Assembly: GCA_964543655.1 (NCBI GenBank)
Contig: CAZIZE010000055.1
Span: forward strand, 1-37,911
Length of the DNA stretch: 37,911 nt
Reading direction: 5' to 3'
Origin: an uncultured bacterium
GTDB lineage: Bacteria > DYJV01
Shown one piece after another: positions 1-37,911 of the stretch (positions are counted from its first letter, which is position 1; every line of letters begins with the position of its first letter). Both the position numbers and the translations under genes were made by a program. Under the pieces are notes generated by a model that was given only the letters and a program-made list of their open reading frames with translations, did no database searches and was not told the DNA's origin.

Positions 1-1038
1 TTCCATTAAAGTAACACTATTACAAATATCAACATCTACAGACATATATGCATTAAAATCACTGTCATCTGGATCATCATCACCTGATGCATACCAGAAA
101 GTATACTTTAATTTAGCATTACCAAAGCTATATCCTAAATCCAATCTTCCAAACCATGCATTTAAATCAAAATTATCAGTTTTGCTAACACCTGCATAAT
201 CTGTAAATGTAACTTTATCAATGCTTCCACCTTCATAGATTAAATCAAAACTACCAAAGATATTACCTGATTTGAAACTACCACTTGCTCCAAGAGCTAT
301 TACGCTGATATCAGCATTTTTCATTCTCTTTAATTCATACCATTCACCTCTGCTTGCTGTAACTGCAACAGGACCAGCAGAGCTGTCAAGATTTCTGTAT
401 GAATAATCTGCCCATAAATTCATTTTAAAATTGTCAGCAGGCTTAAAGTCAACTCTTACATAGTAGCTATCAAGGCTTGTTGTATCATCATTGTGAGTTG
501 TGCTTCTGTATTCATGAGGTCTTGACCAGCCAAGGATAAATTTTGTAGCACCTAAATCTCCATAGAGCTGTACTCCCATTTGAGTTTCTGTCCAAAAATA
601 TTTGTTGAGTTTAAGAGCAAATAAACCCATTTTCATACCAAGTTTATCATTCCATGGGAGCCTAAAGTCTGTGTATAACCATCTTGTTTCAATGTTGATG
701 GCATCACCAGAAAATCCTCCACCATTACTTTTACCAACAGAAGAGGTGTCTTTACCATATTCGAGGCCACCAATTTCCCATGCCCAAACACCTTTTACTT
801 TACCTTCATTGGTTGAATAATCAAACCAGTTTCTGTACTTTGCTTCACCCCAAAAATTGTAGTTAGAGCTTTTGTCAATAGGGCCGCCTCCGCTGCCATT
901 GAACCATTCGTCATGGTTGCTACCAAGCATAAATCTGTTGTTGAAATCACCATGAATTTGAATGTCAGCTGCACTTAAAGCAAATGGAACTACTAAAATA
1001 CAGAATAAAGCAACCAACATCATCTTTACCTTCTTCAT
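1..1038 (-). CDS. Outer-membrane beta-barrel porin-like protein, runs off the left edge (not in ORF track)
   Basis: ATG at 1038 with AGGAGG SD. Translates MKKVKMMLVALFCILVVPFALSA|ADIQIHGDFNNRF... (signal peptide), aromatic-rich beta-strands, a WYASGDD motif, and is in frame at position 1. Confidence 0.8.
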   Translation of the reverse strand, partial: MKKVKMMLVALFCILVVPFALSAADIQIHGDFNNRFMLGSNHDEWFNGSGGGPIDKSSNYNFWGEAKYRNWFDYSTNEGKVKGVWAWEIGGLEYGKDTSSVGKSNGGGFSGDAINIETRWLYTDFRLPWNDKLGMKMGLFALKLNKYFWTETQMGVQLYGDLGATKFILGWSRPHEYRSTTHNDDTTSLDSYYVRVDFKPADNFKMNLWADYSYRNLDSSAGPVAVTASRGEWYELKRMKNADISVIALGASGSFKSGNIFGSFDLIYEGGSIDKVTFTDYAGVSKTDNFDLNAWFGRLDLGYSFGNAKLKYTFWYASGDDDPDDSDFNAYMSVDVDICNSVTLME

Positions 1039-1091
1039 GCTTTTCCTCCTTTTGAATTAGTTTTTATTTTTTTATTAATAAAAGATATTCT

Positions 1092-1120
1092 TATTTAACC
1101 AATCTTGTATACAATGTCAA
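1092..1120 (-). promoter_or_regulatory. Putative sigma70 promoter for the porin
   Basis: Perfect TTGACA at 1120-1115 (minus), followed 16-17 nt later by an imperfect -10 (TGGTTAAATA). Confidence 0.4.
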
Positions 1121-1191
1121 TAGAATTTTTAAAAATTTTTAATTTTTTTTAATTTAAGAAAAGAATATAAATAATGTATAAAAAAAATTAC

Positions 1192-1220
1192 TTGACATTT
1201 ATTGCTTCTTATATTAACGG
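1192..1220 (+). promoter_or_regulatory. Putative sigma70 promoter for rplM
   Basis: TTGACA at 1192-1197 preceded by an A-tract. The -10 element is ambiguous. Confidence 0.35.
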
Positions 1221-1264
1221 GATTCTCCCTTTAAAAAAGTAATAACAAAATCAGGAGTAAATAA

Positions 1265-1693
1265 ATGAAGACTTTTATGGCAAAAAAGGAAGAAGTTGAA
1301 AGAAAATGGTGGATTGTTGATGCAGAAGATAAAATTGTTGGTAGAGTTGCGTCAAAAGTAGCAGCAATTCTTAGAGGTAAAAATAAAGTTATTTACACAC
1401 CACATGTTGATACAGGAGATTTTGTAGTTATAATTAATGCTGACAAAATGCGTTTTACAGGAAAGAAACTTGAAAACAAGAAATATTACAAACATACAGG
1501 TTATATAGGTGGAATTAAAGAGATAACTGCTAAGAAACTTCTTGAGAAAAAGCCTGAAGAAATTATTAAAAAAGCTGTAAAAGGAATGTTACCTAAAAAT
1601 AAATTAGGTAGAAAGATGTTTAAAAAATTAAAAGTTTATGCAGGCTCAGAGCATCCACATGAAGCTCAGATGCCTGAGAAATTAGAAATCTAA
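1265..1693 (+). CDS. rplM: 50S ribosomal protein L13
   Basis: MKTFMAK...W..VDA...LRGK...YTPHVDTGD...HTGY.GG...GMLPKN motifs; AGGAG SD. Confidence 0.99.
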
Positions 1694-1706
1694 AGGAGTA
1701 TAATGA

Positions 1707-2096
1707 ATGGCTACAAGATACTACGCAACAGGTAAAAGAAAAGATGCTGTGGCAAGAGTTTGGATGGAGCCGGGAAAAGGTAATATTATAATTAATGGTA
1801 AAAATCTCGATGAATATATTCCAAGAGAAACGTTAAAGATGATTATTAAGCAACCTCTTGAATTAACAGACACATATGGTAAGTTTGATTTTAAAATTAA
1901 TGTTCATGGTGGTGGCTTATCAGGTCAAGCAGGTGCAATTAGACATGGTATTGCCAAAGCTTTAACAGAGTATAACTTTGATTTAAGACCAGTACTTAAA
2001 AAAGCAGGATTTCTTACAAGGGATCCAAGAGTTGTTGAAAGAAAAAAATACGGCAAAAAGAAAGCAAGAAAAAGTCCTCAATTTTCTAAAAGATAA
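1707..2096 (+). CDS. rpsI: 30S ribosomal protein S9
   Basis: TGKRK.AVARV, GGG.SGQAGA, LTRDPR.VERKK, C-terminal QFSKR. Confidence 0.99.
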
Positions 2097-2106
2097 TTCA
2101 ACTTTT

Positions 2107-2140
2107 AAATTCTCCATCATAATTGATGGAGAATTTTTTT
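2107..2140 (+). terminator. Intrinsic terminator after rpsI
   Basis: AAATTCTCCATCA-taat-TGATGGAGAATTT 13-bp stem ending in a T7 run. Confidence 0.85.
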
Positions 2141-2146
2141 ATTATT

Positions 2147-3193
2147 ATGAAAATAAAAGTATCAATTATTGGAGCCACAGGTTACACTGGATTTGAATTA
2201 ATTAGAATTTTAAATAATCATCCAAATTGTAAAATATCATTTATTACTTCAAGAAAATCTGAATCAGAAGAAATTTCAATTCAAGACCTTTATCCAACTT
2301 TTTTTTCAACAGAGAATATTATATTTACCAATCTTGATATTGAAAAAATTGCCAAGGAAAGTGATCTAATTTTTACAGCTTTACCTCATAGGGCATCAAT
2401 GAAAATAGTTAAGGAATTTATTTCTTTAAATAAAAAAGTCATTGATTTAAGTGCTGATTTTAGATTTTCTAATATTGAAACTTATGAAAAATGGTATTGT
2501 GAACATGAGGAAAGAGATATTGCCAAAAAGTCTGTTTATGGATTACCTGAACTATACAGAGAAAGGATAAAGGGAGCTAATTTGGTTGCAAATCCTGGTT
2601 GTTATCCTACAAGTGCAATTCTTGGTATTTATCCAATTTTAAAAGGAAAAATAGAGATTAATGAGAATATAATTGTTGACTCTAAATCTGGAGTAACAGG
2701 TGCAGGACGTAATCCATCATTAAAGACAATTTTCACAGAAGTTAATGACAATTTTTCAGCTTATGGTGTTGGTGCCCATAGGCATGAGCCAGAAATTGAG
2801 GAGAAATTCAGTGAATTATACAACATACCTTTAAATGTTACTTTTACTCCACACCTTTTGCCCATAAATAGAGGAATATTATCAACTATTTATGTTACTT
2901 TGAAAGAGGATTTAGATGAATCTAAAATAAGAAACTTATACAATGATACATATAGAAATGAATATTTTGTTAAGGTTTTACCTAAAAATGTTCTGCCATC
3001 AACTGCAATGGTTAAAGCATCTAATTTTTGCTTTATTGGATTAAAACTTGTAAAACCAAAGAATCAACTTATTATTGTATCTGTTATAGATAACATTGTA
3101 AAAGGTGCTTCAGGCCAGGCAATTCAAAATATGAATGTTATGTATGGATTGCCAGAAAATAGGGGACTTGATTTTTTGCCAACCTATCTTTAA
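2147..3193 (+). CDS. argC: N-acetyl-gamma-glutamyl-phosphate reductase
   Basis: GATGYTG Rossmann motif, DLSADFR, ANPGCYPT catalytic Cys, SGVTGAGR, DNIVKGASGQA. Start moved to MKIKVSII at 2147. Confidence 0.97.
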   Translation: MKIKVSIIGATGYTGFELIRILNNHPNCKISFITSRKSESEEISIQDLYPTFFSTENIIFTNLDIEKIAKESDLIFTALPHRASMKIVKEFISLNKKVIDLSADFRFSNIETYEKWYCEHEERDIAKKSVYGLPELYRERIKGANLVANPGCYPTSAILGIYPILKGKIEINENIIVDSKSGVTGAGRNPSLKTIFTEVNDNFSAYGVGAHRHEPEIEEKFSELYNIPLNVTFTPHLLPINRGILSTIYVTLKEDLDESKIRNLYNDTYRNEYFVKVLPKNVLPSTAMVKASNFCFIGLKLVKPKNQLIIVSVIDNIVKGASGQAIQNMNVMYGLPENRGLDFLPTYL

Positions 3194-3792
3194 GAGATTA
3201 AATTTTTAACAATTTCTATCCCTTTTTTATAATTAACTTTTGTAAGATTAATGGTAATATGGTATAACTCTGGTGCTTCCCAGTTGCAGTTGTAGAATTT
3301 TTTAATATAATTTTTACGTTCCTCATCTTTTCTTTTAATAGTGGAAATTGCACCATCTTTTGTGATTCCACGTTTCATTAGTAACTCAACTCTTTCCTGA
3401 AATTCTCTAACAATTTTAATATGAAAGGTATTTAGAAACTCCTTTAAAATACATTGACTTGCCCTTCCAACAATAACAACATTCCCTTTCTTAGCAAATT
3501 CTATAATGGTTTTATTAATAGCTTCAATAACTTCATTATGTTCAAATGTTAAATCTTTTTTGCCAACAATCCGTTTAATATAATCATTGTCTATTAACTT
3601 TTGAAAAAAATCAATACCAAGTCCAGTAATGCTTTCTAATGCTTTAAGCTCGTCAATTGATAAATTCTCTTTTTCTGCAACTTTTTTATAAATTTCTTTA
3701 TCAACATATGAATAATTTAATGCTCTTGCAAGGTCCTGAGCAAAAAATTTACCTTCAGATGCATATTGACGGGAAATTGTAATAATAGCCAT
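3190..3792 (-). CDS. Cytidylate kinase-like family protein (Cytidylate_kin2 type)
   Basis: IITISRQYASEG, VIVGRA, D..R..Y...Y, W..P.LYH..IN pattern. Confidence 0.85.
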   Translation of the reverse strand: MAIITISRQYASEGKFFAQDLARALNYSYVDKEIYKKVAEKENLSIDELKALESITGLGIDFFQKLIDNDYIKRIVGKKDLTFEHNEVIEAINKTIIEFAKKGNVVIVGRASQCILKEFLNTFHIKIVREFQERVELLMKRGITKDGAISTIKRKDEERKNYIKKFYNCNWEAPELYHITINLTKVNYKKGIEIVKNLIS

Positions 3793-3794
3793 AA

Positions 3795-3947
3795 TTAAAC
3801 CTCATTTTTCCAAATCATATAAATTGGACACTCAAGCCTGAATTTGCAGGGCTTATCTGGAGCAAGGCATTTAATTGATCCAGTTACAGGGATTTCTTTG
3901 CCATATTTCTGGCAGGTTAATTTTTTTACGCTATCTGAGTTTTGCAA
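3795..3947 (-). CDS. Small 4-Cys protein, 50 aa (below ORF-track cutoff)
   Basis: TTG start with GGAGAGG SD. Sequence MQNSDSVKKLTCQKYGKEIPVTGSIKCLAPDKPCKFRLECPIYMIWKNEV*. Fills the gap between two co-oriented genes. Confidence 0.7.
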   Translation of the reverse strand: MQNSDSVKKLTCQKYGKEIPVTGSIKCLAPDKPCKFRLECPIYMIWKNEV

Positions 3948-4312
3948 CTTTCCTCTCCACTATAAATATTTTCAATTGTGCTCTGTAATTGTTTTAAGTT
4001 AAATGGCTTTTCAAGATAACCATTGGCACCTATATTTAAAATCTGCTCTTTTTTTACTTCATCTATATATCCTGATATTACAATTATCGGGATAGTTGTG
4101 TCAATCTGTCTAAATTTTTTAATAAGTTCAAATCCATCTATTTCAGGAAGGTTTATATCTGTAATAATAATATCGTAATGCTCAGAGAGGAATTGTTGTA
4201 ATGCTTCATTGGGATGTTCAAAAATTGAAACTTTAAATTGTAGAAATTCTAAAAATTCTTTTAATATTTCAAGGACATCTGGCTCATCGTCAATAAGCAT
4301 AATCTTTTTCAT
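3926..4312 (-). CDS. Single-domain response regulator (CheY-like receiver)
   Basis: LIDDE, phospho-Asp in ITDINLP..DG, ISGY, YLEKPF. Confidence 0.93.
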   Translation of the reverse strand: MKKIMLIDDEPDVLEILKEFLEFLQFKVSIFEHPNEALQQFLSEHYDIIITDINLPEIDGFELIKKFRQIDTTIPIIVISGYIDEVKKEQILNIGANGYLEKPFNLKQLQSTIENIYSGEESCKTQIA

Positions 4313-4476
4313 TGTTTAATCCTTTAAAATTTTTTTAAACCAATATAAAATTTTGAAACAATTATCAAGAATTTTTTATAATTTTCTTGACTTTTTTTCT
4401 GTTTTTTGCGAATGAATCGTGTCAAAAAAAATTAATTTTCAACAAGTTTCAAATACAAACATTTTGGGGGAATAAA

Positions 4477-6039
4477 ATGGAGGAGAAAAAAAATTTATTT
4501 AAAGAGAGCTTATTAGACCCAGATACTTTTTCAGTTACCTGGGAATTAGTTCCTGGTAGAGGTGCTTTTGAAAAAGCACAGGAGACACTTATAAAATCAG
4601 CAGAAGCTGCAGCTAAAAGTGGTAAAATTCATGCGCTAACAATAACAGATAACCCTGGTGGGAATCCTGCTATTTCAGCTGAGATGCTTGGAGTGGAAGT
4701 AAAAAATCTTGGTATTGACCCTCTTGTTCACTTTACCTGTAAAGATAAGAGCAGAAACGAGATAGAAGCATTACTATATGGTCTTGAAAGGGCAGGGGTT
4801 TATAATCTACTTGTAATGACTGGTGACTATCCTGTTTCTGGTTTTAAAGGTAGGTCAAGGCCTGTATTTGATCTTGATCCTATTCATGTACTGCAATTAA
4901 TTGAAGAAATGAATAAAGGTCTTGAATATCCTGGCATGAGAGGCATGATTAAAAATCAGCCTACTAATTTTTTTGCAGGAGCTGCTGGTTCTCCTTTTAA
5001 ACAGCTTGAATCAGAGCAGATGATCCAATATTACAAACTAAAAAAGAAAATAGATGCTGGTGCAAAATTTATCGTTCCTCAGTTAGGTTATGATGCAAGA
5101 AAATTTCAGGAAATTTTATGGGTTGTTAGAAAAGTTTTTAAATCAGATATCCCACTTATAGGAAATGTATACATTTTACCTTATGGTGCAGGAAGATTGA
5201 TGAATAAAAATATGATTCCAGGTTGCGTTGTTACAGATAAGCTTCTTAAAGTTCTTGATGAAGAAAGAAAGGCTGATGATAAAGGTAAATCAGCAAGATT
5301 ACTTAGAGCTGCGAAAATGTATGCATTTTTTAAAGGAATGGGTTACAGTGGCGTTCACATTGGAGGTCATGGTATTCCAATAGATGATGTTTTATGGGTA
5401 ATTGAAAAAGGTGAAGAGCTTGCGCCAAACTGGCTTGATTATGTGCACGAGTTTGAATTTCCAATGGAAAATGGTTTTTACTACTTTGAAAAAGATGAAG
5501 AAACAGGTCTCAACAAAGAGAGCATTTCTCCAAGGAATGCAGACCCTGACAATCCTCTTATGTACAGAATGGCTCGTTTTATGCACGATGTAATGTTTGA
5601 GCCAGATGGATTTCTTTTTAAACCAATGAGATGGCTATGTAATAAACTTGATGGCACAAAAGGTGAAGAAGTTTTCAAATATTTTGAGCATCTTATTAAA
5701 GTAGCTAACTTTGAATGTATGGATTGTGGTGACTGTGCTTTAATGGATGTTGCATTTCTATGTCCAATGTCTCAATGCCCTAAAAACCAGAGAAACGGTG
5801 CCTGTGGTGGAAGCTATCAGGGCTGGTGTGAAGTTTATCCAAACAAAAAGAAATGTGTTTGGGTTAGGGCATATGACAGGTTAAAAGCATATAATGAGCA
5901 GGATCAGATTCAAGATAATCTTGTGCCACCACCAAACTGGGATTTTTACCATACTTCATCATGGATGAATTTCTTCCTTGGAAGGGATCATGTTGCTAAA
6001 AGGATGGGTATAGAGCCACCAGAAAAGAAAAAGGATTAA
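4477..6039 (+). CDS. metF: Methylenetetrahydrofolate reductase fused to a C-terminal MetV-like (MTHFR_C) Cys-rich domain
   Basis: ITDNPGG, HFTCKD, LVMTGDYP, KK..AGA.F..PQLGYD. C-terminal CMDCGDC..CP...CPK..RNGACGG...CEV...CVW. ATG 4477 with GGGGG SD. Confidence 0.9.
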   Translation: MEEKKNLFKESLLDPDTFSVTWELVPGRGAFEKAQETLIKSAEAAAKSGKIHALTITDNPGGNPAISAEMLGVEVKNLGIDPLVHFTCKDKSRNEIEALLYGLERAGVYNLLVMTGDYPVSGFKGRSRPVFDLDPIHVLQLIEEMNKGLEYPGMRGMIKNQPTNFFAGAAGSPFKQLESEQMIQYYKLKKKIDAGAKFIVPQLGYDARKFQEILWVVRKVFKSDIPLIGNVYILPYGAGRLMNKNMIPGCVVTDKLLKVLDEERKADDKGKSARLLRAAKMYAFFKGMGYSGVHIGGHGIPIDDVLWVIEKGEELAPNWLDYVHEFEFPMENGFYYFEKDEETGLNKESISPRNADPDNPLMYRMARFMHDVMFEPDGFLFKPMRWLCNKLDGTKGEEVFKYFEHLIKVANFECMDCGDCALMDVAFLCPMSQCPKNQRNGACGGSYQGWCEVYPNKKKCVWVRAYDRLKAYNEQDQIQDNLVPPPNWDFYHTSSWMNFFLGRDHVAKRMGIEPPEKKKD

Positions 6040-6045
6040 ATTTAT

Positions 6046-6075
6046 AAAATCCCCATACATCAGTATGGGGATTTT
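6046..6075 (+). terminator. Intrinsic terminator hairpin after metF (possibly bidirectional)
   Basis: AAAATCCCCATAC-atca-GTATGGGGATTTT perfect 13-bp inverted repeat. Confidence 0.8.
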
Positions 6076-6097
6076 CAATAAAATTAAGGAGGATGAA

Positions 6098-6289
6098 GTG
6101 GCAATAAAAAAGGAACTTCTTGATATTCTTGCTTGCCCAAAATGTAAAGGTGACCTTTTTCTTACAGAAAAAGAAGATGGCCTTGTGTGCAAGGATTGTA
6201 AGCTTGTTTATGAAATAAGAGATGACATTCCAATAATGCTTATAGAGGAAGCAAAACCATTTGATGACTCAATTAAATTGAAAGAGTAA
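6098..6289 (+). CDS. Trm112/YcaR family protein
   Basis: LLDILACPKCKG.L....L.C..C...YEIRDDIPIMLIEEA. GTG start at 6098 after AAGGAGG. Confidence 0.92.
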   Translation: MAIKKELLDILACPKCKGDLFLTEKEDGLVCKDCKLVYEIRDDIPIMLIEEAKPFDDSIKLKE

Positions 6290-7176
6290 TGCAGTTTTTC
6301 TCATTTCTTGTTAGTTTCATCCCTTATGAAAAGATTTATCCTTTTTCTATATTTTTAGGTAAAATTTTATATAAAATTCTAAAAAAAAGAACTTTAATTG
6401 CTTATTACAATATTGAAAAAATTTTACCTAATATACCTGAAAATCAGAAAAAAGAATTAATTATAAATTCGTATGCATCTTTAATTGGAAATATACTTGA
6501 GTTAATTAAAATAGAGAAATTTAGCAAAGCTGAGCTTGAAAAAGTTTTCTCTGTTAAAGGTGTTGAAATTTTAGACTCTGTTCTTAGCAGAGGAAAAGGG
6601 TGCATACTTATTAATGGTCACTTTGGTAATTGGGAAATTCCAGTAGTGCTTCCACTTTTTCTTAATAAAACTATCCTTACTGTTGGGAAAAAGCAGAAAC
6701 CTGAATTTTTTAACAATTTCCTGTTTAAGTTGAGAACAAATTTTGGGATGAAAGTTATTGAGAGTAAAAACTCTCTTATGGCAATTTTTAAAACTTTAAA
6801 AAAAGGTGGAATTGTGGGATTTATTATGGATCAGAGGACAAAAAAAGATAGTTCCACATTAATAGATTTTTTTGGTGAAAAAATTTATTGCACAACAGCT
6901 CCAGCATATCTTGCACTGAAATTGGATGTTCCAGTTCTACTCTGCTATTCAGAAAGAGTTCAAGGTGGTAAGCATATTTTTCACTTTGATAAAGAGATAA
7001 ATTTAAAACAAGATGGTGAAAAATTTGAAAAGCTTGTACATGAAAATACACAGAAGATTCATGATGAAATAGCTAAACTTATTTTAGAGAAACCAGAGAA
7101 CTGGTTTTGGCTACATGCAAAATTTAAAAGCAAAAGAAAAACACTTTTAGAATTTAAAAATTTTTCCGGGATTTAA
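6289..7176 (+). CDS. Lipid A late acyltransferase (LpxL/HtrB family)
   Basis: GHFGNWE catalytic motif, MDQ, FFG, PENWFWLH. TAATG coupling to the Trm112 gene. Confidence 0.88.
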   Translation: MQFFSFLVSFIPYEKIYPFSIFLGKILYKILKKRTLIAYYNIEKILPNIPENQKKELIINSYASLIGNILELIKIEKFSKAELEKVFSVKGVEILDSVLSRGKGCILINGHFGNWEIPVVLPLFLNKTILTVGKKQKPEFFNNFLFKLRTNFGMKVIESKNSLMAIFKTLKKGGIVGFIMDQRTKKDSSTLIDFFGEKIYCTTAPAYLALKLDVPVLLCYSERVQGGKHIFHFDKEINLKQDGEKFEKLVHENTQKIHDEIAKLILEKPENWFWLHAKFKSKRKTLLEFKNFSGI

Positions 7177-8505
7177 AATATTATCTGGATCAAGTGAATT
7201 TTTAATCTGCTTCATTAAATTTACTGTAGGTTCGCCAAATTCTTTTGGCAGATATTTGATTTTTCCAATCCCCACTCCATGCTCACCAGTAGCTGTACCA
7301 CCTAATTCTATACCTCTATCAACAATTTTTTCATTAGCTTCTTCAATTTTTTTCCATGAGTTGGGATCCTCTTTATCTGCAACAAGTACAGCGTGAAGAT
7401 TACCATCACCAGCATGGCCAAAAATATAACCTTTGACATTTTTTGTAACTTCCTTTGCATATAGAACAAGCTCAGGATATTTTGATATTGGAACAGCAGT
7501 ATCTACAATAATTGCTTTCCAGCCAGGGTTGGTTCTAATAATAACTTCATACGTTTTATGACGTGCTTCCCACAACCTGTTCCTTTCATCAATACCAACG
7601 CCACTATCAAAATGTGTTGCTTTGTTATCTTTGCAAATTTCAACAACAGATTTAATTTCTTCTTCAAGAGAGTTTCTATTGGAACCATGAAATTCCATTA
7701 AAATACATGGCTTCTCTTCAAGGTTAAGCTCTTCATTTTCATTGAGCATTTTAATAACATTCTCATCCATAAATTCAAGAGCTGCGGGATTTAAACCTGA
7801 CATTATAATATCAGACACAGTTTTAACAGCATTGTCAACATTGTCAAAGTAAGCAACAGCAGCTGACATTTCTGCAGGAATACCATGAAGTTTAAGAAAT
7901 GCCTTGGTAAATAAGCCAAGGGTACCTTCAGAACCTATGAATAAATGAAGAAGATCAAAACCACTTGAAGATTTTCTTGCAAGGCTCCCAACAGAAATTA
8001 TATCTCCATTAGCAAGTGCTACATTACATTTGTAAACATTGTCCTTTGTAGCACCATACCTAACTGTCCTTGTGCCACTGGCATTATTTGCAAGCATTCC
8101 ACCAATTGAAGCATTAGCTCCAGGATCCGGTGGGAAAAATAATCCATAGATTCTTAAATCTCTATTTAAATCTTTGTATAGAACACCAGGCTCAACTTCA
8201 ACCATCATATCATCAGGATAAACTTTAATTATCTTATTCATTTTTTCAAAACTTACTACAATCCCTCTTTTAAGTGGTATTGGATTCCCTTCAATACTCG
8301 TGCCAGCACCATACGGCGTAACAGGGATTTTATTTTCACTGGCGAATTTCAAAACATCTCTAACATCCTGCTCTGATTCTGGAAAAAAAACTATATCAGG
8401 CTCCACCCATTTATGATGAGATTCATCATGGCTAAATGTAGACTTTATTGAAGAGCCTGTTGAGAATTTGCCATTAAATTTTGATTTAAAGTTTTCTAAC
8501 CACAT
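7147..8505 (-). CDS. FAD-linked oxidase, GlcD / D-lactate dehydrogenase family
   Basis: GAGTSIEG, PPDPGA, NNASG...YG, GSEGTLG, GHAGDGNLH, GEHGVG, DP..ILNPGK. ATG 8505 with GGAG SD. Confidence 0.92.
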   Translation of the reverse strand: MWLENFKSKFNGKFSTGSSIKSTFSHDESHHKWVEPDIVFFPESEQDVRDVLKFASENKIPVTPYGAGTSIEGNPIPLKRGIVVSFEKMNKIIKVYPDDMMVEVEPGVLYKDLNRDLRIYGLFFPPDPGANASIGGMLANNASGTRTVRYGATKDNVYKCNVALANGDIISVGSLARKSSSGFDLLHLFIGSEGTLGLFTKAFLKLHGIPAEMSAAVAYFDNVDNAVKTVSDIIMSGLNPAALEFMDENVIKMLNENEELNLEEKPCILMEFHGSNRNSLEEEIKSVVEICKDNKATHFDSGVGIDERNRLWEARHKTYEVIIRTNPGWKAIIVDTAVPISKYPELVLYAKEVTKNVKGYIFGHAGDGNLHAVLVADKEDPNSWKKIEEANEKIVDRGIELGGTATGEHGVGIGKIKYLPKEFGEPTVNLMKQIKNSLDPDNILNPGKIFKF

Positions 8506-8517
8506 AATAATCTCCAA

Positions 8518-9696
8518 TTAAAAACTGCTTAATAATTCTTTCCAGGCATTTGCTGAGTTTTCTATTGTTTCTCTTGACACACAGTAAGAAACTCTAAAAT
8601 ACCCTTTTCTTCCAAAACCGCTACCTGGCACAATTAAGATTTTATACTTTTGAGCTATCTTTACAAATTCTACATCATCATCAATAGGAGCTTTTATAAA
8701 GAAATAGAAAGCTCCTTCAGGTTTTTTAAACTTAAATCCAGCATCTGTTACAATATCGTAAAGAATATCCCTATTTGTTTTATAAAAATCAAGGTTAGCT
8801 GATTCATTGAGCAACTCTGCAACAACCCTCTGCATTAATGCTGGTGCATTAACAAACCCAAGTATTCTGTTGCAAAGTATAATAGCATCTATTATCTGGG
8901 AATAATCGTCAGCTTCTTTATTAACTGCTATATAACCAATCCTCTCACCAGCAAGAGAGAGATCCTTGGAGAAAGAGTAAATAATAATTGAGTTCTTATA
9001 TGATTTTAAAATAGAAGGTAGAGTAATATTCTCAAAAACAAGTTTTTTATAAGGTTCATCTGATATAAGGTAGATAGTTCTGTTAAACTCTCTGCTTTTT
9101 CTTTCAAGAATTTCTGCAAGTTTATTAATCTCGTCTTGATAATATATTCTGCCTGTAGGATTGTTGGGGCTGTTAATAATAATAGCTTTTGTTTTTTCAT
9201 TAATACTATTTTCTATTTCATTGAAATTTAAAGAAAAATCTTCATTGCTTTGAGCTAATTTAAGTACTCCGCCATTATTGTCAGCATAAAAATTGTATTC
9301 AACAAAAAATGGTGCTATAGTTAAAACTTCATCACCTTGGTCAAGCAAAGCCTTTAAAACCACATTTAAACCAGCACCTGCTCCGCAACACATAATTATT
9401 GAATTTGCATCAAGATTTGTACCTTCATTTTTGTTTATATAATCTGCAATTTTCTCCCTTACAAATGGAAAACCTGCATTTGGCATATATCTATGCATAC
9501 CTTCAGGTTCATTTGAAAGTAAATTATTAATAGTATCCTTAAATTTCAAAGGAGGTTCCAAATTTGGATTGCCAAGTGAAAAATCAAAAACATTTTCTGC
9601 ACCAAACTCCTGCTTTAATTTCATCCCCTCTTCAAACATTTTTCTTATCCAGGATGATTTTTCCATGAATGTATTTATCTTTTTTGAAATTGACAT
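8518..9696 (-). CDS. PLP-dependent class I/II (aspartate-type) aminotransferase
   Basis: SWIRKMFEEG, DFSLGNP, NSPNNPTG, ISDEPY, SFSK (PLP Lys), GERIGY. Confidence 0.93.
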   Translation of the reverse strand: MSISKKINTFMEKSSWIRKMFEEGMKLKQEFGAENVFDFSLGNPNLEPPLKFKDTINNLLSNEPEGMHRYMPNAGFPFVREKIADYINKNEGTNLDANSIIMCCGAGAGLNVVLKALLDQGDEVLTIAPFFVEYNFYADNNGGVLKLAQSNEDFSLNFNEIENSINEKTKAIIINSPNNPTGRIYYQDEINKLAEILERKSREFNRTIYLISDEPYKKLVFENITLPSILKSYKNSIIIYSFSKDLSLAGERIGYIAVNKEADDYSQIIDAIILCNRILGFVNAPALMQRVVAELLNESANLDFYKTNRDILYDIVTDAGFKFKKPEGAFYFFIKAPIDDDVEFVKIAQKYKILIVPGSGFGRKGYFRVSYCVSRETIENSANAWKELLSSF

Positions 9697-9715
9697 GATT
9701 ATAACCTCCTTTGTT

Positions 9716-9743
9716 AAAATTGGGTGCTTAAGAGCACCCGATT
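9716..9743 (-). terminator. Terminator-like hairpin after fchA
   Basis: Minus strand AATCGGGTGCT-ctta-AGCACCCAATTTT. Confidence 0.65.
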
Positions 9744-10374
9744 ATCCAGCCATGCAATAATTTACATTTGCAAGTGTAAGAACTTTTAGCTCTTCTGCTT
9801 TTGTAAAAATTTGAGCTCTTTCATTTAAAACATTTTCAACAAATTCTTTATCTTTAATTGTAGGAACATTAATGTCAACACTGTACATTGCAGCTTTAAC
9901 ACATGCTTCTGCAATGTAAGCAGCAACACCAACATCACTAATTGCCATTTTATTTCCAAATTTGGAAAGTTTTTCAGCTTCCACTAAAATATCAAGGCAT
10001 GTTTTTGAAATTTCAAGAGGAACAAGTGTAGCATTTTTAGCAGCTTGCTGGAGAGCAGCTTTCCTTTTCTCTTTTTCTTCATCTGTATTTTTAGGCATTC
10101 TAAAAACAGCCATATATTCATTGAAAGCATCAATATCTTTTTGAGTTAATTCTTTTAATTTTTCCCTTAAAGCAGTAGCTTTTTCAAGAATTTCTTTTGC
10201 CTGATCCTGATACTCTTCATATCCTTTTTTGCCAATGGTGAGATTTGCTACCATACATACCATAGCAGCAGCATTTGTAGCAGCAACTGCTGATACATTC
10301 CCACCACCAGGAGTTGGACTGCTTGAAGAAGCAACTTCAAGAAATTCATTTATACTTTTTTCATAAAGACTCAT
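9742..10374 (-). CDS. fchA: Methenyl-THF cyclohydrolase / formiminoTHF cyclodeaminase family
   Basis: SSSPTPGGGNVSA, MVANLT.GK, D..AF, GN..AISD.GVA (FTCD_C family); adjacent to folD. Confidence 0.9.
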   Translation of the reverse strand: MSLYEKSINEFLEVASSSSPTPGGGNVSAVAATNAAAMVCMVANLTIGKKGYEEYQDQAKEILEKATALREKLKELTQKDIDAFNEYMAVFRMPKNTDEEKEKRKAALQQAAKNATLVPLEISKTCLDILVEAEKLSKFGNKMAISDVGVAAYIAEACVKAAMYSVDINVPTIKDKEFVENVLNERAQIFTKAEELKVLTLANVNYCMAG

Positions 10375-10392
10375 AATATCCTCCTTATATAT

Positions 10393-11265
10393 TTATGCAA
10401 GACCCTGTAATTTAATAGCTTTTAAAACATTTCCCATAATAATTGTGGTAGTAAGAGAGCCAACTCCACCTGGAACAGGTGTAATAGCAGCAGCAACTTC
10501 TTTAACAGCATCAAAATCAACGTCTCCAACTATTCCAGTAGAGCCATCTTCCTTGGTAATTTCATTAATCCCTGCATCAATTACAACAGTACCAGGTGAT
10601 ACCATATCTTTTGTAACAAGGCCCTTTCTTCCAGCAGCAGCAACAATAATTTCAGCATTTTTAGTAATTGATGGCATATCAACTGTCCTTGTGTGGCATA
10701 CTGTAATAGTGGCATGTCTTGTTATGAGAAGTGATGCAAGGGGTCTTCCAACAGTATCTCCTCTACCTATTAGGGCAACTCTCTTACCTTTTAATTCTAT
10801 TCCTGATCTTTGAATAAGTTCAATGCAGCTTAAAGGAGTGGCTGGAATTAATGCTAAATCATCCTGTCCCCCAAAAATGTAACCTCTGTTAACAGCAGTA
10901 ACTCCATCAACATCTTTAACAGGTAAAATGGCATTCATAACTTTTTCTTTAGCAATATGTTTGGGTAAAGGAAGTTCAACTAATATACCATGTACATTTT
11001 TATCATTATTTAGATTTTCAATGAATTTAATTAAATCTTCCTCTTTAGTGTCTTCTGGCATTTCAGTAAGCTCAACTTTAACACCAACTTTATCCCCAAC
11101 TTTTATTTTGGATTTTGCATACCAGACACTTGCTGGATCCCCACCAACAAGAATAACAGCAAGCTTGGGTTCAATACCTTTGGCTTTAAGATTTTCAGAT
11201 TCTTGAATTATCTCTTTTCTAATCTCTTCTGCAATGGGCATACCTTTAATAATCTTTGCGCTCAT
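10393..11265 (-). CDS. folD: Methylene-THF dehydrogenase(/cyclohydrolase)
   Basis: YAKSK, GILVELPLP, KDVDG, PATP, TVCHTRT, GDVDF, ITPVPGGVG.LT. Confidence 0.96.
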   Translation of the reverse strand: MSAKIIKGMPIAEEIRKEIIQESENLKAKGIEPKLAVILVGGDPASVWYAKSKIKVGDKVGVKVELTEMPEDTKEEDLIKFIENLNNDKNVHGILVELPLPKHIAKEKVMNAILPVKDVDGVTAVNRGYIFGGQDDLALIPATPLSCIELIQRSGIELKGKRVALIGRGDTVGRPLASLLITRHATITVCHTRTVDMPSITKNAEIIVAAAGRKGLVTKDMVSPGTVVIDAGINEITKEDGSTGIVGDVDFDAVKEVAAAITPVPGGVGSLTTTIIMGNVLKAIKLQGLA

Positions 11266-11304
11266 TTTTCACTCCTTTAAATTTTTTATAAAAAAATTAA
11301 ATAT

Positions 11305-11332
11305 ACTTTATACAAATCTCGCTTTTTGTCAA
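11305..11332 (-). promoter_or_regulatory. Putative sigma70 promoter for folD-fchA
   Basis: TTGACA-N16-TAAAGT on the minus strand, about 40 nt upstream of the folD ATG. Confidence 0.55.
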
Positions 11333-11372
11333 CAAAATTTTTTTTAATAATTGGTATAGGTTAATGAAACTG

Positions 11373-13319
11373 CTACTCTTTTTCAACTCTATTTCTACCA
11401 CTATTTTTAGCTCTGTAAAGTGCTGAGTCAGCTCTTTTTATTGAACTTTCCAATGTATCGTCTTTCTTAACCTCTGTAACTCCAAGACTTATGGTAACTT
11501 TAAATCTGCTGTCAAATTTGTAATTTGCAACGGTTTTTCTTAATTTTTGGGCTATATTATAGCTATTATTGAGGTCAGATTTTATAACAAGTATAACAAA
11601 CTCCTCTCCTCCTATTCTGAAAAGATAGTCATAGCTTCTAATATTTGATTTTACTAATTTAGAAAGTTTTTTTAACACTTTATCACCTGTTTGATGACCA
11701 AAGTTATCATTAATTTTTTTAAAATGATCAATATCAAACATTATCAATGATAGGTCATAGTTATTTCTCTCTGCTCTCTCCTTTTCAATGGGAAAAATGT
11801 GAGATAAGTATCTTCTATTGAATGTATCTGTTAATTCATCTTTAATTGTTTGATTGTATAACTTTTCAGTTGTTGACACCTGGTCGGTAATATCAAAAAT
11901 AATGCCAATTAACCCTGATAATGTATTATTTTTGTAGAGAAATGATTTGTATATTTCAACTCTTCTTATGTCTCCCCTTGCATCTGTAACATCAAATTCA
12001 GTAATCATTTTATTTTTGCCATTTAATTTTTTATCTTTTTCAAGCTCAATATCTGCTCTCATAATTTTTTTAAAAATTAAAATATTTTGATTTTTATTGT
12101 TGAAAATATCCTCTCTACTAACTCCAAAAAAGTTTTCAAAACTTAAATTTACCTCAATAAAATCTCCATTTGCATCTAAAACAAATAAGGGATTTGGCAG
12201 AAGATTTACCAAAGTATCCTTAAATTTTTCATTTTCCTCTGTTTTTCTCACATAAATTTCTATTTTTTTCAGAAATTTTAGCATATAGTATAAAAAGATG
12301 AGAAATAAGATTAATTGAAAAATAACAAGGCCAGTGAGAAATTGATAATTGAAAAGCTTGATAACAGAGTTTAAGGTTTTATCCCTTTTTTTTAGCTGGG
12401 ATTTGAAAATATCAAGATAAAAACCAGTACCTATTATCCAGTGCCAATCTTTTAAATATCTAACATAAGTTATTTTCTCACCTATTTTGCTTGAACCTGG
12501 TATTTTAAATTTGTAATTTACAAAACCTTCACCATTTTTAAAACATTTGTCTATCATTTCTTTAAAAAACATTTTCCCATCAATATCTGTAATATTAATT
12601 GGTATCTCTTTCCCAATTGATGAAGGAGGTTTGTTTGGATTGACCAGTCTAATAGCCTTTAATTTTCCATGAATATTTTTCATTTCAATTACAAATACAT
12701 AACCTATCTGTTCTCTATCGTACCTGTAATTGGATAGATTTGAGATTACATATTTTTTAATCTTCTCTTCAGCTTTTTTTATATTTGCAATAACACCTAT
12801 TTTGAGATTTAGAGGAGTAAAATTTTTATATTTTACAATAAAGAATTTGTTTTTTAGTTTTAAGATTTGCTGTGGTTTAATGGAAAACTCTGGAGCAATT
12901 AAATAGTTGCCATTTTGGTCTATGAGAAATAGAGAAACTGAAGTTGAGTTGTTTATCTTCTTAAAATTATTTAATGATTGTATAATTTCATTTTTTATTT
13001 GTTCTATATTTGTTTTATTCTGTTTTAGAATTTTAAAAATTTCTTCAGAATATGAATAATATGTTTCTACTTGTCTATTAACAATTTTTGAATAATCATT
13101 TTGTAATTTATCTCTCATATTTTCAATGCCGTAAAATATGTGGGAAATAATATCTTTAAGGTGAGCTTTGCGATTTTCTATATAAACATCCTGATACTCG
13201 GAGAATATGTTTTTTTTTAAAGATTTAAATTGAAAAATGTAAAGTGAGGCAATTATTAGAATAAAAAGTAAAGATAAAAATCCATATACAAAAATAAATT
13301 TCTTTTTATTTATCTCCAT
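11373..13319 (-). CDS. Membrane diguanylate cyclase (Cache-PAS-GGDEF)
   Basis: Two TM segments flank a Cache-like periplasmic region, then PAS, D.LT...NRR, DID.FK..ND..GH..GD, RSYD I-site, GGEEF. Confidence 0.92.
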   Translation of the reverse strand: MEINKKKFIFVYGFLSLLFILIIASLYIFQFKSLKKNIFSEYQDVYIENRKAHLKDIISHIFYGIENMRDKLQNDYSKIVNRQVETYYSYSEEIFKILKQNKTNIEQIKNEIIQSLNNFKKINNSTSVSLFLIDQNGNYLIAPEFSIKPQQILKLKNKFFIVKYKNFTPLNLKIGVIANIKKAEEKIKKYVISNLSNYRYDREQIGYVFVIEMKNIHGKLKAIRLVNPNKPPSSIGKEIPINITDIDGKMFFKEMIDKCFKNGEGFVNYKFKIPGSSKIGEKITYVRYLKDWHWIIGTGFYLDIFKSQLKKRDKTLNSVIKLFNYQFLTGLVIFQLILFLIFLYYMLKFLKKIEIYVRKTEENEKFKDTLVNLLPNPLFVLDANGDFIEVNLSFENFFGVSREDIFNNKNQNILIFKKIMRADIELEKDKKLNGKNKMITEFDVTDARGDIRRVEIYKSFLYKNNTLSGLIGIIFDITDQVSTTEKLYNQTIKDELTDTFNRRYLSHIFPIEKERAERNNYDLSLIMFDIDHFKKINDNFGHQTGDKVLKKLSKLVKSNIRSYDYLFRIGGEEFVILVIKSDLNNSYNIAQKLRKTVANYKFDSRFKVTISLGVTEVKKDDTLESSIKRADSALYRAKNSGRNRVEKE

Positions 13320-13460
13320 TAAAAACCTGTTTATGTGTAAAATTTCTCATAAAAAATAAATAGTAATTAAAACAAATTTAAATGAAATTCAAGAAAAATA
13401 TCATTATATTGATTTTTTTTATAGAAAATGGTATTTAGTTAAAAAAAATTGGAGAATAAA

Positions 13461-13643
13461 TTGAAAAAGAGTAAAATACCGCCATGTGTAATTAAAGAAG
13501 TGAATTTTTGCAGGGGATGTCCAGGGTGGAATTTTATGATAGAAGCTCAAAAGAAAAAGCAAGGGTTATGGGCAACTCTGCCAATTTATTGTCCTGTTGT
13601 GAATTTAAAAGTTTATCCAGCAGAAAAAAATTTAAGGAGTTAA
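13461..13643 (+). CDS. Small 4-Cys hypothetical protein (60 aa)
   Basis: TTG at 13461 with GGAG SD. C-x7-CxxC-x23-C. Stop lies 3 nt before the xdhC ATG. Confidence 0.6.
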   Translation: MKKSKIPPCVIKEVNFCRGCPGWNFMIEAQKKKQGLWATLPIYCPVVNLKVYPAEKNLRS

Positions 13644-13646
13644 TAT

Positions 13647-14558
13647 ATGGAATTTAGTTGGGATAAATTACTTGAATCTTTAAAGAAGTTTAAAGAGCTT
13701 GTTCTTGCTACTATTATTGATAAAAGGGGTTCCACTCCAAGAGGAGTGAATACTTCCATGATTGTTCTACCTAATGGCAAAATTTTCGGCACAATTGGTG
13801 GAGGCCCTGTAGAGAATGAGATAATTAATGAGGGATTGGAACTTATTAAAGAAAAAAAATCCAAAATCATAGATAGAAGTTTTACAGGTGATGAAGTTAT
13901 ATGTGGAGGTAGGGTTACTGTTTTAATGGAGTATTTTGGAGAAAATGATATTAGCTTTCTTGAAGAATTGTTACATTATTATCAAAGTGGCAATACAATT
14001 TATTTAAGCAGAAATTTAAAAGATTTTAGCAGAGAAATTGTAAAAGATTATAGAGAAACAAATCTTAAAGAGAATATTTTTGTTCAGGAAATTAAATCAC
14101 CACCTGAGCTACATATTTTTGGAGGTGGGCATATTGCAATTCCACTTTGTAAAATGGCAGCTCTGTGTGATTTTTCAATTTATGTTTATGATGATAGAGA
14201 AGATTTTGCAACAAAAGAGAGGTTCCCAGATGCAGAAAAAGTAGTTTGTTGTGATTTTAACAATATTTTACCTTACATAAATTTAAAAAATAACTCCTTT
14301 ATTGTGCTTGTTACAAGAGAGCATGCACATGATGAAATTTTACTTAAACAACTTCTTGGAAAGCCTTATAAATATCTTGGTATGATTGGTAGTAAAAAAA
14401 GGGTATCGTCAGTTAAAGAAAGGCTTATAAAAGCAAACTTTGACAAAAATGAAATAGAGAGAATTTATTCACCAATAGGTTTAAAGATTAATTCCGAGAC
14501 ACCAGCTGAAATAGCTATAAGTATTTTATCAGAAATTATAATGGTAAAAAATGGATAA
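13647..14558 (+). CDS. XdhC/CoxF family molybdoenzyme maturation factor
   Basis: GSTPR, GTIGGG..E, ICGG, FGGGHIA, TR.H.HD, YLGMIGS, PIGL.I..ETP.EIA.SI. Confidence 0.93.
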   Translation: MEFSWDKLLESLKKFKELVLATIIDKRGSTPRGVNTSMIVLPNGKIFGTIGGGPVENEIINEGLELIKEKKSKIIDRSFTGDEVICGGRVTVLMEYFGENDISFLEELLHYYQSGNTIYLSRNLKDFSREIVKDYRETNLKENIFVQEIKSPPELHIFGGGHIAIPLCKMAALCDFSIYVYDDREDFATKERFPDAEKVVCCDFNNILPYINLKNNSFIVLVTREHAHDEILLKQLLGKPYKYLGMIGSKKRVSSVKERLIKANFDKNEIERIYSPIGLKINSETPAEIAISILSEIIMVKNG

Positions 14559-14575
14559 TTCTTTTGGGGGAACCA

Positions 14576-14950
14576 ATGTATTTAATTAAAGACATTCTTG
14601 AATTTTTTAAGAAAATATTTTTAATGATTAAAAATAATGTAGAGATTGCCAAATTAAATTTAAGGATTATTAAATTAAGCAAAAAGAAAAATATTGCATT
14701 TAAGGACCTTGGAATAATAGTGTATGAATTTTACAATATAGATAAAGATTTTCTTGATGATGATGAAATTAAAGATTTAATAATGGAAATAAAAGATTAT
14801 GAAATTGAGATAGATGAGCTTGAAAGCCAGATAGAGCAGATTAAAAATCATGTTAGAGAAAGAGAGGAAATAAGTAACGAGCTTTTATTAAATTTAAAAG
14901 AAAAGGAAGAGGATAAAAGCAATGAACAGGAAGATAATAAAAGCAGCTGA
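14576..14950 (+). CDS. Hypothetical coiled-coil protein
   Basis: Acidic heptad-rich helix. ATG 14576 after GGGGG; in operon context. Confidence 0.7.
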   Translation: MYLIKDILEFFKKIFLMIKNNVEIAKLNLRIIKLSKKKNIAFKDLGIIVYEFYNIDKDFLDDDEIKDLIMEIKDYEIEIDELESQIEQIKNHVREREEISNELLLNLKEKEEDKSNEQEDNKSS

Positions 14951-15656
14951 GTTAATAAAAAATGCAGATAAAATAACAGTGCTTACAGGAGCAGGAATCT
15001 CAGTTGAAAGTGGTATTCCAGATTTTAGAAGTAAAGGTGGTTTGTGGGAAAAGTATGATCCATTTGTTTATGCACATATAGATTCCTTTCACAGGGATCC
15101 CTATAGAGTTTGGGAAATGTTAAAGGAGATGAATCAAATTCTTAATGGGAAAAAACCAAATTATGCACATATAGCATTAAAACAGCTTGAAGATAAAGGA
15201 AAAGAGGTTGTTATTATAACACAAAATATAGATTCTCTACATTCATTAGCTGGTAGTTCTATAGTTTATGAATATCATGGAGTATGGGATAAGCTTATTT
15301 GTGTAAAATGTGGGAAAAGAGATGAAATCAAAAATTTTCCATTAAACAGAATCCCTCACTGTGAAAAATGTAATTTCCCATACAAACCTGAAGTTGTATT
15401 TTTTGGAGAGCCAATTGATCCTTATATAATGTCTGTTTCTAATGAAGCAGCAAAAAATTGTGATGTTTTTATGGTTATTGGTACATCAGCTCAGGTTTAT
15501 CCTGCTGCTTACCTGCCTAATGTTGCTTTTAATGCTAATATTCCAATAATTGAGATTAATCTTGAAGAAACACCATTAACCAGTTCTCTTAATACTATTC
15601 ATTTAAAAGGAAAAGCATCTGAAATTATGAAATTGCTTATGGAGCATTTAGATTAG
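14922..15656 (+). CDS. cobB: NAD-dependent protein deacylase (Sir2/CobB family)
   Basis: LTGAGISVESGIPDFR, TQNID.LH..AG, HG, CxxC...CxxC, P.VVFFGE, GTSA.VYPA. Confidence 0.93.
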   Translation: MNRKIIKAAELIKNADKITVLTGAGISVESGIPDFRSKGGLWEKYDPFVYAHIDSFHRDPYRVWEMLKEMNQILNGKKPNYAHIALKQLEDKGKEVVIITQNIDSLHSLAGSSIVYEYHGVWDKLICVKCGKRDEIKNFPLNRIPHCEKCNFPYKPEVVFFGEPIDPYIMSVSNEAAKNCDVFMVIGTSAQVYPAAYLPNVAFNANIPIIEINLEETPLTSSLNTIHLKGKASEIMKLLMEHLD

Positions 15657-15666
15657 GGGGGAGACT

Positions 15667-16056
15667 ATGAACATTGTTCAGCAAACTCACAATCTTACAG
15701 ATAAAGAGCTTGTTGGAGTGGTTGTAGAGCTCAAAGAGGGCTACTCAAAGGTAAAATTAGATGCAAATGAAAAGATGAAGGTTGATGAAAAAGGTCTTAT
15801 ACATGGTGGTTTCACATTTGGATTAGCAGATTATGCTGCAATGGTTTGCGTAAATCATCCTAATGTTGTGCTTGGTGGTGCTGAGGTTAAATTCTGGTCA
15901 CCTGTAAAGGTGAATGATACAATGGTGGCTAAGGCATTTTTAATAAAAAAAGAGGGGAAAAAGAATATAGTGGAAGTTGAGATAAGTGTAGAGAATAGAA
16001 AGGTATTTTCAGGAGTTTTTACCTGTTACATTCTTGAAAAACATGTACTGGATTAA
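15667..16056 (+). CDS. PaaI-like hotdog-fold thioesterase
   Basis: GLIHGGFTFGLADYAAM motif. Confidence 0.88.
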   Translation: MNIVQQTHNLTDKELVGVVVELKEGYSKVKLDANEKMKVDEKGLIHGGFTFGLADYAAMVCVNHPNVVLGGAEVKFWSPVKVNDTMVAKAFLIKKEGKKNIVEVEISVENRKVFSGVFTCYILEKHVLD

Positions 16057-16059
16057 GTA

Positions 16060-16812
16060 ATGAATGTGCTAATAACCAATGATGATGGAATAGAATCAGA
16101 GGGGTTAATTGCCCTTAAAAAATTTTTTGAAAAAGAGCACAATGTTTTTGTTATAGCACCATTAAGAGAGCAGTCATGCTCTTCCCATTCATTAACAATG
16201 AACTTTCCTTTAAGAGTTTATGAATATGGTAAAAATTATTTTGCAGTAGATGGCACACCAACTGACTGTATTATGGTTGGTGTTAATAAAATTTTTGAAA
16301 AAATAAAGTTTGATCTACTTGTATCTGGAATAAATTATGGTGCTAATTTAGGAGATGATATTACATACTCTGGTACAGTTGCAGCTGCTATGGAAGGTTG
16401 CCTGTTAAAAATACCATCAGTTGCTGTATCAATTCATGTTGATTTTGAAAAAAGACCACAATACGTTCATTATGACTCAGCTATTTTTTATTTAAAAAAG
16501 GTTTTGGGATATATTGAGAAAATAGATGATTTTTCAGATTGTTTCTTTAATTTAAATGTTCCAGATATGCCAGTTGAAAAAATAAAGGGATTAAAAATTA
16601 CAAAGCAGGGAAAAAGAACGTATAGAGATGTTATTGTGGAAAATATTGACCCAAGAGGTAAAAAATATTACTGGATAGCAGGAACTCCAGTAACCATCCC
16701 CAATGGTAACAATACTGATCTTGCAGCAATTGAAAATAATTTCGCTTCCTTAACCCCTCTGCATCTTGACCTGACAAATTACAAATTTATTGATATTTTA
16801 TCAAATTTTTAA
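16060..16812 (+). CDS. surE: 5'/3'-nucleotidase SurE
   Basis: LITNDDG, GTPTDC, SGINYGANLG.D..YSGTVAAAMEG, DPRG..YYW. Confidence 0.97.
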   Translation: MNVLITNDDGIESEGLIALKKFFEKEHNVFVIAPLREQSCSSHSLTMNFPLRVYEYGKNYFAVDGTPTDCIMVGVNKIFEKIKFDLLVSGINYGANLGDDITYSGTVAAAMEGCLLKIPSVAVSIHVDFEKRPQYVHYDSAIFYLKKVLGYIEKIDDFSDCFFNLNVPDMPVEKIKGLKITKQGKRTYRDVIVENIDPRGKKYYWIAGTPVTIPNGNNTDLAAIENNFASLTPLHLDLTNYKFIDILSNF

Positions 16813-16820
16813 AATTCAAC

Positions 16821-19800
16821 TTAATTTTCAAAAATTTTTTTTAATTTTTCTATATTGTACGGTTTTAAGAGAATGTTGTTAAAACCATATTTTTGATAAT
16901 TTTCAGCTATGTTTGAATCAGTATATCCAGTTGAAGCAACAATGTAAATATCTTTTTTATATTCTCTAATTTTTTCAGCTGCTTTCAAACCACCCATTCC
17001 ACCTTTTATTGTTATATCTGTAATGACTAAATCAAAATTGCCATTTTTAAAAATTTCTATAGCTTCCTCACCATTTGCAGCAAATGTAACATTGTAGCCA
17101 AAATAATTAATCATCTCTTTTAACATGTTTCTAATATCTTCTTCATCTTCAAGAACAAGAATATTGAATTTTTTATTTCTATATTTTTCAATTTCCTGGG
17201 TATTATTATCTTTTTTTACTAAAGATTTCTCTTTATCCTCAGTAATTACTGGTAAGTAGATACTGAATTTTGCACCTTTCTCTCCTGATTCAACATTTAT
17301 AATCCCACCGTGCTGTTTTATAATTGAATAACTTGTGGCTAATCCAAGACCTGAACCATCTTTTTTTGTAGTAAAATATGGATCAAAAATATTTTCCATA
17401 ATTTCATAATTAATACCTTCTCCAGTGTCTTCTATTGTTATTTCAATATATTCCCCTGTTTTTAAACCTATCATAGATTTTTCATTAATGAATTTTCTAT
17501 TTATAGAAATATAGATGAAGTTGCCACCACTTTTTTCCATAGATTGCCTTGCGTTTAAAATTATATTATGAATTACTTCACTGAATTGTTCTTTATCAAT
17601 TAATATTTCTGGCAAATTTTCTTCTAAAGAGTATTCAATCTTAATTGAAGTACCTGTTGTGACAAATTCTGAAACTTCCTTCACTATCTCTGCTATATTT
17701 GCTGATTCTTTTATAAGGAAACTCCCTTTTGAAAAGGTTAATAATTTCTTTGTGAGTTTCTGTGCTCTTAAAACGCTATTTTCTAATTTTGATAAAATTT
17801 TTAAAGGTTTATCCTCTTTTACGTAAATTTGTAACAGATTGATATTACCCATTATTGCAGCTAAAATATTATTAAAATCATGGGCAATTCCACCTGCAAG
17901 TACACCTAAAGATTCTATATTTTTAAGACGTTCCATTTTCAATTTTTCTGTTAAATCAACAGATATTCCCATAATACCTATAACAACCCCTTCTTTGTTA
18001 AAGAGAGGGCTTTTAGTAACCAAGATTTTCCTAACCCCTTTTTTTAATTTTATACTGTTCTCATAAGATATTTTTTTCTTAGTTTCTCTAACTATTTTAT
18101 TCCCTTCCAATGACTTTTTGTAAATATTTTCAGAAAAGCATTCCTGCGGATGTTTGCCAATTATATTTTCTTCAATTTCAAAATATTCATAAAAATATTT
18201 ATTTACCATTGTGAAAATATTTTTTTCAACATCAAATATCCATATAGGAATATTTAAAGAATCAATTAAGGTTTTAAAAAGATTATACTGCTCATTTAAT
18301 TTTTCCATTAATTCCTTTTGCTCTGTAATATCAATTGCTGTTCCAAGCAAAATATTTTTATTTTTTGTTTTTAAATGAATATGGTTATTTATAAGTTTTA
18401 CCCATTTGGTTTCTCCATGTTTGGTAATGATTTTTATATCATACTCAGGAGGCATATTTTCACCTTTCAATCTTTTATAACCTCTTTCTCTTACCAATTC
18501 TTTGAAATCTGGATGGATAATTTCAAAAAATTTCATTTTTTGGGCTTCATTTTCTAAGTAACCTGTAATTTGCTCAAAACTTTTATTGACCATATCAAAA
18601 TATCCCTGTTCATTAACAACAAAATTTAAAATATGTGGTTTGTTGTAATATGCTTGTAATATTTCATTCTGCTCCTCTATTTTAGTAAAAAAAGATTTTA
18701 AATTCTTTGCAATTACTGAAAATTCTTTGATATTAAATTCATTTGGTTCAAAATTGTAATCTTTTTTCCTTAAAATAGAAAATAGTTTGTTTAATTCCAA
18801 TTCTATTTTTTGATTATGTCTTCTAAATGTATAAAATGCAAGCCAGAAAGCAATGAATAGGATAAAGAAAGTAATAATCAATTTTTTGTTTAATAAATTT
18901 ATTAATTCATTTTTCTGTTTTAAAATTATTTTGTGAAGATCACAGAAATATACACCTGCTCCTATTATCCAGTTCCACTTCTTGTAATATTTTACATATG
19001 TAAGTTTCTCTGATACTTTATTGGAGTTTAGTTTTTTATAATAATAAATTACAAAACCACTTCCTTTTGTAAGGCATTTTTTTAACATTTCCTTTCTAAA
19101 AAATTTACCTTTTATATCCTGAATATTAAGAGAAATTTCTTTATTATATGTTGATTTTTTGCTGTTAGGATTCACAAGGCGAATTAATTTAAATTTATTG
19201 GCTTTTTTTAATAATTTAGCAACAAAAACATAATTATCCATATTTTTGCCAAATCTATATTGGTTAATAAAGTTTTTGACAATTTCTTTAACCAAATTTT
19301 CAATATCATCATAATAAAGACCTGTGCCTAAAATTAAATCAAGTGGTTTAAAATATTTAATATATGCCTTTTTTTTATAATTAAATTCGAGGCTATTTGT
19401 GTGTGGTTTTGTCCAGTAATAGGTATAAAAACCTTCTCCTTTAGTTTTAGCTATTTTAATCATATTTTTAAGCACAGAGTTGCCTTTGGCATCTTTAATA
19501 TTTAATAAATTTTTCCCTTCAAATTCAGGTCTATCAGCAAAAAGTTTTTCCAAACCTTTGCTATTAAATGCAAAAAAGTATCCAAGCCCTTTGTTGTATC
19601 TAATAGGTCTAAGTGATTCTATAATAAGTTTTTCAAGTTTATCTTTAGGCATACTATTTTTATATTTGCTGTATAAATGAGAGACTATGTTGTATGCTTT
19701 GTTTGTCTCCTCTTTTAACTGAGCTGTTAATCTTTTTTCAATGCTATTAGATTGATAGTTAATATAATTGACTATTGAAGAAACAATAGTTTTTAGATAA

Positions 19801-19964
19801 ATTTTTTTTTCATTTAATACAGTAGCTTTTATTTTATTGAGATTCTGCTTTTGAAAAGAAAAAATATCAAAATATATCCAAACAGATAGAATAATGGTAA
19901 GTAAAATAGCAATTGAGATAATAAAAGATTTAAAAGGTAGTTTTTTTAAACTGATTTTTTTCAT
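16821..19964 (-). CDS. Hybrid sensor histidine kinase (Cache x2, PAS x2, HisKA, HATPase, REC)
   Basis: TM-Cache-Cache-TM, PAS/PAC, LAGGIAHDFNN H-box, D.G.G, FTTK..GSGLGL, C-terminal receiver. Confidence 0.93.
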   Translation of the reverse strand: MKKISLKKLPFKSFIISIAILLTIILSVWIYFDIFSFQKQNLNKIKATVLNEKKIYLKTIVSSIVNYINYQSNSIEKRLTAQLKEETNKAYNIVSHLYSKYKNSMPKDKLEKLIIESLRPIRYNKGLGYFFAFNSKGLEKLFADRPEFEGKNLLNIKDAKGNSVLKNMIKIAKTKGEGFYTYYWTKPHTNSLEFNYKKKAYIKYFKPLDLILGTGLYYDDIENLVKEIVKNFINQYRFGKNMDNYVFVAKLLKKANKFKLIRLVNPNSKKSTYNKEISLNIQDIKGKFFRKEMLKKCLTKGSGFVIYYYKKLNSNKVSEKLTYVKYYKKWNWIIGAGVYFCDLHKIILKQKNELINLLNKKLIITFFILFIAFWLAFYTFRRHNQKIELELNKLFSILRKKDYNFEPNEFNIKEFSVIAKNLKSFFTKIEEQNEILQAYYNKPHILNFVVNEQGYFDMVNKSFEQITGYLENEAQKMKFFEIIHPDFKELVRERGYKRLKGENMPPEYDIKIITKHGETKWVKLINNHIHLKTKNKNILLGTAIDITEQKELMEKLNEQYNLFKTLIDSLNIPIWIFDVEKNIFTMVNKYFYEYFEIEENIIGKHPQECFSENIYKKSLEGNKIVRETKKKISYENSIKLKKGVRKILVTKSPLFNKEGVVIGIMGISVDLTEKLKMERLKNIESLGVLAGGIAHDFNNILAAIMGNINLLQIYVKEDKPLKILSKLENSVLRAQKLTKKLLTFSKGSFLIKESANIAEIVKEVSEFVTTGTSIKIEYSLEENLPEILIDKEQFSEVIHNIILNARQSMEKSGGNFIYISINRKFINEKSMIGLKTGEYIEITIEDTGEGINYEIMENIFDPYFTTKKDGSGLGLATSYSIIKQHGGIINVESGEKGAKFSIYLPVITEDKEKSLVKKDNNTQEIEKYRNKKFNILVLEDEEDIRNMLKEMINYFGYNVTFAANGEEAIEIFKNGNFDLVITDITIKGGMGGLKAAEKIREYKKDIYIVASTGYTDSNIAENYQKYGFNNILLKPYNIEKLKKIFEN

Positions 19965-20001
19965 TATTATATTTTAGTTTAATTAAGATAAAAAATCAAT
20001 T

Positions 20002-21138
20002 CTAATTTTTTTTATATCTTATTTTCATTCCATTAGAAACATATGGGAGATTTGTAACAATTAATAGGTCGTTATTGTTAAAACTACCTGAAATATAAGC
20101 ATAATTCCTGTTAATTTTAAGAATTTTTACTCTTTTTCTAAAAAGCTTATGATTTTTTGCAATCCAAATTTCATTTTCTCCATGAATGGCGGTAATAGGT
20201 ATTTTAGAAATATTATCAAACATTTTTCCATTTAATTTTACATTAACAAAAGCTCCAATAAAAAGGGGAATTTTATATAGATTTGTATTGTATGGATTTT
20301 TTACAATTGTGTAGATATTTATCATCCTTGTGGCAGGATCAATTATTTTTTCACTTCTATTAACTATACCTTTATATCTGTACACATTGTCATACAATTT
20401 CATAATAACATCTACCTGCTGGTTTTTAAAATCAATAAATTGATAATTGTAATCAGGTATGGGAGTAACAACTTCAACTTTTTCTATGCCTATCAACTTT
20501 GCAAGTAAAGTTCCCTTGGTAACAACTGAGCCTATTCCTACATCTTTTTTATTGGTAATTATTCCTTTAAAAGGGGCTCTTATAATTGTTCTTTTTAATT
20601 TAATTTCAGCAAGCTTTACCTGTGCTTTTGCTGAATTTAGCTCTGCTTTTGCTGCATTGAGCTGAGGGGTATAGAGTCTGAGAGGAGAAGGTTTTTTTAA
20701 ATTGAATTTTTTTTTACTATTCTCCCATTCTGATACTGCTCTATTTGCTTCTTCTTTTACTTTAGCAAAATGTAAGACAGCTTGAGATAGTAGAAATTTT
20801 GCTTTTTCAAAAGCTGCTCTATAATCTGCATCATCTATTTTTATTAAAATTTCATTTTTTCTAACAATTTTACCATTAAAAAAATTTTCAGAAACATAAA
20901 TAATTTTACCGCTAACCTGAGGTTGAATTAATGTCGTTTTAAATGGCTTAACATTTCCAGTAGCATCTATTGATATTGGCTGTTTGAATTTTTGAATTCT
21001 AATTATTTCCACAAGTGGTGGTAAAATTTTAACCTGTTTTTTTCTTGTTTTAACTTTATGATTTAGAAGAAATTGAAAGGTTAAAAATCCTATTAATAAA
21101 ATAAAAATTGTTGCGAAAATTTTTATCCATTTCATCAT
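20002..21138 (-). CDS. RND efflux periplasmic adaptor (MFP)
   Basis: N-terminal TM, PQVSGKI lipoyl half, helical hairpin, RT.IRAPF.G, IDPATR. Confidence 0.9.
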   Translation of the reverse strand: MMKWIKIFATIFILLIGFLTFQFLLNHKVKTRKKQVKILPPLVEIIRIQKFKQPISIDATGNVKPFKTTLIQPQVSGKIIYVSENFFNGKIVRKNEILIKIDDADYRAAFEKAKFLLSQAVLHFAKVKEEANRAVSEWENSKKKFNLKKPSPLRLYTPQLNAAKAELNSAKAQVKLAEIKLKRTIIRAPFKGIITNKKDVGIGSVVTKGTLLAKLIGIEKVEVVTPIPDYNYQFIDFKNQQVDVIMKLYDNVYRYKGIVNRSEKIIDPATRMINIYTIVKNPYNTNLYKIPLFIGAFVNVKLNGKMFDNISKIPITAIHGENEIWIAKNHKLFRKRVKILKINRNYAYISGSFNNNDLLIVTNLPYVSNGMKIRYKKN

Positions 21139-22514
21139 TAATATCCTAACTCTTTTAATGTTTTTATGTATTGTTGAATTATTTCAAATTTATTTTCTAT
21201 GATTTTTAATTGTACATTTAAAATATCATTCTTGCAATTAATCATTTCTATTAAACTTGAAATTCCATGTTTATAATCGCTTTTTTTTAAATAAAAAATT
21301 TTTTTGTAATCATTAAGTTCAGAAATTAGGTTTTTATATTTCTCCTTTAATTTTTTAAAATTTATTAGAGCTATTTCAACATCTTTACAGACTTCTAATA
21401 CCTTTCTATAATATTCAAGTTTTAATTGTTTTAGCTTTTCCTTTTCCAGCCTAACTTTTGCATTTTTAGCACCAAAATCAAAAACTGTCATAAAAATATT
21501 TGTTACCCATGAATAGAGAGAAGAAGAATTTCTAATCAAGTCAGATAAGTTTTTATTTTCAAAACCATATTGTCCTGTTAATTTAAATGATGGGAAAATA
21601 TTAGCTTTGGCATAATTAACAATATTTGCCTCTGCAAAAATCTTTTCAATGGCAACTTTCACGTCTGGCCGTCTTTTTAAAACATCAGATGGAAGATTTG
21701 AAGGAATTTTTAAATTATTAATATCTACTTTGTTTTCTACTATTTTAAAATTATTTGAAACTGAATTGTGTACTAAAAAGTTTAGCAAATATTTATCATT
21801 ATTTACAATTGCCTGGAGCAATGGAATAGAGGATTTTATCTCAGCTATTTTTGCATTAATTTGATAAATTGTATTAACATTGATCAGGCCTTTTTCATAT
21901 CTATTTTTTAATATTTTTCTTTCAAAGTTTAATAAGGATAAAATATTTTTTAATATTTTTAATTTAGCTCTGTTTTTTAAAATTCTGAAATAGAGAATTG
22001 CAATATTTGATGCAACTGTTTTTTTTACTATTTCAAAAGAATATTTTTGCAGTAAAAAGAGATGCTTTGAATTTTCAGAAAGATTTTTTAGTTTTCCCCA
22101 GAAATCAATTTCATAACTTGCCAGGAGATTTCCATTGTAAAGCCGTGTTTCTATTGTTTTGGGAATAAAAGGAGGCAAATTGTGAAGATGCTGTTTGCTC
22201 TTGCTCCTGCCTGCGTTTATTGAAATATCTGGGAAAAGCAAAGATTCTTTCTCAATAATATATTCTTTTGCTTGATTTATTTTTGTTAATGCTATTTTTA
22301 TATTGTAATTGTTTTTTAATCCCTGAGTGATTAATTCATTTAACTCACGGTTATTCAAATATTCCCACCAATTTTTCTCAAATGTTAAGTTATAATTAAG
22401 CATATTTTTAAAATGTTGGGGATAAATATTTTTTAGATGAATATTTGGCTTTTTTCCACATGAAAAGAGGAAAGGAAGAAATATTGAAATTAAGAAAAAA
22501 ATTTTTAGTTTCAT
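21138..22514 (-). CDS. Outer-membrane efflux lipoprotein (OprM/TolC family)
   Basis: Lipobox LFSC, WW....L..LI...L.NN, YEIDFWGK, LPSD.L.RRPDV. Confidence 0.9.
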   Translation of the reverse strand: MKLKIFFLISIFLPFLFSCGKKPNIHLKNIYPQHFKNMLNYNLTFEKNWWEYLNNRELNELITQGLKNNYNIKIALTKINQAKEYIIEKESLLFPDISINAGRSKSKQHLHNLPPFIPKTIETRLYNGNLLASYEIDFWGKLKNLSENSKHLFLLQKYSFEIVKKTVASNIAILYFRILKNRAKLKILKNILSLLNFERKILKNRYEKGLINVNTIYQINAKIAEIKSSIPLLQAIVNNDKYLLNFLVHNSVSNNFKIVENKVDINNLKIPSNLPSDVLKRRPDVKVAIEKIFAEANIVNYAKANIFPSFKLTGQYGFENKNLSDLIRNSSSLYSWVTNIFMTVFDFGAKNAKVRLEKEKLKQLKLEYYRKVLEVCKDVEIALINFKKLKEKYKNLISELNDYKKIFYLKKSDYKHGISSLIEMINCKNDILNVQLKIIENKFEIIQQYIKTLKELGY

Positions 22515-22518
22515 AATA

Positions 22519-25500
22519 TTAGAAAATTCTCCTTAAATCTTCTAAAATTTGATAAATTACAGGAATTAAAATAAGTGTAATAAATGTTGCAAACATTACT
22601 CCAAAGCCAAGGCTAATAGCCATTGGAATTAAAAATTTTGCCTGAAGACTCTTTTCTGTTATCATTGGCAATAAGCCAGCAAATGTAGTAATGGATGTAA
22701 GAATTATAGGCCTAAATCTTGTTCGGGCTACTTTTAATATCCTATTGTGAATATCTGGCTCACTATCTCTATTTATAGAAACAACCATAACCAGAGAATC
22801 ATTCACAACAACTCCAGCAAGAGCTACAATGCCTAAAATACTCATAATAGATAGAGGATAGCCCATTACTATATGCCCAATAATAGCACCTATAAGTCCA
22901 AAAGGTATTACACTCATAATTATAAAGGGTTGGAGATAAGATTTGAAAGGAATTGCAAGTAGAAGAAAAATTAGAAACATTCCAATAAGGGAGCCGATTT
23001 TCAGGGATGAGATAGTATCCATCTCTTCTCTTTTTTGGCCTTCAAATGTAAAATTTATATCAGGAAACATTTCTTTAAGCTTTGGAAGAAAATTTTCCTT
23101 TAAATCTTTTAAAATTTTATCAGGTGAATTTAAAGATTCATCAACATCAGAAATAACCTTAATTACACGTTTCCTGTTTTCCCTGTCAATTTCTGAGTAA
23201 CCATGAGTATATTGAATTTCAGCAACTTCATAAAGTGGCACTTCTCTGCCATTTGGGGTGTGGATTCTTAAATTTTCAAGGTAAAAAATATTTTTCCTTT
23301 CACTTCTGGTGAGTCTAACCATTACCCTGACATCATCTTTCTTTCTCTGAACTCTAAGAGCCTGTGCACCATAAAATGCTGCCCTTATTTCTTTACCAAG
23401 CATCGCAGGGGTTATACCAAGCATTGCACCTCTTGGTAGTAATTTAATTCTTAATTCCATTTTACCCTCTGATAGAGTATCTGAAATATCAAATGTCCCT
23501 GGATATTTTCTTATTTCATTTTTTAATAAATTAGCTGCTTCTCTAAGAGTATTTTCATTGTTTGATACAAGGTTTATCTCTATTGCATTTCCTGCTGAAA
23601 AAAGTGTGGCATTAAAAGTTAGTGATTTTATTCCAGGTAAATCTCCAACAAGTTTTCGCCATTGCTTTGCAACCTCTTTTGTTGAAATTTTTCTTTTTTC
23701 AGAGCTTTTTAATTCAATAACAACTTCACCAATATTAGAGCCTAATAAAGCACTTGTAAACATTGAGCCGCCATGTTTTAAAATTTTGGTATTAGGCTGT
23801 GCTCCGGCAATTGAATTAATATGCTTAATTAAATGGTATTTAGCATATCTATTTTTTAAAATTTCTGCCTTTTTTTCAATGTATTTTATAATTTTTTCTG
23901 TTTTTTCAATTGATGTACCTTCAGGCATGGTAAGTGAAGCAACAATTACATCTGACTCTACTTTTGGAAAAAATATGAAGTTAATTCTATTGGAAAGATA
24001 TAAACCAATGGTGATTGTTAATATAGCAATCATAAAAGCAAAAGTTGGATATTTCCATTTTAATGCAAAATCAAGTGTAGGAATATAAATTTTTTCAATA
24101 AATATTTTTAGAAATTTGTTGGAGAGATTTGAAAGGTAAGTGTAAAACCTTTTCTTATTATTTTTTATTGTTGAAAGATGTACAGGTAATATAAAAAACG
24201 CTTCAAACAAAGACAATGAAAGGATAGATATAGTAACAATAGGAATTGTTACCAAAAATTTTCCCATTATTCCTTTTACAAAGAAAAGAGGGATAAAAGC
24301 AGCAATTGTTGTGGAAACTGAAAAAAACACAGGAGTAAGCATTCTAACAGTGCCTTTTACTGATGCTTCAAAAGAAGTTAATCCCTGCTCCATATATTGA
24401 AAAATTTGCTCACCAACTACAATTGCATCATCAACAACAATACCAAGGCAGAGAATAAATGCAAACAGGGAAATCATATTAATAGAAATGTCAAAATATT
24501 TCATCAAAATAAAACCACCAAGAAAAGATACAGCAATCCCTGAGCCTACCCAGAGAGCTAATCTCAAATCAAGAAAAAGTGACAGGAGTAAAAGAACGAG
24601 AATCAGTCCATATTTTGCATTTTTTATTAAAAGATTTATTCGGCCCTTTAGATAGATTGAATCATCTTGCCATATATCTGCTTTAATATTTGCTGGTAAA
24701 GATGGTTTTAGTCTGTGATAAAGATAATCCTTAACTGCTCTTGCTATTGTAAGTGCAGATTGATCTCCTGTTCTGTAAACTGCAACAAAAATAGCAGGTT
24801 TGCCATCAAATCTGTTAATAAAATCTATATCTTCAAAATTATCTTTTATATTAGCAATATCACCAAGTGTAAGGTAAGAGCCATTATTTTTCTTAATAAT
24901 AGGAATCTTTTCATAATCATGTTTGCTATATTTTAACTCCTTTGTTCTCACGACTATTTCATTTGAAGTTGTTTTAATGGTTCCACCAGGAATATCAATA
25001 CTAAATTCTTTTACAATATTTGCAATTATAGGCAATGAAAGATGATATTTTCTCAATGTGTCCTCATTCAATTCAATGCTTATTTCATAAGGCTTATTTC
25101 CCATAACTTCTGCAAGGGTAATATCCTTTCTGCTGGTGAGTTCATCTTTTACTTTTTCAGCAAGACGGGTAAGACTTTTTTCATCACTGTTTCCATAAAT
25201 AGCAATGTTTAGCACCTGTTTTTTGTTACTTAAAAATTTTATAACAGGTTTTTCAGCATCAACTGGAAAGGTATTAATTGAATCTATTTCATTTTTAATA
25301 TCATTGTAAGTTTTCACCTTATCAGCATTGGTATCAAGTGTTATAAAGACTTTGCCCATTCCTTCAAGTGCAATTGATTTAATCTTTTTTATACCTTCAA
25401 GTCCAGCTATATGCTCCTCTATTTTAACGCAGATACTTTCTTCGACATCTTTGGGGCTTGCACCTCTATAAACAACATCAACCTCTATTACATCAAGGTT

Positions 25501-25623
25501 AAACTCTGGCATTATCTCTTTTCTAATAGTTGTTGCATAGAAAAGACCGATAATTATAATGAAAATCATAAGAAGATTGGCTGTAACATGATTGTCAATC
25601 CACCAGGTGATTATTGATTTCAA
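22519..25623 (-). CDS. RND efflux permease (AcrB/AcrD/AcrF family)
   Basis: ANLLM, GIVVDDAIVVGE, RFRPIILTSITT, two large periplasmic loops. TTG at 25623 has an AAGGA SD, whereas 25647 has none. Confidence 0.94.
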   Translation of the reverse strand: MKSIITWWIDNHVTANLLMIFIIIIGLFYATTIRKEIMPEFNLDVIEVDVVYRGASPKDVEESICVKIEEHIAGLEGIKKIKSIALEGMGKVFITLDTNADKVKTYNDIKNEIDSINTFPVDAEKPVIKFLSNKKQVLNIAIYGNSDEKSLTRLAEKVKDELTSRKDITLAEVMGNKPYEISIELNEDTLRKYHLSLPIIANIVKEFSIDIPGGTIKTTSNEIVVRTKELKYSKHDYEKIPIIKKNNGSYLTLGDIANIKDNFEDIDFINRFDGKPAIFVAVYRTGDQSALTIARAVKDYLYHRLKPSLPANIKADIWQDDSIYLKGRINLLIKNAKYGLILVLLLLSLFLDLRLALWVGSGIAVSFLGGFILMKYFDISINMISLFAFILCLGIVVDDAIVVGEQIFQYMEQGLTSFEASVKGTVRMLTPVFFSVSTTIAAFIPLFFVKGIMGKFLVTIPIVTISILSLSLFEAFFILPVHLSTIKNNKKRFYTYLSNLSNKFLKIFIEKIYIPTLDFALKWKYPTFAFMIAILTITIGLYLSNRINFIFFPKVESDVIVASLTMPEGTSIEKTEKIIKYIEKKAEILKNRYAKYHLIKHINSIAGAQPNTKILKHGGSMFTSALLGSNIGEVVIELKSSEKRKISTKEVAKQWRKLVGDLPGIKSLTFNATLFSAGNAIEINLVSNNENTLREAANLLKNEIRKYPGTFDISDTLSEGKMELRIKLLPRGAMLGITPAMLGKEIRAAFYGAQALRVQRKKDDVRVMVRLTRSERKNIFYLENLRIHTPNGREVPLYEVAEIQYTHGYSEIDRENRKRVIKVISDVDESLNSPDKILKDLKENFLPKLKEMFPDINFTFEGQKREEMDTISSLKIGSLIGMFLIFLLLAIPFKSYLQPFIIMSVIPFGLIGAIIGHIVMGYPLSIMSILGIVALAGVVVNDSLVMVVSINRDSEPDIHNRILKVARTRFRPIILTSITTFAGLLPMITEKSLQAKFLIPMAISLGFGVMFATFITLILIPVIYQILEDLRRIF

Positions 25624-25668
25624 AATATTTCCTTTTTTAGAAAGCAAGTTGTAAGAGTTAGTTTGAAG

Positions 25669-27912
25669 TTAGTTATTATTTAAAACCTTTTTTATTTCAG
25701 ATATTAAATTTTCAAATTTAAATGGCTTTGTAATACTCCCTTTAAAACCATATTTTTTAAAATTAGCTATTACATAATCATTGGAATAACCACTTGCAAG
25801 AATAATTTTTGCACTGCTATTAATTTTTAGAATTCTATAGGCAATCTCTCTGCCATCTATATCTCCTGGAATTGTTAAATCTAAAATAACTATATGAAAT
25901 TCTCCATTTTTAAACTTTTCAATTGCTTCTTTGCTATTTGATGCTGTCTCAACATAAAAACCAACTGATTCTAACATCTCTTTTATTATATTTCTAACAA
26001 GTTCTTCATCATCAACAATTAAAATTTTAATATTTTTAAATTCATTTCTGATTTCTATTTCATTACTTTGGCTTTGCTCCATGCTCTTTTCTTCTTTTTC
26101 TGCTGGCAAAAATATTTCAAAAACAGTTCCTTTTCCAGGTTCAGACTGAACAGAAATAAAACCATTGTGCCTTTTTACTATGCTATAAACAATTGATAAA
26201 CCAAGGCCACTTCCAATCTGTTTAGTTGAAAAGAAGGGATCAAATATTTTATCAATATATTTTTCAGGAATACCTTTTCCTTCATCTTTAAAAGTAATTT
26301 TTATAAAATTATCTTTTATTCCTATTTCTGGAATTTCAAAATTTTCAAGATTTTCTGCAAAAATGTAAATATTACCACCATCTGGCATTGATTCTTTTGA
26401 ATTTATTGTAAGATTTGATATTACTTGGCTAATTTGCTCTTTATCAGCTTTAATATGCCATAAATTTTCAGGAAAATAAAAATGCGCTTTAACTTTGCTC
26501 CCTGATAGGTCAAATGTAACTACATTTTTAATAATAGATTTTAAATCAACAACTTCTAATAAAGGTTCACCACCTTTTGCAAAAGTGAGTAGCTGCTTTG
26601 TTAGATTTTTTGCTCTGTCAATTGAATTATAGGCTTTTTCGATAAATTTGTAAGCTGGGTTGCTTTTTTCAAGCTTTAATTTGGCAATTTCAAGATTTCC
26701 AAAAATACCTGTTAAAATATTATTAAAATCGTGCGCTATTCCACCAGCAAGTACCCCAAGTGATTCCAGTTTTTTTAATTTAACCACTTCTTTTTCTGAA
26801 TTTACCTTTTCTGTAATATCTCTAACAAATTCAACTATTCCTGTAATTTTACCTGTTTGTTTATGTTTAATAGGATAGGTATGTAGCTCAAGCCATTGTG
26901 GATGTAAGTCTGTGGGGGGACCTTTTACAATGTTAGATTCTTTTTTCCCTGTTTTCAGACATCTAAGTGATGGGCATGGCTGGCACGGTTCATTTTTTTT
27001 ATGATAAGCTTCATAACATTTTTTTCCAATAAGTGGTAAATTATGATAATACCACTTTTCCATAACTGGATTAACATATCTAATGGTTAAATCATTATTT
27101 AAAACTGATATTCCATCCTGAATACTTTCAAATACAGCTTCAAGAAAATCTTTAGTTTCTTTTAATTCAACCTCTTTTAAATATCTATCAGTAACATCAA
27201 TAAAAACACCAACATTAAAATCTCTATTATCAATTGTGATTTTATTGGTGGAAATATCAGCATAAAAGATTGTTCCATCTTTTTTTAAACAGGGCACATC
27301 TTCTGCTGTGATAATTTCACCTTTTGCCTGTAATTCAAAAATATTTAAAATTTTATCAACTGAATCTTTTGGGTGAATATCAAAAACAGATAATTTCAAC
27401 AATTCTTCTTCTGAGTATCCTAACATCTGGCATATGGTGGGATTTGCAAAATAAAATTCTTTTGTAAAAATATCTGCAACTAAAATCCCAACTTTAAAAT
27501 TGTAAAAGATAGTGTTAAAAAATGCAGCTTTTTCATCTATTAATTTTTCCCGTTTTTTTATCTCTGTTATATCCTTGGCTATTGATACAATATATAAATT
27601 GTTCTTTATAGGAAATTGAAGTATTGATATAATAGCTGTTAATCTTTTGCCAGTTTTAGAGAGAAACTCTGCTTCGTAATTTCTAATTATTTTCTCTGTT
27701 TTTAATTTCTCAAGAAATTGTTTTCTCTGCTCAGGATTTGCCCATACATTTAGTTGAAATGCACTTTTTCCAATAACTTCATCTTTTTTATACTCTAAAA
27801 CTTTACAGAATTCATCATTAACATATATATATTCACCACTTTTTACATTAGATATTGATATTACAACAGGTATATTTTCAAATAATAGGTCAAGGTTAAT
27901 CTTATTCAACAT
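25669..27912 (-). CDS. Cytoplasmic hybrid histidine kinase (PAS x3, HisKA, HATPase, REC)
   Basis: Three PAS/PAC repeats, the third with KC..AY....PC.PCP...C. LAGGIAHDFNN, GSGLGL, receiver with DLTIPG. Confidence 0.93.
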   Translation of the reverse strand: MLNKINLDLLFENIPVVISISNVKSGEYIYVNDEFCKVLEYKKDEVIGKSAFQLNVWANPEQRKQFLEKLKTEKIIRNYEAEFLSKTGKRLTAIISILQFPIKNNLYIVSIAKDITEIKKREKLIDEKAAFFNTIFYNFKVGILVADIFTKEFYFANPTICQMLGYSEEELLKLSVFDIHPKDSVDKILNIFELQAKGEIITAEDVPCLKKDGTIFYADISTNKITIDNRDFNVGVFIDVTDRYLKEVELKETKDFLEAVFESIQDGISVLNNDLTIRYVNPVMEKWYYHNLPLIGKKCYEAYHKKNEPCQPCPSLRCLKTGKKESNIVKGPPTDLHPQWLELHTYPIKHKQTGKITGIVEFVRDITEKVNSEKEVVKLKKLESLGVLAGGIAHDFNNILTGIFGNLEIAKLKLEKSNPAYKFIEKAYNSIDRAKNLTKQLLTFAKGGEPLLEVVDLKSIIKNVVTFDLSGSKVKAHFYFPENLWHIKADKEQISQVISNLTINSKESMPDGGNIYIFAENLENFEIPEIGIKDNFIKITFKDEGKGIPEKYIDKIFDPFFSTKQIGSGLGLSIVYSIVKRHNGFISVQSEPGKGTVFEIFLPAEKEEKSMEQSQSNEIEIRNEFKNIKILIVDDEELVRNIIKEMLESVGFYVETASNSKEAIEKFKNGEFHIVILDLTIPGDIDGREIAYRILKINSSAKIILASGYSNDYVIANFKKYGFKGSITKPFKFENLISEIKKVLNNN

Positions 27913-28055
27913 AATCTGTTATTTACTGTTTTTTACCTTTTTGTCAACAAATAAGTTTAGCTGTTATTAGAAAAGATTTTATTCCTTGAAAAAATTTTAA
28001 ATTTTATTTATTGGTGATAAAATTTTTTTGGGAGAATCTGGGAGAAATAGATTTT

Positions 28056-29192
28056 ATGAAGAAATTTATAGAAAAATTATCAGATATTACAATAGAAAAA
28101 GCAGGCTCTAAAAATAAAGCAGGTTTTTATGAAGGGATTATCAGTTGTATAGTTAATTTTGTTATCTTTATTGTAAAGCTTATTATTGGCCTTTCAATAC
28201 AGAGTATTTCCTTAATTACAGATGCATTCCACTCTCTATCTGATTCAATGTCTTCAATAGTTATTATAGTAGGATTTTATTATTCATCAAAACCTGCTGA
28301 TGAGGAGCATCCTTTTGGTCATGCACGGTCAGAAAATATAGCTTCTCTCATTGTTGCTATAATGTTGTTTATTATTAGTTTTGAATTTTTAAAAGATTCT
28401 GTAATGAGGATAATAAAGCCTGAACATGTTAAGTTTTCAGTTGGATTTATTATTGTAATAATATTTACAATTATTGTAAAGGAACTTTTATCACAATATT
28501 CACTTTATCTTGGTAAAAAGCTTGATTCTATTGCACTTCAAACTGATGCGTATCATCATAAAACAGATGTTTACGCCACATGCCTTGTTATTGTATCAAT
28601 ACTACTCTCTCATTTTGGTATAACAAGAGTTGATGGGATAATTGGTTGTGCAATTTCCCTTTACATTGCTTATATTGCGTATGAAATGGCAAAAAAATCA
28701 ATTGATCCACTACTTGGTGAAAAGCCTTCTGAGGTATTAATTGAGGATATTAAAAAGATAGCAAAATCATTTGAGCATGTAAAAGGTATTCATGATATTA
28801 TAATACATAATTATGGTGATAAACATATTATTTCATTTCATATAGAAGTTCCTGATTCATTAAGTCCGTGTAAGATTCATGATATAGCAGATGAAGTTGA
28901 GAAGAAGATAAATCATCTTTACAATGCTACCTGTGTTATTCATCAGGATCCAATAAACACAAGCCATCCATATTACAAAAAGGTTAAGGAATTAATTGAT
29001 AATTTAATTGGTGAAGAATCATACCATGATTTAAAACTTATTGGAACTGAAAAAAAATTTAATGTAATATTTGATTTAAATGAAAGGTATGATAATAGGA
29101 AAATAAAAGAGATTAAAAGTAAGCTTAAAAATCAAGTAGAGGGGATAGATAGTGTTATAATTAAAATAGAACCTGAGTATGTTTATTCTTAA
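28056..29192 (+). CDS. Cation diffusion facilitator (FieF-like) with extended C-terminal domain
   Basis: DAFHSLSD, PADEEHPFGH.R.E, DAYHHKTD, ZT_dimer region. Start set at ATG 28056. Confidence 0.92.
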   Translation: MKKFIEKLSDITIEKAGSKNKAGFYEGIISCIVNFVIFIVKLIIGLSIQSISLITDAFHSLSDSMSSIVIIVGFYYSSKPADEEHPFGHARSENIASLIVAIMLFIISFEFLKDSVMRIIKPEHVKFSVGFIIVIIFTIIVKELLSQYSLYLGKKLDSIALQTDAYHHKTDVYATCLVIVSILLSHFGITRVDGIIGCAISLYIAYIAYEMAKKSIDPLLGEKPSEVLIEDIKKIAKSFEHVKGIHDIIIHNYGDKHIISFHIEVPDSLSPCKIHDIADEVEKKINHLYNATCVIHQDPINTSHPYYKKVKELIDNLIGEESYHDLKLIGTEKKFNVIFDLNERYDNRKIKEIKSKLKNQVEGIDSVIIKIEPEYVYS

Positions 29193-29213
29193 AATAAAAT
29201 CACGGGGGATGAT

Positions 29214-30206
29214 ATGAAAATTATTTTGCCAGTAGCAGGCAAGGGTACGAGGTTGAGACCACACACATTTACCAGAGCAAAATCACTTGTAAATGTAGCA
29301 GGGAAGACAATTCTTGAACATATACTAAACAATCTTTTAAAAATCAGCAATATTGAAGAATTTATCTTTATTGTAGATGACAATGGTGGACAGATTCAAG
29401 AATTTGTTGAAAAAAGGTATCCAGACTTAAAGTGTGAATATAGGGTGCAAAAAGAGAGAAAAGGCCCTGCTCATGCTATCTGGCTTGCAAAAGATTTGGT
29501 GGAAGATTCAGATTTACTTATTGTTTTTAATGATACAATGTTTATAACTGATCTAACTAAAATTGATGAATTATGCAAAAACCTCGATGGATTGATATAT
29601 TCAAAAGAAGTTGAAGATTATAAAAGGTTTGGTGTGAACATTGTTAAGGATGGTGTTATTGTAGATATGGTGGAGAAACCTGATAAGCCTGTTTCAAAAC
29701 TTGCACAGGTAGGATTGTATTACTTAAAAAGTGGTAAGCAATTAATGGATGCAATAGAGGAGACAATTAAAAAAAATCTTACTGTTAAAGGTGAATTTTA
29801 TTTACCTGAAGCTTTTAAATTAATGATAAAAAATGGAGCAAAATTTGGTGCTCCTACTATTGATCAATGGCTTGATTGTGGCACAAGAGAGACTCTTTTA
29901 AGCACAAATAAATATCTACTTGAACGGTACAACAATAACTTTTGCAGTGCCTGTAAAAACAGTATAATTGTGCCTCCTGTTTATATTGACAAAGGTGTAG
30001 AAATTGAAAACTCTGTTATTGGTCCATATGTTTCCATTGGAAGAGATGCAAAAATTTCAAATTCAATAATAAATGATTCTATAATAAATGCAAATACATT
30101 TATTGATAGAGTGATTCTCAGTTCCTCTTTAATTGGAGAAAATGTTAATATTGAAGGGAAAATTAACACACTTGATATAGGAGACAATTGTATAGTTAAG
30201 CTATAA
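29214..30206 (+). CDS. Sugar-phosphate nucleotidyltransferase with C-terminal left-handed beta-helix
   Basis: AGKGTRLRPHT...K, VEKP, WLDCG, hexapeptide repeats (NSVIGPYVSIG). Confidence 0.9.
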   Translation: MKIILPVAGKGTRLRPHTFTRAKSLVNVAGKTILEHILNNLLKISNIEEFIFIVDDNGGQIQEFVEKRYPDLKCEYRVQKERKGPAHAIWLAKDLVEDSDLLIVFNDTMFITDLTKIDELCKNLDGLIYSKEVEDYKRFGVNIVKDGVIVDMVEKPDKPVSKLAQVGLYYLKSGKQLMDAIEETIKKNLTVKGEFYLPEAFKLMIKNGAKFGAPTIDQWLDCGTRETLLSTNKYLLERYNNNFCSACKNSIIVPPVYIDKGVEIENSVIGPYVSIGRDAKISNSIINDSIINANTFIDRVILSSSLIGENVNIEGKINTLDIGDNCIVKL

Positions 30207-30210
30207 AATT

Positions 30211-31227
30211 TTAATGTATGTTGTAATTGGTATCAAATATCTCATTGGGAGAGGTGATAATAACAACTCTAAAGTGTGGAATTTTCTTGAATTTGCTGTA
30301 AAAATTTTTTTGAAAAACTTTTTTACCCATAACAAAAATAGCAGTTGCCAGTCCATCAGCAATAAATGCGCTATTGGCGCACACAGTAACGCTATGCACA
30401 CCTCTTGCTGGATAACCAGTAAATGGATTTATAATATGGTGATACTTTATGCCATTTTTAATAAAGAATCTTTCATAATCACCTGATGTAACCACAGCCC
30501 AGTTGCCCACTTTTAAGGTTTTAATGACATTATACTCATCATTTTTAAATGGATTTCTAATTCCTACATTCCAGAGAACTTTTCTATTTTCTTTAAAACC
30601 AATAAACCTTATATCCCCTCCTGCATTAATCACACCTTTGGAAATTTTTTTTGATTTTAAATACTCTATTCCTCTATCTATAATGTAGCCTTTTGCAACA
30701 GCACCAACATCAATTGAAATTCCTTTTTTAGTAATAAATACAGTATTATTTTTTTTGTCAATTTTTATAAATTGCAAACCTTTTAATTTAAGAGCATTTT
30801 CCAAAGCTTTTTTATCAGGTATGTGTGGATGCTGTGTTGCAAAGCCCCATAATTTGAGAACAGCTCCTATTGAAATATCAAGATAATTGCCAGTAGATCT
30901 GCACAGAGCCATTGATTTTTCTAAAAAATCTATTATTACTTTGTCAACTTTCACAGGCTTAATACCTGCATATTTGTTAATTTTGTAAATCTCACCATTT
31001 TTATTATAATTGTTAATTTTTATTGAAAGTCTTCTTAATAATCTAAAGGTGTTATCTATTAAATCTTCAAGATAATTTTTATCCTTCCCATAAATTTTAA
31101 CAGTTACAACTGTATCCATTAAAATTTCAGTTTTCTGAACTGGAATTAAGAATCTGTCTCTATGAAAGATATAGGTAGTGATAATTCCTACAATAATAAA
31201 AATTAAAACTAAATTCTTTTTTGTCAT
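30211..31227 (-). CDS. apbE: FAD:protein FMN transferase
   Basis: MDT, DVGAVAKGY, NAGGDI, TSGDYER, YHHIINP.TG, ADGLATA. Confidence 0.95.
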   Translation of the reverse strand: MTKKNLVLIFIIVGIITTYIFHRDRFLIPVQKTEILMDTVVTVKIYGKDKNYLEDLIDNTFRLLRRLSIKINNYNKNGEIYKINKYAGIKPVKVDKVIIDFLEKSMALCRSTGNYLDISIGAVLKLWGFATQHPHIPDKKALENALKLKGLQFIKIDKKNNTVFITKKGISIDVGAVAKGYIIDRGIEYLKSKKISKGVINAGGDIRFIGFKENRKVLWNVGIRNPFKNDEYNVIKTLKVGNWAVVTSGDYERFFIKNGIKYHHIINPFTGYPARGVHSVTVCANSAFIADGLATAIFVMGKKVFQKNFYSKFKKIPHFRVVIITSPNEIFDTNYNIH

Positions 31228-31385
31228 TAATTAAAATGCTCCATCTGATTTTAATAAAGGAAATTTTTCTGAAAAGGACATAATTTGAATCCTATGCCTG
31301 ACGTTTGATTTTTTATATCTAAATCTGAAATTCAAAAGATAATTTAGTAGCCAGTTATAATTAGACTAAACCTTTATCATTAAAT

Positions 31386-31417
31386 CCTCCACACTCCTCT
31401 TGAAGAGGAGGTGGAAG
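31386..31417 (-). terminator. GC-rich hairpin just after the aminopeptidase stop (terminator or stability element)
   Basis: Minus strand CTTCCAC-CTCCTCT-tca-AGAGGAG-t-GTGGAGG, with only a weak U-tract. Confidence 0.5.
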
Positions 31418-31423
31418 TGGTGC

Positions 31424-32821
31424 TTAATTTTCATTGTAAAATGCTTTATAAGCTTTGTAAGTTTCATAAACATCAGCTTTACTTGATATCTCAAAAGGTG
31501 AGTGCATGCCCAGTAGTGCTGTACCAATATCTATAACATCCATTCCATATTCAGCAAGAAATTTTGCAACAGTTCCCCCACCACCTTCATCTACTTTGCC
31601 AAGTTCACCTGTCTGCCAAACAACATTATTTTTATTGAGAATTTTTCTAATCCATCCCATAAATTCAGCATGCGCATCATTGGCACTATACTTACCGCCT
31701 GAGCCTGTGAACTTTGTAACACAAACACCATATCCGATAATAGCTGCATTCTGCTTTTCATGAACATCTTGATAAACTGGATTTACAGCACCATTAACAT
31801 CTGCAGAAACAGCTCTGGAATTAAATAAAACCTCTTTTAAAAGAAATTCTGATGGATTTTCAAATTTCTTTTCAAGGATTTTAGAAACAACATATTCAAG
31901 GAACCTTGCTTTTGCTCCTGTGTTGCCATCACTACCTATCTCCTCTTTGTCTGCAAAAAGAGCAACAATAGTGTCGTCACTATTAAGTGAGTCAAAAAAA
32001 GCTTTTAATGATGTAAAAGCACAAACTCTGTCATCTTGCCCATAAGCACCAATGAAACTTCTGTCTATTCCAACATCTCTTGCTTTAAAACAAGGGACTA
32101 TTTCAACTTCTGCTGAGAGAAAATCCTCTTCTACTAAGTTGTATTTCTCATTTAATATTTTTAATATATTGAGTTTTATTGCTTCTTTAATTTCATCATC
32201 CTCATTGGTTAAAGGAATTCCACCAAACATTACAACAAGCTTTTCACCAGGAATTGCTTCAAAAACCTTTTTCTCTCCCTGAGTTTTTCTTGCAAGGTGT
32301 GGTAGTAGATCCGCTATGGTAAAAACTGGATCATTATCATCCTCTCCAATAACAATTTCAAGCTTTTCACCATTTTCTTTAATGAATGTGCCATATAAGC
32401 TAAGAGGTATGCTAACCCAGTGATACTTTTTAATACCACCATAATAGTGTGTTCTTAATAGGCCAACACCAACATCTTCAAAAAGAGGATTCTGCTTGAG
32501 ATCCAACCTTGGTGAATCAATATGTGAAACTATAAACTTTATCCCATTTTCAATGCTATTTTTACCAAGTTTCACAAGGGCAAGGCTCTTTCCTCTATTG
32601 GACACAATAAATTTCTCATTGCTATTTTTATAATCAGAAAAGCCATGCTCTTTTGCTATATTTAAAATATAATCAAAAGCTTTTCTCTCTGTTTTTGCAA
32701 AATCTAAAAACTTTTTATACTCTTCTGCAAATTCAAAAATATTTTCAATATTTTCTTTATTAAGCTCCCATGCAGATTTTTTAGTTATTTTTAATTTTTT
32801 TTCAAGGTCTTTTATTTCCAT
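31424..32821 (-). CDS. M18 family (aspartyl) aminopeptidase
   Basis: SHIDSPRLDLK, THYYGGIKKY.W, GQDDR, DKEEIGS, SADV, GKVD.GGGGT, MHSPFE. Confidence 0.94.
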   Translation of the reverse strand: MEIKDLEKKLKITKKSAWELNKENIENIFEFAEEYKKFLDFAKTERKAFDYILNIAKEHGFSDYKNSNEKFIVSNRGKSLALVKLGKNSIENGIKFIVSHIDSPRLDLKQNPLFEDVGVGLLRTHYYGGIKKYHWVSIPLSLYGTFIKENGEKLEIVIGEDDNDPVFTIADLLPHLARKTQGEKKVFEAIPGEKLVVMFGGIPLTNEDDEIKEAIKLNILKILNEKYNLVEEDFLSAEVEIVPCFKARDVGIDRSFIGAYGQDDRVCAFTSLKAFFDSLNSDDTIVALFADKEEIGSDGNTGAKARFLEYVVSKILEKKFENPSEFLLKEVLFNSRAVSADVNGAVNPVYQDVHEKQNAAIIGYGVCVTKFTGSGGKYSANDAHAEFMGWIRKILNKNNVVWQTGELGKVDEGGGGTVAKFLAEYGMDVIDIGTALLGMHSPFEISSKADVYETYKAYKAFYNEN

Positions 32822-32884
32822 ACAAGAAACCTCCTTTTTTTAAATTTTCTATCAAATACCATTTAAATTGTCAAACTTTTACAT

Positions 32885-34009
32885 TTAAGTAAAAAACTCT
32901 GCAAATATGTAATCACTTAGTAGAAATCCCTTTTCTGTTAATGAAAGTTTATTATTTTCAATGGTTATCAAGTTATTCTTTAATAAATTTTCAATCTTTT
33001 TCTTAAATTTATCTCTAAAATCAAAATTAAACTTTTTAAAAAAATCTTCTAAATCTAATCCTTCTTTTTTCCTTAAATTTAGAAAGATATATTCATTTTG
33101 TAAAGTTGTTTTTGAAAGAGATTCTTTATAAGCTACTGGAAATTTATGTTGAGAAACTTTTTCTATATACTCAATTACATTAGATAAATTGCTCCATCTC
33201 TCTATATTATAAAATGAATGTGCACCAGCACCAAAACCCAAGTAATTTACACCTTTCCAGTAGTTGATATTGTGCTTTGAATAATAATCACTTTTACAGT
33301 AATTTGATATTTCATAATGAGTATATCCTGCTTTTTGAAGGTATTTGCTTATAAGCATATACATTTCTGAATAGGTATTCTCATCTACCTCTTTAACTCC
33401 TGTTTCATAAAATTTACTTCCTTTCTCTATTGATAGGCCATAAATTGATATATGAGGAAGATTGTAATTCACTGCTATTGATAAGTCCTGTTCTACTATT
33501 TTTTTATTCTGACCTGGTACAGCAAAGATGAGATCAATGCTTAAATTTTTAAAAATCTTAATTGATTTTTCAATAGCTTCCTTACAATCCTTTTTATTAT
33601 GTGGCCTTTTAAGAAACTTTAAAATTTCATTGTTAAAACTCTGTATACCAATGCTTAATCTATTAATACCAATACTTTTATAAAATTTCAATGCAGTAGT
33701 TGATACTGTTGCTGGGTTTGCTTCTAATGTTATCTCTATACAATTTTCTAATTGAAATTTTTCTAAGATTTTTTCTATATATTTTTTTTCAACAATAGAT
33801 GGTGTGCCACCACCAAAGTAAATAGTTTCTATAGTTGAGTTTTTTATAATATCTGAATATAGTTGAATTTCAAATAGAATAGCTTCGAAGTATTCTTTAA
33901 TAATCTTATGTGAAAAAGATTTTAAAGGATATGAGCAGAATGAGCAATAATTGCACTTTGAAATGCAAAAAGGGATATGAATGTATATCCCTAATTTATT
34001 TTTCCCCAT
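32885..34009 (-). CDS. hemW: Radical SAM heme chaperone HemW
   Basis: YIHIPFC..KC.YC, YFGGGTPS, EANP, YEISNY, HNINYW (HemW HNxxYW motif). Confidence 0.92.
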   Translation of the reverse strand: MGKNKLGIYIHIPFCISKCNYCSFCSYPLKSFSHKIIKEYFEAILFEIQLYSDIIKNSTIETIYFGGGTPSIVEKKYIEKILEKFQLENCIEITLEANPATVSTTALKFYKSIGINRLSIGIQSFNNEILKFLKRPHNKKDCKEAIEKSIKIFKNLSIDLIFAVPGQNKKIVEQDLSIAVNYNLPHISIYGLSIEKGSKFYETGVKEVDENTYSEMYMLISKYLQKAGYTHYEISNYCKSDYYSKHNINYWKGVNYLGFGAGAHSFYNIERWSNLSNVIEYIEKVSQHKFPVAYKESLSKTTLQNEYIFLNLRKKEGLDLEDFFKKFNFDFRDKFKKKIENLLKNNLITIENNKLSLTEKGFLLSDYIFAEFFT

Positions 34010-35757
34010 TATAGTAAGTTTTTCATAGATTCCAATTTCTCAATTACATTATTTAATTTTTCTATCTCTTCATCTATTTTGCCTGCCTGATTCTGTCTTT
34101 TGTATATAGCTTTTTCTACTGCACCTTTTGTTGCATTTATAACTTCTTCCATTTGTCTGTCAAAATCAAAGTTAAACTCTCTGAAAGTATCTTGAATCCC
34201 CTGGAAAATAGACCATCTTAAGTTCTCTATATTTGAATTTAATAACATATCAAGTTTGTCAATGTATCTTTTCAAAAGTTTCTTTTTTAAAATATTTTTA
34301 GGCATAAGGGTATCAACAACGGTGTTTGATATTGCAGTAAGAGTTGTATCCCATCTATTAACAACCCAGTAAGGCTTAATTCGCATTTTTAAACCTTTAT
34401 CACCCTGTAAAGGAATATAAGGAATATCCATAAGCTTCATTGCATTTTTTCTAATAGTCTCTATAACTTCCATTGCTTTATCTTCATGAGCTCCTAAAAT
34501 TTCAGATGCTTTTTTATTAAAATTACGTGAAAATATTCCAAATTCTCTTTCAAAATATGGTGGAATAGATTTTTTTATATATTCATCAACTTTTATTTTT
34601 ATTTCAGCAGGTTCATTTGAATTACAAATTTCAACAATCTCCTTCTGAAAATAGTTAAATGCTTTTTCTTTAAGTTTATCAGCTTCATTGTCAAGGAATT
34701 GCTCAACTCTTTTCATATCTCCTTTTAATATATCACCAACATAGATTTTCTGCTCTTTTGCTTTTTCTATTTCTTGTTCAAGTATTTTAATCTTCTCTTC
34801 TAATTCTTCAAGTGGCGATTGGTACGATTTAATTAATATTTTAAGCTGCATTAAAATATTTTCAATTATATCTTTTGCCTTAATTGAAATTGCCTTTTTT
34901 AATGCCTCTCCTTTCTCTTTTTCCATAAATTCAAGTATATTGTTTTCAAGAAAGGAAATATTGCTTTCTTTTAAAAGAATGTTGTTATCTTTTAACTTAC
35001 CATTAATCGCTTTTTTAGCGGAAATTGGAAATACCTCAATATCATTGGTAAGATTTAGCTCTTTTTTTATTACTTTTTTTAAGAAATTAATACTTGTTTC
35101 AAGCTCATCTTCATCAAGGTAATCTATTTTATTTAAAACAAAAAATATTTTTGGTACACTTGAAAAGATAGACTTTAAAAAATCAAGTTCAACTTCGGTA
35201 ATTGGTGGGTCAGAAGATGTTACAAAAAGTGCTGCATCGCATTGAGGCAAAAAATTGATAGTCATTTCTGTATTATGTTTGTAAGTGGAGCCAATGCCAG
35301 GAGTATCAATAAGTACAAAGCCTTTTTTTAAAAGATCTGATGGATAATGAATCTCAACATGGGATACACCAAGTTTATTTTCTGGATTGCCAGATTCTGT
35401 AACATATTTATCAAGAAAATTTTTTAATTCATCAATATCTCCTTTGAAAATCTCCTCCTTGCTCATTTTAGCAAGGAAACAAACTTTTGCAAAAAGAGAG
35501 GGGTTGTAATATATAAATGTGGGAATAGCTGTAAGAGGCAAAACTGCTGTAGGCATTAATTTGGCACCAAGTAATGAATTAACAAGGGTGCTTTTGCCTC
35601 TTTTAAATTGGCCTAAAACTGCAAGGTGAAAACGTCCTTCTTGTAATCTCTGATTTAACTCAACTAACTTTTCTTTAAATGATTCAAGGTTAAGGTCTTC
35701 TATTGAAGTGATTTCAATTACCTGATTGAGAGTCTCCACAAGGTTGAGCTTTCCCAT
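34009..35757 (-). CDS. Bacterial dynamin-like GTPase
   Basis: G1 GQFKRGKS, G2 PLT, G3 DTPG, G4 NKID, long helical stalk. ATG 35757 with GGGAGA SD; TAATG overlap with hemW. Confidence 0.9.
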   Translation of the reverse strand: MGKLNLVETLNQVIEITSIEDLNLESFKEKLVELNQRLQEGRFHLAVLGQFKRGKSTLVNSLLGAKLMPTAVLPLTAIPTFIYYNPSLFAKVCFLAKMSKEEIFKGDIDELKNFLDKYVTESGNPENKLGVSHVEIHYPSDLLKKGFVLIDTPGIGSTYKHNTEMTINFLPQCDAALFVTSSDPPITEVELDFLKSIFSSVPKIFFVLNKIDYLDEDELETSINFLKKVIKKELNLTNDIEVFPISAKKAINGKLKDNNILLKESNISFLENNILEFMEKEKGEALKKAISIKAKDIIENILMQLKILIKSYQSPLEELEEKIKILEQEIEKAKEQKIYVGDILKGDMKRVEQFLDNEADKLKEKAFNYFQKEIVEICNSNEPAEIKIKVDEYIKKSIPPYFEREFGIFSRNFNKKASEILGAHEDKAMEVIETIRKNAMKLMDIPYIPLQGDKGLKMRIKPYWVVNRWDTTLTAISNTVVDTLMPKNILKKKLLKRYIDKLDMLLNSNIENLRWSIFQGIQDTFREFNFDFDRQMEEVINATKGAVEKAIYKRQNQAGKIDEEIEKLNNVIEKLESMKNLL

Positions 35758-35782
35758 GTTATTTCTCCCTTTAACTTTTTTC

Positions 35783-35834
35783 AAGTAGGAGTCATTAGCC
35801 AGATAGGCAGTTTTCGGGAGACTCCATTCCCATG
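35783..35834 (-). ncRNA. Fluoride riboswitch (crcB motif)
   Basis: Minus strand GGGAATGGAGTCTCCCGAAAACTGCCTATCTGGCTAATGACTCCTAC matches the consensus GGnnATGGnGTnnnCC...AACYGC...GCTRATGRCTYCTRC. P1 GGGA/UCCC, hairpin GCC/GGC, pseudoknot GGAGUC/GACUCC. Confidence 0.93.
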
Positions 35835-35970
35835 TTTTTTGTGAAATAAATACAGTTTGATATAAAATAAAAATATTAAAATTGCAAGAAAATATTAAAT
35901 AATGCTTTTGCATAATAAATAGTTCCAATACAATCTTTCTCTTTGCCTGCATCAGAATTAGAATGACTTT

Positions 35971-36050
35971 TTTAGGGATTCTAAAGGAGTTTTCGTTACT
36001 GAATAATATAAACGAAATTGAATCAAGAGATTTTACAGAATGCCCCTAAA
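35971..36050. repeat. Imperfect long inverted repeat in the divergent intergenic region
   Basis: TTTAGGGATTCT (35971-35982) vs AGAATGCCCCTAAA (36037-36050), with inner TTTCGTT/AACGAAA. Confidence 0.5.
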
Positions 36051-36116
36051 GATACTATGCAAAAATTTTTATAGATTTAAATAGGTTGAAGTATTATTTT
36101 CAAAATTTAAAATTTA

Positions 36117-36145
36117 TTGCAAAATTAAGTTTCTTTGTATATAAT
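36117..36145 (+). promoter_or_regulatory. Sigma70 promoter for the amidohydrolase operon
   Basis: TTGCAA-N17-TATAAT, followed by AAGGAGG SD and a TTG start. Confidence 0.7.
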
Positions 36146-36166
36146 GAAAATAATAAGGAGGAGATA

Positions 36167-37003
36167 TTGAAAGTATTTGACATTCATCTTCATATAGGAC
36201 ACCTTTTTCAATGGAAAGAGAATGCCATTAAATTATGGATGGATACAGGAGATTATAGAGAAAAAATTTTTGATAAAAATGGAAGATTAATTATTGATAA
36301 TTATGTTGAAGTTCTTGCAAAGGAGGGTGTTGTTGCTGGGGTTCTATTACCAGAATATTCACCAATGACTGCTGGAGTTCTTCCAGTGGAAGAAGCAGTA
36401 AAATTCCAGGAAAAGTATCCTCAATTTTTAGCATTTGGTGCAGTTAATCCCAATGTTCACATTGATCCTTTAAAAGAGTTTAAAAGGCAGTTAGACCTTG
36501 GTGTGAAAGGTTTGAAATTACATTCTGTTCATGGACTATACTTTATAAATGATAGCAGACTTTATCCACTTTATCAATATTGTGAGGATAATCATATTCC
36601 TGTGATGCTCCATGCAGGCACTTCAATTTTTAAAGGAACAAGACTTAGACATGCTGACCCATATACCTTTGATGATGTAGCAACTGATTTCCCTGAACTT
36701 ACAATAATCTTATGCCATGCTGGGAGAGGTTTCTGGTATCATATTGCTGAATTTTTAATTAGAAGGCATAAAAATGTTTATATTGATGTATCAGGACTTC
36801 CGCCTAAAAATTTGTTAAAGTATTATCCAAGTATGGGCAGATTATCTCATAAGTTTATATTTGGCACTGATTTTCCAGGAGTTCCAGGTGTTAAAAAAAA
36901 TATCGATGCAATAAATGAATTGCCTATATCAGCAGAGGCAAAAGAAAGAATTTTTTATAAAAATGCTGTTAATCTCTTGAAGATAAATTTTAAGGAAATA
37001 TAA
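36167..37003 (+). CDS. Amidohydrolase_2 family metal-dependent hydrolase
   Basis: DIHLH, GLKLH, MLHAG, LCHAG, YIDVS, FGTDFP. TTG start at 36167. Confidence 0.9.
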   Translation: MKVFDIHLHIGHLFQWKENAIKLWMDTGDYREKIFDKNGRLIIDNYVEVLAKEGVVAGVLLPEYSPMTAGVLPVEEAVKFQEKYPQFLAFGAVNPNVHIDPLKEFKRQLDLGVKGLKLHSVHGLYFINDSRLYPLYQYCEDNHIPVMLHAGTSIFKGTRLRHADPYTFDDVATDFPELTIILCHAGRGFWYHIAEFLIRRHKNVYIDVSGLPPKNLLKYYPSMGRLSHKFIFGTDFPGVPGVKKNIDAINELPISAEAKERIFYKNAVNLLKINFKEI

Positions 37004-37004
37004 A

Positions 37005-37911
37005 ATGAGAATAATTTTTTTAAAGGGAAATAATTCTGAAATTGCAGAAGGTTATTTTAAATCATCAAAGGTGGTTAAAAAGAATTTAAAATATTATAAT
37101 AAACTAAGGAAAAAGATATTTACAAGGAATAGTAGAGGTTTTTTCAAAAAAAGCATTATAAAAGTTTTTGAATTATACTATTATAAATTTTTTGAAAAAA
37201 ATTTAGATGATAATTACAGAGAATTTATAAAAGAATTTTCTATTGCATCTAAAATAAAATATAAAAATTTTTCCAAACTTGTTTTAATCCCAGATGTATT
37301 AACATACGTTTTCTCAAAAGTTCCAAGTTTAAAAATACCTCATTATACTCTTGGCTGCTCATCTTGCATTAGAAAACTGGAAAATGGCATTGAACATGGT
37401 AGAAACCTCGATTTTTTTGGAGGAAATATCTGGTCAGGCTCACATGAAGTTGTGGTTGTTTCTCCTGAAGTTGGACAAAAGTTTATTTCTGTTTCAGCAG
37501 AGGGATTTTTTTCTCCTGGTATAACAGCTATTAATGAGTCATATCTTTCAATATCATTGCATATGCTTTACAGTGAAGAAGTTAATAAAAAAGGAGTTCC
37601 AATTTTAAACCTTGTTTATAATATCTTGCTTAATTCCTCAACTCTTGACGATGTAAGAGAGTATCTTAAAAGGTCAAAACCGATTACAGCATGGGGTTTA
37701 TTAATTACAGACCATAAAAGTGGAGAAGTTTCTGTTTTTGAAATTACAGGGAAAAATTTTCAAGAGTATAAAGTGGATGGAGAGACATTTGGTTATGTAA
37801 ATAAATTCATTACAGAACTTAAAAAAAGTGAATATCTTTTTTCATACTTATGGATTGAAAATAATAACAACCGTATAAAAAGAATAGATGAGCTTTTAGA
37901 AAATGAAACAA
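37005..37911 (+). CDS. C45 family autoproteolytic Ntn acyltransferase/hydrolase, runs off the right edge (not in ORF track)
   Basis: ATG 37005. G117|C118-S-S nucleophile site, HGRNLDF, GITAINE motifs. Confidence 0.82.
   Translation, partial: MRIIFLKGNNSEIAEGYFKSSKVVKKNLKYYNKLRKKIFTRNSRGFFKKSIIKVFELYYYKFFEKNLDDNYREFIKEFSIASKIKYKNFSKLVLIPDVLTYVFSKVPSLKIPHYTLGCSSCIRKLENGIEHGRNLDFFGGNIWSGSHEVVVVSPEVGQKFISVSAEGFFSPGITAINESYLSISLHMLYSEEVNKKGVPILNLVYNILLNSSTLDDVREYLKRSKPITAWGLLITDHKSGEVSVFEITGKNFQEYKVDGETFGYVNKFITELKKSEYLFSYLWIENNNNRIKRIDELLENET

Follow-up and report, generated by a model that had tools for sequence, protein, structure and literature searches.

We analysed a stretch of 37,911 nucleotides (the window) from an uncultured bacterium (GTDB lineage DYJV01; contig CAZIZE010000055.1 of assembly GCA_964543655.1), in which a fluoride riboswitch, a gene for a dynamin-like GTPase and hemW follow one another on the minus strand (Table 1). 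The riboswitch is established by a full-length match to the Rfam model RF01734 (56.6 bits against a gathering score of 34; E = 2.9e-13; model positions 1-64 of 64), which is the sole match above the gathering score in an Rfam scan of the entire window and is returned identically when the genome is searched with RF01734. In the cmscan alignment, both short aptamer helices are paired with zero non-canonical flags, and the conserved, pseudoknot-forming segments GAUGGNGU and AUGACUCCUAC are present. The aptamer lies in the 5' leader of the GTPase gene, on the sense strand, and its conserved core closes with CUCCUAC (position 35785, minus-strand sequence), 27 nt from the GTPase ATG; counted from the end of the Rfam model, the gap is 21 nt. 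The original prediction of a complete crcB-motif aptamer about 27 nt before the dynamin start codon holds when the distance is taken from the conserved core, and the covariance model places the riboswitch well above its gathering score. Only the right-hand bound of the prediction, 35834, had to be moved (to 35840), as it omits the first six model positions. A candidate sigma-70 promoter, weakly suggested by its hexamers, would place the transcription start about 12 nt 5' of the aptamer; it is absent from the list of a consensus scan because its -10 hexamer has no T at the last position. In a congener (locus L005), the aptamer is preceded by a similar TTTTATATCA stretch.

Table 1. Features of the riboswitch-GTPase locus (positions in the window)
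Feature	Position	Strand	Basis
Candidate sigma-70 promoter (TTGCAA 35887-35882, 17-nt spacer, TATATC 35864-35859)	35887..35859	-	By eye; weak evidence
Fluoride riboswitch aptamer (crcB motif), full length	35840..35779	-	Rfam RF01734
3' pseudoknot strand of the aptamer, ACUCCU, anti-Shine-Dalgarno-like	35792..35787	-	Folding
Shine-Dalgarno AGGGAG, 7 nt 5' of the ATG	35770-35765	-	Sequence; folding
Dynamin-like GTPase, 582 aa plus stop, BDLP/IniA/mitofusin class	35757..34009	-	Translation; Dynamin_N
G domain, approximately residues 40-255 (G1 GQFKRGKST, G3 DTPG, G4 NKID)	35640..34993	-	Alignment; AF2 secondary structure
Non-helical segment, residues 443-479, with PYWV..W motif; candidate membrane paddle/lipid-interacting loop	34431..34321	-	AF2; alignment
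hemW, radical-SAM haem chaperone, 374 aa	34009..32885	-	TIGR00539

A longer frame of 647 aa (34009..35952) would start upstream of the aptamer, and the sensible start of the GTPase is therefore the one given in Table 1. The 582-aa protein matches Dynamin_N (PF00350) with 93.1 bits against a cut-off of 27, and its sequence matches in the PDB include BDLP (2j68, E = 3.7e-24) and IniA (6j72, E = 7.5e-18). The AF2 model (pLDDT 83.7, pTM 0.77) has the fold of a G domain followed by a helical neck and trunk with an aromatic loop, and Foldseek aligns it over its full length with IniA (TM 0.64/0.66) and with BDLP (TMq 0.65), so that the protein is a dynamin-like protein of the BDLP/IniA type. Across 58 members of the family, G1 (GQFKRGKS), G3 (DTPG) and the N, K and D of G4 (NKID) are invariant, and the three motifs align with those of BDLP. 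Long helices occupy residues 267-442 and 480-581. The segment at residues 443-479 is modeled as a coil between helices 383-442 and 480-556 and is where the model is least certain (pLDDT 57-65); P462, W464 and V465 are invariant or nearly so, the median number of aromatic residues in the segment is 6, and no hydrophobic window of transmembrane grade was found in it (top Kyte-Doolittle mean 1.25). By analogy to BDLP and IniA, we infer that this segment may be the membrane-binding tip of the trunk. The NCBIfam equivalog model for DynA (NF052648) scored 75.8 bits, against a cut-off of 1600, on this single 582-aa unit, and a search of the genome turned up no other dynamin-like gene.

The TAA stop of the GTPase gene (34011-34009) shares one base with the ATG of hemW (34009), as predicted from the TAATG overlap. 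HemW scores 292.4 bits with TIGR00539 (cut-off 205.4), contains Radical_SAM and HemN_C domains and the radical-SAM motif C15-x3-C19-x2-C22, and is the only protein of the genome above the TIGR00539 cut-off. The window, which is contig C55 of the genome, contains no gene for Fluc/CrcB or CLC, again in line with the prediction: CrcB is encoded only on contig C96, and CLC genes only on contigs C98 and C42. The RF01734 search of the genome found no riboswitch at crcB.

How the aptamer might act on expression was examined by folding. In the unconstrained minimum-free-energy fold, CUCCU of the aptamer pairs with GGGAG of the Shine-Dalgarno (SD) sequence, which suggests that the ACUCCU strand can pair with the downstream SD while the aptamer is unfolded. 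The predicted unpaired probability of the SD is 0.00-0.03 in the free fold versus 0.36-0.79 with the aptamer constrained, and 9 of 12 short-leader homologues likewise have the SD paired into the aptamer in their free fold. In a longer sequence context, mean accessibility of the ribosome-binding site hardly moves, from 0.30 to 0.33, with a rise of more than 0.1 in 2 of the 13 short leaders; when all of the aptamer is blocked, no more than 4 of 12 leaders gain over 0.2, and the SD of the window remains at 0.17. The predicted gain in SD release varies with the thermodynamic model chosen. A general thermodynamic test of SD release gave no clear trend and is counted neither for nor against. A transcription-terminator platform was considered for the window and rejected, as none was found between aptamer and ATG and the 21-nt gap is too short. 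The folds point to translational ON control in this window, which we regard as probable; the ON polarity would follow from the known behavior of the riboswitch family together with the pairing between SD and aptamer.

The pairing of riboswitch and GTPase is conserved far beyond the window. Within the order, four other genomes carry the gene, and in three of them it is preceded by the riboswitch (59.6, 50.3 and 46.9 bits), with orthologues reaching down to 46% protein identity. In a wide survey, whole-genome RF01734 scans were crossed with the 80 best of the 566 loci that tblastn confirmed in GTDB species genomes. A same-strand riboswitch was located within 300 nt upstream of the gene in 60 of these 80 loci (3 of the 60 matches, at 30.9, 28.6 and 25.3 bits, fall below the Rfam gathering score) and 301-5000 nt upstream in a further 13, and the remaining 7 have none upstream, including L082, whose contig stops at the start of the gene. 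The best 80 loci come from at least 15 phyla, Methanomicrobia included, and a separate run with a strict motif regular expression found the same-strand upstream aptamer again at 43 of them. In a tree of the family, the seven loci without riboswitch are scattered singletons, and four archaeal genes, all of them riboswitch-bearing, are nested within bacterial diversity. Survey counts include related genomes and are in that respect not independent observations.

A second, less biased sample consisted of 151 genomes drawn evenly from one phylum. The GTPase was detected in 21 and the riboswitch in 58, and all 21 were among the 58, so that the gene is present in 21/58 genomes with riboswitch versus 0/93 without. 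By distances taken by hand, 17 of the 21 genomes have the riboswitch no more than 300 nt upstream of the gene, and in another two it stands 302 and 489 nt away, whereas the remaining two have it elsewhere in the genome and none nearby; seen from the other side, 19 of the 77 riboswitch matches in the sample precede a GTPase gene. In one control genome (G017), three tandem, more distant dynamin paralogues (E = 2e-30 to 6e-17) lack a fluoride riboswitch at a threshold of E = 0.1, and the link therefore belongs to this GTPase family and not to bacterial dynamins generally, as far as a single genome speaks for them. The family is large and well delimited, and in Methanomicrobia as in many bacterial phyla its genes almost always come immediately after a fluoride riboswitch. 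With adjacency to the riboswitch, the mark of a fluoride-regulon gene, conserved in distant lineages of both bacteria and archaea, the family is almost certainly a real, conserved member of the fluoride regulon. A relic or a chance adjacency was rejected on the strength of the order-level, 80-locus and 151-genome surveys. The breadth of the pairing (60 of 80 loci within 300 nt; directly upstream in 19 of 21 genomes of the phylum sample) strongly supports the suggestion made from the window that the locus is a fluoride-stress module rather than a remnant.

Linkage to hemW fared differently from linkage to the riboswitch. The original prediction had read the locus as a riboswitch-dynamin-hemW operon, of which the riboswitch-GTPase part is conserved, whereas hemW lies 3' of the GTPase in only 2 of 5 orthologous loci of the order, those of the window's genome and a congener (one of the three loci without hemW, L008, ends 123 nt past the GTPase stop). 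No radical-SAM gene was found among the 25 largest neighbor clusters listed for the best 80 loci, of which representatives of ten were annotated. hemW was therefore rejected as a conserved partner, and looks like a passenger, because it follows the GTPase only in this genus. The recurrent neighbors in the best 80 loci are enolase (18 loci), Na_H_Exchanger (13), MFS (11) and MutS_V (7), and the GTPase family is often found in such fluoride islands, with enolase, Na+/H+ exchangers, MFS transporters and MutS-like ATPases. Enolase is a classic fluoride-inhibited enzyme, and both enolase and Na+/H+ antiporters are known associates of fluoride riboswitches. In L041 and L043, enolase and GTPase appear under one leader, with no riboswitch match between them. 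In three loci of Atribacterota and one related genome (L040, L062 and L068), riboswitch and GTPase are about 3.2 kb apart; in L040, the one of the three for which this was established, the stretch contains two tandem genes of the MutS_V cluster, a cluster that spans seven loci. The recurrent neighbors relate to glycolysis and ion homeostasis rather than to the envelope, which speaks against a membrane role of the GTPase.

The explanation towards which we lean, if by a little, is that the riboswitch, as an ON switch, controls a GTPase dedicated to the fluoride response. Rising cytoplasmic fluoride would cause the aptamer to fold and to lock its ACUCCU 3' pseudoknot strand, freeing the AGGGAG ribosome-binding site from pairing, upon which the 582-aa dynamin-like protein would be translated, together, in this genus only, with the overlapping hemW. 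By analogy, the GTPase family (approximately 600 aa) may act as IniA and DynA do, two bacterial dynamins induced by stress, an analogy that draws on general knowledge of these proteins and on PDB entry titles. With its aromatic tip loop, the protein could attach to the cytoplasmic membrane from the inside, and GTP-driven assembly would then seal or remodel membrane that has lost integrity or become leaky to ions under fluoride stress. We know of no established mechanism for membrane damage by fluoride, and this fluoride-induced role in membrane maintenance is put forward more tentatively than the switch itself.

The membrane role competes with other readings of the same locus. The original prediction had offered as an alternative that upregulation makes up for poisoning of the GTPase by fluoride. 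In this reading, the enzyme would be inhibited by fluoride or metal fluorides, and the riboswitch would simply increase its dose until a housekeeping function is regained, on the model assumed for enolase under riboswitch control. Metal fluorides with GDP do trap GTPases, enolase is the commonest neighbor (18 of 80 loci), and at some loci, such as L041 and L043, it seems to have its leader in common with the GTPase. A housekeeping GTPase would, however, be expected in genomes without the switch as well, and the poor fit is plain from its presence in none of the 93 such genomes sampled, as opposed to 21 of the 58 with riboswitch; the GTPase is also the only dynamin-like gene found in its own genome. 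In addition, the free fold is predicted to occlude the SD, which in an ON switch suggests low expression in the absence of fluoride. We consider compensation unlikely. Nor does the intactness of the G motifs lead far towards a reading in which fluoride acts twice, inducing the gene and then, as MgF3- or AlFx with GDP, locking the G domains in a transition-state dimer, so that the toxin itself would trigger, independently of GTP hydrolysis or turnover, the assembly of a membrane tether or patch, or the protein would serve as a fluoride sensor. GDP-AlFx stabilizes G-domain dimers of the dynamin family, a mitofusin entry in a 'transition-like state' (5gom) is among the fold matches, and the confinement of the family to riboswitch-bearing genomes in the 151-genome sample is equally compatible; all of this is indirect. 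Against it, no family-specific change was seen in the nucleotide pocket, the P-loop KRGKST being common to BDLP, and the formation of metal fluorides in cells at relevant levels is uncertain. This double action appears quite unlikely.

That the GTPase works away from the membrane, together with MutS-domain-V ATPases and acting on nucleic acids, on ribosomes or on protein complexes that fluoride has stalled, is very unlikely: its full-length fold matches are membrane-acting dynamins, its conserved aromatic loop resembles a lipid-binding element, and MutS_V linkage is confined to 7 of 80 loci, although L040 does have its two tandem MutS_V-cluster genes between riboswitch and GTPase and passages of PMC2864571 place mutS-like genes among the earliest crcB-motif associations. 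A reading in which hemW is the true target and the GTPase incidental, or the riboswitch a relic of a lost exporter gene, could draw on the overlap of the genome's only above-cut-off hemW with the GTPase stop and on the riboswitch-free crcB of the same genome. It is extremely improbable, given that hemW follows the GTPase in 2 of 5 loci of the order (with L008 ending 123 nt past the stop) and is no recurrent neighbor among the best 80, that riboswitch-GTPase adjacency spans phyla and both prokaryotic domains, and that the aptamer is intact at 56.6 bits.

The in-cell function of bacterial dynamin-like proteins is largely open, and most have no known inducing signal. The recurring riboswitch-GTPase pairing suggests that one little-understood family of them belongs to the fluoride stress response: across many anaerobic bacterial phyla and some methanogens, it comes labeled by a fluoride-sensing RNA and stands among genes with existing links to fluoride toxicity, and in the evenly sampled phylum it is a major member of the regulon, accounting for about a quarter of riboswitch matches (19/77). 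With fluoride, a bacterial dynamin could be studied under a defined chemical inducer, and, since carriers include records labeled as cultivable taxa (Moorella relatives, Leptospira biflexa, Desulfonema and Desulfomonile), experiments look feasible. The pairing also hints at a component of fluoride toxicity that can be countered by a membrane-remodeling GTPase, beyond export and replacement of inhibited enzymes.

No link between dynamins and fluoride riboswitches was found in the literature outside supplementary gene tables, in which a prior listing is possible. Judged by titles, no publication relevant to fluoride riboswitches together with GTPases or GTP-binding was found, and, by titles and the first part of abstracts, none of the bacterial dynamin-like literature mentioning fluoride concerned fluoride stress. 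Compared with the known RF01734 riboswitches of crcB/Fluc, CLC-F and enolase, the one described here has the same full-length aptamer, sense 5' leader and close SD that can pair with the 3' strand, and its neighbor genes at other loci (enolase, Na+/H+ exchangers and mutS-like genes) are likewise familiar; it differs in its target, a dynamin-like GTPase, a class unnamed in the passages of riboswitch literature covered, and in that the exporter gene crcB of the same genome is without riboswitch. Among dynamins, Nostoc punctiforme BDLP (PDB 2j68/2j69/2w6d) is the best match in sequence (E = 3.7e-24 with the protein and 2.2e-36 with the family profile), a match that spans only about the first 330 residues; the two have in common the KRGKST P-loop and, as modeled, the closed G-domain/neck/trunk architecture (TMq 0.65), whereas the GTPase is about 100 aa shorter and, where BDLP has its paddle, carries a loop with a conserved PYWV..W motif of its own. 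For Bacillus subtilis DynA and Campylobacter DLP1/DLP2, the proposed role is membrane tethering or repair when the envelope is under stress. Chains of the Campylobacter entry 5owv are significant sequence and fold matches of the GTPase, but DLP1/DLP2 are a pair and DynA is a fusion of two dynamin-like units, whereas the GTPase is encoded by a single gene. The best full-length fold match is mycobacterial IniA (PDB 6j72/6j73; Foldseek E = 1.1e-21, TMq 0.64, TMt 0.66), at only 17-18% identity in the structural alignment; no partners of the IniB/IniC type were seen near the GTPase. IniA acts in membrane fission and repair. Like the GTPase, it is a single polypeptide of about 600 aa without transmembrane helix whose expression is tied to chemical stress, the inducer being isoniazid for IniA and, for the GTPase, presumably fluoride sensed by RNA.

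Scanning the whole window with the Rfam covariance models gave a single match above a gathering score, RF01734, the fluoride riboswitch (crcB motif), which aligned with canonical pairing in both helices, so that the original prediction of such an aptamer before the ATG of the dynamin-like GTPase gene came out positive. Because the ATG at 35952, from which the ORF listing reads a 647-aa protein, would lie upstream of the aptamer, we set that start aside and took 35757 instead; the resulting GTPase matches Dynamin_N at 93.1 bits. Its TAA stop has one base in common with the ATG that starts a 374-aa protein, in agreement with the predicted overlap with hemW. This protein is HemW according to the NCBIfam equivalog (292 bits vs 205) and its Radical_SAM and HemN_C domains, and is the only HemW above cut-off in the source genome. 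The M18 aminopeptidase gene beyond hemW may have its own promoter.

Positions of riboswitches, genes and protein segments (L, locus; G, genome; C, contig; unprefixed coordinates refer to the window)
Feature	Location	Strand	Remarks
Fluoride riboswitch RF01734	35840..35779	-	full model (64 positions) at 56.6 bits vs cut-off 34, E 2.9e-13
End of conserved aptamer core, CUCCUAC	35785	-	sequence reading
AGGGAG (Shine-Dalgarno sequence, SD)	35770-35765	-	sequence reading
GTPase ATG	35757	-	sequence reading; protein from there 582 aa
hemW/M18 aminopeptidase gap, 63 nt	32822-32884	-	TTGACA on minus strand; no terminator-like site
Second fluoride riboswitch, source genome	C87:41859-41924 (L002 1501-1566)	-	RF01734, 36.5 bits
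crcB, then DUF190 gene, source genome	C96:17905-18246 (L003)	-	CN-hydrolase gene directly abutting upstream
Two tandem MutS_V-cluster genes (MutS domain V only)	L040 2-2805		between riboswitch (~3.2 kb upstream) and GTPase
Shortened GTPase gene (Chloroflexia)	L100 2857-4155		frame ends after 432 aa; upstream aptamer only 25.3 bits
Cys-rich soluble proteins 3' of GTPase	L037 4777-5535, L049 4713-5444, L061 4702-5691, L065 4753-5514, L076, L101
DUF6062-type Cys-rich proteins 3' of GTPase	L036 4790-5515, L064 5982-7367
Fluoride islands around GTPase gene	G072:C10, 10-34 kb; G102:C71		6 matches each
Fluoride island around GTPase gene	G118:C41		5 matches; labelled Methanoregula
Divergent riboswitch pair	G057:C277 2105-2169/2294-2356	-/+
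Divergent riboswitch pair	G118:C41 7380-7442/7526-7588	-/+
Divergent riboswitch pair	G096:C1 104595-104654/104709-104769	-/+
Divergent riboswitch pair	G240:C13 12370-12448/12539-12611	-/+
GTPase G domain	residues ~40-255		AlphaFold2 model
GTPase long helices	residues 267-442		AlphaFold2 model
GTPase poorly defined coil	residues 443-479		AlphaFold2 model
GTPase helices	residues 480-581		AlphaFold2 model

The source genome (2.26 Mb, 102 contigs) holds two fluoride riboswitches in the RF01734 search, namely, the window copy and one on contig C87. The C87 copy precedes a gene for a NuoH/HyfC-like membrane subunit (PF00146), behind which another membrane protein is encoded, and just upstream there is a gene for an MscS channel. 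The window (contig C55) had rightly been described as lacking CrcB and CLC genes: the genome's crcB is on C96 and its two CLC genes lie on C98 and C42. Since no fluoride riboswitch was found at the C96 crcB, the switches of this genome control something other than the exporter, and CrcB in this organism seems not to be RNA-regulated.

GTPase orthologues are present in 4 of the 5 other genomes of the same order (88, 62, 58, and 46% identity), and 3 of them carry a fluoride riboswitch immediately upstream (46.9, 50.3, and 59.6 bits); none was detected upstream of the 58%-identity orthologue at E up to 0.1. The proposed GTPase-hemW operon under the riboswitch holds in part: the genes overlap in the window, but among the order-level loci hemW follows the GTPase gene in just two, those of the window's genome and of its congener. 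Two of the 3 other loci have different genes in that position, and the remaining one (L008) ends 123 nt past the GTPase stop.

To survey the association more broadly, as the original prediction suggested, we combined a pattern scan of GTDB species genomes with tblastn confirmation, which yielded at least 566 GTPase relatives, analyzed the best 80 loci, and scanned the 79 genomes holding them with RF01734, placing matches relative to gene starts by contig coordinates. These 80 loci belong to Thermodesulfobacteriota, Spirochaetota (including Leptospira), Acidobacteriota, Planctomycetota, Chloroflexota, Bacillota, Atribacterota, Nitrospirota, Calditrichota, Methanomicrobia, and others. Some carriers bear the names of cultivable taxa (Moorella relatives, Desulfomonile, Leptospira biflexa). 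A same-strand riboswitch lies within 300 nt upstream of the GTPase gene in 60 of the 80 (3 of these matches, at 30.9, 28.6, and 25.3 bits, being below the gathering score) and 301-5000 nt upstream in 13; with called start codons in place of tblastn starts, one locus passes from the second class to the first. No upstream riboswitch was found at the remaining 7; one of these lies at a contig end, where no upstream call can be made. A strict motif regex recovered a same-strand upstream aptamer in 43 loci, at positions agreeing with the RF01734 mapping where compared, and, as a control, three tandem, more distant dynamin-like genes in one genome had no fluoride riboswitch. In the 301-5000-nt class, genes fill the intervening stretch: in L040, two MutS_V genes apparently form one operon with the GTPase gene, in L062 and L068 the gap is about as long, and in L051, L070, and L095 an unannotated protein of 156-246 aa intervenes. 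The two GTPase paralogues of one Spirochaetota genome (L047 and L050) have separate riboswitches (57.9 and 58.7 bits), and the genome holds two further fluoride riboswitches elsewhere. The Chloroflexia gene at L100 may be a decaying copy.

We built a quick maximum-likelihood tree from 81 proteins, leaving out one 432-aa truncated gene. In it, the 7 riboswitch-less loci are scattered singletons (seven rows, seven changes), a pattern that repeated loss or missed detection could explain. Four archaeal genes, all with a riboswitch, form a clade beside Leptospirales (support 98), and this nesting within bacterial diversity suggests that riboswitch and gene move together.

The genomic surroundings were assessed by clustering all ORFs of the 80 loci and annotating cluster representatives with Pfam. 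The recurrent neighbours are enolase (18 loci), an Na+/H+ exchanger (13), an MFS transporter (11), MutS domain V proteins (7), HEAT-repeat proteins (6), AMP-binding enzymes (5), and DUF6062 (4). Enolase and Na+/H+ antiporters are associated with the crcB motif. Associations of the motif with mutS and ion-transport genes have been reported (PMC2864571); because the neighbours match these associations, the GTPase falls inside the recognised fluoride regulon. In seven further loci, Cys-rich proteins of related look are encoded directly 3' of the GTPase gene. Of the Cys-rich proteins found in this position in several lineages, some lack a Pfam match and others are assigned to DUF6062, with a C..HAW-like motif in common; they may act as an uncharacterised partner or belong to the regulon themselves. 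Several genomes contain islands of five or six riboswitches per contig, and at four sites divergent fluoride riboswitches stand back to back, 50-130 nt apart, with genes behind them on both strands.

A less biased view came from 151 genomes drawn evenly from the phylum of one match, an uncultured Thermodesulfobacteriota genome. At E up to 1e-40, a threshold that takes in distant members aligned only over the N-terminal half, 21 of these genomes encode the GTPase family, and all 21 fall within the 58 that have a fluoride riboswitch; the family was not found in the 93 sampled genomes without one. Mapped by hand, the riboswitch is at most 300 nt upstream of the GTPase gene in 17 of the 21, 302 and 489 nt upstream in two, and on another contig in two. 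Conversely, 19 of the 77 riboswitch matches precede a GTPase gene. We give no p-value for this linkage because related genomes are not independent. The GTPase could be a housekeeping enzyme topped up under fluoride, but its confinement to riboswitch-bearing genomes in this sample, its nearly constant placement behind the switch, and the finding of no second dynamin-like gene in the source genome with the GTPase as query all point away from that explanation and to a dedicated fluoride-response effector.

Fluoride is the ligand of crcB-motif riboswitches. The motif works as an ON switch (PMC2864571). In the window, the aptamer ends 21 nt before the ATG, a gap into which no terminator fits, so that control is most likely exerted at translation. 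In the predicted free fold, the 3' pseudoknot strand of the aptamer would pair with the SD and block it; the SD unpaired probability is 0.00-0.03 in the free state vs 0.36-0.79 with the helix and pseudoknot strands constrained as bound. Of 12 short-leader homologues, 9 have the SD paired with aptamer sequence in the free fold. The predicted gain in accessibility is model-dependent, appearing in 2 of 13 under one folding setup and 4 of 12 under another, in which that of the window's own SD is unchanged. An SD-occlusion expression platform is plausible for the window on these folding models, and the U-run directly before the ATG in many homologues with 70-150-nt leaders suggests putative terminator-type platforms there.

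Neither the riboswitch class nor the protein superfamily is new. Within a search of a library of published papers, no account was found of a conserved cross-domain dynamin-like GTPase family under a fluoride riboswitch, nor any publication combining fluoride, riboswitch, and dynamin; a bare listing in Baker et al. 2012 or in a supplementary table is possible. With 4557 matches at E up to 1e-30 among 1.84 billion cluster representatives in a profile search, other bacterial dynamins included, the family is large, and the best 150 all reach E up to 1e-150, mostly at full length (~600 aa). Across 58 aligned members (mean column identity 53%), GQ.KRGKS, DTPG.GST, HNT, Q-C-D, and D-P-P are invariant, as are N, K, and D of NKID and W464, N509, and W515.

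Nostoc BDLP is the top PDB sequence match (E 3.7e-24 with the protein, 2.2e-36 with the profile), followed by IniA and then by the Campylobacter DLP pair and mitofusins. The score for the NCBIfam DynA equivalog is far below its cut-off. The AlphaFold2 model (pLDDT 83.7, pTM 0.77) matches IniA (E 1.1e-21, TM 0.64/0.66) and closed BDLP (TMq 0.65) over the full length in Foldseek. Segment 443-479, in which aromatic residues are frequent (median 6), contains the conserved PYWV..W motif; by analogy it is a candidate lipid-binding tip, and the hydrophobicity check found no transmembrane-grade stretch. Proteins of this fold class act on membranes, and IniA and DynA have stress-response roles, on which analogy a fluoride-induced membrane-maintenance GTPase is a tentative reading, falling a little short of probable. 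The combined statement, a fluoride-switched dynamin-like family with a membrane-maintenance role, appears somewhat probable; the closest structural relative, IniA, bears 'isoniazid inducible' in its name.
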